DNA of 13,815 nucleotides from a virus. The notes under the pieces were generated by a model. The model ran no database searches and had not been told where the DNA came from. It was given only the letters and a program-made list of their open reading frames with translations. The position numbers and the translations under genes were made by a program. The DNA is taken from the UHGV virus genome UHGV-1810643; one strand, 5' to 3'. This document shows, piece by piece, positions 1 through 13,815 of this stretch (positions within the stretch are counted from its first letter, which is position 1; each line of letters opens with the position of its first letter).

Positions 1-130
1 AGCTGCGGTTGCGTTCCTGAATGGTTACTACGATTGGTTTGGTTGGGTCTGGAAGAATTTGCTGGATAGCTTGAATGGCGTTCTGCTGATGGATGGGGCT
101 TCTTAGTTCAAACGTTAGTTTCCTCACCAT
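1..130 (-). CDS. ninB: NinB-like protein, N-terminal 43 codons (gene continues beyond window start)
   Basis: Minus-strand translation from ATG at 130..128 gives MVRKLTFELRSPIHQQNAIQAIQQILPDPTKPIVVTIQERNRS, close to lambda NinB N-terminus as recalled; AGGAG 5 nt upstream. Confidence 0.8.
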   Translation of the reverse strand, partial: MVRKLTFELRSPIHQQNAIQAIQQILPDPTKPIVVTIQERNRS

Positions 131-272
131 TTACACTCCTGTAATCGTCAAGTGCAGCTGCAATAGTCCCTATCGGGTCATGGTCTTGCCCGATAATCTC
201 ATTTACGTTTTCATCTTCTTCCACACCGAAAAAGAATCGCAGGGCTAACATGATTTCTTCGTATGCGCTCAT
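108..272 (-). CDS. Hypothetical small acidic protein (54 aa)
   Basis: ATG at 272..270 with AAGGAG 5 nt upstream, 2 nt after the stop of the 106-aa ORF; below the ORF-track size cutoff; overlaps ninB start by 23 nt. Confidence 0.4.
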   Translation of the reverse strand: MSAYEEIMLALRFFFGVEEDENVNEIIGQDHDPIGTIAAALDDYRSVNGEETNV

Positions 273-274
273 AC

Positions 275-595
275 TCACTCCTTCACTTTGACTCCAGCAG
301 CGCGGATGTTTTCCTCATAAGCATCCATTGCATCACCGAAGCCATTGGAATAATCAACAGTAAACCCTTTGGCTAATGCTTCTCTGCTGTCGATAAACTT
401 TGGCGCGGTTATTTCAATAGCTGCTCGCGATGCCTGCCACGTTTGCCAGTGGCCTTGAACATCGTCCATCACGTATTGACCACCAATATCACCACTGCCA
501 ATTTCATGGTGATTTTCAGGGTAACGGATAAGGTCTGAAGATTCGCCTCCACGTCGCAACCAACTTTCTTCAAACTGCTTTCTTGATTCGTCCAT
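275..595 (-). CDS. Hypothetical acidic protein (106 aa), not Ren-like
   Basis: ORF track; GAGGGT-type SD upstream of ATG at 595..593; 17 nt after upstream ORF; no similarity recognised. Confidence 0.6.
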   Translation of the reverse strand: MDESRKQFEESWLRRGGESSDLIRYPENHHEIGSGDIGGQYVMDDVQGHWQTWQASRAAIEITAPKFIDSREALAKGFTVDYSNGFGDAMDAYEENIRAAGVKVKE

Positions 596-612
596 CGATA
601 CTTACCCTCAGT

Positions 613-819
613 TCAACTCACAAAACGCCACGCCATTTTTGCTACAGCGACAGGCATAACACCGATAATCACCCAGACAAATGCAGCGCCAAACAACGTA
701 TACCATGGATCTTTACCGTCATTCACAAGGCGAATGTAGCTATGCAGAACAATAAAAAACGTCAGAAGAATCCATCCAACGCCAACGCATTTGAGTGCGA
801 CGAGCATAAACTCAACCAC
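613..819 (-). CDS. Small membrane protein (68 aa from GTG, or 64 aa from ATG at 807), two hydrophobic segments
   Basis: ORF track; GGGGGAGAG SD 6 nt before GTG at 819; hydrophobic stretches ILLTFFIVL and FGAAFVWVIIGVMPVAVA. Confidence 0.5.
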   Translation of the reverse strand: MVEFMLVALKCVGVGWILLTFFIVLHSYIRLVNDGKDPWYTLFGAAFVWVIIGVMPVAVAKMAWRFVS

Positions 820-838
820 GATTTACTCTCCCCCAAAT

Positions 839-865
839 AAAAAGGCCTGCGATTACCAGCAGGCC
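839..865 (-). terminator. tR2-like rho-independent terminator (minus strand)
   Basis: Perfect 7-bp stem ggcctgc (844..850) / gcaggcc (859..865), 8-nt loop, T-run on minus strand (forward aaaaa 839..843); same context as lambda tR2 as recalled. Confidence 0.7.
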
Positions 866-895
866 TGTTACAAGCTCAGTGATGTAGATGGTCAT

Positions 896-2776
896 TTAAT
901 ACTCCGTCACGTTTTCCTGTCGCCACGCCTCGTCATATTCCGATTTCGGCATATTGGCGATGTAGCTATATGGCGATCCTGATTCAAGTTGCAGGAACTG
1001 GTGCGATTGCTCGTCAAGGAACAACGGGACACCACCTTCCCAACCTTCGCCGTTTCGTTGTTTTTCAAGCATCAAAACAGATGCCGGAGACGCCAGTACC
1101 TGTTCGTCCTTCTCTGACATCTTTTCACCACTCTGAACTCTCTGTAACGCTCTCTCGCGAGCCTTGTTACGCCAGATGATGAAAAGGTTGTCTGTCAGGT
1201 CTGTTATCGCTCCAGAGCCTTTTACGTCCATTTTCCCGGTTGGTTTTTCTTCGCTGTCTCCTTTTCGCGAGTGAGTAACGAGAATGACGTGGGAGTTTGT
1301 TTTGTTTTTGAAGTCGCAAATCGAGTCAACAAACGCCTTCTGCCCGTTATAGTCATCGTCGCCTATGCCACATTTCATCAGGCTGTCGATGATGAATAAC
1401 TGGATCCCGTATCGGCGGCGAGCGTAGTCGAATATTTCGATCAGCCTGTCGGCTTTCGCCGTTCCGGTCAGGCCAAACACCCAAAGTCTTTCGTCATAAA
1501 ATTTAAATGCAGAGTCAATTTCCAGCACTGGCGGCATCTTGCAGCACGTTGCCTGACGGGTAAGGCGCTTAAGGAGAATACCAGGCTTCAGCTCAAGTGA
1601 CGCGATGCACGTCTTCACACCCTGACGCATTGCCTCAAGTGCCATATGCCCGACAACCTCCGTTTTTCCGTGACCGTTCACACCATTGACCAGCGTCAAC
1701 TCGGCCTCACGGAACTGGAATTTATCTGCCAGAGATTCCCACGGTGGATTAAACAGATACTGCTGCTTGCCGTAGAAAGCGTTGATAGTGTCCTGGTAAA
1801 ACTCTCGCGCGCTGTAGAGTTCTTCAGGATCAAAGTAGGATGCCGTGCCGATGTACTGCCAGATTGCATCCTCGGTAACACCGTTCATCAGGCATTCGTT
1901 GATGTCTTTGTACGGCAGAGTAACAAGACGGCAACGATGTTCACCGAGTCGGCTTGCGATTTCCCTTGCGGCTTCACGACCAACATCATCAACGTCCATC
2001 GAGATGAATATTTCCTCAAACCTGTCGAGGTTGTGATACTCAAACTCAATCCACTGTTGCTTAGCGCCTTTCCCTCCACCAAACGGTACGGATAACGCCG
2101 AGATGCCGTATTGCGCATAGCTCATACAATCAATTTCGCCTTCGCAAAGTACAACCGCCCTCACGCCAGCGTCCAGAGCCTGCCATCCGAACAGACAAGG
2201 TTCGCAATCACCTTCTGCCATAATGACTTTCTTCCCGTCCGGGCGCTCAGTGCTGATTCGCTTGACCTGCAACAACTCACCATCGCGTTTGTACGGAATC
2301 ACCAGAGCATCCAGTTCCCGCTCTCCATTCCACACCTTGCCGCTGACAACCTCGTAGCGCTTTACGATTTCTGGCGATATGCCACGCGATTGCAGGTACT
2401 CAAGATGGGATTCTGTTCTGGTAACGTAGCGGGCGATTTTCTTGCGATCAGGTCTGGAGAATTTTTTCTCACGTCTGGCATCGAAATGGTGATCGTCATC
2501 CTTGATACCGAGAAATGCTTTCGCTTCCTGCATAGCCTGATGCAGGTTAATTCCACGACATGCCATCCACAAATCAAGCATGTCACCGCCGTCTCCCTCA
2601 GCGAAATCAGCCCATTTTTTCTTGCCGCTAAGGTTGACCTTAAGGCTGTTTCCCTTGTCACCGTTGATGTTACCGGCAACCCACTCATGCCCCTCTTTCT
2701 TGCCGTTTGGCAACAGGTGCGGAGCCACCCTGTCAACCTGCGCCCAAAGCAGGTCGCTAAGTTCACTTGGCGTCAT
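896..2776 (-). CDS. Bifunctional primase-helicase (626 aa): TOPRIM primase domain plus C-terminal Walker A (DnaB/T7 gp4-like) helicase
   Basis: ORF track; TOPRIM-like motif CEGEIDCMS; Walker A GVNGHGKTE; occupies the position of lambda P. Confidence 0.88.
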   Translation of the reverse strand: MTPSELSDLLWAQVDRVAPHLLPNGKKEGHEWVAGNINGDKGNSLKVNLSGKKKWADFAEGDGGDMLDLWMACRGINLHQAMQEAKAFLGIKDDDHHFDARREKKFSRPDRKKIARYVTRTESHLEYLQSRGISPEIVKRYEVVSGKVWNGERELDALVIPYKRDGELLQVKRISTERPDGKKVIMAEGDCEPCLFGWQALDAGVRAVVLCEGEIDCMSYAQYGISALSVPFGGGKGAKQQWIEFEYHNLDRFEEIFISMDVDDVGREAAREIASRLGEHRCRLVTLPYKDINECLMNGVTEDAIWQYIGTASYFDPEELYSAREFYQDTINAFYGKQQYLFNPPWESLADKFQFREAELTLVNGVNGHGKTEVVGHMALEAMRQGVKTCIASLELKPGILLKRLTRQATCCKMPPVLEIDSAFKFYDERLWVFGLTGTAKADRLIEIFDYARRRYGIQLFIIDSLMKCGIGDDDYNGQKAFVDSICDFKNKTNSHVILVTHSRKGDSEEKPTGKMDVKGSGAITDLTDNLFIIWRNKARERALQRVQSGEKMSEKDEQVLASPASVLMLEKQRNGEGWEGGVPLFLDEQSHQFLQLESGSPYSYIANMPKSEYDEAWRQENVTEY

Positions 2777-2880
2777 GATTCCCTCAGATTGAGATTTTTA
2801 AACCAGAAATCGACAAACGAAATACTTAACCAGCCGTGGTTATAACCAGCGACCAGTAGCGATTTGATTTTTGATTTCAT
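2773..2880 (-). CDS. Possible 35-aa coupled mini-ORF between O-like gene and primase-helicase
   Basis: ATG at 2880..2878; stop overlaps primase-helicase start in an ATGA arrangement; weak SD; below ORF-track cutoff. Confidence 0.25.
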   Translation of the reverse strand: MKSKIKSLLVAGYNHGWLSISFVDFWFKNLNLRES

Positions 2881-2883
2881 GGT

Positions 2884-3744
2884 TCACCTGTCGAAAAACA
2901 CGTAGCCAGTTTTCGATACGGTGATTGCGGATGATGGTTTGGATTGTGGTTGAATGGTTTCTGGCTTTTCGTCGTTCCAGCGTTGACCGTTCAGGTAGCT
3001 CGATGGTAACAACCTGTCGAATCCGAACTGCTTACCATTCCTGCATGCGATGTCTTCTGCCAGCATCGTGGCAAACTCGCTTGCCGTCCCCCTGGTAGTT
3101 TTACGCCATTCCCTGAACTGTGTTCTGAATGCCGAAGCTGCGTTTTTCTTCCCGGCTTTCCGCATGCCTGCACACCAGAATATTTCCTCGAATGCCTTGT
3201 CGGTTTCTTCGTGACGGTCATGTGATTTTTCACACTCCGTCCGAACACTTTCGGACATAGTGTTTTTATTATTTCTTTTTTCTTTTGTAATAGTTTCTTT
3301 TGTGTGTCCCTGTTTTGGTGACAGCGCTGTCACCGTTTTGGTGACACTTTTTGTCACCAATGCAGTGACATTATCACCAGAGTAGTGACACCCTTCGATT
3401 TGCCATTCCTCGATGTTCTTGTTAGGCCCGATTTGCTGGCCTTCGCGAAGGATAACCTTCATCGCGATAAGCTCATTCTTGGCCTTGTTTACCTTCTGTC
3501 TTGGCAGCCTGGTAATTTGAGCTAACTGACTATCAGAGATGCGATCCATCTTTTTACCGTAGCCGTATGTTTTACGGCATATGGCGTGGGCAACCTTGCT
3601 CTGATTTTTCGTTAAATCTGCGCCGATAAGCTCTTCATACAGGGCATTTGCAAGACGGGTATAACCATCTTCAACTTCTGCCACACGACGCTCCACAGGC
3701 CGTTGTGAAGGCCTTAAATGTGTTACGGTTGCAAGATTACTCAT
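2884..3744 (-). CDS. Replication initiator, lambda O-like N-terminal DNA-binding domain with divergent C-terminal domain (286 aa)
   Basis: ORF track; N-terminal region [26 protein letters not shown]...[16 protein letters not shown] resembles lambda O as recalled; AAGGAG SD; iteron origin inside the gene. Confidence 0.85.
3263..3393. repeat. Replication origin: four GTGACA-containing iterons (3317..3393) next to an A/T-rich tract (3263..3300)
   Basis: GTGACA at 3318, 3341, 3365, 3385 with 20-24 bp spacing; perfect palindrome GGTGACAGCGCTGTCACC at 3317..3334; A/T-rich run on the side expected for an ori-lambda-type layout. Confidence 0.7.
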
Positions 3745-3883
3745 GACCTTTCTCCTTCTGCATCAGCTTCACTTTTTCCAACTCAGCCCGGAATCGACCA
3801 GGCTGCTTGAAGCTGGACAGGAAGCGATCACGTAGTATGTGTTTGTGAATTTTGTCCTGGTAAGGACTGAGTTGTTTTGTCAT
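3737..3883 (-). CDS. Possible 48-aa basic protein in the cII-O intergenic region
   Basis: ATG at 3883..3881 with AGGAG 5 nt upstream; stop overlaps the O-like start; below ORF-track cutoff. Confidence 0.3.
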
Positions 3884-3917
3884 AATTACTCCTGTGGATT
3901 GATCCAGTCTTTCTACA

Positions 3918-4196
3918 TCAGGCCTCGAAGAATTCGCCGTTCTTCGGGGCTTTTTCTTTTGTCAGCATTCTGGCTACTTGCTTAGCCAGTTCCGCCAACT
4001 CCTCGTCTTCAACACCCCATTCCAGCACAGCCAGAAGCATGGCCATCTTTGGGATAAAGCTGTCTTTCCATCGCGAAATTTGCGATTCATTAATCCCTAA
4101 CGCGTCGGCAACCTTTCGCTGACCACGTACAGCAATTCGATTCAGGATGTTGCTTGTAATTGCATTCGCTTTCTTGCGAGTACTTGTAAGTTGCAT
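3918..4196 (-). CDS. cII: CII-like transcriptional activator (92 aa), divergent from lambda CII
   Basis: Start set at ATG 4196..4194 because the upstream leader matches the lambda cII leader as recalled; conserved SQISRWK helix; ORF-track upstream extension rejected. Confidence 0.85.
3923..3960 (+). terminator. oop-like antisense terminator overlapping the 3' end of cII
   Basis: Plus-strand hairpin cctcgaagaa / ttcttcgggg (one mismatch), 7-nt loop, followed by ctttttctttt; antisense to cII C-terminal codons, as for lambda oop. Confidence 0.55.
4174..4187 (+). promoter_or_regulatory. pRE-like CII binding site (TTGC-N6-TTGT) inside the cII 5' coding region
   Basis: TTGC at 4174..4177 and TTGT at 4184..4187, same distance from the cII ATG as the lambda pRE TTGC repeats (recalled); oriented toward cro antisense / cI. 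Confidence 0.5.
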
Positions 4197-4275
4197 ATGT
4201 AAGTATTTCCTTAGATAACAATTGATTGAATGTATGCAAATAAATGCATACACCATAGGTGTGGTTTAATTTGAT

Positions 4276-4307
4276 GCCCTTTTTCAGGGCTGGAATGTGT
4301 AAGAGCG
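4276..4307 (-). promoter_or_regulatory. nutR (boxB and boxA)
   Basis: Minus-strand boxB GCCCTGAAAAAGGGC (4276..4290) and boxA CGCTCTTAC (4299..4307). Confidence 0.8.
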
Positions 4308-4314
4308 GGGTTAT

Positions 4315-4524
<210 letters not shown>

Positions 4525-4531
4525 TTAGTAC

Positions 4532-4599
4532 ATGCAACCATTATCACCGCCAGAGGTAAAATAGTCAACACGCACGGTGTTAGATATTTATCCCTTGCG
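4532..4599. promoter_or_regulatory. OR1-OR2-OR3 operators with divergent pR (minus) and pRM (plus)
   Basis: OR1 tatcaccgccagaggta 4532..4548; OR2 4556..4572; OR3 tatcccttgcggtgata 4579..4595; pRM -35 tagata 4571..4576 and -10 tagatt 4594..4599. Confidence 0.9.
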
Positions 4600-4612
4600 G
4601 TGATAGATTTAA

Positions 4613-5329
<717 letters not shown>

Positions 5330-5441
5330 TCGGCAAGGTGTTCTGGTCGGCGCATAGCTGATAACAATTGAGCAAGAATCTTCATCGAATTAGGGGAATT
5401 TTCACTCCCCTCAGAACATAACATAGTAAATGGATTGAATT

Positions 5442-6281
5442 ATGAAGAATGGTTTTTATGCGACTTACCGCAGCAAAAATAAAGGGAAAGATAAGCGCTC
5501 AATAAACCTGTCTGTTTTCCTTAATTCTCTGCTGGCTGATAATCATCACCTGCAGGTTGGCTCCAATTATTTGTATATTCATAAAATCGATGGAAAAACT
5601 TTTCTCTTTACCAAAACAAATGACAAGAGTCTGGTTCAGAAGATAAATCGCTCTAAAGCTTCAGTTGAAGATATTAAGAACAGCCTCGCAGATGACGAAT
5701 CATTGGGATTCCCATCTTTTTTGTTTGTTGAAGGCGACACCATTGGTTTTGCCAGAACTGTTTTCGGGCCGACCACATCCGATCTGACAGATTTTTTAAT
5801 CGGGAAAGGAATGTCATTAAGCAGTGGAGAGCGCGTTCAGATAGAGCCACTGATGAGGGGAACCACCAAAGACGATGTTATGCATATGCATTTCATCGGC
5901 CGAACAACGGTGAAGGTAGAAGCCAAGCTACCTGTATTTGGCGATATATTAAAGGTCTTAGGGGCAACAGATATTGAAGGGGAGCTTTTTGACTCATTGG
6001 ATATAGTCATTAAGCCAAAATTTAAAAGGGATATAAAAAAGGTTGCCAAGGATATTATTTTTAACCCGTCACCTCAATTTTCAGACATTAGCCTGCGGGC
6101 AAAAGATGAGGCCGGAGATATTTTAACAGAACATTATCTATCAGAAAAAGGCCATCTCTCAGCGCCTCTGAACAAGGTCACCAATGCTGAGATAGCTGAA
6201 GAGATGGCATATTGCTACGCAAGAATGAAAAGTGATATACTGGAATGTTTTAAAAGGCAGGTGGGCAAAGTTAAGGATTAA
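5442..6281 (+). CDS. rexA: RexA (279 aa)
   Basis: ORF-track protein beginning MKNGFYATYRSKNKGKDKRSINLSVF matches lambda RexA as recalled. Confidence 0.95.
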   Translation: MKNGFYATYRSKNKGKDKRSINLSVFLNSLLADNHHLQVGSNYLYIHKIDGKTFLFTKTNDKSLVQKINRSKASVEDIKNSLADDESLGFPSFLFVEGDTIGFARTVFGPTTSDLTDFLIGKGMSLSSGERVQIEPLMRGTTKDDVMHMHFIGRTTVKVEAKLPVFGDILKVLGATDIEGELFDSLDIVIKPKFKRDIKKVAKDIIFNPSPQFSDISLRAKDEAGDILTEHYLSEKGHLSAPLNKVTNAEIAEEMAYCYARMKSDILECFKRQVGKVKD

Positions 6282-6296
6282 TTATCAGGAGTAATT

Positions 6297-6731
6297 ATGC
6301 GGAACAGAATCATGCCTGGTGTTTACATAGTAATAATTCCTTACGTTATCGTAAGCATTTGCTATCTCCTTTTCCGCCACTACATTCCTGGTGTTTCTTT
6401 TTCAGCTCATAGAGATGGTCTTGGGGCGACATTGTCATCATATGCAGGAACCATGATTGCAATCCTGATTGCTGCCTTGACGTTTCTAATCGGAAGCAGA
6501 ACGCGCCGACTGGCCAAGATTAGAGAGTATGGGTATATGACATCGGTAGTTATTGTCTATGCCCTTAGTTTTGTTGAGCTTGGAGCTTTGTTTTTCTGCG
6601 GGTTATTGCTTCTTTCCAGCATAAGCGGCTACATGATACCCACTATCGCCATCGGCATTGCCTCTGCATCGTTCATTCATATATGCATCCTTGTTTTCCA
6701 ACTATATAATTTGACCAGAGAACAAGAATAA
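6297..6731 (+). CDS. rexB: RexB (144 aa), polytopic membrane protein
   Basis: ORF-track protein matches lambda RexB as recalled; several hydrophobic segments. Confidence 0.95.
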   Translation: MRNRIMPGVYIVIIPYVIVSICYLLFRHYIPGVSFSAHRDGLGATLSSYAGTMIAILIAALTFLIGSRTRRLAKIREYGYMTSVVIVYALSFVELGALFFCGLLLLSSISGYMIPTIAIGIASASFIHICILVFQLYNLTREQE

Positions 6732-6756
6732 CCCGGCCTCAGCGCCGGGTTTTCTT
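6732..6756 (+). terminator. Rho-independent terminator after rexB (tImm)
   Basis: Stem cccggc (6732..6737) / gccggg (6743..6748) followed by ttttcttt. Confidence 0.8.
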
Positions 6757-6904
6757 TGCCTCACGATCGCCCCCAAAACACATAACCAATTGTATTATTG
6801 AAAAATAAATAGATACAACTCACTAAACATAGCAATTCAGATCTCTCACCTACCAAACAATGCCCCCCCTGCAAAAAATAAATTCATATAAAAAACATAC
6901 AGAT

Positions 6905-6967
6905 AACCATCTGCGGTGATAAATTATCTCTGGCGGTGTTGACATAAATACCACTGGCGGTGATACT
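6905..6967 (+). promoter_or_regulatory. OL3-OL2-OL1 operators and pL promoter
   Basis: OL3 6905..6921, OL2 6925..6941, OL1 6949..6965; -35 ttgaca 6939..6944, -10 gatact 6962..6967. Confidence 0.9.
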
Positions 6968-7007
6968 GAGCACATCAGCAGGACGCACTGACCACCATGA
7001 AGGTGAC

Positions 7008-7037
7008 GCTCTTAAAAATTAAGCCCTGAAGAAGGGC
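7008..7037 (+). promoter_or_regulatory. nutL (boxA and boxB)
   Basis: boxA cgctcttaa 7008..7016; boxB gccctgaagaagggc 7023..7037. Confidence 0.85.
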
Positions 7038-7235
7038 AGCATTCAAAGCAGAAGGCTTTGGGATTGGATGAATGAGCAGGCTGATGCTCGACCAATGTAT
7101 AAACAGCGCTCATGGCAAGCAGTAACCAATCTGCGCCTCAAGACAGCGTCACTGGTAGTGCGGGCGCTCTAACCAGTAAGCCGGGGTTCAGCGCCGGCCA
7201 TCCAATCACCAAAGCTAACTGACAGGAGAATCCAG

Positions 7236-7562
7236 ATGGATGCACAAACACGCCGCCGCGAACGTCGCGCAGAGAAACAGGCTCAATGGAAAGCAGCAAA
7301 TCCCCTGTTGGTTGGGGTAAGCGCAAAACCAGTTAACCGCCCTATTCTCTCGCTGAATCGCAAACCGAAATCACGAGTAGAAAGCGCACTGAATCCAATA
7401 GACCTTACAGTGCTGGCTGAATACCACGAACAGATTGAAAGCAACCTGCAACGTATTGAGCGCAAGAATCAGCGCACATGGTACAGCAAGCCACGCAGTG
7501 AAATGGGGGTGACTTGTGTTGGTCGCCAGAAAATGAAATTAGGCAGCAAACCACTTATTTGA
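7236..7562 (+). CDS. N: Antiterminator N (107 aa) with variant C-terminus
   Basis: ORF-track protein MDAQTRRRERRAEKQAQWKAANPLL matches lambda N at the arginine-rich N-terminus; last ~25 residues differ from lambda N as recalled. Confidence 0.9.
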   Translation: MDAQTRRRERRAEKQAQWKAANPLLVGVSAKPVNRPILSLNRKPKSRVESALNPIDLTVLAEYHEQIESNLQRIERKNQRTWYSKPRSEMGVTCVGRQKMKLGSKPLI

Positions 7563-7570
7563 GGTGATAT

Positions 7571-7657
7571 ATGGAAGAAGAATTTGAAGAGTTCGAAGAG
7601 CATCCGCAGGATGTGATGGAACAATACCAGGACTATCCGTATGACTACGACTATTGA
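7571..7657 (+). CDS. 28-aa acidic peptide (lambda orf28-like)
   Basis: ATG at 7571 with GAGGTGA SD overlapping the N stop; translation MEEEFEEFEEHPQDVMEQYQDYPYDYDY; 17-nt overlap with ral start. Confidence 0.4.
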   Translation: MEEEFEEFEEHPQDVMEQYQDYPYDYDY

Positions 7658-7841
7658 TAAGAATCAATGGTGTGGACAATTCAAGCGATGCAATGGATGC
7701 AAGCTGCAATCGGAATGCATGGTTAAGCCTGAAGAAATGTTTCCTGTAATGGAAGATGGGAAATATGTCGATAAATGGGCAATACGAACGACGGCAATGA
7801 TTGCCAGAGAACTTGGTAAACAGAATAACAAGGCTGCCTGA
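7641..7841 (+). CDS. ral: Ral restriction-alleviation protein (66 aa)
   Basis: ORF-track protein MTTTIDKNQWCGQFKRCNGCKLQSEC matches lambda Ral as recalled. Confidence 0.85.
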   Translation: MTTTIDKNQWCGQFKRCNGCKLQSECMVKPEEMFPVMEDGKYVDKWAIRTTAMIARELGKQNNKAA

Positions 7842-7858
7842 TGGTGGCCTTTATTTTT
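7830..7858 (+). terminator. Weak hairpin plus T-run after ral (possible terminator)
   Basis: 5-bp stem aaggc / gcctt with 12-nt loop followed by tattttt; weak. Confidence 0.3.
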
Positions 7859-7977
7859 GGCATAAACAACAGAATAAACACAGCACTGTGTATTCATTCC
7901 AACGAGTGAATACACGGAGCAATGTCGCTCGTAACTAAACAGGAGCCGACTTGTTCTGATTATTGGAAATCTTCTTT

Positions 7978-8003
7978 GCCCTCCAATGTGAGGGCGATTT
8001 TTT
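7978..8003 (+). terminator. Rho-independent terminator upstream of ea10
   Basis: Perfect 6-bp stem gccctc (7978..7983) / gagggc (7990..7995), 6-nt loop, then gatttttt. Confidence 0.6.
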
Positions 8004-8023
8004 ATCTGTGAGGATATGAATAG

Positions 8024-8392
8024 ATGTCAAACATCAAAAAATACATCATTGATTACGACTGGAAAGCATCAATAGAAATTGAAATCGACCATGACGTAAT
8101 GACAGAGGAAAAACTTCACCAGATTAATAATTTCTGGTCAGACTCTGAATACCGACTCAATAAACACGGCTCTGTATTAAATGCTGTATTAATCATGCTG
8201 GCGCAACATGCTCTGCTTATAGCAATTTCAAGCGACTTAAATGCATATGGTGTTGTGTGTGAGTTCGACTGGAATGATGGAAATGGTCAGGAAGGATGGC
8301 CTCCAATGGATGGTAGCGAAGGAATAAGAATTACCGATATCGATACATCAGGAATATTTGATTCAGATGATATGACTATCAAAGCCGCCTGA
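8024..8392 (+). CDS. ea10: Ea10-like protein (122 aa)
   Basis: ORF track; size and position after ral match lambda ea10; GAGGA SD upstream. Confidence 0.75.
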   Translation: MSNIKKYIIDYDWKASIEIEIDHDVMTEEKLHQINNFWSDSEYRLNKHGSVLNAVLIMLAQHALLIAISSDLNAYGVVCEFDWNDGNGQEGWPPMDGSEGIRITDIDTSGIFDSDDMTIKAA

Positions 8393-8467
8393 GCGCGGCT
8401 TTACCGCATACCAATAATGCTTCACGAGAGGCATTTTCGTTATGCAATCAAATATAAGGAGTTACCC

Positions 8468-8602
8468 ATGATGCACTTTCAGCTCGCGGGTAGCGGCGTC
8501 ATGTCCGCTTTCTACCCGCACGAATCTGAATTATCACGCCGAATTAAACAATTAATCAGAGCAGCAAAGAAACAACTGGAGGCGTTATGCGCAATGAAAT
8601 AG
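8468..8602 (+). CDS. cIII: CIII-like protease inhibitor (44 aa), divergent from lambda CIII
   Basis: Start at ATG 8468 with AGGAG 6 nt upstream (ORF-track extension to 8417 lacks an SD); ESELSRRIKQLIRAAKKQL resembles the conserved CIII helix. Confidence 0.7.
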   Translation: MMHFQLAGSGVMSAFYPHESELSRRIKQLIRAAKKQLEALCAMK

Positions 8603-8739
8603 CCATTAATCACCAGATGCTTCGTGCTGCACAGAACAAAGCAGTAATAGCCAGATTTATTGGTGATTCCAAAATGTGGCTTGAAGCAAATAAAGCGATG
8701 AAATCAGCGATCAACATTCCGTGGTATCGCAGGAAATGA
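8587..8739 (+). CDS. Kil-like small protein (50 aa)
   Basis: ATG at 8587 with GGAGG SD; overlaps cIII end as kil does in lambda/P22; below ORF-track cutoff; assigned by position only. Confidence 0.5.
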   Translation: MRNEIAINHQMLRAAQNKAVIARFIGDSKMWLEANKAMKSAINIPWYRRK

Positions 8740-8814
8740 GTTTTACAGATAACTGGTCAGACGAAGAATTCATTCGTCAGATGAAAGATTTAATCGGTAA
8801 CGAAGGAGATATGC

Positions 8815-8985
8815 ATGTCACTTGCAACCACAGTGAAGGAGAGCAAGTTACAGAGACGCATGTACACTCAGCAGGCGTTAATGTATCGCCAGAAGGGAGA
8901 TCGTGAAGGTGTTCGCGTATTTTTAAATGCGGCAAAGACTGAAGTATTAAATCAGCGTTATTTCCTTGTGCCATGTCCATTCTGA
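8815..8985 (+). CDS. Arf-like small basic protein (56 aa) immediately upstream of erf
   Basis: ATG at 8815 with AGGAG 6 nt upstream; ends 10 nt before erf; assigned by position; alternative ORF 8736..8906 overlaps in another frame. Confidence 0.4.
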   Translation: MSLATTVKESKLQRRMYTQQALMYRQKGDREGVRVFLNAAKTEVLNQRYFLVPCPF

Positions 8986-8995
8986 GAACAAACAT

Positions 8996-9601
8996 ATGAG
9001 CAAAGAATTTTACGCAAGACTGGCAGCCATTCAGGAGAATCTGAACGCGCCAAAGAATCAGTACAACTCATTCGGTAAATATAAATACAGAAGCTGCGAA
9101 GACATTCTTGAAGGCGTTAAGCCGTTACTGAATGGCCTGTTTTTATCAATCAGCGATGAAGTTGTGTTGATTGGTGATCGGTATTACGTGAAAGCCACGG
9201 CAACTATTACCGATGGCGAAAACAGTCATACGGCAACCGCACTAGCACGAGAGGAAGAAAGCAAGAAAGGAATGGATTCTGCACAAGTTACGGGCGCTAC
9301 AAGCTCTTATGCACGCAAGTATTGCCTCAATGGTTTGTTCGGCATTGATGATGCGAAAGATGCAGATACAGACGAGCATAAACATCAGCAGAGCGCAGCA
9401 GCAAAGCAATCAAAACCATCACCTACACCTGAACAGGTTCTAAAAGCATTCACTGACGCAGCATTGCAGAAAAACACCGTGGAAGAGCTTAAACAGGCGT
9501 TCGCCAAAGCGTGGAAGATGCTCGAAGGCACACCGGAGCAGCAAAAAGCGCAGGACGTTTACAACATCAGACGAGACGAATTAGAAGGAGCGGCTGCTTA
9601 A
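8996..9601 (+). CDS. erf: Erf single-strand annealing recombinase (201 aa)
   Basis: Protein from MSKEFYARLAAIQENLNAPKNQYNSFGKYKYRSCEDILEGVKPLL matches P22 Erf as recalled; start at internal ATG 8996 rather than ORF-track 8966. Confidence 0.9.
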   Translation: MSKEFYARLAAIQENLNAPKNQYNSFGKYKYRSCEDILEGVKPLLNGLFLSISDEVVLIGDRYYVKATATITDGENSHTATALAREEESKKGMDSAQVTGATSSYARKYCLNGLFGIDDAKDADTDEHKHQQSAAAKQSKPSPTPEQVLKAFTDAALQKNTVEELKQAFAKAWKMLEGTPEQQKAQDVYNIRRDELEGAAA

Positions 9602-9984
9602 TGGCACATTCGATTACTGTAAGACTAAACAAGCCCGTAAGAGAGTTTCAGGCCGGGGAAAATATCGGATTCAACATCCGTGCTGGCGTTCAGTATTACG
9701 ATCGCCAGACAAAAAAGAAAGAATGGACAAACTACAGCGCCGTTGTATTTGCCAAGCCGGGAGCGCAAGCGGATTACTACCGTAGTGTTCTTGTTGAAGG
9801 TGGCATTGTAGAAATTACCGGAGAAAACATCAGGGTTGATGTTTATCAGGGGCAAAATGGTCAATCAATCACTCTTGAATTACTGAATGCAAAGATTGGA
9901 TTTGCAGCTTCAGGAAATGGCCCGCAGCAGCAAAGTAGTAATCATCAAAATCATCCTGAATACGACGATTCAATTCCCTTCTAA
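9601..9984 (+). CDS. Short SSB-like protein (127 aa) with C-terminal acidic DDSIPF tail
   Basis: ATG at 9601 overlapping the erf stop; OB-fold-like core; C-terminus PEYDDSIPF resembles the E. coli SSB tail DDDIPF. Confidence 0.7.
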   Translation: MAHSITVRLNKPVREFQAGENIGFNIRAGVQYYDRQTKKKEWTNYSAVVFAKPGAQADYYRSVLVEGGIVEITGENIRVDVYQGQNGQSITLELLNAKIGFAASGNGPQQQSSNHQNHPEYDDSIPF

Positions 9985-10007
9985 ATTAGCAAAATAAGGA
10001 TTCCATT

Positions 10008-10304
10008 ATGCCAGCGCCTCTGTATGGTGCGGACGACGCGCGCCGCTGTTCCGGCAATTCCGTATCGGAGGTGCTGGATAAATTCAGAAAAAACTACGAT
10101 CGGATAATGTCGCTACCGCAGGAAACGAAAGAGGAAAAGGAATTTCGCCACTGTATATGGCTTGCAGAGAAAGAAGAACGCGAGCGAATTTACCAGACAT
10201 CAATCCGACCATTCCGCAAAGCCACATATACCAACTTCCCTGAATATATCGAACCGCGCCTGCGTAATTACCGCTCACGCTATGGCGCTATCAGTAATGA
10301 CTGA
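10008..10304 (+). CDS. Abc2-like anti-RecBCD protein (98 aa), tentative
   Basis: ORF track; AAGGA SD; size and position after erf consistent with P22 abc2; identity from memory only. Confidence 0.5.
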
Positions 10305-10314
10305 GGAATTTACC

Positions 10315-10482
10315 ATGAGAGGACTTGCATACAATCCCGGCATTCTTCCGGCAGAAATGATTATTCGCCAACGCGTAAAGCCAATGCCATCGAGAGAGGA
10401 ATTGCTTAAGAGAAATTCTTTTCCATCAGTGAATCAAAACAAATATCTGAATGCGATGTGGCGCAAAGGAGGCAACCAGTGA
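10315..10482 (+). CDS. Hypothetical 55-aa protein
   Basis: ATG at 10315 with GAGGAA SD 7 nt upstream; stop overlaps the next gene's GTG start (GTGA). Confidence 0.35.
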
Positions 10483-11204
10483 GCAAGATTGATTATCAAA
10501 AGCTTCGTGAAATCGCTGAAAAAACAAAAATTGCTGGTGAAGCACCTGTAATGCCTTTCGATCAGCGAATTAATGCGCTTAACGATTTTATGAAGCACTT
10601 TTCGCCAGATATCGCGCTGGCATTGTTGGATGAACGGGAAAGAAACCAGCAATACATCAAACGCCGCGACCAGGAGAACGAGGATATTGCGCTTACGGTT
10701 GGGAGGCTGCGCGTTGAGCTGGAAGGCAAAGACAGCAAAATAGCCAATCTTACCGCCGAACGCGATGCTCTTCGTGAAGGTGAGATGGGCGACGCTAGGC
10801 ATAGCAACACACGGGCCGCAGCTGATATCTACTTCCAACTGGTCGAGGAATGCGAAATTCCTGCTGGCGGATCTCTGGTCGAGTACGTTGACGATATGCG
10901 CGAGAAGCTGGAAGCCGCAGAGAAGCGCATTGCAGAACTGGAAGCACGGGAAATAAAACCAGCCAAAGGCGAAGTTCTTGTCGTTGTTTCTGGTTTTACT
11001 GGTTGCGGAAAAAGCGCCATCGCCGGGGAAATAGAAATCGCGATGAAGGCTATTGGTGTACCGGTTCAGTGGACTAATGGCGATGTGGAAAAGCGCATGA
11101 CAGGAGCTGACTGGCTGACAGCGATTGAGATGTACAAACCAACAGTGCGCATCGTGGAAGTTAATGTGCCACGCGCCGCAGGCATTCGCATCAAAGGAGA
11201 GTGA
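10479..11204 (+). CDS. Ea22-like coiled-coil protein (241 aa) with divergent C-terminal region containing a Walker A-like motif
   Basis: GTG at 10479 with AGGAGG 6 nt upstream; [27 protein letters not shown] and terminal GIRIKGE match lambda Ea22 as recalled; body differs. Confidence 0.65.
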
Positions 11205-11406
11205 GATGAGCAGGAATACGGGTTTGTAAAAGATAACGCTTGTGAAAATGCTGAATTTCGCGTCGTCTTCACAGCGATGCCAGAGTCTGTAGTGTCAGAT
11301 GATGACCTTACTCAAACATCGGGTTGAGTATTATCTTACTGTTTCTTTACATAAACATTGCTGATACCGTTTAGCTGAAACGACATACATTGCAAGGAGT
11401 TTATAA

Positions 11407-11688
11407 ATGAGTATCAATGAGTTAGAGTCTGAGCAAAAAGATTGGGCGTTATCAATGTTGTGCAGATCCGGTGTCTTGTTTCCATGCAGACATCACGAAG
11501 GTGTTTATGTAGATGAAGGTATAGATATAGAGTCGGCATACAAATATTCCATGAAGGTTTATAAGTCTAATGAAGACAAATCCCCATTCTGCAATGTGCG
11601 AGAAATGACTGATACCGTGCAAAATTATTATCACGAGTACGGTGGAAACGATACTTGCCCTCTCTGTACAAAACATATAGATGATTAA
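11407..11688 (+). CDS. ea8.5: Ea8.5-like protein (93 aa), Cys/His-rich
   Basis: ORF track; AAGGAG 7 nt upstream; size and position match lambda ea8.5; C..C / C..C / HH pattern. Confidence 0.75.
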   Translation: MSINELESEQKDWALSMLCRSGVLFPCRHHEGVYVDEGIDIESAYKYSMKVYKSNEDKSPFCNVREMTDTVQNYYHEYGGNDTCPLCTKHIDD

Positions 11689-11705
11689 ACCAAATATTAC
11701 ATAAC

Positions 11706-11763
11706 AATCCTCGCACTCGCGGGGATTTCTTTTATCTGAACTCGCTACGGCGAGTTTTGTTTT
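11706..11763 (+). terminator. Tandem rho-independent terminators after ea8.5
   Basis: Hairpin aatcctcgc..gcggggatt then tctttt (11706..11734); perfect 7-bp stem aactcgc/gcgagtt, loop tacg, then ttgtttt (11739..11763). Confidence 0.6.
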
Positions 11764-11776
11764 ATGGAGATGATAA

Positions 11777-11944
11777 ATGCACTTCCGAGTCACAGGTGAA
11801 TGGAATGGAGAGTCATTCGACAGGGTTATCGAAGCAGAGGACATCAACGACTGCTATAACCACTGGATGATATGGGCGCAGATAGCGCATGCAGACGTAA
11901 CCAATATTCGAATTGAAGAACTGAAAGAACACCAAACCGCCTGA
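11777..11944 (+). CDS. Hypothetical 55-aa protein (matches the unnamed lambda ORF between ea8.5 and xis as recalled)
   Basis: ATG at 11777 with GGAG 7 nt upstream; below ORF-track cutoff. Confidence 0.5.
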   Translation: MHFRVTGEWNGESFDRVIEAEDINDCYNHWMIWAQIAHADVTNIRIEELKEHQTA

Positions 11945-11957
11945 TGGCGGTTTTTTA
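11937..11957 (+). terminator. Terminator hairpin overlapping the stop of the 55-aa ORF
   Basis: Stem ccgcc (11937..11941) / ggcgg (11946..11950), loop tgat, then tttttt. Confidence 0.55.
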
Positions 11958-11970
11958 TTGGAGACAAGAA

Positions 11971-12315
11971 ATGTCAGATTTGGCTATGAAGGTTTTGAAA
12001 TGGCAATCGACTGGCGATGTCGGCATCAGTAGCGCAACTCTTGCCTCAATCGCATGTGGACTGAAAAAGAATATCTATGGTCATCACTTCGGCGCTCCAC
12101 ATGACGCAGCCGATTTCCGACGATGCGTTGCACTGGTTGAGCAGATCCCAGAAATCAGAGATTCATTCGACAAGGTTGCAAAGCGCGTTCCGGCATTCAA
12201 AGGCATCCTCACCGAATGGGATTCCCTCGTTGCTCTGTTGAAGTCTGAAATGAAGATACACGGAAACAAAGCACCAGAGACTTACAGAAGAATTAGCGAG
12301 TTACGCAAGGACTAA
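11971..12315 (+). CDS. Hypothetical protein (114 aa) inserted between the 55-aa ORF and xis
   Basis: ATG at 11971 with GGAGA SD (ORF-track start 11944 lacks an SD); no similarity recognised; no counterpart in lambda as recalled. Confidence 0.6.
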   Translation: MSDLAMKVLKWQSTGDVGISSATLASIACGLKKNIYGHHFGAPHDAADFRRCVALVEQIPEIRDSFDKVAKRVPAFKGILTEWDSLVALLKSEMKIHGNKAPETYRRISELRKD

Positions 12316-12373
12316 CCACAGCCTCACACTCGATGAGGCCCGTTCATTTCTCAAGATATCCAGACCTACCATT

Positions 12374-12396
12374 GCCGCATCAATGCGGCTTTTCTT
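12374..12396 (+). terminator. Terminator-like hairpin upstream of xis
   Basis: Stem gccgca (12374..12379) / tgcggc (12384..12389), loop tcaa, then ttttctt. Confidence 0.5.
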
Positions 12397-12408
12397 GCGT
12401 GTAATTGC
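12395..12408 (+). promoter_or_regulatory. pI-type CII binding site (TTGC-N6-TTGC) upstream of / overlapping xis start
   Basis: ttgc 12395..12398, six nt, ttgc 12405..12408, as in lambda pI. Confidence 0.5.
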
Positions 12409-12420
12409 GGAGACTTTGCG

Positions 12421-12639
12421 ATGTACTTGACACTTCAGGAGTGGAACGCACGCCAGCGACGCCCAAGAAGCCTTGAAACAGTTCGTCGATGGGTGCGCGA
12501 ATGCAGGATATTCCCTCCTCCGGTTAAGGATGGAAGAGAGTATCTGTTCCACGAATCAGCGGTAAAGGTTGACTTAAATCGACCAGTAACAGGTAGCCTT
12601 TTGAAGAGGATCAGAAATGGGAAGAAGGCGAAGTCATGA
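12421..12639 (+). CDS. xis: Excisionase Xis (72 aa)
   Basis: ORF-track protein MYLTLQEWNARQRRPRSLETVRRWVRECRIFPPPVKDGREYLFHESAVKVDLNRPVTGSLLKRIRNGKKAKS matches lambda Xis as recalled. Confidence 0.95.
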   Translation: MYLTLQEWNARQRRPRSLETVRRWVRECRIFPPPVKDGREYLFHESAVKVDLNRPVTGSLLKRIRNGKKAKS

Positions 12640-13687
12640 GCGCCGGGATTTACCCCCTAACCTTTATATAAGAAACAATGGATATTACTGCTACAGGGAC
12701 CCAAGGACGGGTAAAGAGTTTGGATTAGGCCGAGACAGGAGGATAGCAATCACTGAAGCTATACAGGCCAACATTGAGTTATTTTCAGGACACAAACACA
12801 AGCCTCTGACAGCGAGAATCAACAGTGATAATTCTGTTACGTTACATTCATGGCTTGATCGCTACGAAAAAATCCTCGCCAGCAGAGGAATCAAGCAGAA
12901 GACACTCATAAATTACATGAGCAAAATTAAAGCAATAAGGAGGGGCCTGCCTGATGCTCCACTTGAAGACATCACCACAAAAGAAATTGCAGCAATGCTC
13001 AATGGATACATAGACGAGGGCAAGGCGGCGTCAGCCAAGTTAATCAGATCAACACTGAGCGATGCATTCCGAGAGGCAATAGCTGAAGGCCATATAACAA
13101 CAAACCCGGTCGCTGCCACTCGCGCAGCAAAATCAGAGGTAAGGAGATCAAGACTTACGGCTGACGAATACCTGAAAATTTATCAAGCAGCAGAATCATC
13201 ACCATGTTGGCTCAGACTTGCAATGGAACTGGCTGTTGTTACCGGGCAGCGAGTTGGGGATTTATGCGAAATGAAGTGGTCTGATATCGTAGATGGATAT
13301 CTTTATGTCGAGCAAAGCAAAACAGGCGTAAAAATTGCCATCCCTACAACATTGCATGTTGATGCTCTCGGGATATCAATGAAGGAAACACTTGATAAAT
13401 GCAAAGAGATTCTTGGCGGAGAAACCATAATTGCATCTACTCGTCGTGAACCGCTTTCATCCGGCACAGTATCAAGGTATTTTATGCGCGCACGAAAAGC
13501 ATCAGGTCTTTCCTTCGAAGGGGATCCGCCTACCTTTCACGAGTTGCGCAGTTTGTCTGCAAGACTCTATGAGAAGCAGATAAGCGATAAGTTTGCTCAA
13601 CATCTTCTCGGGCATAAGTCGGACACCATGGCATCACAGTATCGTGATGACAGAGGCAGGGAGTGGGACAAAATTGAAATCAAATAA
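12617..13687 (+). CDS. int: Tyrosine integrase Int (356 aa)
   Basis: ORF-track protein matches lambda Int as recalled; 23-nt overlap with xis as in lambda. Confidence 0.97.
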   Translation: MGRRRSHERRDLPPNLYIRNNGYYCYRDPRTGKEFGLGRDRRIAITEAIQANIELFSGHKHKPLTARINSDNSVTLHSWLDRYEKILASRGIKQKTLINYMSKIKAIRRGLPDAPLEDITTKEIAAMLNGYIDEGKAASAKLIRSTLSDAFREAIAEGHITTNPVAATRAAKSEVRRSRLTADEYLKIYQAAESSPCWLRLAMELAVVTGQRVGDLCEMKWSDIVDGYLYVEQSKTGVKIAIPTTLHVDALGISMKETLDKCKEILGGETIIASTRREPLSSGTVSRYFMRARKASGLSFEGDPPTFHELRSLSARLYEKQISDKFAQHLLGHKSDTMASQYRDDRGREWDKIEIK

Positions 13688-13696
13688 TGATTTTAT

Positions 13697-13815
13697 TTTG
13701 ACTGATAGTGACCTGTTCGTTACAACAAATTGATAAGCAATGCTTTTTTATAATGCCAACTTAGTATAAAAAAGCAGGCTTCAACGGATTCATTTTTCTA
13801 TTTCATAGCCCGGAG
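13697..13815. other. attP: P' arm with arm-type Int sites and IHF H' site, 15-bp core (13761..13775), start of P arm truncated by window end
   Basis: Core ttagtataaaaaagc is the reverse complement of the lambda att core GCTTTTTTATACTAA; arm-type repeats in tgactgatagtgacctg (13700..13716); IHF-like TATCAATTTGTTG on the minus strand; core centre about 81 bp from the int stop. Confidence 0.85.

What the first reader, a model, noticed from the sequence alone, without database searches (positions are those of the whole stretch)
108..835. Compact three-gene cassette inserted between tR2 and ninB
In lambda, as I recall it, ninB follows tR2 directly. Here three tightly packed minus-strand ORFs sit between them: a 68-aa protein with two hydrophobic segments (613..819), a 106-aa net-acidic protein (275..595) and a 54-aa acidic protein (108..272), with gaps of 17 and 2 nt and the last overlapping ninB. 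The first ORF reuses the G-rich RBS that serves ninB in lambda, so the insertion junction is precise. I recognise none of the three proteins. Small membrane protein plus small acidic proteins in a phage early region is a pattern seen for exclusion, toxin-antitoxin-like or anti-defence modules. This phage carries rexAB but no ren, so a Rex-related role is one testable guess.
Basis: partly seen in the sequence, partly recalled or inferred. Interest (0 to 1): 0.72.

Follow-up and report, generated by a model that had tools for sequence, protein, structure and literature searches.

The report
Three small accessory genes before ninB
The three small genes between terminator tR2 and ninB are real, but they are three independently shuffled accessory genes of already catalogued phage families of unknown function sitting in a well-known variable slot of lambda-like phages, not a new self-contained cassette.

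Summary
Three tightly packed minus-strand ORFs lie between tR2 and ninB: orfA 613..819 (68 aa, two hydrophobic segments), orfB 275..595 (106 aa, net charge -8) and orfC 108..272 (54 aa, net -11). Homology to lambda breaks right after the shared GGGGGAGAG ribosome-binding site.

The reading as one cassette does not hold.
- Each protein belongs to an existing phage family of unknown function: phrog_1165, phrog_343 (PF26207, "phiTE_015 family") and phrog_1603.
- HK022 has the same orfA-orfB-third-gene layout.
- The identical segment occurs in E. coli KE40 and AF46 prophages.
- Of 114 scorable tR2-bearing viral contigs, 63 have ninB directly after tR2. The other 51 carry at least 18 small-gene families in 23 orders.
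- orfA and orfB are not associated (OR 1.45, p 0.76), and orfC is rare.
- Breakpoints against relatives fall at gene borders.
- The genes coexist with ren, and none of the 40 listed orfB-bearing phage records carries RexA, so a Rex link is unsupported.
- No defence-system, Pfam, PDB or fold match was found, and no promoter-like site.

Most likely these are N-dependent delayed-early accessory genes, possibly host-modulating or counter-defence. One alternative gene in the same slot is Lar-like. Function remains untested. Interest is low.

The parts
896..2776 (-). Upstream replication gene: 626-aa Toprim + DnaB-like primase/helicase. It takes the place of lambda P and ren.
   Evidence: Pfam Toprim_2 at E 3e-12, plus weaker AAA_25 and DnaB_C matches. 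phrog_239 DNA primase/helicase at E 4e-171. No ren or lambda P hit in the window.
812..895 (-). ninA: a 27-codon hydrophobic ORF (MTIYITELVTGLLVIAGLFIWGRVNRG) spanning tR2. It starts right after the primase stop (TAAATG). Its TGA stop overlaps the orfA GTG start (GTGGTTGA).
   Evidence: Sequence read. The same ORF is annotated ninA (HK620p26, 'similar to P22 NinA') in HK620. It is present in lambda, ending in ATGA on the ninB start. It is intact in 114 of 119 tR2-bearing loci.
843..866 (-). tR2 intrinsic-terminator hairpin (AGGCCTGC-loop-GCAGGCCT) followed by TTTTTATTT.
   Evidence: Terminator scan. Window 895..826 is 95.7% identical to the lambda ninA-tR2-RBS segment. HK620 annotates the homologous site as tR2.
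826..834 (-). Shared Shine-Dalgarno GGGGGAGAG. It serves ninB in lambda and orfA here. Homology to lambda ends at 826.
   Evidence: In other loci the first gene of the slot, whatever its family, starts at the same offset within about 2 nt.
613..819 (-). orfA: 68-aa, GTG-started small protein with two hydrophobic segments and pI 9.0. Member of phrog_1165.
   Evidence: phrog_1165 at E 1.7e-39 covering 1-68 of 68. 61 homologous clusters, all from Escherichia or Salmonella, with no Pfam domain except one fused entry. Invariant GKD loop and a conserved W..IG..PVA.AKMAW.F C-terminal half. pN/pS 0.53. Hydropathy. RefSeq WP_000229119.1, 'hypothetical protein'.
275..595 (-). orfB: 106-aa acidic soluble protein. 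Member of phrog_343 / PF26207 / PGAP 'phiTE_015 family protein'. It is mosaic internally.
278..283 (-). AAGGAG Shine-Dalgarno for orfC, encoded by the last codons (K-E) of orfB.
   Evidence: Sequence read. The same 34 nt (304..271) are 100% identical in HK022, where a different third gene follows.
108..272 (-). orfC: 54-aa very acidic (net -11, pI 4.05) three-helix protein. Member of phrog_1603. Its last codons (..GEETNV) are the ninB 5' end read in another frame.
   Evidence: phrog_1603 at E 1.5e-32. 24 homologous clusters; named members are from E. coli, Salmonella and Cedecea. tblastn finds it in BTP1 and in 137-147 kb Klebsiella phages. AF2 pLDDT 82.9 with helices 3-15, 20-27 and 33-48. 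No PDB fold hit at E<4. The 'EETNV' tails are shared by unrelated genes upstream of this ninB type.
1..130 (-). 5' part of ninB (HK022-type allele), running off the window. Its ATG at 130 is preceded by AGGAG.
   Evidence: 96.8% identical to HK022 ninB and 86.9% to lambda ninB. PGAP names it 'recombination protein NinB' in the identical AF46 prophage.

Best explanation
The segment is not one functional cassette. It is three separate small accessory genes stacked in the variable slot between ninA/tR2 and ninB of the nin region of a lambda-immunity prophage.

Shown:
- Each gene belongs to a pre-existing phage family of unknown function (phrog_1165; phrog_343 = PF26207 'phiTE_015 family'; phrog_1603).
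- The three genes assort independently among lambdoid phages, with homology breakpoints at gene borders.
- Conserved stretches flank and join the genes: tR2 plus its RBS, the orfA 3' end with the orfB 5' end, the orfB 3' end carrying the next gene's AAGGAG, and the ninB 5' end.
- No promoter-like site lies in the segment.
- The reading frames are chained: the ninA stop overlaps the orfA start, and orfC overlaps ninB.

Inferred:
- The combination arose by recombination at those conserved linker stretches.
- The genes are co-transcribed with ninB from pR only after N-mediated read-through of tR2. That makes them delayed-early lytic genes that are silent in the lysogen.
- They are dispensable accessory proteins that each act alone. 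orfA would be a small inner-membrane hairpin, orfB a soluble acidic alpha/beta protein and orfC an acidic three-helix bundle.
- Most probably they bind host or competitor factors early in lytic growth (host takeover or counter-defence) rather than acting as a lysogen-expressed exclusion or toxin-antitoxin system.

The genetic and evolutionary part is well supported. The functional class is only a best guess, at roughly 0.3.
For: Family membership.

Same layout elsewhere:
- HK022 has orfA-orfB-third gene-ninB.
- 100% identical segments occur in E. coli KE40 and AF46.

Unbiased tR2-anchored sample:
- 63 of 114 loci have ninB directly after tR2.
- 51 are occupied by at least 18 families in 23 orders.
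- orfA is in 26, orfB in 34, both in 18, orfA alone in 8, and orfB without orfA in 16.

No orfA-orfB association among 50 distinct occupied slots: OR 1.45, p 0.76. orfA allele types mix freely with orfB alleles.

Breakpoints at gene borders:
- HK620 homology ends at 613.
- EA2 and NRZ96052a homology ends at 269-271.
- Beyond tR2 and 20 nt at the orfB start, BTP1 shares only 307..133, the orfC segment.
- Lambda shares only 895..826 and 121..1.

Expression signals: no promoter-like site in 1..1200, and tR2 is present.

Prevalence in 5426 complete E. coli genomes: orfA allele in 228, orfB in 51 (276 partial), orfC in 26, all three in 12.

Early-gene context of orfB relatives:
- Directly after the helicase and upstream of NinB in Yersinia phages.
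- In clusters of small hypothetical genes in swi2 and KP591P1.

One alternative slot occupant is Lar-like (phrog_599, E 8e-23).
Against: - No function has been measured for any member of the three families. No literature was found.
- The promoter scan is a simple consensus scan and cannot exclude weak or non-sigma-70 promoters.
- When both are present, orfA and orfB are usually adjacent with a conserved 17-nt spacer, and the orfA 3' / orfB 5' junction is highly conserved. Some functional coupling of that pair is therefore not excluded.
- The IMG/VR sample is redundant and dominated by Escherichia/Salmonella prophages.
- The guilt-by-association with a Lar-like gene rests on a single locus.
Confidence: 0.75

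Rival explanations
1. The three genes form one functional module. The membrane protein would be an effector or toxin and the acidic proteins its regulators: a superinfection-exclusion, abortive-infection or toxin-antitoxin-like system that moves as a moron.
For: - Tight packing, with overlapping or abutting frames.
- A small membrane protein together with small acidic proteins.
- orfA and orfB are usually adjacent with a conserved junction when both are present.
Against: - Independent assortment and gene-border breakpoints.
- orfA is the only gene between ninA and ninB in HK620.
- orfB occurs without orfA in 16 of 34 loci. orfC is rare.
- orfA alleles shuffle against orfB alleles.
- No PADLOC match at E<=1.
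- No promoter-like site, and a position behind tR2. Tight packing with ATGA-type overlaps is general to nin regions (PMC8022706).
Confidence: 0.06
2. The genes replace ren and work with or against RexAB, as a Rex-related function.
For: This window has rexA and rexB but no ren.
Against: - An E. coli EA2 prophage has P-ren-orfA-orfB-NinB, with the orfA-orfB segment 98.7% identical to the window.
- RexA occurs in only 19 phage records. None of them is among the 40 listed orfB-bearing records or the listed orfA-bearing records such as HK022, HK620, mEp235, Stx2a phages and P22-like Salmonella phages.
- ren lies upstream of tR2 and these genes lie downstream of it.
Confidence: 0.03
3. One or more of the three is a dedicated counter-defence protein, for example an acidic inhibitor of a restriction or other immune system, expressed early in lytic growth.
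For: - Early-operon position behind tR2.
- orfC is a very acidic three-helix protein and orfB is acidic.
- The orfB family is large (1166 clusters) and also sits in clusters of small hypothetical genes in the virulent-type siphoviruses swi2 and KP591P1.
- Internal mosaicism of orfB.
- The slot also hosts a Lar-like restriction-alleviation gene.
Against: - No sequence, profile or fold similarity to any characterised protein.
- pN/pS is below 1, with no sign of positive selection at the resolution available.
- The association rests on one Lar-like locus.
- Nin-region genes with known roles act in recombination or regulation, not defence.
Confidence: 0.25
4. The ORFs are annotation noise. The segment would be non-coding spacer or regulatory DNA.
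For: The ORFs are very short, and no experimental evidence of translation was found.
Against: - Full-length PHROG matches.
- orfA keeps 68 codons in 58 distinct full-length matches, down to about 50% amino-acid identity.
- pN/pS is 0.25-0.53.
- A Shine-Dalgarno sequence precedes each start.
- orfC gives a confident predicted fold.
- No Rfam family or tRNA is found in the window.
Confidence: 0.02

Closest known systems
HK022 genes HK022_58 / HK022_59 / HK022_60 (AF069308), between the replication genes and ninB
   Same: Same order and position: tR2, then a 68-aa orfA homologue, then a 105-aa orfB homologue, then a third small gene, then ninB. The tR2-RBS, the orfA 3' / orfB 5' junction, the orfB 3' end and the ninB 5' end are near-identical.
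   Different: The orfA allele is about 57% identical and orfB about 75% (the C-terminal half differs). The third gene is an unrelated 84-aa FlbD-family protein (PF06289) instead of orfC. All are annotated 'hypothetical'.
PF26207 / PGAP 'phiTE_015 family protein' / phrog_343 (the orfB family)
   Same: orfB is a full-length member. The identical protein WP_089519468.1 carries that name.
   Different: Nothing differs at family level, and the family itself has no known function. Some members have an N-terminal CxxC..CxC extension or other N-terminal extensions.
ninA (P22 / HK620 / lambda nin region)
   Same: It lies in the same place, immediately before orfA, and is small and hydrophobic. tblastn rows for orfA touch 'ninA' annotations.
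   Different: ninA is the 27-codon ORF over tR2 (window 895..812), not orfA. HK620 annotates ninA but leaves its orfA homologue unannotated.
Lambdoid 'moron' / nin-region mosaic modules (general knowledge, not checked here: Juhala et al. 2000; Clark et al. 2001; nin-region packing also in PMC8022706)
   Same: Small non-essential genes are exchanged at conserved linker sequences, with tight ATGA-type packing.
   Different: Classical morons carry their own promoter and terminator and are expressed in the lysogen. These genes show no promoter-like site and sit inside the pR operon behind tR2.
Lar / Ral-type small restriction-alleviation proteins
   Same: They are small early phage or prophage proteins, and a Lar-like gene is an alternative occupant of the same slot.
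   Different: None of orfA, orfB or orfC matches Lar, Ral or any annotated PHROG or Pfam family.

Membership tests
phrog_1165 (orfA) | Full-length profile match | tested here: met
   E 1.7e-39, residues 1-68 on profile positions 1-68 of 68
phrog_343 / PF26207 'phiTE_015 family' (orfB) | Profile match, and the family label on the identical or homologous proteins | tested here: met
   phrog_343 at E 3.9e-30. All 120 listed homologues carry a precomputed PF26207 hit. PGAP names WP_089519468.1 'phiTE_015 family protein'. PF26207 itself is absent from the local Pfam copy, so there is no direct hmmscan result.
phrog_1603 (orfC) | Full-length profile match | tested here: met
   E 1.5e-32, residues 1-53 on profile positions 1-53 of 54
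Known anti-phage defence, abortive-infection or toxin-antitoxin systems (PADLOC-DB) | Match of any component to a defence-system protein model | tested here: not met
   0 families at E<=1 for all three proteins
Toxin-antitoxin-like or exclusion operon | Obligate co-occurrence of the components | tested here: not met
   orfA-orfB OR 1.45, p 0.76 among 50 distinct occupied slots. orfA occurs alone in 8 loci, orfB without orfA in 16, and orfC in 1
Toxin-antitoxin-like or exclusion operon | Own promoter, with expression in the lysogen | tested here: inconclusive
   No sigma-70-like site in 1..1200, and the genes lie behind tR2. This is a consensus scan only, and no expression data are available.
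Rex/Ren exclusion circuit | Co-occurrence with rexAB, or mutual exclusion with ren | tested here: not met
   The genes coexist with ren in EA2. RexA is in 19 phage records, none of them among the listed orfA- or orfB-bearing records.
NinA (P22 / HK620) | The approximately 27-codon ORF spanning tR2 | tested here: not met
   That ORF is window 895..812. orfA is the next gene downstream.
Type IV secretion pilin PF18895 (orfA) | Score above the Pfam gathering threshold | tested here: not met
   14.9 bits against a cut-off of 26.6, E 0.029
Lar / restriction alleviation (PF14354, phrog_599) | Profile match | tested here: not met
   No hit for orfA, orfB or orfC. Only an unrelated slot-mate from another locus matches.
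Any protein of solved structure | Sequence-profile or fold similarity | tested here: not met

The most novel reading that the evidence does not exclude
The tR2-ninB slot would be a counter-defence / host-takeover islet of lambdoid phages. Under this reading orfB and/or orfC are new inhibitors of host immune or repair factors, and orfA is a new small membrane effector. orfB belongs to a family of more than 1000 clusters that is also found in virulent phages. orfC is a very acidic three-helix protein.
Probability: 0.2. Interest if true: 0.6.

Novelty: already known. Interest (0 to 1): 0.22.

Why it matters
As it stands this is ordinary lambdoid nin-region mosaicism. Identical proteins are already in RefSeq, the families are catalogued, and HK022 shows the same layout.

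The modest value is as a pointer. The slot right after tR2 holds at least 18 families of tiny uncharacterised early genes, several with hydrophobic segments and one Lar-like. The orfB family is large and also found in phages of Yersinia, Klebsiella, Pseudomonas and Aeromonas. A functional screen of this slot could assign roles to a block of phage 'dark matter'. Nothing here shows that the three genes do anything unusual.

Tried and rejected
- Pfam, NCBIfam and PADLOC scans of the three proteins found nothing above threshold. The only marginal hits were T4SS pilin and an MnhG-like antiporter subunit for orfA. Both are far below cut-off and typical of hydrophobic sequence.
- The orfC AF2 model was searched with Foldseek against PDB, with nothing at E<4.
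- Profile searches of PDB sequences with all three alignments gave nothing meaningful.
- The orfB profile search of 1.84 billion representatives was checked for informative domain fusions. The 150 proteins listed are all small and stand-alone.
- Literature searches found nothing relevant. Terms tried: phiTE_015, PF26207, the WP accessions, PHROG ids, locus tags, and ninA/ninB/nin region/anti-defense.
- I first read the tblastn rows as 'orfA = NinA'. I rejected this after the HK620 annotation showed that ninA is the 27-codon ORF over tR2.
- Rfam and tRNA scans of the window were empty.
- A second terminator-like hairpin inside orfA (783..758) was dismissed as chance. It has only 3 GC pairs, and the scan found 3 sites against 1.2 +/- 1.1 expected.
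No heteromer prediction was possible with the tools.

Full report
**1. What is in the sequence**

The window is the early region of a lambda-immunity prophage, with the pR operon on the minus strand. cI/rexA/rexB are present, and RexA is 100% identical to lambda RexA. An O-like initiator lies at 2884..3744. A 626-aa Toprim + DnaB-like primase/helicase lies at 896..2776 and takes the place of lambda P and ren.

Downstream of the primase stop the sequence reads as follows:
- A 27-codon ORF (895..812) spans the tR2 hairpin (866..843, followed by a T-run).
- The RBS GGGGGAGAG lies at 834..826.
- orfA is 613..819: GTG start, 68 aa.
- A 17-nt spacer follows.
- orfB is 275..595: 106 aa.
- A 2-nt gap follows.
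- orfC is 108..272: 54 aa.
- ninB starts at ATG 130, overlapping orfC by 23 nt.

orfA has two strongly hydrophobic segments and pI 9.0. orfB has net charge -8. orfC has net charge -11 and pI 4.05.

**2. The junction with lambda**

Lambda and the window are 95.7% identical over 895..826, which covers ninA, tR2 and the RBS. They diverge immediately after GGGGGAGAG and align again only from 121..1 inside ninB. The 'precise junction reusing the lambda ninB RBS' is confirmed.

One correction is needed. In lambda, ninB is preceded by a 26-codon ORF that spans tR2 and ends in ATGA on the ninB start. HK620 annotates the same ORF as ninA ('similar to P22 NinA'). The nin-region literature lists ninA among the lambda and P22 nin genes (PMC8022706).

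**3. Are these real genes?**

Yes, on four lines of evidence.
- Each gives a full-length match to a PHROG family: phrog_1165 at E 1.7e-39, phrog_343 at 3.9e-30 and phrog_1603 at 1.5e-32.
- orfA keeps 68 codons in all 58 distinct full-length, ungapped matches compared, down to about 50% amino-acid identity.
- Pooled pN/pS is 0.53 for orfA, 0.39 for orfB and 0.25 for orfC.
- orfC is predicted as a three-helix bundle at pLDDT 82.9. orfB is predicted as a helical core with a small two-stranded sheet at pLDDT 71.7.

**4. They are already catalogued, with unknown function**

- The 841-nt segment 60..900 is 100% identical in the chromosomes of E. coli KE40 and AF46.
- PGAP calls orfB (WP_089519468.1) a 'phiTE_015 family protein' and calls orfA and orfC 'hypothetical'.
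- Every listed orfB homologue carries PF26207, a family not present in the local Pfam copy.
- The orfB profile finds 1166 representative clusters in 1.84 billion proteins. The 150 listed are stand-alone proteins of 56-161 aa.
- The orfB family spans lambdoid prophages of Escherichia, Salmonella, Cronobacter, Enterobacter and Citrobacter, plus phages of Yersinia, Klebsiella, Pseudomonas and Aeromonas.
- orfA is narrower, with 61 clusters from Escherichia and Salmonella. orfC has 24 clusters, and tblastn also finds it in BTP1 and some large Klebsiella phages.
- No Pfam, NCBIfam, PADLOC, PDB-sequence or fold match of any significance was found.
- No paper mentions these families or accessions.

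**5. Is it a cassette?**

No.

HK022 has the same order: orfA homologue, orfB homologue, third gene, then ninB. Its third gene is an unrelated FlbD-family protein. Other layouts also occur:
- mEp235 and an EA2 prophage have orfA+orfB and then ninB.
- HK620 has ninA, an unannotated orfA homologue and then ninB.
- BTP1 has orfC behind four other small genes.

For an unbiased view I anchored on a 25-nt tR2 core in IMG/VR and obtained 120 loci. Results for the 114 that could be scored:
- 63 have ninB directly after tR2, as in lambda.
- 51 carry inserts of about 180-1275 nt made from at least 18 small-gene families in 23 different orders.
- orfA is present in 26, orfB in 34 and both in 18.
- orfA occurs alone in 8, and orfB occurs without orfA in 16.
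- orfC is present in 1.

Among the 50 distinct occupied slots, orfA and orfB are not associated (OR 1.45, Fisher p 0.76). Two orfA allele types, about 95% and about 55% identical to the window, combine freely with orfB alleles.

Homology breakpoints fall at gene borders:
- HK620 homology stops at 613, the orfA stop.
- EA2 and NRZ96052a homology stops at 269-271, the end of orfB.
- Beyond tR2 and 20 nt at the orfB start, BTP1 shares only 307..133, the orfC segment.

The conserved stretches that flank and join the genes look like the recombination joints:
- tR2 plus its RBS;
- the orfA 3' end, the spacer and the orfB 5' end;
- the orfB 3' end, which encodes ..KVKE and supplies AAGGAG for the next gene;
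- the ninB 5' end.

Synonymous divergence in orfA drops towards its 3' end (pS 0.44 falling to 0.12). This fits homogenisation by recombination.

In 5426 complete E. coli genomes the window's alleles are found as follows: orfA in 228, orfB in 51 (plus 225 partial, mosaic matches), orfC in 26, and all three together in 12.

**6. The Rex/ren guess**

The EA2 prophage carries P-ren-orfA-orfB-NinB, with the orfA-orfB segment 98.7% identical to the window. The genes therefore coexist with ren.

RexA occurs in only 19 phage records: lambda, 434, SfI, ev243, yong1 and a few others. None of these is among the 40 listed orfB-bearing records or the listed orfA-bearing records, which include HK022, HK620, mEp235, Stx2a phages and P22-like Salmonella phages. 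There is no evidence for a Rex link.

**7. How it most likely works**

Shown:
- No sigma-70-like promoter lies in 1..1200 on either strand, and tR2 lies immediately upstream.
- The frames are chained. The ninA stop overlaps the orfA GTG. A Shine-Dalgarno sequence precedes each start. orfC overlaps ninB.

Inferred from established lambda biology:
- The genes are transcribed from pR only after N-mediated antitermination at tR2.
- They are therefore delayed-early lytic genes and silent in the lysogen. This argues against a lysogen-expressed exclusion or abortive-infection role such as RexAB or SieB.
- Presence/absence polymorphism in otherwise related phages shows they are dispensable.

My best functional guess, at about 0.3, is that each acts alone on a host or competitor factor early in lytic growth, as host takeover or counter-defence. 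The support for that guess is:
- the early position;
- the acidity of orfB and orfC;
- orfB relatives lying right after the helicase and upstream of NinB in Yersinia phages, and in clusters of small hypothetical genes in the siphoviruses swi2 and KP591P1;
- the internal mosaicism of orfB;
- one alternative occupant of the slot being a Lar-like restriction-alleviation protein (phrog_599 at E 8e-23; PF14354 at 25.9 bits, just under its 28.6 cut-off).

None of this is a test of function.

**8. Verdict**

The 'cassette', 'TA-like/exclusion' and 'Rex-related' readings are not supported, and anti-defence remains an open possibility.

The finding is an instance of long-known nin-region mosaicism, built from catalogued families of unknown function. 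I rate it 'already known', with low interest (0.22).

Noticed in passing
window 812..895 (-); lambda L004:1068-1148; 119 IMG/VR loci L090-L209: The ninA mini-ORF (24-31 codons, hydrophobic) contains the whole tR2 hairpin. It is intact in 114 of 119 tR2-bearing loci. It starts at or overlapping the stop of the upstream replication gene (TAAATG, TGATG). It always ends overlapping the start of the next gene (ATGA before ninB; GTGGYTGA before orfA). pN/pS is 0.31. Translation through a terminator hairpin could influence termination or couple translation across tR2; this is untested. HK022 lacks the ORF's 5' half, so it is dispensable.
   Followed up: partly
window 108..130 (-) and loci L121, L137, L206, L116: Unrelated genes lying just upstream of the HK022-type ninB all end in ..EETNV..EEANV..EETNI or ..SKTNI. 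Their last codons are the conserved ninB 5' end read in another frame. The right-hand module boundary therefore lies inside ninB.
   Followed up: partly
IMG/VR locus L127 (slot ORF at 545-904 of the tR2-anchored segment): One alternative occupant of the tR2-ninB slot is a Lar-like restriction-alleviation protein (phrog_599 at E 8e-23; PF14354 at 25.9 bits against a 28.6 cut-off). The other slot families are unknown (DUF7301, DUF4752, phrog_5903, 7185, 18758, 29435, 20539). Several are predicted membrane proteins.
   Followed up: partly
L001:3097-3351 (HK022_60) and L006:1626-1880: The third gene in HK022 and some E. coli prophages is an 84-aa protein matching the flagellar FlbD family (PF06289, 25.5 bits against a 24.7 cut-off; PGAP 'flagellar FlbD family protein'). 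That is an odd family to find in a phage nin region.
   Followed up: no
orfB homologues P0015, P0232; loci L026, L031, L053: Some orfB-family members carry an N-terminal extension of about 32 aa with a CxxC...CxC motif (MSKCQKCNNTG..ECDC), suggesting a zinc-ribbon fusion. The 47-kb siphovirus versions have a different N-terminal extension of about 35-55 aa.
   Followed up: no
window 2884..3744 (-) and 896..2776 (-): The O-like initiator has a lambda-O N-terminal domain (PF04492) but a different C-terminal part (phrog_33384). It is paired with a Toprim/DnaB-like primase-helicase instead of lambda P. This is a swapped replication module, as in vB_EcoP-720R6 and mEp043.
   Followed up: no
phage record MW057783.1: A record named 'Campylobacter phage CJLB-4' matches the window's lambda-like segments at 98.2% identity, with the same coordinates and layout as phage lambda, and carries a 100% identical RexA. 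It is probably a lambda contaminant in that submission.
   Followed up: no
window 758..783 (-): A second terminator-like hairpin with a T-run lies inside orfA. It has only 3 GC pairs. The scan found 3 sites against 1.2 +/- 1.1 expected, so it is probably chance.
   Followed up: no

Follow-up and report, generated by a model that had tools for sequence, protein, structure and literature searches.

The stretch of DNA that we analyzed (hereafter, the window) comprises 13,815 nucleotides of the virus genome UHGV-1810643. To judge from its sequence, the region from 4196 to 896 is the cII and replication part of the early right operon of an intact-looking P22-like prophage with lambda immunity, located at the E. 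coli lambda attachment site. Window positions 7062 to 4194 correspond to lambda (NC_001416) 35494-38362 at 99.9% identity (BLASTN; 1 mismatch and 2 gaps in 2,870 columns), and as lambda cII starts at 38360, the last base identical to lambda is the G of the cII ATG (4196-4194). In a multiple alignment, the base 3' of the ATG (4193) already differs from lambda. Lambda-like sequence returns at 895, abutting the TAA (896-898) of a 626-aa ORF, and corresponds there to lambda 40567-40636, a segment made up of the last part of ren and the ninA/tR2 sequence. Between these edges, 2.2 kb of lambda (38363-40566; cII, O, P, and ren) is exchanged for 3.3 kb of other sequence (4193-896). A sequence-only reading had proposed that the lambda match of the leader stops at the cII ATG, and that in place of O, P, and ren there are an O-like initiator, differing in its C-terminal domain, and a fusion of a TOPRIM primase to a helicase (here of the SF4 type); BLASTN and the multiple alignment bear out the former proposal, and alignments and Pfam searches the latter. 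That reading overlooked the replacement of cII itself and two small ORFs, a 48-aa DUF2740 gene (orf48, 3737-3883) and a 35-aa ORF (2773-2880).

The cro-cII intergenic leader (4197-4314, minus strand) contains nutR (about 4275-4291, mapped from lambda coordinates through a gap-free alignment), tR1, and the cII Shine-Dalgarno sequence. It is a conserved linker: positions 4197-4330 are 100% identical to lambda and HK542, identity to Sf6 and 720R6 is 99% from 4309, and at least 116 bp of the leader is identical in all four phages. The cII gene (3918-4196, minus strand, ATG at 4194-4196) encodes a 92-aa protein with a full-length match to Phage_CII (PF05269, E 3e-42 over aa 1-91), and is an allele of the Sf6 gene 41/HK542 type, with 96-97% nucleotide identity to the cII genes of HK542 and Sf6 (96-100% for HK542 across comparisons). 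Its product is 54% identical to lambda CII and has the same recognition stretch, SQISRWK. Of codons 1-77, no more than 27% align with lambda, and those at 74% identity. A putative PRE promoter (4174-4206, plus strand), read from the sequence, would straddle the junction: its CII box, TTGCGAGTACTTGT (4174-4187), lies within the exchanged cII, and its -10 element, AAGTAT (4201-4206), within the lambda-identical leader. The Sf6 annotation puts PRE and the binding site of the gene 41 protein at the equivalent position. When checked against the pattern TTGC-N6-TTGC, the box at the lambda-equivalent position has TTGT as its second repeat, and a perfect box lies 24 nt deeper in cII (4150-4163); the pattern is no more frequent in the window than expected by chance.

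Two further conserved sequences flank the replication genes. At their left boundary is a 33 bp pO/oop sequence, ACTGGATCAATCCACAGGAGTAATTATGACAAA (3876-3908, minus strand), which matches a published consensus exactly (PMC3349717), is annotated as a boundary sequence in Sf6 ("bsq5"), and is 91% identical to lambda 38661-38693. It ends 8 nt inside orf48, at the counterpart of the lambda O start. Overlapping the 3' end of cII is a likely terminator of an oop-like antisense RNA (3920-3962, plus strand; a 14 bp stem followed by a T run), in a position analogous to that described for lambda oop (PMC3349717). The small gene between oop and O, orf48 (minus strand; Pfam DUF2740, E 9e-29; phrog_1913), is present in P22, HK022, and HK97 and naturally missing from lambda (PMC3349717). 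At the right edge, the ninA-remnant/tR2 boundary sequence (826-895, minus strand; annotated bsq6/tR2 in Sf6) starts at an ATG directly after the stop codon of the 626-aa ORF and includes a terminator hairpin (843-866). This sequence is 96-100% identical in lambda, HK542, Sf6, 720R6, Sf101, ES18, and phi24B, and those seven phages carry four different replication modules.

The O-like initiator (2884-3744, minus strand; 286 aa) matches Phage_rep_O (PF04492, aa 20-114, E 1e-37) and TIGR01610 (E 2e-30). It aligns to lambda O, at 49% identity, in its N-terminal part only (about aa 1-157; lambda aa 1-155), which is the predicted origin-binding domain. Past aa 157, BLASTP detected no similarity to the P-binding C-terminus of lambda O, and hhalign gave a probability of 0.1%. 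The C-terminal domain (aa 160-286, about 125 aa; nucleotides 2887-3267, minus strand) instead matches phrog_33384, and its AF2 model is of low confidence (pLDDT 55). A candidate replication origin (3232-3390) lies within the gene, in a layout that matches lambda ori. A sequence scan located four 19 bp dyad iterons of the form TGTCACC-N5-GGTGACA (3305-3323, 3328-3346, 3352-3370, and 3372-3390) beside an AT-rich stretch (about 3260-3304; 17.5% GC over 3260-3299) and a palindrome with 14 bp arms (3232-3263). The iteron pattern has five matches in the window against 0.53 expected, a number reached in none of 200 shuffles.

Downstream of the initiator, the 35-aa ORF (minus strand) is a homologue of ES18 gp60 (phrog_21848, E 4e-26); at the same place, the ES18 annotation has gp60 and that of 720R6 a hypothetical protein. 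Its stop codon overlaps the start of the 626-aa ORF (ATGA). The latter (896-2776, minus strand) encodes a predicted bifunctional primase-helicase of the T7 gp4/Twinkle type, and the primase and helicase motifs attributed to it in the sequence-only reading were recovered by Pfam, PDB sequence, and fold searches. A zinc-binding domain (ZBD)-like region that lacks zinc ligands (about aa 26-93) is followed by an RNA-polymerase domain, TOPRIM (Toprim_2, aa 209-296, E 3e-12), an SF4 helicase (AAA_25/DnaB_C, aa 355-594), and a conserved C-terminal tail. Residues 26-143 match the N-terminus of dnaG TIGR01391, and the protein matches phrog_239 (E 4e-171); in the PDB sequence search it matched T7 gp4 (E 8e-23) and Twinkle (E 1e-13). 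The AF2 model (pLDDT 71) has the fold and the domain order of the gp4/Twinkle class (ZBD, RNA-polymerase domain, helicase), and its Foldseek matches are human Twinkle (the top match, E 8e-22), T7 gp4 (E 3e-21), and the ZBD and RNA-polymerase domains of Aquifex DnaG (E 6e-11). Residue-level alignment places E212, D261, D263, and D291 of TOPRIM at conserved acidic positions of T7 gp4, and the SF4 motifs also align to gp4: GVNGHGKT (K371, Walker A), E395, D464 (Walker B), H502, and GSGA520. The arginine finger, R574, is assigned by motif only. The key TOPRIM and SF4 residues are invariant among 22 homologues of 69-99% identity. A Cys4 zinc ribbon was not found in the first 100 residues, which hold one Cys (C73) and no CxxC pair, and CxxC/CxxH zinc ligands are likewise missing from homologues of 41-61% identity, including those of Fraca and Pseudomonas phage AF. 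The zinc domain of T7 gp4 is required for template-directed priming, and metazoan Twinkle, which has no zinc domain, does not prime. Because the zinc site is missing here, as in the nonpriming Twinkle, self-priming by the 626-aa protein is not guaranteed.

The C-terminal domain of the initiator occurs at 95-100% identity behind three unrelated N-terminal domains: that of the window, a lambda-type domain (ES18), and an HTH_36 domain (phi24B). In all three contexts, the 35-aa ORF region and the primase-helicase come next. Phage Fraca has a fourth N-terminal domain, joined to a C-terminal domain that is 55% identical to that of the window and adjoins a primase-helicase of 61% identity; domain and enzyme have diverged in step. 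Vibrio phage PVA1 encodes a remote homologue of the C-terminal domain (41% identity) followed by an ORF with a weak match to P-like loaders and by no primase-helicase, and therefore the C-terminal domain family is not tied solely to gp4-type partners.

The explanation that we favor, and consider probable, has two parts, a patchwork structure and the mechanism of replication set out below. Comparison with seven reference phages, segment by segment, shows the patchwork: at least three cassettes that assort independently of one another and meet at short sequences conserved among lambdoid phages. One cassette is the Sf6/HK542-type cII allele, extending from the nutR-tR1 leader to the 33 bp pO/oop sequence; another is orf48 with the N-terminal, origin-binding half of the initiator and its four cognate iterons; and another is the C-terminal ~125 aa of the initiator with the 35-aa ORF and the gp4/Twinkle-type primase-helicase, up to ninA/tR2. 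Exchange most likely took place by homologous recombination in the conserved linkers. The operon would be expressed from PR under the control of lambda cI, cro, and N. The N-terminal domain of the initiator would bind the iterons in its own gene and destabilize the adjoining AT-rich stretch, and the C-terminal domain would recruit the phage-encoded ring helicase-primase, which would load itself, unwind the DNA, and lay primers for host DNA polymerase III. Neither a P-type loader nor host DnaB and DnaC would be needed, and probably not remodeling by DnaK/DnaJ/GrpE either. Independence from DnaB and from a P-type loader, the latter as proposed in the sequence-only reading, is plausible. As we found no biochemical or genetic test of this replication module in the searchable literature, we infer both the recruitment by the C-terminal domain and the independence from DnaB, DnaC, and DnaG.

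That reading had also taken the cII ATG to be the junction of a replication module swap and a clean example of exchange at a gene start. Its description of the sequence stands, but this interpretation is not supported. Compared with lambda alone, the divergence does start with the first base beyond the ATG and persists up to the stop codon that closes the replication genes, as it would if a single exchange had replaced cII through ren as one replication block with a crossover exactly at the cII start codon. HK542, however, has a lambda-type cI and cro, the identical leader, and the cII allele of the window, and diverges at window position 3873 into HK022-type O and P genes, whereas 720R6 has a lambda-type cII followed by the replication module of the window at 98-100% identity. 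Because either of the two, the cII allele and the replication genes, occurs without the other in these phages, cII is a separately assorting cassette of its own between the leader and the 33 bp pO/oop sequence. Because lambda, HK542, Sf6, and 720R6, which include phages of either cII type, have one and the same leader, a crossover by homologous recombination could fall anywhere within it and cannot be placed at the ATG, which is just the point at which two cII alleles start to differ. Nor do all the edges fall at gene starts: additional junctions lie at 3876-3908 and within O, where phage comparisons reveal a recurrent junction just past the iterons. We therefore regard a single-block exchange as improbable. 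Still harder to credit is that the region belongs to a decaying, nonfunctional prophage remnant in which the arrangement has no functional meaning, even though the phage of the window is known here from prophage sequence only and the 720R6 record splits the primase-helicase into two CDS. All the ORFs in the region are intact and have overlapping start and stop codons, and the identical prophage of E. coli KE40 is complete in its early genes, its lysis genes, and its virion genes of the P22 type. The same arrangement is present in 32 complete genomes, and Sf101 and mEp043, whose genomes were sequenced as those of phages, carry the replication module at 98% identity, which indicates that the module works in live phages.

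Other alternatives retain the patchwork and concern the mechanism. The missing zinc ligands, their loss in the 41-61% homologues, and the top fold match to human Twinkle would all fit a protein that is a replicative helicase only, with its primase dead through a degenerate zinc-binding domain, as in animal Twinkle, and with host DnaG making the primers. Animal Twinkle, however, has also lost the TOPRIM acidic residues, whereas the metal-binding residues E212, D261, D263, and D291 are invariant here and the ZBD-like domain is highly conserved, which argues for selection on the primase half; we consider loss of priming unlikely. A different division of labor, in which host DnaB remains the replicative helicase and is recruited directly by the C-terminal domain of the O-like protein while the 626-aa protein has an accessory role in priming or recombination-dependent replication, would be in keeping with the loader-like neighbor of the PVA1 homologue. 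Against it, the part of the KE40 prophage that was retrieved, from int as far as the DNA-ejection genes, has no gene annotated as P, DnaC, or DnaB; the SF4 motifs are all present and do not vary among the homologues; and the C-terminal domain occurs together with the primase-helicase and diverges along with it. We give this possibility very little weight.

Within the favored explanation, we tentatively suggest, at somewhat less than even confidence, that the ~125-aa C-terminal domain, possibly with the 35-aa peptide, may be a portable adaptor through which a gp4/Twinkle-type primase-helicase without zinc is loaded at an origin with iterons, such that the replicon would need no host DnaB, DnaC, DnaG, or DnaK/DnaJ/GrpE. 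In the literature we found no biochemical account of a gp4-type helicase being loaded by an initiator. Four different origin-binding domains occur naturally fused to the C-terminal domain, a set that would lend itself to swaps between them.

GenBank annotations and published comparisons already contain the junctions of the mosaic, its conserved linkers, and the ES18-type module of an O-like protein plus primase-helicase. The region, which belongs to a common E. coli prophage, is a real but ordinary case of documented lambdoid mosaicism, with replication genes of the ES18/Sf101 type. The replication module is present in 296 of 5,426 complete E. coli genomes (about 5%), with Stx2a phages among the carriers, and the exact arrangement of the region is found in dozens of complete E. 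coli genomes. As a discovery, the region matters little. The region does illustrate that the point at which similarity to a single reference phage, lambda, breaks off cannot locate recombination when the flank is common to many phages, and that a cassette edge may lie at a gene start, within a promoter (both PRE and pO are divided between cassettes), or, as in mid-O, at the boundary between two protein domains. In this common module, the way in which an O-type initiator passes its origin to a predicted self-loading primase-helicase is a small mechanistic question.

Compared with lambda O/P/ori, the window has a similar Phage_rep_O N-terminal domain, four iterons within the initiator gene, an AT-rich neighbor, and expression from PR downstream of cII and oop, but it has no P or ren, and the C-terminal domain of the initiator is unrelated. 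Lambda captures host DnaB, whereas the phage of the window supplies its own predicted helicase-primase. The 626-aa protein shares domain order, fold, and TOPRIM and helicase catalytic residues with T7 gp4 and mitochondrial Twinkle, but at about 20-25% identity, and its ZBD-like domain is without the four zinc ligands. Its pairing with an origin-binding initiator is unlike T7, in which replication starts at promoters without an initiator protein. The wild phages HK542, HK544, and HK244, which have lambda-type immunity, carry a lambda-like cI and cro and the leader and non-lambda cII allele of the window, and so the junction with lambda at the cII ATG already exists in them; past the 33 bp pO/oop sequence, unlike the window, they have O and P genes of the HK022/Sf6 type. 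Conversely, Sf101, mEp043, and vB_EcoP-720R6 are 98-100% identical to the window throughout orf48, the O-like gene (complete and including the iterons), the 35-aa ORF, and the primase-helicase, but their immunity regions differ from that of the window, and the 5' part of cII is different in Sf101 and mEp043, as is the lambda-type cII of 720R6.

Among the closest known systems is the replication region of Salmonella phage ES18, along with those of epsilon34, g341c, and SEN22. ES18 has the gene order of the window (gp57, c1-like; gp58; gp59, O-like; gp60; gp61): cII, a small ORF, an O-like gene with an internal origin, the 35-aa ORF, and a 626-aa primase-helicase. The ES18 module has been annotated since 2005, with gp61 as "putative primase/helicase; similar to phage T7 gene 4." The C-terminal domain of O is 95-96% identical between ES18 and the window, the primase-helicase DNA is 87% identical, and both modules end at the ninA/tR2 sequence. 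The ES18 initiator, however, has a lambda-type N-terminal domain and origin (PMC2629481), which differ from the N-terminal domain (49% identical to lambda O) and iterons of the window; the two cII genes share only 80% identity, and the small ORF of ES18 belongs to the HK97 gp53 type. Similar in logic to the window are genes 18 and 12 of P22, in which an O-like initiator is combined with a phage-encoded replicative helicase that replaces lambda P (PMC10307801). P22 gp12 is a DnaB-type helicase that has no primase domain, unlike the 626-aa protein, and the primase-helicase has been described as "nonhomologous" to it (PMC10307801).

Comparison with lambda (BLASTN, NC_001416) showed that window 7062 to 4194 is 99.9% identical to lambda 35494-38362. 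Because lambda cII begins at lambda 38360, the last identical base is the G of the cII ATG, and in a multiple alignment the first base past the ATG differs from lambda. Similarity returns at window 895, which corresponds to lambda 40567-40636, just beyond ren, and directly follows the stop codon (896-898) of a 626-aa ORF. Taken together, the two limits mean that 3.3 kb stands in place of the 2.2 kb of lambda cII, O, P, and ren. The sequence-only reading had proposed a lambda match up to the cII ATG and a replacement of O, P, and ren across 896-4196; both proposals hold, and these coordinates are exact.

That reading also treated the replacement as a single replication block starting at the cII ATG. 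The cII gene (3918-4196, minus strand) encodes a full-length member of the CII family (Pfam, E 3e-42) that has 54% identity to lambda CII and an identical SQISRWK recognition stretch. To map the joints, we divided the region into eight consecutive segments and compared each with seven reference phages and the diverged relative Fraca. The leader (4197-4330) is 100% identical in lambda and HK542, and 99% identical in Sf6 and 720R6 from 4309. Codons 1-77 of cII match HK542 (96%) and Sf6 (97%), and the gene is of the lambda type in lambda itself and in 720R6. The 3' end of cII together with a 33-bp sequence (3874-3965) is 98%-100% identical in HK542, Sf6, and Sf101; orf48, the N-terminal half of the initiator, and the iterons are found only in 720R6 and Sf101 (and mEp043), at 100%; the C-terminal domain of the initiator and the primase-helicase are also present in phi24B (97%) and ES18 (95% and 87%, respectively); and 826-895 is 96%-100% identical in all seven reference phages. 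HK542 thus shares its leader and its cII allele with the window, has cI and cro of the lambda type, and departs at window 3873 into O and P genes of the HK022 type; 720R6 has a lambda-type cII followed by the replication module of the window. Because these two phages separate cII from the replication genes, the single block breaks down, and cII forms a cassette by itself.

The upstream edge of this cassette is the leader, which is common to phages with either cII type, and the downstream edge is the 33-bp sequence ACTGGATCAATCCACAGGAGTAATTATGACAAA, which is an exact match to the pO/oop consensus that Hayes and co-workers give for lambdoid phages and is annotated in Sf6 as boundary sequence bsq5. 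On the right, the replication genes are bounded by the ninA/tR2 sequence (bsq6 in the Sf6 annotation). Many phages have these flanks in identical form, so the most economical mechanism of exchange would be homologous recombination at any point inside them. The cII ATG would mark only where two alleles begin to differ, and these alignments do not allow a crossover to be placed there. A paper on the co-transfer of interdependent lambdoid genes does not discuss the genes considered here.

Two promoters, PRE and pO/oop, appear to be split between cassettes. By the Sf6 annotation, the putative PRE has its -10 element at 4201-4206 in the shared leader and its CII box at 4174-4187 inside the cII cassette. 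The pO/oop promoter would straddle the 33-bp linker, with a putative terminator for an oop-like antisense RNA at 3920-3962. A perfect TTGC-N6-TTGC at 4150-4163 was considered as the PRE box, but the spacing to the leader -10 favors 4174-4187; the TTGC-N6-TTGC pattern is not enriched in the window. A lambda PI-type CII box, TTGCGTGTAATTGC, is kept upstream of xis/int (12395-12408, plus strand). That it persists beside a cII allele only 54% identical to that of lambda fits the unchanged recognition stretch, as well as the idea that cII alleles assort freely.

The O-like initiator gene (2884-3744, minus strand; Phage_rep_O, E 1e-37) encodes a protein that can be aligned with lambda O only at aa 1-157 (49% identity). 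Over its last 127 residues, neither sequence nor profile comparison shows similarity to lambda O; remote homology to the lambda O C terminus was unsupported (hhalign probability 0.1%), and a PDB sequence search with the O-like protein gave no significant match. A low-confidence AlphaFold2 model of the C-terminal domain, based on a 10-sequence alignment (mean pLDDT 55), has three helices and a disordered tail. Inside the gene lie four 19-bp dyad iterons, TGTCACC-N5-GGTGACA (3305-3390), a pattern that matches five times in the window against 0.53 expected (0 of 200 shuffles reached five). An AT-rich stretch (3260-3299, 17.5% GC) and a palindrome (3232-3263) adjoin the iterons. The layout is like that of lambda ori, but the iteron sequence is different.

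A further joint lies within the initiator gene, where many phage matches start at window 3317 or 3268, just past the iterons. In an alignment of initiators, the last ~125 residues are almost identical in the window, ES18, and phi24B, whereas the N-terminal half is of the lambda type in ES18 (94% identity to lambda O aa 17-148; PMC2629481) and an unrelated HTH_36 domain in phi24B. Every match to the C-terminal domain listed at ≥92% identity in the phage collection also showed the replication region in the DNA search. Fraca has a fourth kind of N-terminal domain, joined to a C-terminal domain that is 55% identical, beside a 61%-identical primase-helicase. When the C-terminal domain was searched against a big database, most of the proteins recovered were partial (≤220 aa), and the sole confirmation was that the domain occurs with both Phage_rep_O and HTH_36 N termini. 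Between the initiator and primase-helicase genes is a 35-aa ORF (2773-2880, minus strand) that overlaps the start codon of the latter; it is a member of a conserved phage family, phrog_21848, and the counterpart of ES18 gp60. Because near-identical C termini stand behind different N termini and beside the primase-helicase, these comparisons indicate that the C-terminal domain, the 35-aa ORF, and the primase-helicase are a functional unit that travels together, and that the N-terminal domain travels with its own iterons.

In the classical lambda model, origin binding is the task of the initiator's N-terminal domain, and its C-terminal domain contacts the partner that delivers the helicase. The travelling units are those that this model predicts, which is the main reason for proposing that the C-terminal domain recruits the primase-helicase. 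Vibrio phage PVA1 (stretch L009, 3596-4895) has an HTH_36 initiator with a remote homologue of the C-terminal domain (41% identity), and its initiator gene is followed not by a primase-helicase but by a 213-aa ORF, left unannotated in the RefSeq record, with a weak match to P-like helicase loaders. This arrangement is a caveat to the recruitment reading.

The 626-aa protein (896-2776, minus strand; Toprim_2 plus AAA_25/DnaB_C) had been called a primase-helicase fusion, and Pfam, PDB, PHROG, and fold searches all bear this out. It matches the solved structures of T7 gp4 (E 8e-23) and Twinkle (E 1e-13) and PHROG 239, "DNA primase/helicase" (E 4e-171), and its AlphaFold2 model (mean pLDDT 71) matches human Twinkle, T7 gp4, and the zinc-binding and RNA-polymerase domains of Aquifex DnaG. 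In a residue-level alignment, E212, D261, D263, and D291 of the TOPRIM domain and K371, E395, D464, and H502 of the helicase align with conserved gp4 residues; R574 was assigned by motif only, because the gp4 alignment ends at aa 539. All nine residues are invariant in 22 homologues (69%-99% identity). The N-terminal domain resembles the DnaG zinc-binding domain, but the Cys4 site is missing from it and from homologues at 61% and 41%-45% identity.

The C-terminal tail (aa 597-626; 896-985, minus strand), which ends in NMPxSEYDExWxxxNVTEY, is conserved in homologues of 69%-99% identity and is predicted to be disordered except for one helix. The acidic tail of T7 gp4 is a docking peptide for T7 polymerase, and by analogy the tail may, speculatively, serve as one here. 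The homologue in phi24B and Stx2a phages ("P"; phi24B stretch L007, 2996-5902) is 968 aa long and 96%-98% identical to the window protein, with a 342-aa insertion exactly inside Walker A (between GVNGHGK and TEVVG, running from ACPLNE to VATHN; compare window 1661-1666). Its last residues are HN and the next one is Thr, as is usual for inteins; the window allele has no such insertion. A Cronobacter protein (P0012) also has 968 aa.

In the mechanism that we propose, the initiator would bind the iterons and open the AT-rich stretch, its C-terminal domain would bring in the phage helicase-primase, the latter would load itself, as gp4 does, and host polymerase III would carry out elongation. Host DnaB, DnaC, and DnaK/DnaJ/GrpE would be dispensable; lambda needs these chaperones to release P. 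The weakest step is that the primase half would have to be active without the zinc site. The conserved TOPRIM acidic residues and the conservation of the zinc-less domain would favor primase activity, and the precedent of Twinkle argues for caution. No experimental study of the module, including any in dnaB, dnaC, or dnaG hosts, turned up in the literature searched.

In the orientation opposite to the standard lambda map, the window comprises the early part of a lambdoid prophage: its plus strand encodes cI (4616-5329), rexA, rexB, an N gene, recombination genes, xis, and int, and its minus strand encodes cro (4315-4515) and the exchanged genes. The rexA/rexB region (5442-6731, plus strand) is kept and lambda-identical; ren, the end of the lambda replication block, was lost with the exchange (826-898). 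An ORF after the Erf-family gene (9601-9984, plus strand), hypothetical in the identical KE40 record, ends in EYDDSIPF. Such a C-terminal tip is a signature of bacterial SSB, and the ORF probably encodes a phage single-strand-binding protein. Between the tR2 sequence and ninB (108-819, minus strand) are three small ORFs of 68 aa (hydrophobic and probably membrane-spanning; phrog_1165), 106 aa (phrog_343), and 56 aa (phrog_1603), which are absent at the equivalent place in lambda, Sf101, and ES18; 720R6 shares part (85%). An Rfam scan of the whole window gave no family at the gathering score.

A prophage of uropathogenic E. coli KE40 matches the 4.7 kb around the exchange at 100% identity. It adjoins ybhC at the lambda attachment site and combines int/xis and immunity genes of the lambda type with recombination genes of the Erf type and virion genes of the P22 type. 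In the part retrieved (int through the DNA-ejection genes), the annotation includes no P, DnaC, or DnaB gene. Of 5,426 complete E. coli genomes, 296 have the primase-helicase gene (≥95% identity), 112 have the 121 bp across the leader/cII joint, and 32 have the whole arrangement of lambda immunity plus module. Homologues across Enterobacterales number >2,300, and a Pseudomonas phage has the same pairing of O-like protein and primase-helicase.

The exchange is real and well delimited, but it is ordinary, documented lambdoid mosaicism. The orf48 gene (3737-3883, minus strand; DUF2740) lies between oop and the initiator gene in P22, HK022, and HK97 and is absent from lambda (PMC3349717). Both PHROG 1913 and the PGAP annotation of several RefSeq phage records name it "tail protein," which looks like a propagated annotation error, because orf48 belongs to the early operon, with oop on one side and the initiator gene on the other. 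The module is nearly identical (98%) in the sequenced phages Sf101 and mEp043. The "Eru" replication types of Stx phages that are described in detail are other modules, and Eru5 ("HTH_36 protein plus primase") may be the phi24B form. The epsilon34 paper notes ES18-type replication genes and the lambda-type N-terminal domain (PMC2629481), and as early as 2005 the ES18 GenBank record described gp59 as lambda gpO-like with an internal origin and gp61 as "putative primase/helicase; similar to phage T7 gene 4."

Follow-up and report, generated by a model that had tools for sequence, protein, structure and literature searches.

It has been textbook knowledge since about 1979 that the replication origin of lambdoid phages is located inside gene O, that the N-terminal domain of the O protein reads the iterons and that its C-terminal domain picks the helicase partner. 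In ori-lambda, whose iterons are also found in phages 434 and 21, the sites are placed within the initiator gene right past the part coding for the N-domain, and the annotated iterons start at positions 39034, 39054, 39078 and 39101, with a spacing of 20/24/23. Dimers of lambda O bend the DNA on binding to four 19-bp inverted repeats and, if the template is supercoiled, open the 40-bp A+T tract next to them (PMC5043065, PMC7466680). The origins of phi80 (initiator gp15) and P22 (initiator gp18) follow the same plan of dyads, spacing and A/T tract, each with its own iterons inside an O-family gene, and the Stx phages 933W and P27 have origins with six iterons (PMC7466680) that keep lambda-type half-sites. 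Site arrays beside an A/T-rich unwinding element, served by a winged-helix initiator, are likewise known from the iteron origins of plasmids (RK2 TrfA, pPS10 RepA, F RepE; PMC5043065), where the repeats are direct and are bound by monomers.

The stretch analyzed in our study is the 13,815-nt virus genome UHGV-1810643 (the window), in which an initial annotation had placed origin iterons with GTGACA dyads, adjoining an A/T-rich tract, inside an O-like gene at 3263-3393. This interval is within a 286-aa ORF (2884-3744), which does hold the repeats, while its strand needed correcting, as the gene is encoded on the minus strand. The encoded protein matches PF04492 (Phage_rep_O) with residues 20-114 (E = 1.1e-37; 128.8 bits, above the Pfam gathering score of 28.7), the full 95-position profile being covered, and in its first ~155 residues it shares 49% identity with lambda O. 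The region is very probably the O-type replication origin of a lambdoid prophage with its cognate iterons, a reading based on the sequence and on analogy with lambda. In construction it follows ori-lambda, while its specificity class is another one.

The neighboring genes give the picture of a mosaic lambdoid prophage. In the reading direction of the O-like gene, a pR-like promoter (4568-4540, minus strand; TTGACT-17-GATAAT, identified by consensus match only) is followed by cro and cII, which have the same orientation as the O-like gene, by an oop-like terminator antisense to the end of cII, and by a DUF2740 ORF that overlaps the start of the O-like gene. Downstream of the O-like gene there is a 35-aa ORF and then the partner gene, a 626-aa Toprim and DnaB-like primase-helicase (896-2776, minus strand; Pfam Toprim_2 with E = 3e-12, AAA_25 and DnaB_C), presumed to be the protein recruited by the O C-terminal domain. 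The other arm holds cI, rexA, rexB, N, Erf, Abc2, Ea22, ea8.5 and a lambda-type integrase. By analogy with lambda (PMC5043065), the pR-like promoter would transcribe cro, cII and O through the origin, and the origin would thereby be subject to transcriptional activation.

In regard to the repeats themselves, the unit is a 19-bp dyad, TGTCACC-N5-GGTGACA (7-N5-7), and four such dyads are present in 3305-3390, all on the minus strand when read in the order of the gene. Iteron 1 (TGTCACTACTCTGGTGATA, 3372-3390; TATCACCAGAGTAGTGACA on the plus strand) has two mismatches to the dyad consensus and iteron 2 (TGTCACTGCATTGGTGACA, 3352-3370; plus strand TGTCACCAATGCAGTGACA) has one, iteron 3 (TGTCACCAAAACGGTGACA, 3328-3346; plus strand TGTCACCGTTTTGGTGACA) is a perfect consensus dyad, and iteron 4 (TGTCACCAAAACAGGGACA, 3305-3323; plus strand TGTCCCTGTTTTGGTGACA) has a degenerate right arm. 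This arm, which reads AGGGACA or AGAGTCA throughout the GTGACA class of origins, continues into sequence common to lambda iteron 4 (lambda reads ...AAAACAGGGGGACACAAAAGA). Distances between iteron starts are 23, 24 and 20 on the plus strand, that is, 20, 24 and 23 in gene orientation. When TGTCACCNNNNNGGTGACA was searched for with up to three mismatches, five matches were found in the window, four of them within the 86-bp stretch; shuffled sequences gave a mean of 0.53 matches, and none of 200 shuffles reached five.

The register of the dyad was verified without presupposing the repeat unit. Among 76 distinct GTGACA-class origins, the distance from TGTCAC to GTGACA was 13 in 307 of 325 cases, while the distance in the reverse register varied (5, 7, 10, 11 or 16); this makes the 19-bp dyad (7-N5-7) the repeat unit here, as it is in lambda. 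The perfect 18-bp palindrome GGTGACAGCGCTGTCACC singled out in the initial annotation does occur exactly, at 3317-3334, formed by arms of two neighboring iterons (3, right arm; 4, left arm), but it is not the repeat unit: its register is variable across origins, as opposed to the constant 7-N5-7, and it was rejected as the binding unit. Similar incidental palindromes are found at the iteron junctions of lambda. CRP and LexA boxes were also considered and rejected, as by eye the arms and spacings do not fit TGTGA-N6-TCACA or CTGT-N8-ACAG. Nor do the repeats correspond to plasmid-type iterons, understood as direct repeats without a dyad and outside the rep coding sequence, because every unit is a dyad inside the initiator ORF; unlike the plasmid repeats, such units would be expected to bind dimers. 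The 20/24/23 spacing is present in 71 of 97 distinct GTGACA-class origins, and 19 of the 97 have 5, 6 or 8 copies. Variation in iteron number, known from the Stx phages, thus occurs in this class too, while the window has the canonical four.

The layout had been proposed to mirror ori-lambda, and the correspondence proved to be close. The dyads begin 6 nt past the N-domain (residue 116) of the PF04492 protein, the order in gene orientation is N-domain, iterons and A/T tract, the 20/24/23 spacing is identical, two of the four window iterons have kept AAAAC as central spacer, and a nearly identical A/T tract of about 40 bp is located promoter-distal of the iterons, with pR, cro, cII and oop upstream. 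The iteron sequence, on the other hand, differs as had been stated: the arms are TGTCACC/GGTGACA in the window and aTCCCTC/GAGGGAa in lambda, a symmetric change on both sides. The N-domain is 53% identical to that of lambda O, with PRQKVNK in place of lambda PVKRCNE on the recognition helix, and the O C-terminal domain is unrelated to that of lambda, the partner being a Toprim/DnaB-like primase-helicase and not lambda P. Comparison with phi80, 82 and 21 had been suggested in the initial annotation. Phage 21 carries lambda-type iterons, and phi80 belongs to a different class (TTCCCG-AAAAC-GGGAA sites, TTCCCG..CGGGAA, annotated as gp15 binding sites), with an N-domain only 27% identical to that of the window; in the compared region phi80 is 99.7% identical to HK225. 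No record of phage 82 was found in searches of the phage collection. P22 has aTTTACC-N5-GGTAAAa dyads and an N-domain 51% identical to that of the window, and HK97, Gifsy-1 and ES18, like P22, have iterons of classes other than GTGACA.

The tract adjoining the repeats (CACAAAAGAAACTATTACAAAAGAAAAAAGAAATAATAAAAACAC, 3260-3304, minus strand) is indeed A/T-rich, as initially noted, and is predicted to be the DNA-unwinding element: the GC content is 17.5% in 3260-3299, compared with about 45-55% around it. It has one mismatch to the lambda tract in 33 positions (32/33 identical), and lambda shares the sequence from the iteron 4 spacer through the A/T tract (AAAACAGGGACACACAAAAGAAACTATTACAAAAGAAAAAAGAAA, corresponding to lambda AAAACAGGGGGACACAAAAGACACTATTACAAAAGAAAAAAGAAA). 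A tract opening with CACAAAAGA is kept in all iteron classes, with a GC content of 0.25-0.32. Just past it, a palindrome search revealed GTCCGAAAGTGTTCGGAC (3239-3256), whose presence follows the C-terminal module and not the iteron class: 24 of 35 C2 (primase-helicase-type) loci have it. Loci with other C-terminal modules have other palindromes at the same place, and lambda too has a different one there.

The A/T tract also coincides with a joint in the mosaic. The match to ES18 stops at window position 3317 and the match to PhiR12 begins at 3272, so that the joint common to the ES18-type, PhiR12 and Proteus V3 examples comprises the iteron 4 right arm and the A/T tract (3272-3317). The possibility that the AGGGACA arm of iteron 4 is a scar of recombination between lambda and non-lambda origins was considered and is only partly supported; since the arm is class-wide and overlaps the conserved joint, it represents a shared feature and not a scar specific to the window.

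As the repeats are located in coding DNA, they could also merely reflect a repetitive peptide within the linker of O, with selection acting on the protein and not on the DNA. The region does translate into a visibly repetitive peptide, and a Proteus homologue has a similar one. However, the four iterons begin in codon phases 1, 3, 3 and 2, and the same DNA motif in three phases therefore encodes different peptides (CH.., VT.., LSP..). In addition, all units have the dyad symmetry that a peptide repeat could do without, the spacers between the arms are free to drift though they are coding too, and the iteron-encoded segment is predicted to be disordered. The synonymous positions were compared in 17 distinct origins whose N-domains are less than 85% identical to that of the window. 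Invariant third-codon positions amounted to 14 of 20 in the arms (mean conservation 0.90) and to 8 of 106 in the N-domain (mean 0.63; Mann-Whitney p = 3.7e-7), which indicates that selection acts on the DNA. The peptide-repeat explanation was rejected on the codon phases and this third-position test, and among the alternatives considered here we regard it as the most improbable. Alignment of 405 iterons gave the logo T-G-T-C-A-C-(C/T) a-n-n-n-(c/t) (G/A)-G-T-G-A-C-A, in which the arms mostly hold 1.5-2.0 bits, with weaker positions 7, 13 and 15 (0.8-1.2 bits), and four of the five spacer positions hold 0.5-0.8 bits, while the first, a conserved A, holds 1.5 bits.

Furthermore, the initial annotation had suggested that the different iterons imply a distinct initiator specificity, seated in the N-domain. 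This was addressed in a survey of 160 additional loci for which the N-domain had been aligned, half of them (80) from IMG/VR and the other 80 from GTDB species representatives, in which the half-site was called, with no motif assumed, as the commonest 6-mer in the 150 nt past the N-domain; loci whose top 6-mer had fewer than four copies were recorded as no call. Among 137 distinct N-domain/origin combinations there was not a single cross-class mismatch between the half-site and residues 81-86 (79-87). PRQKVN at residues 81-86 was accompanied by GTGACA in 82 of 83 cases (one no call), SRQNVN by GAGACA in 12 of 12, SR[SP]KAN by GTAACA in 3 of 3, PVKRCN by the lambda half-site CCCTCA in 13 of 15 (two no call), and HHTHVC by the HK97-type AGCTAA in 12 of 13 (one no call). 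P22, PhiR26_1, phi80/HK225 and others, as single examples, have each their own half-site, bringing the survey to at least eight iteron classes. The apparent exceptions turned out to be decayed genes: in L115 the O gene is split by an insertion of ~1.3 kb and the dyads reappear downstream, L062 has three iterons and a truncated O, and in L128 the origin is deleted; in L091 the sequence ends at the contig end. This comparative evidence upholds the proposed specificity of the N-domain, since the half-site tracks residues 79-87 independently of the C-terminal and partner modules.

The GTGACA class was found in about 100 of the fetched loci, from Escherichia, Shimwellia, Citrobacter, Pantoea, Serratia, Xenorhabdus, Photorhabdus, Providencia, Proteus, Tatumella, Rahnella, Erwinia, Enterobacter, Trabulsiella and Arsenophonus, with N-domain identity inside the class going down to 62%. 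The 1.2-kb O region of the window is present at no less than 80% coverage in 170 of 5426 complete E. coli genomes. Co-variation of N-domain and iterons could partly reflect physical linkage, the two being adjacent. Nevertheless, at the level of sequence comparison, divergence to 62% with the arms kept, together with class switches by symmetric single bases, argues for selection rather than for mere linkage.

The same survey bears on the possibility that the dyads serve another DNA-binding protein as operators, for example a regulator of phage or host, or that they act on antisense transcripts as hairpins or terminators. Dimeric regulators in general have sites with dyad symmetry, and a simple terminator scan flags two dyad junctions on the plus strand, antisense to O, because GTTTT spacers come after the stems. 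An Rfam scan of the window, on the other hand, gave no family matches, which speaks against this possibility. The half-site changes with O residues 79-87 over the 137 combinations and at least eight classes, whatever the immunity region or partner genes, the position and spacing are homologous to the biochemically defined O sites of lambda (PMC5043065), and the equivalent sites of phi80 carry the gp15 binding site annotation. A role as operators or terminators is thus very improbable, hardly more credible than the peptide-repeat explanation, and recognition of the dyads by the O-like protein itself is the preferred explanation.

Within this protein, the origin-binding domain (residues 1-116; 3397-3744, minus strand) is predicted to be a winged helix. 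The AF2 model, which covers residues 1-120, is of moderate confidence (pLDDT 68.7, rising to 84-89 for residues 70-100; pTM 0.59) and has helices at 46-60, 71-78 and 82-94 and a beta hairpin at 98-107. Its best Foldseek matches in the PDB are all winged-helix regulators (MarR, SlyA, CRP), with weak E values (at least 6e-3) that were used to name the fold class only, and a PDB sequence search with the O-like protein found no relative and no solved O-domain structure. Mutual information between N-domain positions and the class defined by the DNA peaks at residues 79-87, which are also highly conserved within classes, P81, R82 and K84 having the top scores. In the predicted winged helix-turn-helix fold, this cluster would occupy the turn and the N-terminal half of the third helix, and the region coding for residues 79-94 (3463-3510, minus strand), comprising the turn and the third helix, is the predicted specificity determinant. 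A second patch of mutual information was observed at residues 39-47. For residues 102-175, the iteron-encoded segment, the full-length model predicts a disordered linker (pLDDT below 50) that joins two folded domains; with a pLDDT of 53, this model was of too low a confidence for any other use.

The two nearest classes each differ from GTGACA by one symmetric base. The GAGACA class correlates with the substitutions P81S and K84N, and the GTAACA class with P81S, Q83S, V85A and K87I; the substituted residues would be expected to contact the changed bases.

The C-terminal half of the protein and the partner gene show a different distribution. The C-terminal cluster of O tracks the cluster of the partner, and the GTGACA class occurs with four such modules: C2/P2, with the Toprim-DnaB primase-helicase, in 28 loci, C1/P1, with a DnaB-type helicase, in 27, C4/P4, with an IstB/DnaC-like ATPase, in 16, and C3/P3, with lambda P, in 11. 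The iterons therefore belong with the N-domain, and from these sequence associations O is of the classical two-module architecture, with the N-domain going with the iterons and the C-domain with the partner. Natural domain swaps present the same division. The match of ES18, g341c and epsilon34 to the window ends at position 3317, with 92-94.5% identity over window positions 2700-3317, and these phages share with the window the O C-terminal half, the small gp60-like ORF, the primase-helicase (module gp59, gp60 and gp61) and the palindrome past the A/T tract, while their N-domain and iterons are lambda-type; the junction of ES18 with the window falls in iteron 4 and the A/T tract. The ES18 origin is annotated as a rep_origin 'similar to lambda ori', and its gp61 as 'putative primase/helicase; similar to phage T7 gene 4'. 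Conversely, PhiR12 phages (PhiR12_1) match from window position 3272 onward only, having the N-domain and the exact iterons of the window with a lambda-type C-terminus and P. In the Proteus phage vB_BPM-V3, an N-domain 67% identical to that of the window is found with four dyads that agree in type and register and with a DnaB-type helicase.

It could also be argued that the origin is lambda-type by descent but unused here, because the prophage is defective or replicates from another site served by the primase-helicase. The survey does include decayed examples (L115, L062 and L128). In the window, however, an intact O gene encodes a protein with 99% identity to the representative of a sequence cluster of 1106 members, the four iterons agree in every base with those of mEp043, an isolated phage, and the arms are under purifying selection across genera. 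DNA identity over the 1.2-kb O region is 99.3-99.5% to mEp043, Sf101 and vB_EcoP-720R6 and 98.4% to SEN22. An unused origin is therefore improbable, if slightly less so than the other two alternatives, and an origin of the O type, with cognate iterons, remains the favored reading.

For such an origin, we infer from the position-for-position homology that the first steps would be those known from lambda. Dimers of the O-like initiator would bind the four 19-bp dyads, placed about two helical turns apart within the coding sequence of the initiator itself, through the N-terminal winged-helix domain, and the resulting nucleoprotein complex would destabilize the adjoining A/T-rich tract of about 45 bp. 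The specificity for GTGACA over lambda GAGGGA would be set mainly by residues 79-87 (RLPRQKVNK), located where the recognition helix begins. The C2-type C-terminal domain of O would then bring in the phage's Toprim/DnaB-like primase-helicase, replacing the P-DnaB route of lambda. Dimer binding, origin opening and partner recruitment are reasoned by analogy with lambda, and cross-reaction with other classes would not be expected.

In regard to previous descriptions, the mEp043 record PV340537 has no annotated origin feature, and the Sf101 paper makes no mention of iterons. Full-text literature searches for the iteron motif or for the origins of mEp043, Sf101 and SEN22, which did not extend to most of the older subscription papers (Grosschedl & Hobom 1979; Moore et al. 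1979), returned nothing relevant. The GTGACA specificity class thus appears to be undescribed so far, an earlier description, for example of phage 82, being possible. What our study adds is a defined iteron consensus and register for a class common in enterobacterial prophages, which would be of practical use in the automatic annotation of origins in prophages of the GTGACA type, and a natural dataset relating nine helix residues to the half-site, including two classes one base apart, suited to specificity-swap experiments and to the design of orthogonal replicons. It also raises the question by what means a self-contained primase-helicase is recruited by an initiator of the O type. Since the principle has long been known, the understanding of lambdoid replication is not changed by it.

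A broader proposal, to which we give about an even chance, is that the GTGACA origin/initiator pair is orthogonal to those of lambda, phi80, P22 and the GAGACA and GTAACA classes, and that the O family uses a short recognition code. If this is true, residues 79-87 would dictate a half-site of 6-7 bp, with switches of single symmetric bases traceable to a few substitutions, and there would be at least eight natural orthogonal origin/initiator pairs, freely combinable with four helicase-recruitment modules, one of which would link O to a primase-helicase like T7 gp4, a coupling not studied so far. Such pairs could decide which co-resident prophages cross-activate one another and which stay independent in their replication.

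Within the GTGACA class, whose origins carry 19-bp dyad iterons (TGTCACC-N5-GGTGACA), the number of iterons is not fixed. Among the 97 distinct origins over which copies were counted, five iterons were found in 11, six in seven and eight in one, the loci noted for this variation being L118 (from an Arsenophonus endosymbiont), L064-L070, L076-L090, L113, L116 and L117. The additional iterons sit on the side of the N-domain, and the final three spacings stay at 20, 24 and 23. Such variation is reminiscent of the origins of Stx phages, which have six iterons (PMC7466680).

In L115 (approximately locus positions 1800-3100), located on the Klebsiella sp. WOUb02 plasmid NZ_CP170105, inserted DNA of about 1.3 kb splits a GTGACA-class O gene precisely between its N-domain and its iterons, and the dyads resume at locus positions 3099 and 3161. 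Loci L138-L151, found in contigs of GTDB genomes, have both an O N-domain of lambda type and lambda iterons in assemblies from unrelated taxa, including Bradyrhizobium, Pseudoxanthomonas, Shewanella, Chromatium, Pseudomonas, Leeuwenhoekiella, Neobacillus, Oceanobacillus, Paenibacillus and Ruminococcus. The length of several contigs, about 48.4-48.5 kb, is that of the lambda genome, and the pattern looks like public assemblies having been contaminated with lambda DNA.

In regard to the surroundings of the origin, the prophage is a mosaic (window 4616-6731 and 7236-13687, + strand), in which lambda-type immunity genes (cI, rexA, rexB, cro, cII and N), a lambda-type integrase and ea8.5 are accompanied by recombination functions of P22 type (Erf, Abc2). 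A strong terminator-like hairpin with a T-run (3920-3952, +) lies on the strand opposite to cII, over the 3′ end of that gene, which is where the terminator of an oop-type antisense RNA is expected; an Rfam scan of the whole window gave no match. On the minus strand, a 48-aa DUF2740 ORF (3737-3883) overlaps the start of the O-like initiator gene by 8 nt, and a 35-aa ORF (2773-2880), the start and stop of which abut or overlap the neighbouring genes, is found between O and the primase-helicase gene. The latter ORF sits where ES18 has gp60, and Pfam gave no match for it.

The partner of the O-type initiator is here a T7 gp4-like Toprim/DnaB primase-helicase (896-2776, -), in place of a helicase loader. 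The C-terminal domain of O (2884-3230, -), which belongs to cluster C2, is specific to this partner. No experimental description of the mechanism coupling an O-type initiator to a T7 gp4-like primase-helicase was found in the literature. Just past the A/T-rich tract lies the palindrome GTCCGAAAGTGTTCGGAC (3239-3256), which was found with the primase-helicase-type C-terminal module in 24 of 35 loci and does not follow the iteron class. The P22/HK97-type C-terminal module, in contrast, carries a different palindrome, CCCCTTACCCCCTAAAGGGGG, in the same position, and other O C-terminal modules likewise have their own, different palindromes at the equivalent place. The palindrome GTCCGAAAGTGTTCGGAC may belong to the side of the origin on which the partner is loaded.

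What the first reader, a model, noticed from the sequence alone, without database searches (positions are those of the whole stretch)
7063..7206. Replaced N-leader segment between nutL and the N start
nutL (boxA/boxB) and the N ribosome-binding region match lambda, but the roughly 144 bp between them differ from the lambda leader I recall, which is about 103 bp and forms the RNase III-processed stem. The block ends in a 7-bp inverted repeat (gattgga at 7062..7068, tccaatc at 7201..7207), comparable to the GGTGTGTG / CACACACC repeat that closes the lambda stem. This may be a different sequence doing the same regulatory job. It also holds a 34-codon ORF (7068..7172) with no convincing SD.
Basis: partly seen in the sequence, partly recalled or inferred. 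Interest (0 to 1): 0.45.

Follow-up and report, generated by a model that had tools for sequence, protein, structure and literature searches.

The report
Folded RNA cassette in N leader
The stretch between nutL and the N start of this lambda-like prophage is not the lambda hairpin but a different, compactly folded RNA module from an apparently undescribed tRNA-shaped family found in many phages, plugged into the same closing helix that lambda uses for RNase III control of N.

Summary
The window is identical to lambda from pL +1 to 7062 and again from 7207 to the N ATG. Between them, 144 nt (7063-7206) replace 104 nt of lambda.

The block is a structured RNA module, not filler. It has a 9-bp closing stem P1 (7062-7070 / 7199-7207) that extends the 7-bp helix shared with lambda (7055-7061 / 7209-7215), with the same bulged A. 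It also has four internal hairpins, a candidate pseudoknot and a candidate loop-loop contact. Across 42 distinct homologues, 94% of pair cells are paired and 15 pairs carry compensatory changes.

The same module sits between nutL and N in phages with at least five different nut/N types. It also occurs outside N leaders: in Jilinvirus and Uetakevirus phages, and in related forms next to tRNA and tmRNA genes. A conserved frame (P1, P2, P5, complementary loops) carries at least nine unrelated central inserts. Rfam 15 has no match.

The most likely role here is the leader-trailer-type helix that RNase III cuts to control N, probably releasing a stable RNA with a function of its own. Neither RNase III cleavage nor any function was tested. 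The 34-codon ORF is not conserved.

The parts
6939..6967 (+). pL promoter (TTGACA, 17 nt spacer, GATACT). The transcript starts at 6974 (ATCAGCAGG...).
   Evidence: Promoter scan. The sequence is identical to lambda from +1.
7007..7037 (+). nutL: boxA CGCTCTTA (7007-7014) and boxB GCCCTGAAGAAGGGC (7023-7037), both identical to lambda.
   Evidence: Sequence. Lambda 'Nutl' annotation at the equivalent position. Identity run.
7055..7061 (+). 5' strand of the outer helix (GCUUUGG). It is shared with lambda, HK544, CL707, IME10-type and, as GGUUUGG, P22 leaders.
   Evidence: This helix covaries among pL-type copies (helix 1, for example AUUUUGG/CCAAAAU).
7062..7070 (+). 5' strand of P1 (GAUUGGAUG). 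It occupies the place of lambda nutL boxC (GGUGUGUG).
   Evidence: Four of 9 pairs covary in A4 and 8 of 9 across scaffold members.
7074..7089 (+). P2 hairpin (GAGCA / UGCUC) with loop GGCUGA. It is preceded by the invariant AAU (7071-7073) and followed by GACC.
   Evidence: Pair 21/34 is CG in 24 and AU in 16 sequences. GCACA/UGUGU in L187.
7105..7111 (+). 5' strand of the candidate pseudoknot (AGCGCUC). It pairs with 7162-7168 (GGGCGCU) in the P4 loop.
   Evidence: Helix 5: 100% of cells paired in 42 sequences. All three variable positions change only between Watson-Crick and G-U pairs. There is no double change, so the pairing is consistent but not proven.
7114..7137 (+). P3 hairpin (GGC..GCAG / CUGC GCC) with loop UAACCAAU.
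   Evidence: RNAalifold. Pair 67/78 is CG in 24 and AU in 17 sequences.
7151..7177 (+). P4 hairpin (ACUGGUAG / CUAACCAGU). Its loop carries the 3' strand of the pseudoknot (7162-7168).
   Evidence: Pair 103/116 is AU in 31 and GC in 11 sequences. Pair 98/122 is CG in 39 and GC in 2.
7180..7198 (+). P5 hairpin (GCCGG / CCGGC). It abuts the 3' strand of P1 with no linker. Its loop contains UCAGC (7188-7192), complementary to GCUGA (7080-7084) in the P2 loop.
   Evidence: The stem is nearly invariant in A4 but is GUCGG/CCGAC in L272 and ACCGG/CCGGU in L187. Five loop-loop pairs are possible in 40 of 42 sequences while the rest of the loop varies.
7199..7215 (+). 3' strand of P1 (CAUCCAAUC, 7199-7207), bulged A (7208) and 3' strand of the outer helix (CCAAAGC, 7209-7215).
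7224..7562 (+). N Shine-Dalgarno sequence (AGGAG, 7224-7228) and the N gene (7236-7562, 108 aa).
   Evidence: ORF list. RefSeq annotation 'antitermination protein N'. Comparison with lambda N.

Best explanation
The block is a self-contained structured RNA module, about 146 nt including its closing stem. It sits in the variable 'slot' of the pL leader between nutL and the N ribosome-binding site.

Its closing stem P1 stacks on the 7-bp helix that this leader shares with lambda. Together they make a helix of about 16 bp with a bulged A. P5 may stack on its inner end.

Proposed mechanism, in steps:
1. N and the Nus factors assemble on nutL RNA and stay with RNA polymerase.
2. The module is transcribed and folds while looped out.
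3. When the 3' strand emerges, the long helix closes. This brings nutL next to the N start, as the leader-trailer helix does in rRNA operons.
4. RNase III cuts the helix. This separates nutL and its bound complex from the N mRNA, which tunes N translation as in lambda, and frees the folded module.

The module keeps its internal structure in unrelated phages and in places without N. It therefore most likely has a second function of its own as a stable, tRNA-shaped RNA. That function is unknown.

Shown here: the replacement, the fold and its covariation, the contexts and the family.
Inferred: RNase III cleavage, control of N and the release of a stable RNA.
For: - The flanks are identical to lambda and the helix geometry is the same.
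- The fold is stable, z = -5.6 on the plus strand against -3.9 on the minus strand.
- On 42 distinct sequences, 94.3% of pair cells are paired against 33-44% when the partners are slid. Fifteen pairs have double changes. None of 500 shuffles reaches any measure.
- The module lies between nutL and the N start, 20-30 nt before the ATG, in phages with lambda-type, IME10-type, P22 gp24-type, L074-type and Erwinia-type nut/N. In each case the outer helix is kept and covaries.
- Other leaders carry unrelated inserts closed by the same helix. Among 107 sampled lambda-N-type leaders there were 46 lambda-type, 24 HK544-type, 19 window-type and 18 CL707-type inserts.
- A published rRNA analogy exists: boxA, then boxC in the 5' strand of a leader-trailer helix whose RNase III site overlaps boxC, with helix structure mattering more than boxC sequence (PMC10250234).
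- A 96-nt RNA from the equivalent P22 leader region accumulates in infected cells (PMC13397905).
- Evidence for an independent function: near-identical copies occur in Jilinvirus ep3, Uetakevirus BUCT554 and a KMi006 prophage far from any N gene. Scaffold relatives lie 6 nt before a tRNA-Tyr, abutting a permuted tmRNA, near tRNA-Gly and tRNA-Thr, in tandem, and at the head of an early operon.
Against: - No experiment or RNA-seq was available, so RNase III cleavage and control of N are inferred from lambda.
- The details of the lambda mechanism rest on my own knowledge of Kameyama 1991 and Wilson 1997/2002. Those papers could not be opened.
- Outside pL leaders, P1 is only 9 bp with no outer extension. 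RNase III is therefore unlikely to be the general processing enzyme for the family.
- The ends of the P22 RNA P22B do not match a simple staggered cut in the outer helix. Its 5' end lies inside the insert and its 3' end lies 6 nt beyond the helix.
- The homologues are closely related (mean column identity 88%). Much of the conservation in unpaired regions may be shared ancestry.
- The pseudoknot and the loop-loop contact show no double compensatory change within the family.
Confidence: 0.6

Rival explanations
1. The module is first of all an independent stable RNA gene, a tRNA-shaped scaffold that carries a functional central domain. The N leader is only a convenient, immediately and strongly transcribed place to express it. 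Any effect on N would be incidental. Processing would be by the enzymes that mature tRNA and tmRNA (RNase P, RNase E) rather than by RNase III.
For: - The same module occurs at 90-97% identity in non-lambdoid contexts.
- The scaffold has at least nine unrelated centres.
- Relatives lie on the same strand next to tRNA-Tyr, tRNA-Gly, tRNA-Thr and a permuted tmRNA.
- Uetakevirus-type leaders also hold small helices with a T-arm-like GGUUCGAWUCC.
- The layout resembles a cloverleaf: P1, a 3-nt linker, P2, a centre, then P5 abutting P1, with complementary P2 and P5 loops.
Against: - ARAGORN and the Rfam tRNA model do not recognise it.
- There is no T-loop consensus and no CCA end.
- In pL leaders the module always comes with the outer helix and a fixed spacing to the N start, which points to a cis role there.
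- No RNA evidence is available.
Confidence: 0.3
2. Only the closing helix matters. The interior is neutral filler that spread with mosaic recombination.
For: - Four or more unrelated interiors sit in the same slot.
- Lambda's own interior is a plain hairpin.
- The homologues are close relatives.
Against: - The interior helices P2, P3 and P4 each carry compensatory double changes in many sequences.
- The 7-nt pseudoknot pairing is never broken.
- UCAGC is kept in the P5 loop while the rest of the loop varies.
- The interior is kept where the outer helix and N are absent.
Confidence: 0.07
3. The module is a self-cleaving ribozyme, or a ligand- or protein-sensing switch, that processes or gates the leader.
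For: - It is compact, has a multi-helix junction and is probably pseudoknotted, with strongly conserved junction bases.
- It sits where lambda has a processing site.
- In Uetakevirus-type leaders it precedes two intrinsic terminators and then the genes.
Against: - No Rfam ribozyme or riboswitch family matches, even at E up to 10.
- The central domain is interchangeable across the family, which does not fit one conserved active site or pocket.
- The one antiterminator pairing I looked for, by eye in the ep3-type alignment, is not conserved.
Confidence: 0.08
4. It works at the DNA level or as a coding sequence. Options are a miniature transposable element with terminal inverted repeats, a recombination site, or a gene for a 34-36-residue peptide.
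For: - Terminal inverted repeats and a scattered distribution.
- ORFs 7068-7172 and 7112-7222 exist.
Against: - The 'terminal repeats' differ between copies and change in a compensated way (eleven versions). That is selection on pairing, not on a protein-binding sequence.
- The flanks I read show no target-site duplication.
- There are 1-4 copies per genome, with a median of 1.
- The plus strand folds better than the minus strand.
Confidence: 0.03

Closest known systems
RNase III-sensitive hairpin of the phage lambda N leader (nutL boxC helix)
   Same: - Same position, between nutL boxB and the N Shine-Dalgarno sequence.
- Identical flanks.
- Same 7-bp base helix and bulged A, and a closing helix of similar length (16 bp against 15 bp).
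- Same outer framework in the folds of the whole leaders.
   Different: - The interior is unrelated in sequence, 40 nt longer and a five-helix module rather than one irregular hairpin.
- The boxC sequence GGUGUGUG is replaced by GAUUGGAUG, with a matching change in the partner strand.
- Cleavage was not tested.
Leader-trailer helix of rRNA operons (boxA, boxC, RNase III site), PMC10250234
   Same: - A boxA-bound antitermination complex lies upstream.
- The 5' strand of a long-range helix is G/U-rich.
- A structured RNA is looped out between the strands.
- In rrn the RNase III site is in that helix, and helix structure matters more than sequence.
   Different: - The looped-out RNA is about 130 nt rather than 1.5 kb.
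- The antitermination complex here is N-dependent.
- The analogy is an inference.
tRNA and tRNA-like RNAs
   Same: - Cloverleaf-like order of helices.
- The last hairpin abuts the 3' strand of the closing stem.
- The loops of the first and last hairpins are complementary, as the D and T loops interact in tRNA.
- Family members lie beside tRNA and tmRNA genes.
   Different: - Not recognised by ARAGORN or the Rfam tRNA model.
- P1 is 9 bp, and there is no T-loop consensus, no anticodon arm and no CCA.
- The loop contact would be a 5-bp Watson-Crick helix.
HK022 put RNA (protein-independent antiterminator in the pL and pR leaders)
   Same: A cis-encoded structured RNA in an early leader of a lambdoid phage.
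   Different: - put is about 70 nt and has two stem-loops in a V shape.
- There is no sequence similarity to the HK022 pL region.
- The architecture is different.
P22B small RNA from the P22 pL leader (PMC13397905)
   Same: It comes from the equivalent slot between nutL and gene 24. The same outer helix (GGUUUGG / CCAAAGCC) with a bulged A closes that slot.
   Different: The interior sequence is unrelated, and the reported ends do not coincide with the helix.

Membership tests
Lambda-type N-leader RNase III helix | Lies between nutL boxB and the N ribosome-binding site on the pL transcript. | tested here: met
   boxB is at 7023-7037, the helix at 7055-7215, the Shine-Dalgarno sequence at 7224-7228 and the ATG at 7236.
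Lambda-type N-leader RNase III helix | A long closing helix built on GCUUUGG / CCAAAGC with a bulged A. | tested here: met
   The helix is 7 + 9 bp with A7208 bulged. It covaries among homologues.
Lambda-type N-leader RNase III helix | Interior homologous to the lambda hairpin, including boxC GGUGUGUG. | tested here: not met
   There is no similarity over 7063-7206.
Lambda-type N-leader RNase III helix | Cleaved by RNase III, with cleavage relieving N-mediated repression of N translation. | not testable with these tools
   This needs rnc+ versus rnc- mapping and N-lacZ fusions.
Any Rfam 15 family | Reaches the family gathering score. | tested here: not met
   No match at gathering scores in the window. 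Only chance-level matches at E up to 10. The same holds for related loci.
tRNA | Recognised by ARAGORN or Rfam RF00005, with a T-loop and an anticodon arm. | tested here: not met
   ARAGORN found no tRNA in four loci that carry the module (L001-L004). Rfam found no tRNA over window 6950-7300. True tRNAs and a tmRNA were detected next to relatives. The P5 loop is NNNUCAGCN, not UUCRANY.
HK022 put RNA | About 70 nt, two stem-loops, sequence related to putL or putR. | tested here: not met
   Architecture from PMC9378689. blastn against the HK022 immunity region found nothing relevant.
Intrinsic terminator or attenuator | A GC-rich hairpin followed by a run of U. | tested here: not met
   The scan finds none in 7040-7235. 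P5 is followed by CAUCCAAUC.
Miniature inverted-repeat transposable element | Conserved terminal inverted repeats, target-site duplication and many copies. | tested here: not met
   The terminal stems vary with compensation. The median copy number is 1 per genome. The flanks I read show no duplication.
Small protein gene | The ORF is kept intact, with codon-phased variation. | tested here: not met
   ORF34 is intact in 29 of 42 variants. Variable sites by phase are 12/11/8.
Scaffold family defined here (P1, AAU, P2 with loop GGCUGA, variable centre, P5 with loop UCAGC, P1') | All frame elements present in order, with a compensated P1. | tested here: met
   The window copy and members with at least nine other centres share the frame. 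On the frame alignment 96.2% of cells are paired and 12 of 24 pairs have double changes.

The most novel reading that the evidence does not exclude
Phages of enterobacteria and of some GC-rich hosts carry a previously unrecognised family of tRNA-shaped modular RNAs. A fixed frame (closing stem, two hairpins whose loops can pair) presents an interchangeable central domain. These RNAs are expressed from immediate-early leaders or from tRNA/tmRNA clusters and are cut out by host processing enzymes. In lambdoid phages the nutL-N leader serves as a plug-in slot for them. The first RNA made after induction would then deliver both N regulation and a free functional RNA, for example a decoy, sponge or regulator aimed at the host.
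Probability: 0.35. Interest if true: 0.8.

Novelty: new variant of a known kind. Interest (0 to 1): 0.6.

Why it matters
The pL leader is the first RNA made when a lambdoid prophage wakes, and its RNase III hairpin is a textbook control point for N.

- This hairpin turns out to be a slot holding several unrelated inserts. In a sample of 107 lambda-N-type leaders, about one in five carried this module.
- The module is a strongly folded RNA that also lives outside N leaders. A 'lambda detail' therefore becomes a lead to a family of phage RNAs of unknown function.
- It offers a natural test of the leader-trailer or boxC model on a 130-nt substrate rather than on 16S rRNA.
- It suggests that lambdoid phages express free structured RNAs immediately on induction.
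- The element is unannotated in the 142 of 5426 complete E. coli genomes that carry it (no feature under any listed match).
- It has no match in Rfam 15.

Tried and rejected
- Rfam at gathering and permissive thresholds on the window and related loci found nothing relevant.
- ARAGORN does not call the module a tRNA.
- HK022 put was compared by architecture and by blastn and is unrelated.
- The coding test for the small ORFs was negative.
- A terminator or attenuator reading was rejected: no U-run follows P5. The antiterminator pairing I looked for in Uetakevirus-type leaders, between GCCACC and the first terminator, is absent in L028 and L019 (read by eye).
- A transposable-element reading was rejected because the terminal stems covary.
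- Host-RNA mimicry by sequence was rejected: a distant blastn against 5426 E. coli genomes hits only the element itself.
- The boxA-like UGCUCUUU just upstream of the module in Uetakevirus-type leaders was kept only as a note. It occurs in one homologous leader family and lies inside a stem.
- The HK544-type insert shows the same frame with different complementary loops (UAGUC/GACUA). All 19 database copies are at least 99% identical, so no covariation test was possible.
- The genome-contig scan gave a single hit, an Erwinia prophage.
- Searches of paper texts for the sequence found only unrelated primers.
- Degnan 2007, Wilson 1997 and 2002, and Court 2013 are not held.
- The supplements of the 10,006-candidate viral RNA catalogue are not held. 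I cannot exclude that this motif is listed there unnamed.

Full report
**Observation.** The window is a mosaic lambdoid prophage of E. coli. It has lambda immunity (cI, rexA, rexB, cro, cII), with pL and N on the plus strand. It is identical to lambda J02459 for 89 nt from the pL start (6974) to 7062, and again for the 29 nt before the N ATG (7207-7235). Between these, 144 nt (7063-7206) replace 104 nt of lambda (one search agrees). pL, nutL boxA, nutL boxB and the N Shine-Dalgarno sequence are unchanged. It continues past a bulged A7208 into the 7-bp pair GCTTTGG / CCAAAGC that lambda also has.

**The block is a conserved unit found elsewhere.**
- It occurs at 95-98% identity in the pL leaders of IME10, Stx2c phages, Gally, vB_EcoP-611R6 and Klebsiella phage KO-TP1.
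- Its inner 132 nt (7069-7200) occur at 97% identity in the Jilinvirus vB_EcoM-ep3 and at 89.5% in the Uetakevirus BUCT554. In those phages it lies in long non-coding stretches far from any N gene.
- 142 of 5426 complete E. coli genomes carry it, usually once, with no annotated feature under any listed match.
- One prophage (KMi006) has the Uetakevirus-type context.
- A pattern scan of viral contigs followed by nhmmer gave 79 copies and 38 distinct sequences. Further scans added an Erwinia prophage and metagenome copies.

**Structure.** The plus strand folds into a multi-branch structure closed by the long helix (-73.8 kcal/mol, z = -5.6). The minus strand folds less well (z = -3.9). RNAalifold on 36 sequences gives these helices:
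- P1, 7062-7070 / 7199-7207
- P2, 7074-7078 / 7085-7089
- P3, 7114-7122 / 7131-7137
- P4, 7151-7158 / 7169-7177
- P5, 7180-7184 / 7194-7198

I counted this structure on 42 distinct sequences, adding the outer helix, a candidate pseudoknot and a candidate loop-loop contact. The results were:
- 94.3% of cells form standard pairs, against 33-44% when the partners are slid by 1-3 columns.
- 15 pairs have changes on both sides, against 3-7 when slid.
- None of 500 shuffles reaches any of the five measures.

Clear double changes are AU/UA/GC at four P1 positions, CG/AU in P2 (24:16), CG/AU in P3 (24:17) and AU/GC in P4 (31:11).

The pseudoknot (AGCGCYC 7105-7111 with GGGCGCU 7162-7168) is paired in every sequence. 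Its three variable positions switch only between Watson-Crick and G-U pairs. This is consistent with pairing but does not prove it. GCUGA in the P2 loop can pair with UCAGC in the P5 loop in 40 of 42 sequences, while the rest of the P5 loop varies freely. The ORF at 7068-7172 is broken or unterminated in 13 of 42 variants, and variation shows no codon phase.

**A wider family.** A scan for the P2 region found copies in which P1, the AAU linker, P2, GACC and P5 are kept but the 86-nt middle is replaced by unrelated sequence of 30-91 nt.
- I count at least nine other centres: L134, the first copy in L146, L132/L263, L135, L147, L267, L272, L280, L187 and L212.
- P1 has eleven different sequences, each compensated (for example GUUGUGGUG/CACCACAAC, GUGAGGGUG/CGCCCUCAC and GAGAGUG/CACUCUC).
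- P2 and P5 also show compensated variants: GCACA/UGUGU, GUCGG/CCGAC and ACCGG/CCGGU.
- On an alignment of the frame alone (12 members, centres cut out by me), 96.2% of cells pair, 12 of 24 pairs have double changes and 8 of 9 P1 pairs covary.
- Minimum-energy folds of the members recover P1, P2 and P5 with one to three hairpins between them.

The order of helices, the last hairpin abutting the closing stem and the complementary first and last loops give a cloverleaf-like, tRNA-shaped layout. The RNA is not a tRNA by ARAGORN or Rfam.

Members lie in these contexts:
- 6 nt upstream of a tRNA-Tyr (L272)
- directly before a permuted tmRNA (L280)
- about 150-190 nt from tRNA-Gly and tRNA-Thr on the same strand (L263, L132)
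- in tandem (L146)
- at the head of an operon encoding a PD-(D/E)XK nuclease (a weak match, below the Pfam cut-off), a dUTPase and a helicase (L147)

**The N leader as a slot.** Lambda, HK544/mEp213 (232 nt), CL707 (136 nt), HK542 (74 nt), P22 and this window carry unrelated sequences between the same two short strands. Each insert is closed by a long helix.
- In 107 lambda-N-type leaders sampled from viral contigs I found 46 lambda-type, 24 HK544-type, 19 window-type and 18 CL707-type inserts.
- The window-type module sits in the same place in phages with at least five different nutL/N pairs. It always comes with the outer helix, which itself covaries (for example AUUUUGG/CCAAAAU).
- The HK544-type insert seems to have the same frame with different complementary loops (UAGUC/GACUA). 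Its database copies are invariant, so this could not be tested.

**Mechanism.** From my own knowledge of lambda (Kameyama 1991; Wilson 1997, 2002; I could not open these papers):
- The leader hairpin brings nutL close to the N start, so that N bound at nutL represses N translation.
- RNase III cuts the base of the hairpin and relieves this repression.
- As I recall, the cuts fall at about +88 and +197. That is inside the GCUUUGG / CCAAAGC helix, which is exactly the part every insert type keeps.
- The 5' strand of the lambda stem, GGUGUGUG, is the boxC of nutL.

A published parallel is the rRNA operon. There boxC lies in the 5' strand of the leader-trailer helix, the RNase III site overlaps it, helix structure matters more than boxC sequence, and boxA-bound Nus factors are proposed to hold boxC near the polymerase until the trailer emerges (PMC10250234).

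I therefore propose that this block works as a small version of that arrangement. nutL-bound N and Nus factors hold the 5' strand, the module folds while looped out, the 16-bp helix closes, and RNase III cuts it. This sets N translation and frees the module. A 96-nt RNA from the equivalent P22 region accumulates in infected cells (PMC13397905). Its ends do not match a simple cut in the helix.

What I have shown is the replacement, the fold, the covariation, the contexts and the family. Cleavage, N control and release of the module are inferred.

**Why I think there is a second function.** The interior keeps its pairings where there is no N, no nutL and no outer helix. The frame recurs with different centres beside tRNA and tmRNA genes. 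A mere spacer would not behave this way. What the free RNA does is unknown. Because the centre is interchangeable, a single conserved catalytic or ligand site for the whole family is unlikely, but one is not excluded for the window-type centre.

**Rivals.** I considered filler, ribozyme or switch, put-like antiterminator, terminator, transposable element and peptide gene. Each is weighed in its own section above. None fits as well, and the first two cannot be excluded without experiments.

**Limits.**
- The homologues are close relatives (88% mean column identity).
- The scans were seeded by exact patterns, so they are biased towards conserved copies.
- The frame alignment was assembled by me from excerpts.
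- The two tertiary contacts lack double compensatory changes.
- There is no expression or cleavage data.
- I cannot say whether the N-leader variation was discussed in Degnan et al. 2007 (not held), or whether the motif is an unnamed entry in a 2023 catalogue of viral RNA candidates.

Noticed in passing
window 6973-6979 and 7080-7086: The first bases of the pL transcript (AUCAGC) are complementary to the P2 loop (GCUGAU). They are the same sequence as the commonest P5 loop motif (AUCAGC). The AUCAGCAGGACGC start is shared by lambda, P22 and IME10-type leaders. This could be chance or a competing pairing.
   Followed up: partly
window 7236-7562: N is identical to lambda N for most of its length. 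It differs at one residue (E for K at position 65) and across the last ~23 residues (SKPRSEMGVTCVGRQKMKLGSKPLI against SKPGERGITCSGRQKIKGKSIPLI), so there is a second mosaic joint inside N.
   Followed up: partly
L002 2380-2500, L033, L035, L132 (leaders upstream of the module in Uetakevirus-type prophages): Just before the module there is a stem, AAGAGCAUUG...CAGUGCUCUU, that encloses a variable insert. The insert often has a T-arm-like GGUUCGAWUCC. The 3' strand of the stem reads UGCUCUUU, the core of rrn boxA. The whole leader of about 650 nt runs from a conserved promoter through two intrinsic terminators to small genes, including a Gp49-family gene.
   Followed up: partly
L146 (341-649, minus strand): Two scaffold RNAs with different centres (30 nt and 91 nt) lie in tandem about 75 nt apart in a GC-rich viral contig.
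   Followed up: no
L272 2119-2318 and L280 586-1011: A scaffold member ends 6 nt before a tRNA-Tyr gene. Another ends at the start of a permuted (two-piece) tmRNA gene, on the same strand.
   Followed up: partly
L127 456-687 (HK544, mEp213, Sf6 N leaders): The 232-nt HK544-type insert shows the same frame as the window module: closing stem, a 5-bp hairpin, a long centre, then a 5-bp hairpin abutting the stem. Its pair of complementary loops is different (UAGUC / GACUA).
   Followed up: partly
L003 2300-2700 (Klebsiella phage KO-TP1 and relatives L031, L036, L042): Here the module lies in a leftward early leader with no recognisable lambda-type nutL upstream. The first gene downstream is not N-like. 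The leader before the module has two GC-rich stem-loops of unknown role.
   Followed up: no
window 7003-7010 and 7145-7152: An exact 8-nt complementarity links the boxA region (GUGACGCU) and the start of P4 (AGCGUCAC). One position of the partner varies among homologues (C, A or U), so it is probably chance.
   Followed up: partly
window 6730-6751: A two-way terminator-like hairpin lies right after rexB, at the place of lambda tImm. It is followed by about 190 nt with no listed feature before pL.
   Followed up: no
window 896-3744 and 8996-10304: The prophage combines lambda immunity with a toprim-domain primase-type replication gene and a P22-like Erf / anti-RecBCD recombination module. It is therefore a mosaic, not lambda itself.
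   Followed up: no

Follow-up and report, generated by a model that had tools for sequence, protein, structure and literature searches.

A recombination module common to phages HK97, HK022 and HK106, in which cIII, kil, gp42, erf, gp40, abc2 and gp38 follow one another, was reported by Juhala et al. 2000, as cited in PMC3784561. Its Rec functions comprise an anti-RecBCD protein (Abc2), an SSB and the strand-annealing protein Erf (Genome Res 2025, PMC12315714); the SSB, HK97 gp40, belongs to a type that the same paper names SSB-1b and describes as experimentally unstudied. Phage P22 has a set of genes at the same operon position (c3-kil-arf-erf-abc1-abc2-orf56), with abc1 and no SSB gene between erf and abc2. 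In the pL operon of lambda, the corresponding interval, from cIII/kil to ea22, is occupied by the Red genes exo, bet and gam, which fill the same overall role of phage-encoded homologous recombination and RecBCD neutralization.

We analysed a 13,815-nucleotide stretch of the virus genome UHGV-1810643, referred to here as the window, and report the gene identities, boundaries, synteny, intactness and prevalence of one block within it. The block is very probably an intact HK97/HK022-type pL segment of a mosaic lambdoid prophage of E. coli, with a core of erf, ssb and abc2 that would do the job of exo, bet and gam by a different route (Table 1). By blastn, the lambda-like segments of the window are 4194-7062 (99.9% identity), 7207-7537, 7546-8444 (97.8%; N, ral and ea10), 11177-11960 and 12390-13775. 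Between 8445 and 11176, the sole lambda match was a conserved ea22 motif of 126 bp (10616-10741, 86.5%). The exchanged block thus measures about 2.7 kb, with lambda-like DNA ending at 8444 and returning at about 11177-11183; an earlier note on this DNA, which placed the limits at 8450-11180, was right to within a few bases. The lambda-like flanks it proposed are also borne out, as Ea10 upstream is 100% identical to its lambda counterpart and lambda identity resumes downstream at the last eight codons of ea22 (AGIRIKGE*). Both junctions lie on sequence shared between the parents. On the left, lambda is followed to ...TTTTCGTTATG (8444) and HK97/HK106 from there into the Shine-Dalgarno sequence and start of cIII. 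In the stem of the terminator-like hairpin at this junction, which probably corresponds to lambda tL1, a C-G pair of lambda, HK97 and HK106 is replaced by T-A through a compensatory change. The block was probably joined to its lambda-type neighbours by recombination at such short shared sequences, namely the hairpin 5′ of cIII on one side and, on the other, the conserved 3′ end of ea22/ead. In a promoter and terminator scan, promoters within the block were not in excess (2 against 6.2 expected), consistent with read-through transcription from pL, and the whole window had no Rfam matches at the gathering threshold.

Table 1. Features of the exchanged block and its left junction, in window coordinates.
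Feature	Coordinates	Strand	Evidence and remarks
Terminator-like hairpin (tL1-like)	8416..8435	+	Common to lambda, HK97 and HK106; inside the 39-bp shared segment 8406-8444 that forms the left junction
cIII (44 aa), HK97 allele	8468..8602	+	Pfam PF08134, 3e-30 (104.1 bits; cutoff 25)
kil (50 aa), lambda Kil family, HK97 allele	8587..8739	+	Pfam PF06301, 1.7e-20 (72.6 bits; cutoff 27.6)
orfA (56 aa, acidic, pI 4.55)	8736..8906	+	PHROG 2123, 1e-38; P22 arf slot
orfB (56 aa, basic, pI 10.1)	8815..8985	+	PHROG 1723, 7e-33; +1 frame relative to orfA; own AAGGAG Shine-Dalgarno
erf (201 aa), single-strand annealing protein	8996..9601	+	Pfam PF04404, 4e-44 (150.7 bits; cutoff 25)
Short divergent SSB (127 aa), HK97 gp40 family	9601..9984	+	PHROG 44 (SSB), 2.8e-27; OB domain, short Q-rich linker, DDSIPF tip
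abc2 (98 aa), anti-RecBCD protein 2	10008..10304	+	Pfam PF11043, 1.9e-60 (201.5 bits; cutoff 25)
DUF2737 gene (55 aa), homologue of P22 orf56 / HK97 gp38	10315..10482	+	Pfam PF10930, 4.8e-31
Ead/Ea22-like gene (241 aa), mosaic	10479..11204	+	Pfam PF13935, 2e-18; only the last 8 codons lambda-like (right junction)

The first 2 kb or so of the block (8406-10463) is 94.6-95.4% identical in DNA sequence to HK97/HK106 and about 95% identical to HK022, with the same genes in the same order. Seven of the proteins encoded from cIII through the DUF2737 gene are 92-98.5% identical to their HK97 counterparts: cIII and Kil at 98% (97.7% for cIII), Erf at 98.5%, and gp40, Abc2 and gp38 at 92% are among them. 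The exception is orfB, which shares only 54% identity with the C-terminal part of HK97 gp42. In gene content, order and close identity, the block agrees with the HK97-type Rec module as defined in PMC12315714. It differs from HK97 in its neighbours, with lambda N, ral and ea10 upstream and another Ea22-type gene downstream, and in two alleles. In the HK97 reference, gp42 is a fused protein of 83 aa and the SSB tip is altered to DDSNPILI, each form being found in one of 81 loci, whereas the window has the common form with separate orfA and orfB, and an intact DDSIPF.

Neither this block nor the P22 region contains a phage exonuclease gene, but at the DNA level the likeness to P22 is confined to erf, abc2 and the DUF2737 gene, whose products are 74% (over 205 columns), 91% and 78% identical to P22 Erf, Abc2 and orf56. 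P22 has an unrelated Kil, cIII reaches just 42% identity to C3 (over 36 aa), a motif of 16 residues is all that links orfA to Arf, and the Erf tail has diverged strongly. The window has an SSB gene in the place of abc1; tblastn detected P22 Abc1 neither in the window nor in 80 related loci, and we saw abc1 only in three loci with 100% P22 Erf. The earlier note called this a P22-like set, which is apt for Erf, Abc2 and the DUF2737 protein; HK97/HK022-type is the better label because of the DNA match of about 95%, the SSB gene in place of abc1 and the lambda-family Kil. Its gene list likewise needs extending: it omitted orfB and the DUF2737 gene, as well as nearly the whole Ea22-like gene, which lies inside the block, overlaps the DUF2737 gene start to stop (ATGA) and is 95% identical to HK106 over 10616-10945.

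Lambda Exo, Bet and Gam were absent, as had been claimed, from the window and from the 80 related loci (tblastn, E<=1e-3), and an Erf-type module stands in the lambda Red position, without a phage exonuclease and with an added phage SSB. The phage is, however, a mosaic lambdoid phage and not a lambda that has lost Red. The same phage also occurs in strain B1.H1.18, at 99.6% identity, as a circular element of 39.9 kb that carries all virion genes; the phage combines P22-like virion genes with lambda immunity and integrase. The replacement of lambda Red, as the earlier note put it, is therefore only a frame of reference.

For cIII, Kil, Erf, Abc2, the DUF2737 protein and the Ead/Ea22-like protein, the Pfam matches lie well beyond the curated cutoffs. 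The block begins with cIII, preceded by AAGGAG 7 nt 5′ of its ATG, and kil, whose product is 54% identical to lambda Kil and gave no match to P22 Kil. As an FtsH inhibitor favouring lysogeny and a cell-division inhibitor, respectively, cIII and Kil would travel with the module while standing outside recombination. The start of orfA overlaps the kil stop codon (ATGA). This gene had been described as arf-like, which holds for its slot and character, since both orfA and Arf (47 aa, pI 4.05) are small acidic proteins encoded between kil and erf. Their sequence kinship is weak: the two have in common an N-terminal (F/W)SDEEFI motif, the match to PHROG 2445 (Arf) has an E-value of 0.009 with no stretch passing alone, hhalign aligns 16 columns (P=8e-4, probability 25%) and blastp gives E=0.1-0.17. 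The downstream orfB shows no similarity to P22 Arf. Closely related erf genes are preceded by one of two alternative cassettes, either P22-type arf or orfA with orfB. NCBIfam added nothing for the small proteins of the block. We found orfB in 80 of the 81 loci, with its reading frame kept in both alleles, and it is annotated as a CDS in the RefSeq record of strain KE40. A programmed frameshift from orfA into orfB, at which the fused HK97 gp42 hints, found no support, given the strong Shine-Dalgarno sequence and ATG of orfB and the rarity of the fused form (1/81 loci). Both products are probably accessory factors, with orfA possibly an analogue of Arf.

Erf and Abc2 are homologues of their P22 namesakes, as the earlier note had it. 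The window Abc2 aligns end to end with P22 Abc2 as solved on RecBCD (residues 1-98 to 1-97, at E=5e-55 against PDB 8B1T chain A). It conserves Pro68, in the context IRPFRK in both proteins; this residue is proposed to enter the active site of PpiB (PMC9836394). From the 91% identity, we infer that the window Abc2 would bind RecC and cause RecBCD to lose its Chi response. All biochemical steps proposed here are similarly read across from P22 and lambda homologues that have been studied. Abc2 would bind the RecC subunit and reprogramme the host RecBCD, which would then ignore Chi and provide a resected 3′ single strand, so that a phage exonuclease would be needless and linear phage DNA would be spared. 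The phage SSB would coat this strand and, by way of its host-like DDSIPF tip, could make contact with the proteins for which the SSB tail is a docking site. Erf, a ring protein of the Rad52 superfamily, would anneal the strand to a complementary partner. P22 recombination requires Abc1 and Arf for full activity. With no Abc1 and only a weak relationship to Arf in the window, the P22 mechanism may therefore not transfer unchanged.

Alternatively, Abc2 could be a plain RecBCD inhibitor standing in for Gam, with resection for Erf left to other nucleases of the host, for example RecJ with RecQ, which the SSB tip may recruit. In E. coli SSB, the corresponding tip is where RecQ, RecJ and ExoI dock, and the phage SSB carries DDSIPF. 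Abc2 has also been grouped with Gam among anti-RecBCD proteins (PMC12315714, PMC3784561), and the loading of Erf by RecBCD-Abc2 is only a model proposal within the hijack scheme of the structural paper (PMC9836394). However, according to the P22 work summarized in that paper, Abc2 leaves RecBCD active, with its Chi response lost and a 5′-strand nuclease activity gained, and its contact is with RecC and not with the DNA entry site, a mode likely to hold for a protein so close to that of P22. We thus consider plain inhibition unlikely and favour reprogramming. Here the system would differ from lambda Red, in that RecBCD is modified via RecC and not blocked where DNA enters, and this would explain why the module has no exonuclease. 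The earlier suggestion that Abc2 may cover the anti-RecBCD role of Gam accordingly needs qualifying: an anti-RecBCD gene does lie at the exo/bet/gam position, but the literature describes reprogramming and not a simple Gam substitute. Phages with Abc2 avoid Chi (PMC3784561); the window contains no Chi octamers, a count that says nothing on avoidance because only 0.28 are expected by chance in 13.8 kb.

The gene between erf and abc2, which overlaps erf by one base, had been called a short SSB. The protein had no Pfam match at E<=0.01, scored 15.2 bits against TIGR00621 (cutoff 53.95), and found an SSB as its best match among PDB sequences with a marginal E-value of 0.087. Because this sequence evidence was marginal, we turned to a family alignment, structure prediction and a fold search. 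The family has a conserved core, a variable linker rich in Q, P and G, and a DDxIPF tip, with P126 and F127 kept in at least 90% of sequences; across the 81 loci the tip reads DDSIPF in 77 and EDSIPF in one, and so counts as intact in 78. The AlphaFold2 model has a mean pLDDT of 83.5, exceeding 90 over residues 1-100 and falling below 50 at 107-121. In a Foldseek search of the PDB, all 32 matches at E<=0.001 were bacterial or mitochondrial SSBs or PriB, with probability 1.00 and modest TM-scores of 0.36-0.55. The model supports a predicted SSB-type OB fold, and together with the PHROG 44 match and the conserved tip it upholds the SSB call.

It could be argued that the protein is not a general SSB but another OB-fold factor, such as a loader dedicated to Erf or, like PriB, an adaptor for the primosome or for restart. 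It falls below the curated family thresholds cited above, PriB appears among its structural matches at ranks 18 and 39, and its identity to known SSBs is low, at 9-18% to PDB SSB chains in the Foldseek alignments and about 30% to E. coli SSB in a weak BLASTP alignment (E=0.002). Against this, true SSBs are the strongest structural matches, PHROG 44 is hit at a highly significant E-value, and an OB core followed by a low-complexity linker and a DDxIPF tip is the hallmark of an SSB; PriB is not known to have this three-part architecture. Sister modules, moreover, hold a canonical SSB, 61-74% identical to that of E. coli, in the same slot. We therefore regard a role other than that of an SSB as quite improbable.

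Erf follows P22 Erf closely over residues 1-128 (92% identity) and much less over the C-terminal remainder (47%), with the last 45 or so residues strongly diverged. From the N-terminal identity, it would form a ring oligomer that binds single-stranded DNA and anneals complementary strands. The tail pattern ...ELKQAFAKAWKMLEG.T.EQQKAQDVYNIRKDELEG occurred in all 13 examined Erfs with an SSB gene next downstream, whether SSB-1b or canonical, including those of mEp554 and of a Vibrio phage. In the Vibrio phage, erf is likewise followed by an SSB-1b gene (55% and 48% protein identity), and the pattern is kept in diverged form. The tail of P22 Erf, whose gene precedes abc1, is strongly diverged. 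In three natural recombinants (L091-L093), Erf is 98% identical to P22 over residues 1-128 and P22-like through the linker, and changes to the SSB-type tail exactly at PEQVLKAF, with SSB-1b encoded downstream. We had also entertained an Erf C-terminal region unrelated to that of P22 and swapped in with the SSB gene; this was rejected, as the two proteins can be aligned over their full length and their tails, though diverged, are homologous. Tentatively, the last 45 or so residues may be a partner-specific adaptor inherited with the gene immediately downstream, a possibility we hold with considerable doubt: with a single independent P22-type lineage in the data, this amounts to essentially one independent contrast, for which physical linkage could suffice. 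Lambda Beta protein has been reported to bind SSB, and by analogy the Erf tail could dock the phage SSB, with the P22 version re-tuned to Abc1.

The module is present at 80% coverage or more in 517 of 5,426 complete E. coli genomes, about a tenth. Among the 81 loci, orfB, erf, ssb, abc2 and the DUF2737 gene were each found in 79-81, and orfA in 77, at 80% query coverage or more. Each of the nine ORFs of the block is intact and has the full length of its homologues, and the host phage is likely functional. That the module is instead an inactive remnant of a decaying prophage, its genes no longer working together, is very unlikely: lambdoid prophages in E. coli genomes are mostly defective in some measure and the HK97 reference shows apparent frame changes in gp42 and the gp40 tip, but the window retains its ORFs, its start-stop overlaps (ATGA at kil/orfA and DUF2737/ea22, one base at erf/ssb) and an SSB tip that is widely conserved, and the same phage, as the circular element, has all virion genes.

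The Erf-SSB-Abc2 module is a common arrangement that has already been described, and the literature also covers how lambdoid phages exchange it with lambda Red and how HK97 gp40 resembles an SSB. The block illustrates cleanly how modules are exchanged at short linker sequences that the partners share. With an intact SSB tip and separate orfA and orfB, its alleles are more representative than those of the HK97 reference, and as a set they would be useful for tests of Erf, SSB and Abc2 function or for recombineering.

The window carries the early-left (pL) operon on its + strand, and there, between lambda-like flanks, we found the Erf-type recombination module proposed in an earlier note, an interpretation that is supported here with corrections to its type, to the role of Abc2 and to arf. 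Neither the window nor 80 related loci gave a tblastn match to lambda Exo, Bet or Gam or to P22 Abc1. On sequence comparison, the block is of the HK97/HK022/HK106 type, and annotated records of these three phages have exactly the same gene order. Its cIII and Kil proteins are each 98% identical to those of HK97, Erf is 98.5% identical, and the SSB (HK97 gp40), Abc2 and the DUF2737 protein (HK97 gp38) are each 92% identical. The corresponding values for P22 are 42% for C3 (over 36 aa), 74% for Erf, 91% for Abc2 and 78% for orf56, whereas P22 Kil has no match to the block Kil, which is instead 54% identical to lambda Kil. The slot between erf and abc2 holds abc1 in P22 but the SSB gene, which has no P22 counterpart, in the block, and DNA-level matches to P22 are confined to erf codons 1 to ~154 and to abc2 plus orf56. 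The initial description of a P22-like set thus holds for the homology of Erf and Abc2, but the type is that of HK97/HK022.

Lambda-like segments (from blastn of the window against lambda) and genes of the block
Feature	Coordinates	Identity or family match
Lambda-like DNA	4194-7062	99.9%
Lambda-like DNA	7207-7537	94%
Lambda-like DNA	7546-8444	97.8%
cIII	8468-8602	PF08134, 3e-30
kil	8587-8739	PF06301, 1.7e-20
orfA	8736-8906	PHROG 2123
orfB	8815-8985	PHROG 1723
erf	8996-9601	PF04404, 4e-44
SSB-like, 127 aa	9601-9984	PHROG 44, 2.8e-27
abc2	10008-10304	PF11043, 1.9e-60
DUF2737 gene	10315-10482	PF10930, 4.8e-31
Ead/Ea22-like gene	10479-11204	PF13935, 2e-18
Lambda-like DNA	11177-11960	96.3%
Lambda-like DNA	12390-13775	98.3%

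Between 8445 and 11176, blastn gave no lambda match except a 126-bp conserved ea22 motif, and 8406-10463 is 94.6% identical to HK97 and 95.4% to HK106 (blastn). The left junction is a 39-bp segment, 8406-8444, common to lambda, HK97 and HK106; beyond TTTTCGTTATG the lambda match stops, and HK97/HK106 sequence continues into the AAGGAG and ATG of cIII. Inside this segment is a terminator-like hairpin (8416-8435), presumably at the position of lambda tL1, whose stem has a T-A pair in the window and a C-G pair in lambda, HK97 and HK106, two compensatory substitutions that leave the stem paired. The right junction falls where the ea22-type gene ends, in eight codons (AGIRIKGE, stop) common to lambda Ea22 and present in diverged form in P22 EaD. 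With an Ea10 that is 100% identical to that of lambda, the segments and both junctions bear out the extent first assigned to the block, 8450-11180, and its flanks of lambda-like ea10 and lambda-like last ea22 codons. Relative to HK97 and HK106, which join the equivalent of 8008 straight to 8406, ea10 (8024-8392) is an inserted cassette (8009-8405) with a terminator-like hairpin on either side (7976-7997, 8416-8435). In a scan of the window and 80 Erf loci, only 8 of the 81 sequences had it.

The short SSB of the earlier reading is likewise supported, and had previously been published: HK97 gp40 was named "SSB-1b" from its predicted structure in a 2025 survey of lambdoid recombination modules and is experimentally unstudied (PMC12315714). 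Among curated SSB models, the 127-aa protein has no Pfam match and scores 15 bits against the 54-bit cutoff of TIGR00621, and its best PDB sequence match has E=0.087. A homologue search returned 312 relatives, and in an alignment of 41 sequences a core of ~100 residues and a DDxIPF tip are conserved, while the Q/P/G-rich linker between them varies greatly in length. The AlphaFold2 model made from this alignment (pLDDT 83.5 overall, >90 in the core, residues 107-121 disordered) has an OB-type barrel with one helix, and all 32 Foldseek matches in the PDB at E<=0.001 were bacterial or mitochondrial SSBs or PriB. The tip (9964-9984) reads DDSIPF in 77 of 81 loci and EDSIPF in one, close to the DDDIPF of E. 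coli SSB; the HK97 reference is atypical, lacking the canonical tip and ending in DDSNPILI (1/81), apparently by a local frame change.

The tail of Erf (residues ~150-201; 9440-9601) covaries with the downstream gene, also in loci L086, L087, L088 and L091-L093. Among the Erf relatives surveyed, that gene encodes SSB-1b, a canonical SSB with 61-74% identity to the E. coli protein or, in true P22 only, Abc1. All SSB-linked Erfs surveyed share one tail pattern, a diverged version occurring even in a Vibrio phage, whereas the abc1-linked tail of P22 Erf is strongly diverged. Three natural recombinants, L091-L093, switch from P22-like to HK97-like sequence within erf, at PEQVLKAF. With one independent contrast, the tail may be partner-specific or merely linked with its downstream gene.

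Two small ORFs occupy the interval between kil and erf, where an arf-like gene had been proposed. orfA starts at the kil stop and is acidic (pI 4.55), and shares an (F/W)SDEEFI motif with P22 Arf (pI 4.05), but the similarity to PHROG Arf is weak (E=0.009; hhalign, 16 columns, P=8e-4, probability 25%). orfB, which is basic and is read in the +1 frame, has an AAGGAG Shine-Dalgarno sequence of its own and keeps its frame in both allele types among related loci. The orfA/orfB slot 5' of a closely related erf is filled in sister modules by a P22-type arf (85-91% identity), which supports positional equivalence of orfA and arf, although sharing a slot is not proof of homology. The two ORFs (8736-8985) are separate and overlapping in 77 of 81 loci; HK97 gp42 (83 aa; 2831-3082 of its locus), which fuses the N-terminal part of orfA to the C-terminal part of orfB, is the exception (1/81).

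The E. coli strain KE40 chromosome matches the entire window (99.9% identity), as the left arm of a prophage whose end adjoins ybhC, a neighbourhood that we take to be the lambda attachment region. Two 39.9-kb circular records tagged "plasmid", NZ_CP146561.1 (1-39940) and NZ_CP146567.1, represent the whole genome of the same phage (99.6% identity); their cI is frameshifted, which may be why they were assembled as free circles. Because they combine a full P22-like virion set (P22-type major capsid, gp4, gp10, DNA-transfer proteins, tailspike) with lambda-type cI/rexA/rexB/N/cro/cII and int/xis, the phage is, on its gene content, a mosaic lambdoid phage and not a lambda derivative. Replacement of lambda exo/bet/gam is therefore apt as a frame of reference but not as history. 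The N gene leader looks like a mosaic piece in its own right: from the nutL region to the start of N, ~145 bp (7062-7207) are not lambda-like by blastn, with flanks 99.9% and 94% identical to lambda. Further right, 11961-12389 has no lambda match (blastn) and contains, between lambda-like orf55 and xis, a 114-aa ORF (11971-12315; 123 aa from an upstream ATG) with no Pfam family. A Walker-A-like motif, GFTGCGKS, occurs in residues ~165-241 of the Ead/Ea22-like protein (10968-11204), a segment shorter than a complete NTPase domain would need; its family matches are limited to P-loop kinases below threshold (APS kinase scores 16.4 bits, cutoff 21.1).

Of 5,426 complete E. coli genomes, 517 have the 2-kb core (8445-10482) at >=80% coverage; the ea10/HK97-type cIII junction occurs in 78 of these 517, and 530 phage records match the region. 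The Erf/SSB/Abc2 module is already known, and Erf/Abc2 modules are one standard lambdoid alternative to Red/Gam (Bobay et al. 2013; PMC12315714).

Abc2 is 91% identical, end to end and including Pro68, to P22 Abc2, whose structure on RecBCD has been solved. In the summary of structural work and earlier work by Murphy given in PMC9836394, P22 Abc2 sits on RecC close to the Chi-recognition latch, and RecBCD loses its Chi response, acting as if constitutively activated, with increased nuclease activity on the 5' strand; loading of Erf in place of RecA by Abc2-bound RecBCD is put forward there as a proposal only. The abc2-like gene had been suggested to cover the anti-RecBCD role of Gam; the homology holds, but Abc2 reprogrammes RecBCD and does not block it (PMC9836394). 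In the most likely mechanism, each biochemical step of which is inferred from homology, Abc2 on RecC would abolish the Chi response, and the reprogrammed RecBCD would load Erf instead of RecA. The phage SSB would coat single-stranded DNA, its host-like tip giving it access to SSB-tail-binding proteins, and Erf would anneal complementary strands, with cIII and Kil, whose functions are known in lambda, as passengers. Reprogramming of RecBCD by Abc2 would thereby explain why modules of this type have no exonuclease, and abc2 alone would replace both the resection by Exo and the protection by Gam.

Follow-up and report, generated by a model that had tools for sequence, protein, structure and literature searches.

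What protein is encoded by the short gene that lies between erf and abc2 in virus genome UHGV-1810643, and what is served by its C-terminus, which resembles that of a bacterial SSB? We approached these questions with a stretch of 13,815 nucleotides of this genome (the window), comparing the gene, its predicted product and its neighbours with those of other phages and prophages.

The ssb gene and its setting

In the window we see the early part of a lambdoid phage or prophage genome, with the leftward (pL) operon on the + strand. The minus strand carries a primase/helicase gene, a lambda-like O, cII and cro, and the + strand carries cI, rexA, rexB, N, several small genes, erf, ssb, abc2, an Ead/Ea22 gene, xis and int. 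Of these genes, ssb belongs to the early-left (pL) operon and is expressed from it. Lambda is 98% identical to about half of the window, whereas the recombination region matches mEp043, Sf101 and vB_EcoP-720R6 instead. A scan of positions 8700-10500 for promoters and terminators detected none above shuffled expectation.

The gene upstream of ssb on the + strand is erf (8996..9601), which encodes an Erf-family single-strand annealing protein (Pfam ERF PF04404, 4e-44) with 74% identity to P22 Erf. Downstream on the same strand lies the anti-RecBCD gene abc2 (10008..10304; Pfam Anti-RecBCD_p2, 1.9e-60; PHROG 656). It is the third member of the recombination module, and the gene order is the same in HK97 and mEp043.

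The ssb gene itself, of the SSB-1b type (HK97 gp40 family), occupies 9601..9984 on the + strand including the stop codon, as assigned by translation, homology and dN/dS. The translation gives 127 amino acids plus the stop, MAHSITVRL...NHPEYDDSIPF*. The stop codon of erf (TAA, 9599-9601) and the ATG of ssb (9601-9603) have one base in common within a TAATG overlap (9599-9603, + strand), which bears out the earlier note that the gene starts on the erf stop codon. A Shine-Dalgarno sequence, AGGAG, lies within the end of erf on the + strand (9586-9590), 10 nt upstream of the ssb ATG. The overlap and this ribosome binding site together indicate that erf and ssb are probably translationally coupled. 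A longer open reading frame from a GTG at 9511 was rejected as the real start because the homologues all begin with MAHSIT, MAHTIT or a close variant. An antisense open reading frame at 9625-9864 was also rejected, since the + frame is under strong purifying selection and its homologues start with MAHSIT.

Selection on the gene was estimated as pooled pairwise dN/dS over 92 different nucleotide sequences of it from related loci. The value was 0.051 in the last five codons, 0.089 in codons 1-103 and 0.235 in codons 104-118, which encode a linker. The ssb gene is genuine and purifying selection acts on it, least strictly in the linker codons. At 95-100% identity it was found in 579 of 5426 complete E. 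coli genomes (about 11%); in the genome matches listed, it always sat beside an 'ERF family protein' and was annotated in RefSeq as 'hypothetical protein'. Proteins of HK106, mEp043, HK544, HK446 and HK542 are 95-98% identical to the window SSB. The SSB-1b family is small and isolated in sequence, with HMMER finding 216 members at E<=1e-3 among 1.84 billion cluster representatives. Both Pfam and NCBIfam miss the gene, and a model of the SSB-1b family would close this common annotation gap.

Fold, linker and tip of the window protein

Direct searches with the window protein gave little at the level of sequence. No Pfam family was matched even at E<=1, and the NCBIfam model TIGR00621 'ssb', whose cutoff is 53.95 bits, scored the protein at 15.2 bits (E 0.02), which is below threshold. 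PDB sequence searches reached SSBs with E 0.087 and E 0.45 at best. The protein did match PHROG 44, 'single strand DNA binding protein', at 2.8e-27. When the family profile was aligned by hhalign with E. coli SSB, whose sequence had been verified against PDB 1eqq/4mz9, the probability was 90.5% for a close alignment and 96% (E 4e-9) for a more diverse one. In addition, 10 members of a diverse set of 121 from the family matched Pfam SSB PF00436 directly, the best at 2e-6.

The structure was predicted as a monomer by AlphaFold2 with 55 family members. Residues 1-105 were modelled confidently, mostly with pLDDT >90, and residues 107-127 were disordered. The predicted topology, beta1-beta1'-beta2-beta3-helix-beta4-beta5-beta6, is that of an SSB-type OB barrel; the core spans aa 1-103 (9601..9909, + strand) and its helix residues 55-63. 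In a Foldseek comparison with the PDB, all 27 matches with E<1e-3 were bacterial SSB, PriB or mitochondrial SSB, and the named fold matches among viral proteins in BFVD were all SSBs. The earlier note had described the core as OB-fold-like and had named structure prediction as the way to check this, with a missing OB fold as the adverse result; the prediction returned an OB barrel of the SSB class.

Four aromatic residues of E. coli SSB, W40, W54, F60 and W88, stack on DNA. In the hhalign alignment, Y32, W42, F50 and Y82 of the window SSB fall on these four positions. F50 is invariant in the family, Y32 and W42 are conserved in at least 90% of members, and position 82 is either Y or F; several basic residues are also invariant or nearly so. 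The position of His55, involved in tetramerisation in E. coli SSB, is taken by Thr43. The earlier note had also proposed an alignment with SSB families; the family profile recovered E. coli SSB at the 96% given above, with all four stacking positions matched. The PHROG match, the fold, the profile alignment and the members that bridge to the Pfam family all point in one direction, and the window protein is predicted to be a highly diverged bacterial-type SSB.

The architecture of this SSB has three parts, namely the OB core, an unusually short flexible linker and an acidic docking tip that ends in IPF. The linker (aa 104-118; 9910..9954, + strand) is rich in Q, N and S, and pLDDT is below 50 at residues 107-121. 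The tip, PEYDDSIPF (9955..9981, + strand), corresponds to the SSB-Ct docking motif of bacteria (MDFDDDIPF). As the earlier note had it, the protein has an ending close to that of E. coli SSB (compare ...MDFDDDIPF) and is much shorter than the host SSB, with 127 against 178 residues. The protein is short because its linker has only about 15 residues; the linker accounts for almost all of the difference in length from the host SSB, where it has roughly 55, and the OB core is full-size. The window SSB and E. coli SSB (PDB 1eyg, 1eqq, 4mz9) have in common the OB topology, the stacking aromatics, the disordered linker and the acidic IPF tip. They differ in that their identity is below 20%, in linker length, in DDSIPF instead of DDDIPF, where Ser replaces the host's third Asp, and in Thr43 instead of His55.

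The tip pattern, aromatic-D-D-x-I-P-F, is conserved across the family. After clustering at 90%, 82 of the 107 full-length representatives end in x-Pro-Phe/Tyr after acidic residues, and 4 more have IPF followed by a few extra residues. After clustering at 50%, an acidic x-P-F/Y/W tip ends 65 of 120 non-fragment representatives, with close variants in 12 more, and many of these representatives have exactly FDDDIPF. Two homologues agree with E. coli SSB at every residue of the tip: that of Yersinia phage vB_YenM_06.16-1, which ends in EEPPMDFDDDIPF, and a copy in a Leminorella prophage, which ends in PPMDFDDDIPF. The linker and tip together range from 21 to 83 residues across the family, and the linker alone from about 15 to 80. 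The retention of the tip while the linker diverges argues that the tip is not there by chance. The best reading of the tail is that the standard SSB-Ct module has been kept, not that a mimic has evolved anew.

The tip is missing in some members. A marine clade lacks it, with proteins that end in ...NFNQPQR or ...PDDDWV. In prophage copies the tip has been lost recurrently, either by the frameshift seen in HK97 or by replacement of the penultimate Pro with Leu, Thr, Gln or His. The HK97 protein gp40 is 91% identical to the window SSB over 127 aa (E 4e-79), and its gene lies in the same order, erf - gp40 - abc2. The HK97 reference sequence has one additional C, five codons ahead of the stop, such that the protein ends in ...DDSNPILI without IPF; the tip of the window protein is intact. 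It is tempting to speculate that selection underlies the recurrent loss in prophage copies, acting against toxicity or against the sensing of phage SSBs by host defences.

Association with single-strand annealing proteins

The genes upstream of SSB-1b members were compared in 52 non-redundant pairs of an SSB and its upstream gene. In the loci surveyed, the SSB always lay directly downstream of a gene for a single-strand annealing protein. In HK97, mEp043, Vibrio K phages and marine contigs the upstream gene is an erf. In Yersinia phage 06.16-1 it encodes an annealing protein whose N-terminal domain is of another kind, and in Vibrio phage 1.178.O the SSB follows RecT along with a restriction-endonuclease-like exonuclease. 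A more distant relative in Klebsiella phage KLB22 sits after a 'recombinase'. An overlap of stop and start codons recurs in many of these loci, and the start-on-stop arrangement of the window is repeated in HK97, mEp043, Vibrio phage 1.178.O and Yersinia phage 06.16-1. Some modules that contain a family member have no Abc2, such as those of Vibrio and of marine contigs. In the same 52 pairs, the IPF tip was not bound to one type of annealing protein.

The window Erf has a C-terminal module (about aa 146-201; 9431-9598, + strand) that is common to annealing proteins with other N-terminal domains. We considered whether the SSB tip varies along with this module, and no strict rule emerged from what is a small sample. 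Two marine Erfs without the module are paired with tail-less SSBs, and IPF tips are also found beside annealing proteins that lack the module, namely the RecT with its exonuclease, the Klebsiella 'recombinase' and a Yersinia-type protein. In phage lambda, the C-terminal domain of Red-beta binds SSB-Ct. When aligned with this domain by hhalign, the Erf module gave a probability of 0.3%, which is no detectable relation. A profile search of the PDB with the module returned only a 23-residue match to the receptor-binding coiled coil of colicins E2/E3/E9 (E 8e-4), a short-helix similarity that is unexplained. Searching for homologues of the module by itself was uninformative, with only 16 near-identical fragments recovered.

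Several of the systems to which the window can be compared have been described. A classification of the recombination modules of 325 lambdoid phages (Genome Research 2025, PMC12315714) names HK97 gp40 'SSB-1b', reports an AlphaFold 3 fold like that of bacterial SSB and an identity of 15% or less to canonical phage SSB, and assigns gp40 to a module type made of an anti-RecBCD protein, an SSB and an annealing protein. The study also notes that experimental work is lacking for all of these SSBs, and the tail is not mentioned in the passages searched. The SSB-1b family is thus already described by prediction, and its architecture matches known pairs of phage SSB and annealing protein. What the present analysis adds is the conserved SSB-Ct tip with its exact host copies, the conservation of the DNA-stacking aromatic positions, the pairing with several types of annealing protein, the frameshift that masks the tip in the reference sequence of HK97, and the extent of the annotation gap.

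The best functional model for the window SSB, by analogy, is the SSB of phage HK620, HkaK or 'SSB-2' (Hutinet et al. 2018, PMC5928155). It binds ssDNA and stimulates both annealing by Sak4 and recombineering. Deletion of its last six residues (NDYPPF) reduced recombineering tenfold and abolished the loading of Sak4 on SSB-coated ssDNA (PMC5928155). Its gene has the same slot as the window gene, between that of the annealing protein and abc2, and its ...NDYPPF tip resembles SSB-Ct. The HK620 SSB differs in belonging to another sequence family by description, which according to PMC12315714 is not homologous to bacterial SSB, and in its partner, Sak4 being a RecA-like ATPase whereas the neighbour in the window is Erf. 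More generally, it is the accepted view that the C-terminal tails of SSBs determine annealing-protein function, and phage SSBs are commonly found in operons with annealing proteins (PNAS 2025, PMC12054835). The window adds one more case to an established rule, by which phage annealing proteins travel with an SSB that bears an SSB-Ct-type tip.

The canonical phage SSB-1 proteins (HK75 gp31 and the SSBs of Sf6 and ES18) follow the same logic of module position and tip as the window SSB. HK75 gp31, which contains NEPPMDFDDDIPF, is a close copy of the host SSB, and BLASTP detects similarity between it and the window SSB in the tail alone. A check of its identity showed a canonical SSB-1 and not a member of SSB-1b. 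A bioRxiv 2026 preprint on P2 OLD refers to the non-P22-like proteins (Gp31, Gp33) of the recombination loci of HK75 and HK446 as uncharacterised.

Proposed role with Erf and competing readings

We propose that the window protein is a genuine phage SSB that is dedicated to the recombination module and acts as a partner of Erf, which we consider likely on the strength of its sequence, its predicted fold and the analogy with HK620. The SSB would coat ssDNA that is exposed at phage DNA ends or at replication forks and is presumably produced by RecBCD as modified by Abc2. Its exposed tip may be the handle that recruits Erf to the coated strand, where Erf would displace the SSB, and the tip could recruit host SSB-binding enzymes in like manner. 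Erf would then anneal the strand to a complementary strand. Computation supports the fold, the homology to SSB, the conservation of the tip and of the stacking aromatics, the purifying selection and the constant linkage to annealing-protein genes; we infer the ssDNA binding, the oligomeric state and the tip-binding partner or partners of the window SSB. A role as SSB partner of Erf had been suggested in the earlier note, and it gains support from the invariable placement after annealing-protein genes and from the precedent of the HK620 tail.

Some findings speak against this proposal. No curated SSB model accepts the window protein, Thr43 stands where E. coli SSB has His55, Ser replaces the third Asp of the host tip, the Erf module shows no likeness by hhalign to the Red-beta domain that binds SSB-Ct, and the marine clade has no tip. 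P22 carries no SSB and has the unrelated Abc1 in the slot; since its Erf is 74% identical to that of the window, a phage SSB is in principle dispensable for Erf function. Presumably Erf can make use of the host SSB, and the phage SSB enhances its function without being essential.

The same property of P22, whose Erf works without a phage SSB, would also fit an SSB that serves replication or the protection of ssDNA with no link to Erf, its position being an accident of module shuffling. Bacterial-type SSBs are generalists, and the primase/helicase-type replication module of the window could make use of one. However, the linkage is to the annealing-protein gene and not to any replication module, and it persists in distant phages, often with overlapping stop and start codons. 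The study of 325 phages (PMC12315714) also places SSB genes inside recombination modules. We therefore regard this explanation as unlikely.

The host clients of SSB include ExoI, RecJ, RecQ, RecO, PriA, Pol III chi and others. If the SSB-Ct-like tips served to titrate or redirect these clients, with DNA binding secondary, phage DNA ends could be protected or host pathways disabled. The earlier note had named a tail mimic that competes for host SSB clients as its alternative. Such a decoy would account for the strong conservation of a host-like tip, of which some members copy the host's last 11 residues exactly, and for the retention of the tip beside unrelated types of annealing protein, as expected if the target is a host protein; another member of the module, Abc2, is itself a manipulator of a host enzyme. 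A pure decoy, however, needs no OB core held at a dN/dS of 0.09 with four stacking aromatic positions conserved, ordinary SSBs have just this architecture, and the tail of the HK620 SSB acts positively on the phage's own annealing protein. It is quite unlikely that this is the main role of the protein. The two roles of the tail, as decoy and as handle for a partner, are nonetheless compatible and not mutually exclusive.

A third explanation, that the protein is functionally equivalent to P22 Abc1 and acts together with Abc2 on RecBCD, not on DNA, draws on its occupying exactly the abc1 slot of P22, between erf and abc2 and with the start on the erf stop codon, and is very improbable in view of the lack of similarity between the two sequences, of an Abc1 sequence that is unlike an OB protein and has no OB-like features, and of the occurrence of the SSB-1b family in modules without Abc2 (Vibrio, marine contigs).

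Within the preferred reading of an SSB that partners Erf, the short linker suggests one further variant, to which we give a low likelihood. By holding four host-type tips near the DNA-bound core, the linker could make this a 'privatising' SSB, from which phage recombination intermediates are handed preferentially to Erf. If this were true, host clients (ExoI, RecJ, RecQ, RecFOR, PriA) would be captured or excluded, and the protein would be partner and competitor at once.

The proposed pairing also has a practical side. Co-expression of the cognate SSB improves the efficiency and portability of recombineering (PMC12054835). With 127 aa, a host-compatible tip and a natural pairing with Erf, the window SSB offers itself as a compact candidate for recombineering cassettes built on Erf.

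The C-terminal tip in HK97 gp40 and other SSB homologues

The C-terminal tip of the 127-aa SSB encoded in the window (PEYDDSIPF) is masked in HK97 gp40, the member from which the SSB-1b family takes its name, by one additional C in the reference gene. The sequence of HK97 gene 40 at this site is GATTCCAAT (NC_002167 in locus L089, 1787-1810, minus strand), compared with GATTCAAT in the window (9964-9984) and in mEp043. Because the extra C lies five codons ahead of the stop, HK97 gp40 terminates in ...DDSNPILI, and the ending ...DSIPF* is regained once the nucleotide is taken out. Among 92 distinct gene versions, HK97 alone has the insertion, which is due either to a faulty reference sequence or to a mutation of the laboratory strain.

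Other tips are identical to that of the host protein. Those of the homologues from Yersinia phage vB_YenM_06.16-1 (locus L002, 3001-3465) and Leminorella grimontii (P0106), EEPPMDFDDDIPF and PPMDFDDDIPF, match E. coli SSB exactly over its final 11-13 residues, despite a core that is of the diverged SSB-1b type in both. This combination of sequences suggests that tails have been exchanged with ssb genes of the host or of the canonical type, or else that convergence has been very strong. In several prophage copies, the penultimate proline of the tip, the position affected in the classical ssb-113 defect of E. coli, is variously replaced (..SILF in the homologues P0005, P0006 and P0078, ..SITF in P0051, ..SIQF in locus L124 and ..DIHF in locus L117). 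These substitutions may reflect prophage decay or a selected inactivation of the tip.

HK75 gp31 (locus L173, 3910-4416, minus strand) closely copies host SSB, but 15 further residues (APVTLPFPRHAIHAI) come after its NEPPMDFDDDIPF motif. The Phe of the motif is therefore not C-terminal, an arrangement that should alter or block client docking.

The C-terminal module of Erf

The last ~55 residues of the neighboring annealing protein Erf (aa 146-201; window 9431-9598) form a module with the consensus ...LK.FT..A......L...F...W..L.G....Q.KA.DVY.IR..EL. The module was also located in L090 (2492-2665), the Yersinia phage (L002, 2825-2998) and HK75 (L173, 4420-4590, minus strand). It is fused to non-Erf N-terminal domains in the latter two, and in Erwinia phage EhrS_59 it is joined to a Sak4-like 'ATP-binding protein'. 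Judged from these sequence contexts, the module is a shuffled unit, presumably serving as a partner-interaction domain.

Two marine contigs (L084, 3455-4513; L086, 2029-3070) encode SSB-1b homologues without the IPF tip, ending instead in ...NFNQPQR or ...PDDDWV, and in both the neighboring Erf is without the enterobacterial C-terminal module. These two cases hint that the tip and the module may co-vary, although other pairings contradict this.

The last helix of the module (QQKAQDVYNIRRDEL; window 9530-9598, Erf aa ~179-201) resembles a segment of colicins E2, E3 and E9 (residues 338-360; QERQAKAVQVYNSRKSELDA). The match, with a profile E-value of 8e-4, covers 23 residues within the receptor-binding coiled coil, and the likeness may be due to chance.

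The erf-abc2 slot and its surroundings

By sequence comparison, the window is a mosaic. Lambda-type stretches, from the O gene to int, make up about half of it at 98% identity, whereas the Erf-SSB-Abc2 recombination module is of the HK97/mEp043 type; lambda P is replaced by a 626-aa primase/helicase (896-2776, minus strand). Directly upstream of erf lies a 56-aa ORF (8815-8985) that matches P22 arf and HK75 gp33 in position. The latter is a trigger of P2 OLD according to a 2026 preprint; no similarity was found when the ORF was compared with gp33.

In P22, the slot between erf and abc2 is filled by abc1 (94 aa; L091, 2118-2402), the start of which falls on the erf stop codon as does that of the SSB gene in the window. 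No sequence similarity was found between P22 Abc1 and the window protein. Slots of this type in lambdoid phages are occupied by SSB-1 (canonical), SSB-1b, SSB-2 (HK620 type) or Abc1.

Follow-up and report, generated by a model that had tools for sequence, protein, structure and literature searches.

The DNA analysed here, referred to as the window, is a stretch of 13,815 nucleotides from the virus genome UHGV-1810643, and all features described below lie on its + strand. Between orf55 and xis it carries one open reading frame for a protein of 114 residues (11971..12315), a homolog of 434 ORF114, HK022_32 and phrog_1229, which is preceded by a good Shine-Dalgarno sequence (GGAG, 11960..11963) 7 nt before its ATG, as an earlier note on this DNA had read it. 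The upstream neighbour orf55 (11777..11944, a lambdap35 homolog) is separated from ea8.5 by a double hairpin with T-runs (11706..11757; -25.5 kcal/mol, z = -5.5), which is equivalent to the annotated tL4 of 434 and HK022 and whose second hairpin (11738-11757) forms the boundary element before orf55. The TGA stop codon of orf55 (11942-11944) lies in the loop of a further terminator-like hairpin followed by six T residues (left hairpin; 11934..11956). Directly 3' of the ORF114 stop codon there is a hairpin without a T-run (12321..12339) and, beyond it, the right hairpin with its T4 (12374..12393), which corresponds to t'-I in the 434 annotation. The CII-binding tetrads TTGC-N6-TTGC of promoter pI (12395..12408), identical to those of lambda, are then followed by xis (excisionase, 12421..12639; PF07825, E = 3.9e-41) and int (lambda-type integrase, 12617..13687). 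The transcript reaching ORF114 has its source at the pL promoter (TTGACA-17-GATACT, 6939..6967), downstream of which lie the nutL boxB GCCCTGAAGAAGGGC (7023..7037, an exact match with 0 expected by chance) and the antiterminator gene N (7236..7562; phrog_271, anti-termination protein N-like, E = 8.7e-27). The backbone of the genome is a mosaic in which a lambda immunity region (98.3% identity) is found together with Erf and a primase/helicase.

Alignment with the lambda reference NC_001416 showed that exactly 437 bp are extra in the window, at 11957..12393 (+), close to the roughly 440 bp given in the earlier note, and that lambda truly lacks ORF114. The flanks of the block, GGCGGTTTTTT on the left and CTTGCGTGTAATTGCGG on the right, are contiguous in lambda, and both ends of the difference fall inside hairpin/T-run elements, with the exact placement of the block being ambiguous within the T-run. 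The single hairpin expected at the lambda orf55/xis junction is indeed there and is of the left type. Adjacent orf55 and xis genes were found in lambda, HK106, JEP4 and PhiR11_1, all of which have GGCGGTTTTTT joined directly to CTTGCGTG. In base composition the block (47.8% GC) is similar to its flanks (orf55, 47.0%; xis, 49.3%) and to the operon as a whole (45.4%).

The statement that the product has no recognised homology holds for function and fails for sequence, as ORF114 matches phrog_1229 over residues 1-114 (E = 1.6e-51) and has 96-99% amino-acid identity, at equal length, to 434 ORF114, HK022_32 (HK022p30), mEp213_026 and Gally_20 (GALLYPH_20). These proteins differ from the window protein by one to four point differences, and the identity to the 434, HK022 and mEp213 proteins is 96.5-99.1%. 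The 434 gene was deposited in 1990 (GenBank M60848.1, protein AAA67902.1) in a record that also annotates the terminators t-L4 and t'-I, and the window shares the whole 434-type arrangement, with orf55 upstream, t'I-pI-xis-int downstream and matching flanking hairpins, although its backbone is unlike that of 434 and HK022, being a different mosaic with lambda immunity, Erf and primase/helicase. Among 5,426 complete E. coli genomes, about 915 (~17%) carry the gene, Stx-converting phages included, and about 1,242 have the lambda-type junction without it. The block is the ORF114 cassette long deposited for 434 and HK022, a common and conserved gene, and we consider it quite probable that this is an early accessory gene which lambda has lost, not a newly inserted moron expressed in the lysogen. 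As a genome feature it is ordinary: it is a catalogued and common presence/absence polymorphism of lambdoid prophages, of which lambda represents the allele without the gene. The cassette consists of the Shine-Dalgarno sequence, the 114-aa coding sequence and the short 3' hairpin (approximately 11957-12368). It fills an accessory slot of variable content that lies at the distal end of the early-leftward pL operon, just before t'I-pI-xis-int.

[quoted passage not shown] In contrast to these, it is absent from lambda, and it has no relation in sequence or fold to the exo-xis proteins. The exo-xis literature names orf55 as the last exo-xis gene of lambda and does not treat ORF114 (PMC8614690, PMC3824215), and a literature search on ORF114, HK022p30, NP_597889, phrog_1229 and the 434 genome returned nothing relevant.

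The two elements that bracket ORF114, like the one before orf55, have the G+C-rich stem-loop and T-run of intrinsic (Rho-independent) terminators, and by position the elements of this region are equivalent to terminators annotated in 434 (t-L4, t'-I) and in HK022 (tL4). The left hairpin (stem 11934-11953, T6 to 11956) has a predicted energy of -13.1 kcal/mol (z = -3.7, none of 200 shuffles as good) and the right one, GCCGCATCAATGCGGC (stem 12374-12389, T4 to 12393), of -10.3 kcal/mol (z = -2.0, with 8 of 200 shuffles at least equal). Terminator-like sites are altogether frequent here, with 6 found against 1.0 expected in 11300-12700 and 18 against 7.1 in 6700-13815. No Rfam family reached its gathering score in 11650-12650, where only sub-threshold noise was seen, so that a structured RNA is not indicated. 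Bracketing of the gene, as the earlier note described it, is thus present, but there is only weak support for the similarity of the two elements. They have in common a G+C stem, a loop of 4 nt, a T-run and the core CCGC...GCGG-TTTT-(A/C)TTG, but an equal local alignment score was obtained with 43 of 2,000 shuffles. The further proposal that insertion had duplicated a junction hairpin did not survive comparison, since the left hairpin is native to orf55, contains its stop codon and equals the single junction hairpin of lambda, and the right one is t'I of the lambda-type xis/int module, to which we assign it because the homology with mEp213 stops at about 12368. The hairpin at 12321..12339 is taken as the 3' end of the cassette, since it is found alongside ORF114 in g341c, mEp213 and HK97. 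Terminator bracketing as a trait of the family was considered and rejected, as the Klebsiella and Pantoea homologs lack it, and it says little about ORF114 itself.

In the sense of HK97/HK022 comparative genomics, a moron is a unit of promoter, gene and terminator that has been inserted between two neighbours and that the prophage expresses. ORF114 resembles such units in being a lone extra gene between genes that are adjacent in relatives, with a terminator directly after it (12374-12389 and its T-run, though this is an element of the xis/int module), in encoding a protein of unknown function, like many moron products, and in occupying a variable slot, which in P22 holds eaG and eaC and no named homolog. 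A scan of 11300-12700 on both strands, covering the sigma-70 consensus only, found no promoter-like site where 2.6 were expected, what lies upstream of ORF114 is a terminator and not a promoter, and the base composition does not deviate from the flanks. Between pL and ORF114 we found only one weak + strand promoter-like site (8742-8769), and the gene follows pL at a distance of about 5 kb, with at least six terminator-like hairpins in between. Because it has no promoter of its own, because terminators lie en route and because nutL and N are present, we infer that ORF114 is made only by N-modified read-through; as judged from these sequence features, it would be expressed early after infection or induction and not from the repressed prophage. 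Prophage Gally of strain LF82, which has the same orf55-ORF114-xis-int order and a 96.5% identical gene, is consistent with this. RNA-seq of the LF82 lysogen, done under a single condition with a threshold of 5-fold and with spontaneous induction of this related prophage being high, found only the repressor at or above 5-fold over background, and Gally was described as 'devoid of any moron' (PMC9928086). In addition, the position of the gene is conserved across genera in diverged prophages, relics of it exist in HK97-like phages, PADLOC gave no match, and the family also occurs in phages of ~55-60 kb outside the lambdoid and P22-like groups. Cumulatively, these findings make it improbable that ORF114 is a moron, as the earlier note had called it, in the sense of an autonomous unit inserted at a lambda-like junction and expressed from the prophage to the benefit of the lysogen, for example in defence or anti-defence.

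A different role for the block, as mainly a cis-regulatory spacer whose extra terminator and 437 nt alter the transcription that reaches pI, xis and int, would accord with the two terminators that stand in series before pI here, against one in lambda. Transcripts from pL are N-modified, however, and hence pass such terminators. Moreover, the pI CII site (12395-12408) and the sequence downstream of it are identical to lambda, and a hairpin with T-run abuts pI in both arrangements, which speaks against the suggested effect on int/xis expression. The coding sequence itself is under strong purifying selection (dN/dS 0.05-0.19 in 10 pairwise comparisons), and therefore the protein is the selected product. 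We regard the spacer explanation as very improbable.

With the cassette defined, the direction of the difference from lambda can be considered. The lambda junction contains no nucleotide that is absent from the ORF114-bearing arrangement and is a clean chimera of its two boundaries, so that a deletion in the ancestry of lambda is the more economical event. In prophages of Salmonella, Klebsiella and Pantoea and in SPN9CC, the early-left genes end with a homolog of ~60% identity (60-65%) in last or next-to-last place. A relic of 49 nt from the ORF114 3' end persists in HK97-like phages, along with the spacer, the right hairpin and a lambda-type xis/int, and in mEp213 orf55-ORF114 is joined to a different integrase, with homology extending to about 12368. 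On the basis of parsimony and this distribution, lambda probably lost ORF114 by a single deletion, and the insertion suggested in the earlier note is not supported, given the filled slot in other genera, the linkage to another integrase type in mEp213, the HK97 relics and the seamless lambda junction. Such a deletion would have joined two T-runs through the microhomology GCGG(C)TTTT, keeping a hairpin and T-run directly upstream of pI, after which the two alleles may have been swapped freely by homologous recombination in flanks that are ~97% identical. A like event at a similar 'hairpin-T-run-GGAGA' element may have removed orf55 in Salmonella phage g341c, the junction of which falls in the TTTTATGGAGA repeat.

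Conversely, a lambda-like ancestor may have acquired ORF114 through hairpin/T-run linkers, the gene then becoming an ordinary member of the pL operon and lambda representing the older state. Both junctions do fall within boundary elements of a kind found repeatedly between genes, the cassette stands behind differing upstream elements (the orf55 hairpin here, a tL4-type hairpin in g341c), and the junction without the gene is somewhat commoner in E. coli (1,242 vs 915 genomes). Nevertheless, acquisition requires two microhomology crossovers where deletion requires one, the lambda junction holds nothing beyond the nucleotides of the longer arrangement, the slot is filled in distant genera, and the right hairpin, native to the xis/int module, always has ORF114 sequence to its left in the HK97 group. 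Acquisition in this way appears rather unlikely to us. Recombination in homologous flanks can move the gene either way, and the direction of the indel is inferred and not proven. An alternative junction without ORF114, TTTTTTATTGCGTG, was seen in 13 genomes only; it is possibly a second deletion or a point change and is therefore not decisive.

The boundary elements themselves recall an older observation on lambdoid phages. Comparative papers of the HK620/HK97 era reportedly described short conserved 'linker' sequences at gene junctions and proposed them as sites of module exchange. In the window, orf55 and ORF114 are bounded by three similar elements of the type 'hairpin-T-run-(SD)', and natural variants in which exactly one cassette is missing are joined within such elements. 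Unlike those linkers, the elements of the window also resemble intrinsic terminators, and their mutual identity (~65-75% over 23-37 nt) is statistically marginal.

The product of ORF114 is a real and selectively maintained protein of a large phage family, which comprises at least 2,838 clusters (at 50% identity) at E <= 1e-3. It is soluble and basic (pI 9.2), and its AF2 model is confidently all-alpha (pLDDT 93.4, pTM 0.86). In alignments of 74 and 123 members the residues S20, P43, D45, D48, R51, C52 and W83 are invariant, and the window protein has all invariant and near-invariant positions, including the motifs W11, G-x-S-S, P-x-D-P-x-D-F-x-R-C, P-E, W-D and A-P-x-x-Y. The motif is kept from enterobacterial phages to those of Vibrio, Gordonia and Arthrobacter, that is, across phages of Proteobacteria and Actinobacteria. 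The remote-homology and structure searches proposed in the earlier note did not lead to a recognised function: scans with Pfam, NCBIfam and PADLOC gave no match, a profile search against PDB sequences returned nothing below E = 0.08, Foldseek found no fold match in the PDB (best E = 5.3), BFVD yielded only uncharacterised phage proteins, and no functional annotation for the family was present in any of the databases searched, where its members are 'hypothetical'. The 'lipoprotein' label on AP012530 was rejected, as there is no lipobox and the maximum hydropathy is 1.02. Fusions, clustered and scanned, comprised 37 N-terminal extensions, 8 C-terminal extensions and 2 tandem duplications, with no Pfam or PHROG function among the partners and none like orf55; a single fusion to a CCA-adding/poly(A) polymerase-HD enzyme (P0166) was too isolated to build on.

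Genomic neighbours of distant members offer a hint at the role of the protein. Distant members lie next to a DUF3799 exonuclease, accompanied in one case by RecT and RdgC and in another by an SMC-like ATPase and SSB, or near SSB and GIY-YIG. Based on these recurrent recombination and replication neighbours and on a few polar residues that phages of Proteobacteria and Actinobacteria share without exception, we tentatively suggest that ORF114 could be an accessory factor of the lytic cycle. Its ligand or partner would then be a universally conserved one from DNA or nucleotide metabolism, and it would not be a host-specific virulence or immunity factor. Since phage early regions generally hold recombination genes, the association could be trivial. 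Moreover, the majority of the conserved residues are found at the N-termini of helices, which they could simply cap in a structural role.

Several properties of the gene (early, small, non-essential, variably present, with an unknown fold and a location in the exo-xis region) would also suit an early-acting inhibitor, for anti-defence or host takeover, with a specific host protein as its binding target, like the exo-xis products that shift the lysis-lysogeny decision. Genes of the exo-xis region are known to modulate development (PMC8614690, PMC3824215). Yet it would be unusual for an inhibitor of fast-evolving, host-specific targets to keep an invariant motif in phages of enterobacteria, Vibrio, Gordonia and Arthrobacter alike, no likeness to solved anti-defence proteins was found (PDB to April 2026), PADLOC assigned the protein to none of its defence-system families (0 families), and a basic protein is not an acidic DNA mimic. 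We hold the inhibitor role to be doubtful. For the ORF114 family, a further picture, offered as a conjecture, is that of a new fold with a conserved activity or ligand site that serves early in lytic growth, in which the invariant Ser-Ser, Asp, Asp, Arg-Cys and Trp may form the site and the role is perhaps in recombination or DNA metabolism; separately, the hairpin-T-run-SD punctuation may be a recombination hotspot that allows repeated deletion or swapping of single-gene cassettes with pI still insulated.

These data correct an easy mistake, namely that a gene which lambda lacks and which has terminators on either side is thereby a moron. In the exo-xis region lambda is a reduced reference, and differences of this kind should therefore be polarised against other lambdoid phages first. 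They also draw attention to a large, strongly conserved, confidently modelled and uncharacterised protein family with neither a Pfam entry nor a solved structural neighbour, in which ORF114 lends itself readily to structure determination and, in 434 or HK022, to deletion phenotyping.

Alignment of the window to lambda (NC_001416) bore out the earlier note's observation of about 440 extra bp between orf55 and xis: lambda joins ...GGCGGTTTTTT directly to CTTGCGTGTAATTGCGG..., and the window carries exactly 437 bp between them. The window is oriented in the direction of lambdoid early leftward transcription and its + strand carries the pL promoter (6939-6967, TTGACA-17-GATACT), nutL boxB (7023-7037), N (7236-7562), ea8.5 (11407-11688), orf55 (11777-11944), ORF114 (11971-12315, with the SD sequence GGAG 7 nt 5' of the ATG), xis (12421-12639) and int (12617-13687), with an Erf-type recombinase and Ea22-like genes placed after N and before ea8.5. 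The prophage is a mosaic (regions 896-3744 on the - strand, 4276-7562 and 8966-9601): immunity and regulation (cro, cII, cI, rexA/B, pL, nutL/nutR, N) are 98% identical to lambda, and they are combined with a hybrid O-like initiator, a 626-aa primase/helicase replacing lambda P, and an Erf-type recombinase replacing Red. The previously assigned positions of the ORF and hairpins were accurate, and both hairpins with T-runs are present on the + strand, the left at 11934-11956 (T6; -13.1 kcal/mol, z = -3.7), its loop holding the orf55 TGA stop (11942-11944), and the right at 12374-12393 (T4; -10.3 kcal/mol, z = -2.0); their supposed mutual similarity, however, is marginal, as 43 of 2,000 shuffles scored equally high. 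A third + strand hairpin, GCCTCACACTCGATGAGGC (12321-12339, -8.6 kcal/mol), lacks a T-run, lies directly 3' of the ORF114 stop and is kept wherever the 3' end of the gene occurs (g341c, mEp213, HK97); it may act in mRNA stability or processing.

ORF114 is an already-known gene, placed by sequence comparison in the 434 ORF114 / HK022_32 / phrog_1229 family (function unknown). The segment 11700-12700 is 96-97% identical to phages 434 and HK022, and a GenBank entry of 1990 (M60848.1) already marks 'ORF55' and 'ORF114', along with the terminators 't-L4' and "t'-I", at exactly matching positions. The HK022 record annotates tL4, its updated version lists HK022_32 as 'N15 early protein homolog', and further equivalents are mEp213_026, GALLYPH_20 and g341c gene 20. 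By position the gene belongs to the accessory set of the exo-xis region, yet it has no counterpart in the lambda set and, being absent from lambda, falls outside the published work on that region (PMC8614690, PMC3824215). Among 5,426 complete E. coli genomes, about 915 carry ORF114 and about 1,242 the lambda-type junction without it; presence or absence is a common two-allele polymorphism, with reference lambda as the empty allele.

The block had been read as an insertion, and four observations point instead to ORF114 as a long-standing occupant of this position and to lambda as the lineage that probably lost it. First, homologs with 60-65% amino acid identity occupy the matching slot in Salmonella, Klebsiella aerogenes and Pantoea prophages and in phage SPN9CC, namely that of the last early-left accessory gene after Erf/RecT/Abc/Ea genes, followed directly by a ~67-aa gene and then by integrase or the prophage end. 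Second, mEp213 joins orf55-ORF114 to a different integrase, and its homology stops at ~12368, just before the right hairpin. It follows that this hairpin is part of the lambda-type xis/int module and that the cassette itself covers ~11957-12368. Third, the last 49 nt of ORF114 are kept in HK97, HK75, mEpX2, ECP1, HK446 and mEp235. Read directly, HK97 has the relic behind an unrelated gene, and a spacer leads from it to the right hairpin and then to xis/int of the lambda type; such relics beside the right hairpin and xis imply that the ORF114-t'I-xis linkage is older than those mosaics. The HK97 relic (compared locus L005, 1501-1549) is unannotated and lies between gp37 and a putative terminator upstream of xis. 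Fourth, the lambda junction consists of the left hairpin with its T-run, continued directly by what follows the right T-run, with nothing foreign to the ORF114-bearing arrangement. A single microhomology-mediated deletion at GCGG(C)TTTT would suffice to produce it, whereas gain of the gene by a lambda-like ancestor without it, which we consider unlikely, would need two such crossovers. A junction within the T-run also keeps a terminator immediately 5' of pI, the CII-dependent promoter by xis, and this may be why this particular deletion persists. Today, the ~97%-identical flanks allow either allele to be exchanged by homologous recombination. A second ORF114-less junction, TTTTTTATTGCGTG / GGCGGTTTTTTATTGCGTG versus ...TTTTTTCTTGCGTG in lambda, occurs in 13 E. 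coli genomes (for example NZ_CP031922.1 3417908-3417948; also locus L011, Stx1a_11KH263) and could reflect either another crossover shifted 4 nt to the right or a C-to-A point change.

A parallel event is seen one cassette upstream. In the Salmonella phage g341c, the tL4-type hairpin that precedes orf55 in the window stands directly before ORF114, and the join lies inside a shared TTTTAT(G/T)GGAGA motif (locus L017, ~1430-1503), so that orf55 is missing there, the mirror image of lambda without ORF114. Judged from these alignments, three similar hairpin-T-run-SD elements bound two cassettes, with natural variants lacking exactly one. The elements preceding orf55 (11757-11779) and ORF114 (11951-11973), spaced 194 bp apart, share a hairpin-T-run-TTTTAT(G/T)GGAGA-N6-ATG layout at 74% identity. 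Immediately upstream of xis/int, P22 (locus L032, 747-1662) has eaG, eaC and the antisense aI RNA, and SPN9CC and relatives (locus L029, 2501-2851) have an ORF114 homolog in that slot, which is thus variable among P22-like phages.

The suggestion that the block is a moron did not hold in three of five features: promoter, lysogen expression and composition. A scan of 11300-12700 on both strands found no sigma-70-like promoter against 2.6 expected, the + strand from pL to int holds a single weak promoter-like site and many terminator-like hairpins, and the element preceding ORF114 is of the terminator rather than the promoter kind. The block (47.8% GC), orf55 (47.0%) and xis (49.3%) are indistinguishable in base composition. 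Gally, a prophage of E. coli LF82, has the same orf55-ORF114-xis-int arrangement with a 96.5% identical gene; it is described as 'devoid of any moron', with the repressor alone transcribed at least 5-fold over background (PMC9928086). These published data from a related prophage are the best expression evidence available. The lack of a sigma-70-like promoter, the matching GC and the Gally homolog's failure to rise above background in the lysogen make a moron very unlikely; together with the upstream terminator, they lead us to infer a delayed-early role for ORF114, which would be reached solely by N-antiterminated pL transcription. Such transcription would read through the tL-series hairpins and t'I to reach it, N-antiterminated read-through of such terminators being an established mechanism in lambda. 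As for the proposed effect on int/xis expression, nothing in the sequence points to altered pI control: the CII tetrads (12395-12408) and everything downstream are identical to lambda, and a hairpin and T-run adjoin them both with ORF114 (window) and without it (lambda).

ORF114 is a real gene, since dN/dS is 0.05-0.19 among five phages, and the conserved N-terminus MSDLAMKVL supports the start at 11971; a 123-aa form from several gene callers (database proteins P0001, P0002, P0007), starting at ATG 11944 in the hairpin loop, is disfavoured by the family alignment. The protein is soluble and basic (pI 9.2), sequence analysis found neither a hydrophobic segment nor a lipobox, and AlphaFold2 gave a confident seven-helix model (pLDDT 93.4, pTM 0.86). 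Pfam, NCBIfam and PADLOC hold no family for it. A profile search nevertheless reached 2,838 clusters (50% identity) at E <= 1e-3, 629 of them at E <= 1e-10, and tblastn found 277 phage records, including Vibrio, Yersinia, Mannheimia, Providencia, Gordonia and Arthrobacter phages, all annotated 'hypothetical' save one 'lipoprotein' (AP012530.1 1656-2000, Stx2a_F349), an apparent annotation artefact, since that sequence contains neither a lipobox nor anything resembling a signal peptide. Fused and tandemly duplicated forms also occur in the family and are uninformative on function. In P0166 (558 aa), a single case, an ORF114-like domain (residues 451-537) is fused C-terminally to a CCA-adding / poly(A)-polymerase with an HD domain; P0066 (333 aa) and P0196 (244 aa; locus L021, 5001-5735), from metagenomic phage contigs, carry tandem domains in one polypeptide. 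Many in-frame chimeras join part of ORF114 to Ea22-like, Kil, ERF or DUF550 (PF04447) sequence (P0015, P0017, P0029, P0036, P0050, P0052, P0062, P0218), and some Stx phages retain the first 56 codons alone (Stx2-86 orf40, locus L007, 1474-1704); mosaic joints therefore often fall within ORF114.

Across members of ~30% identity, S20, P43, D45, D48, R51, C52 and W83 are invariant and W11, G18, S21, L55 and P60 nearly so; most lie at helix N-termini of the model, where they could act as structural caps or else line a site for a ligand. More distant family members sit in phage early or DNA-metabolism regions: one directly after DUF3799 exonuclease-RecT-RdgC, one that overlaps a DUF3799 exonuclease and has an SMC-like ATPase after it and SSB close by, and one near SSB and GIY-YIG. 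We tentatively propose that ORF114 might serve the lytic cycle as an accessory factor, with a broadly conserved DNA- or nucleotide-metabolism partner or ligand as its target. The reason is that its motif persists in phages from two bacterial phyla, a pattern that sits poorly with inhibition of a host-specific target; an anti-defence or host-takeover role is a rival reading only slightly less probable. The residual value of ORF114 lies in its being a very widespread, uncharacterised family of phage proteins whose fold is predicted with confidence and lacks a structural match.
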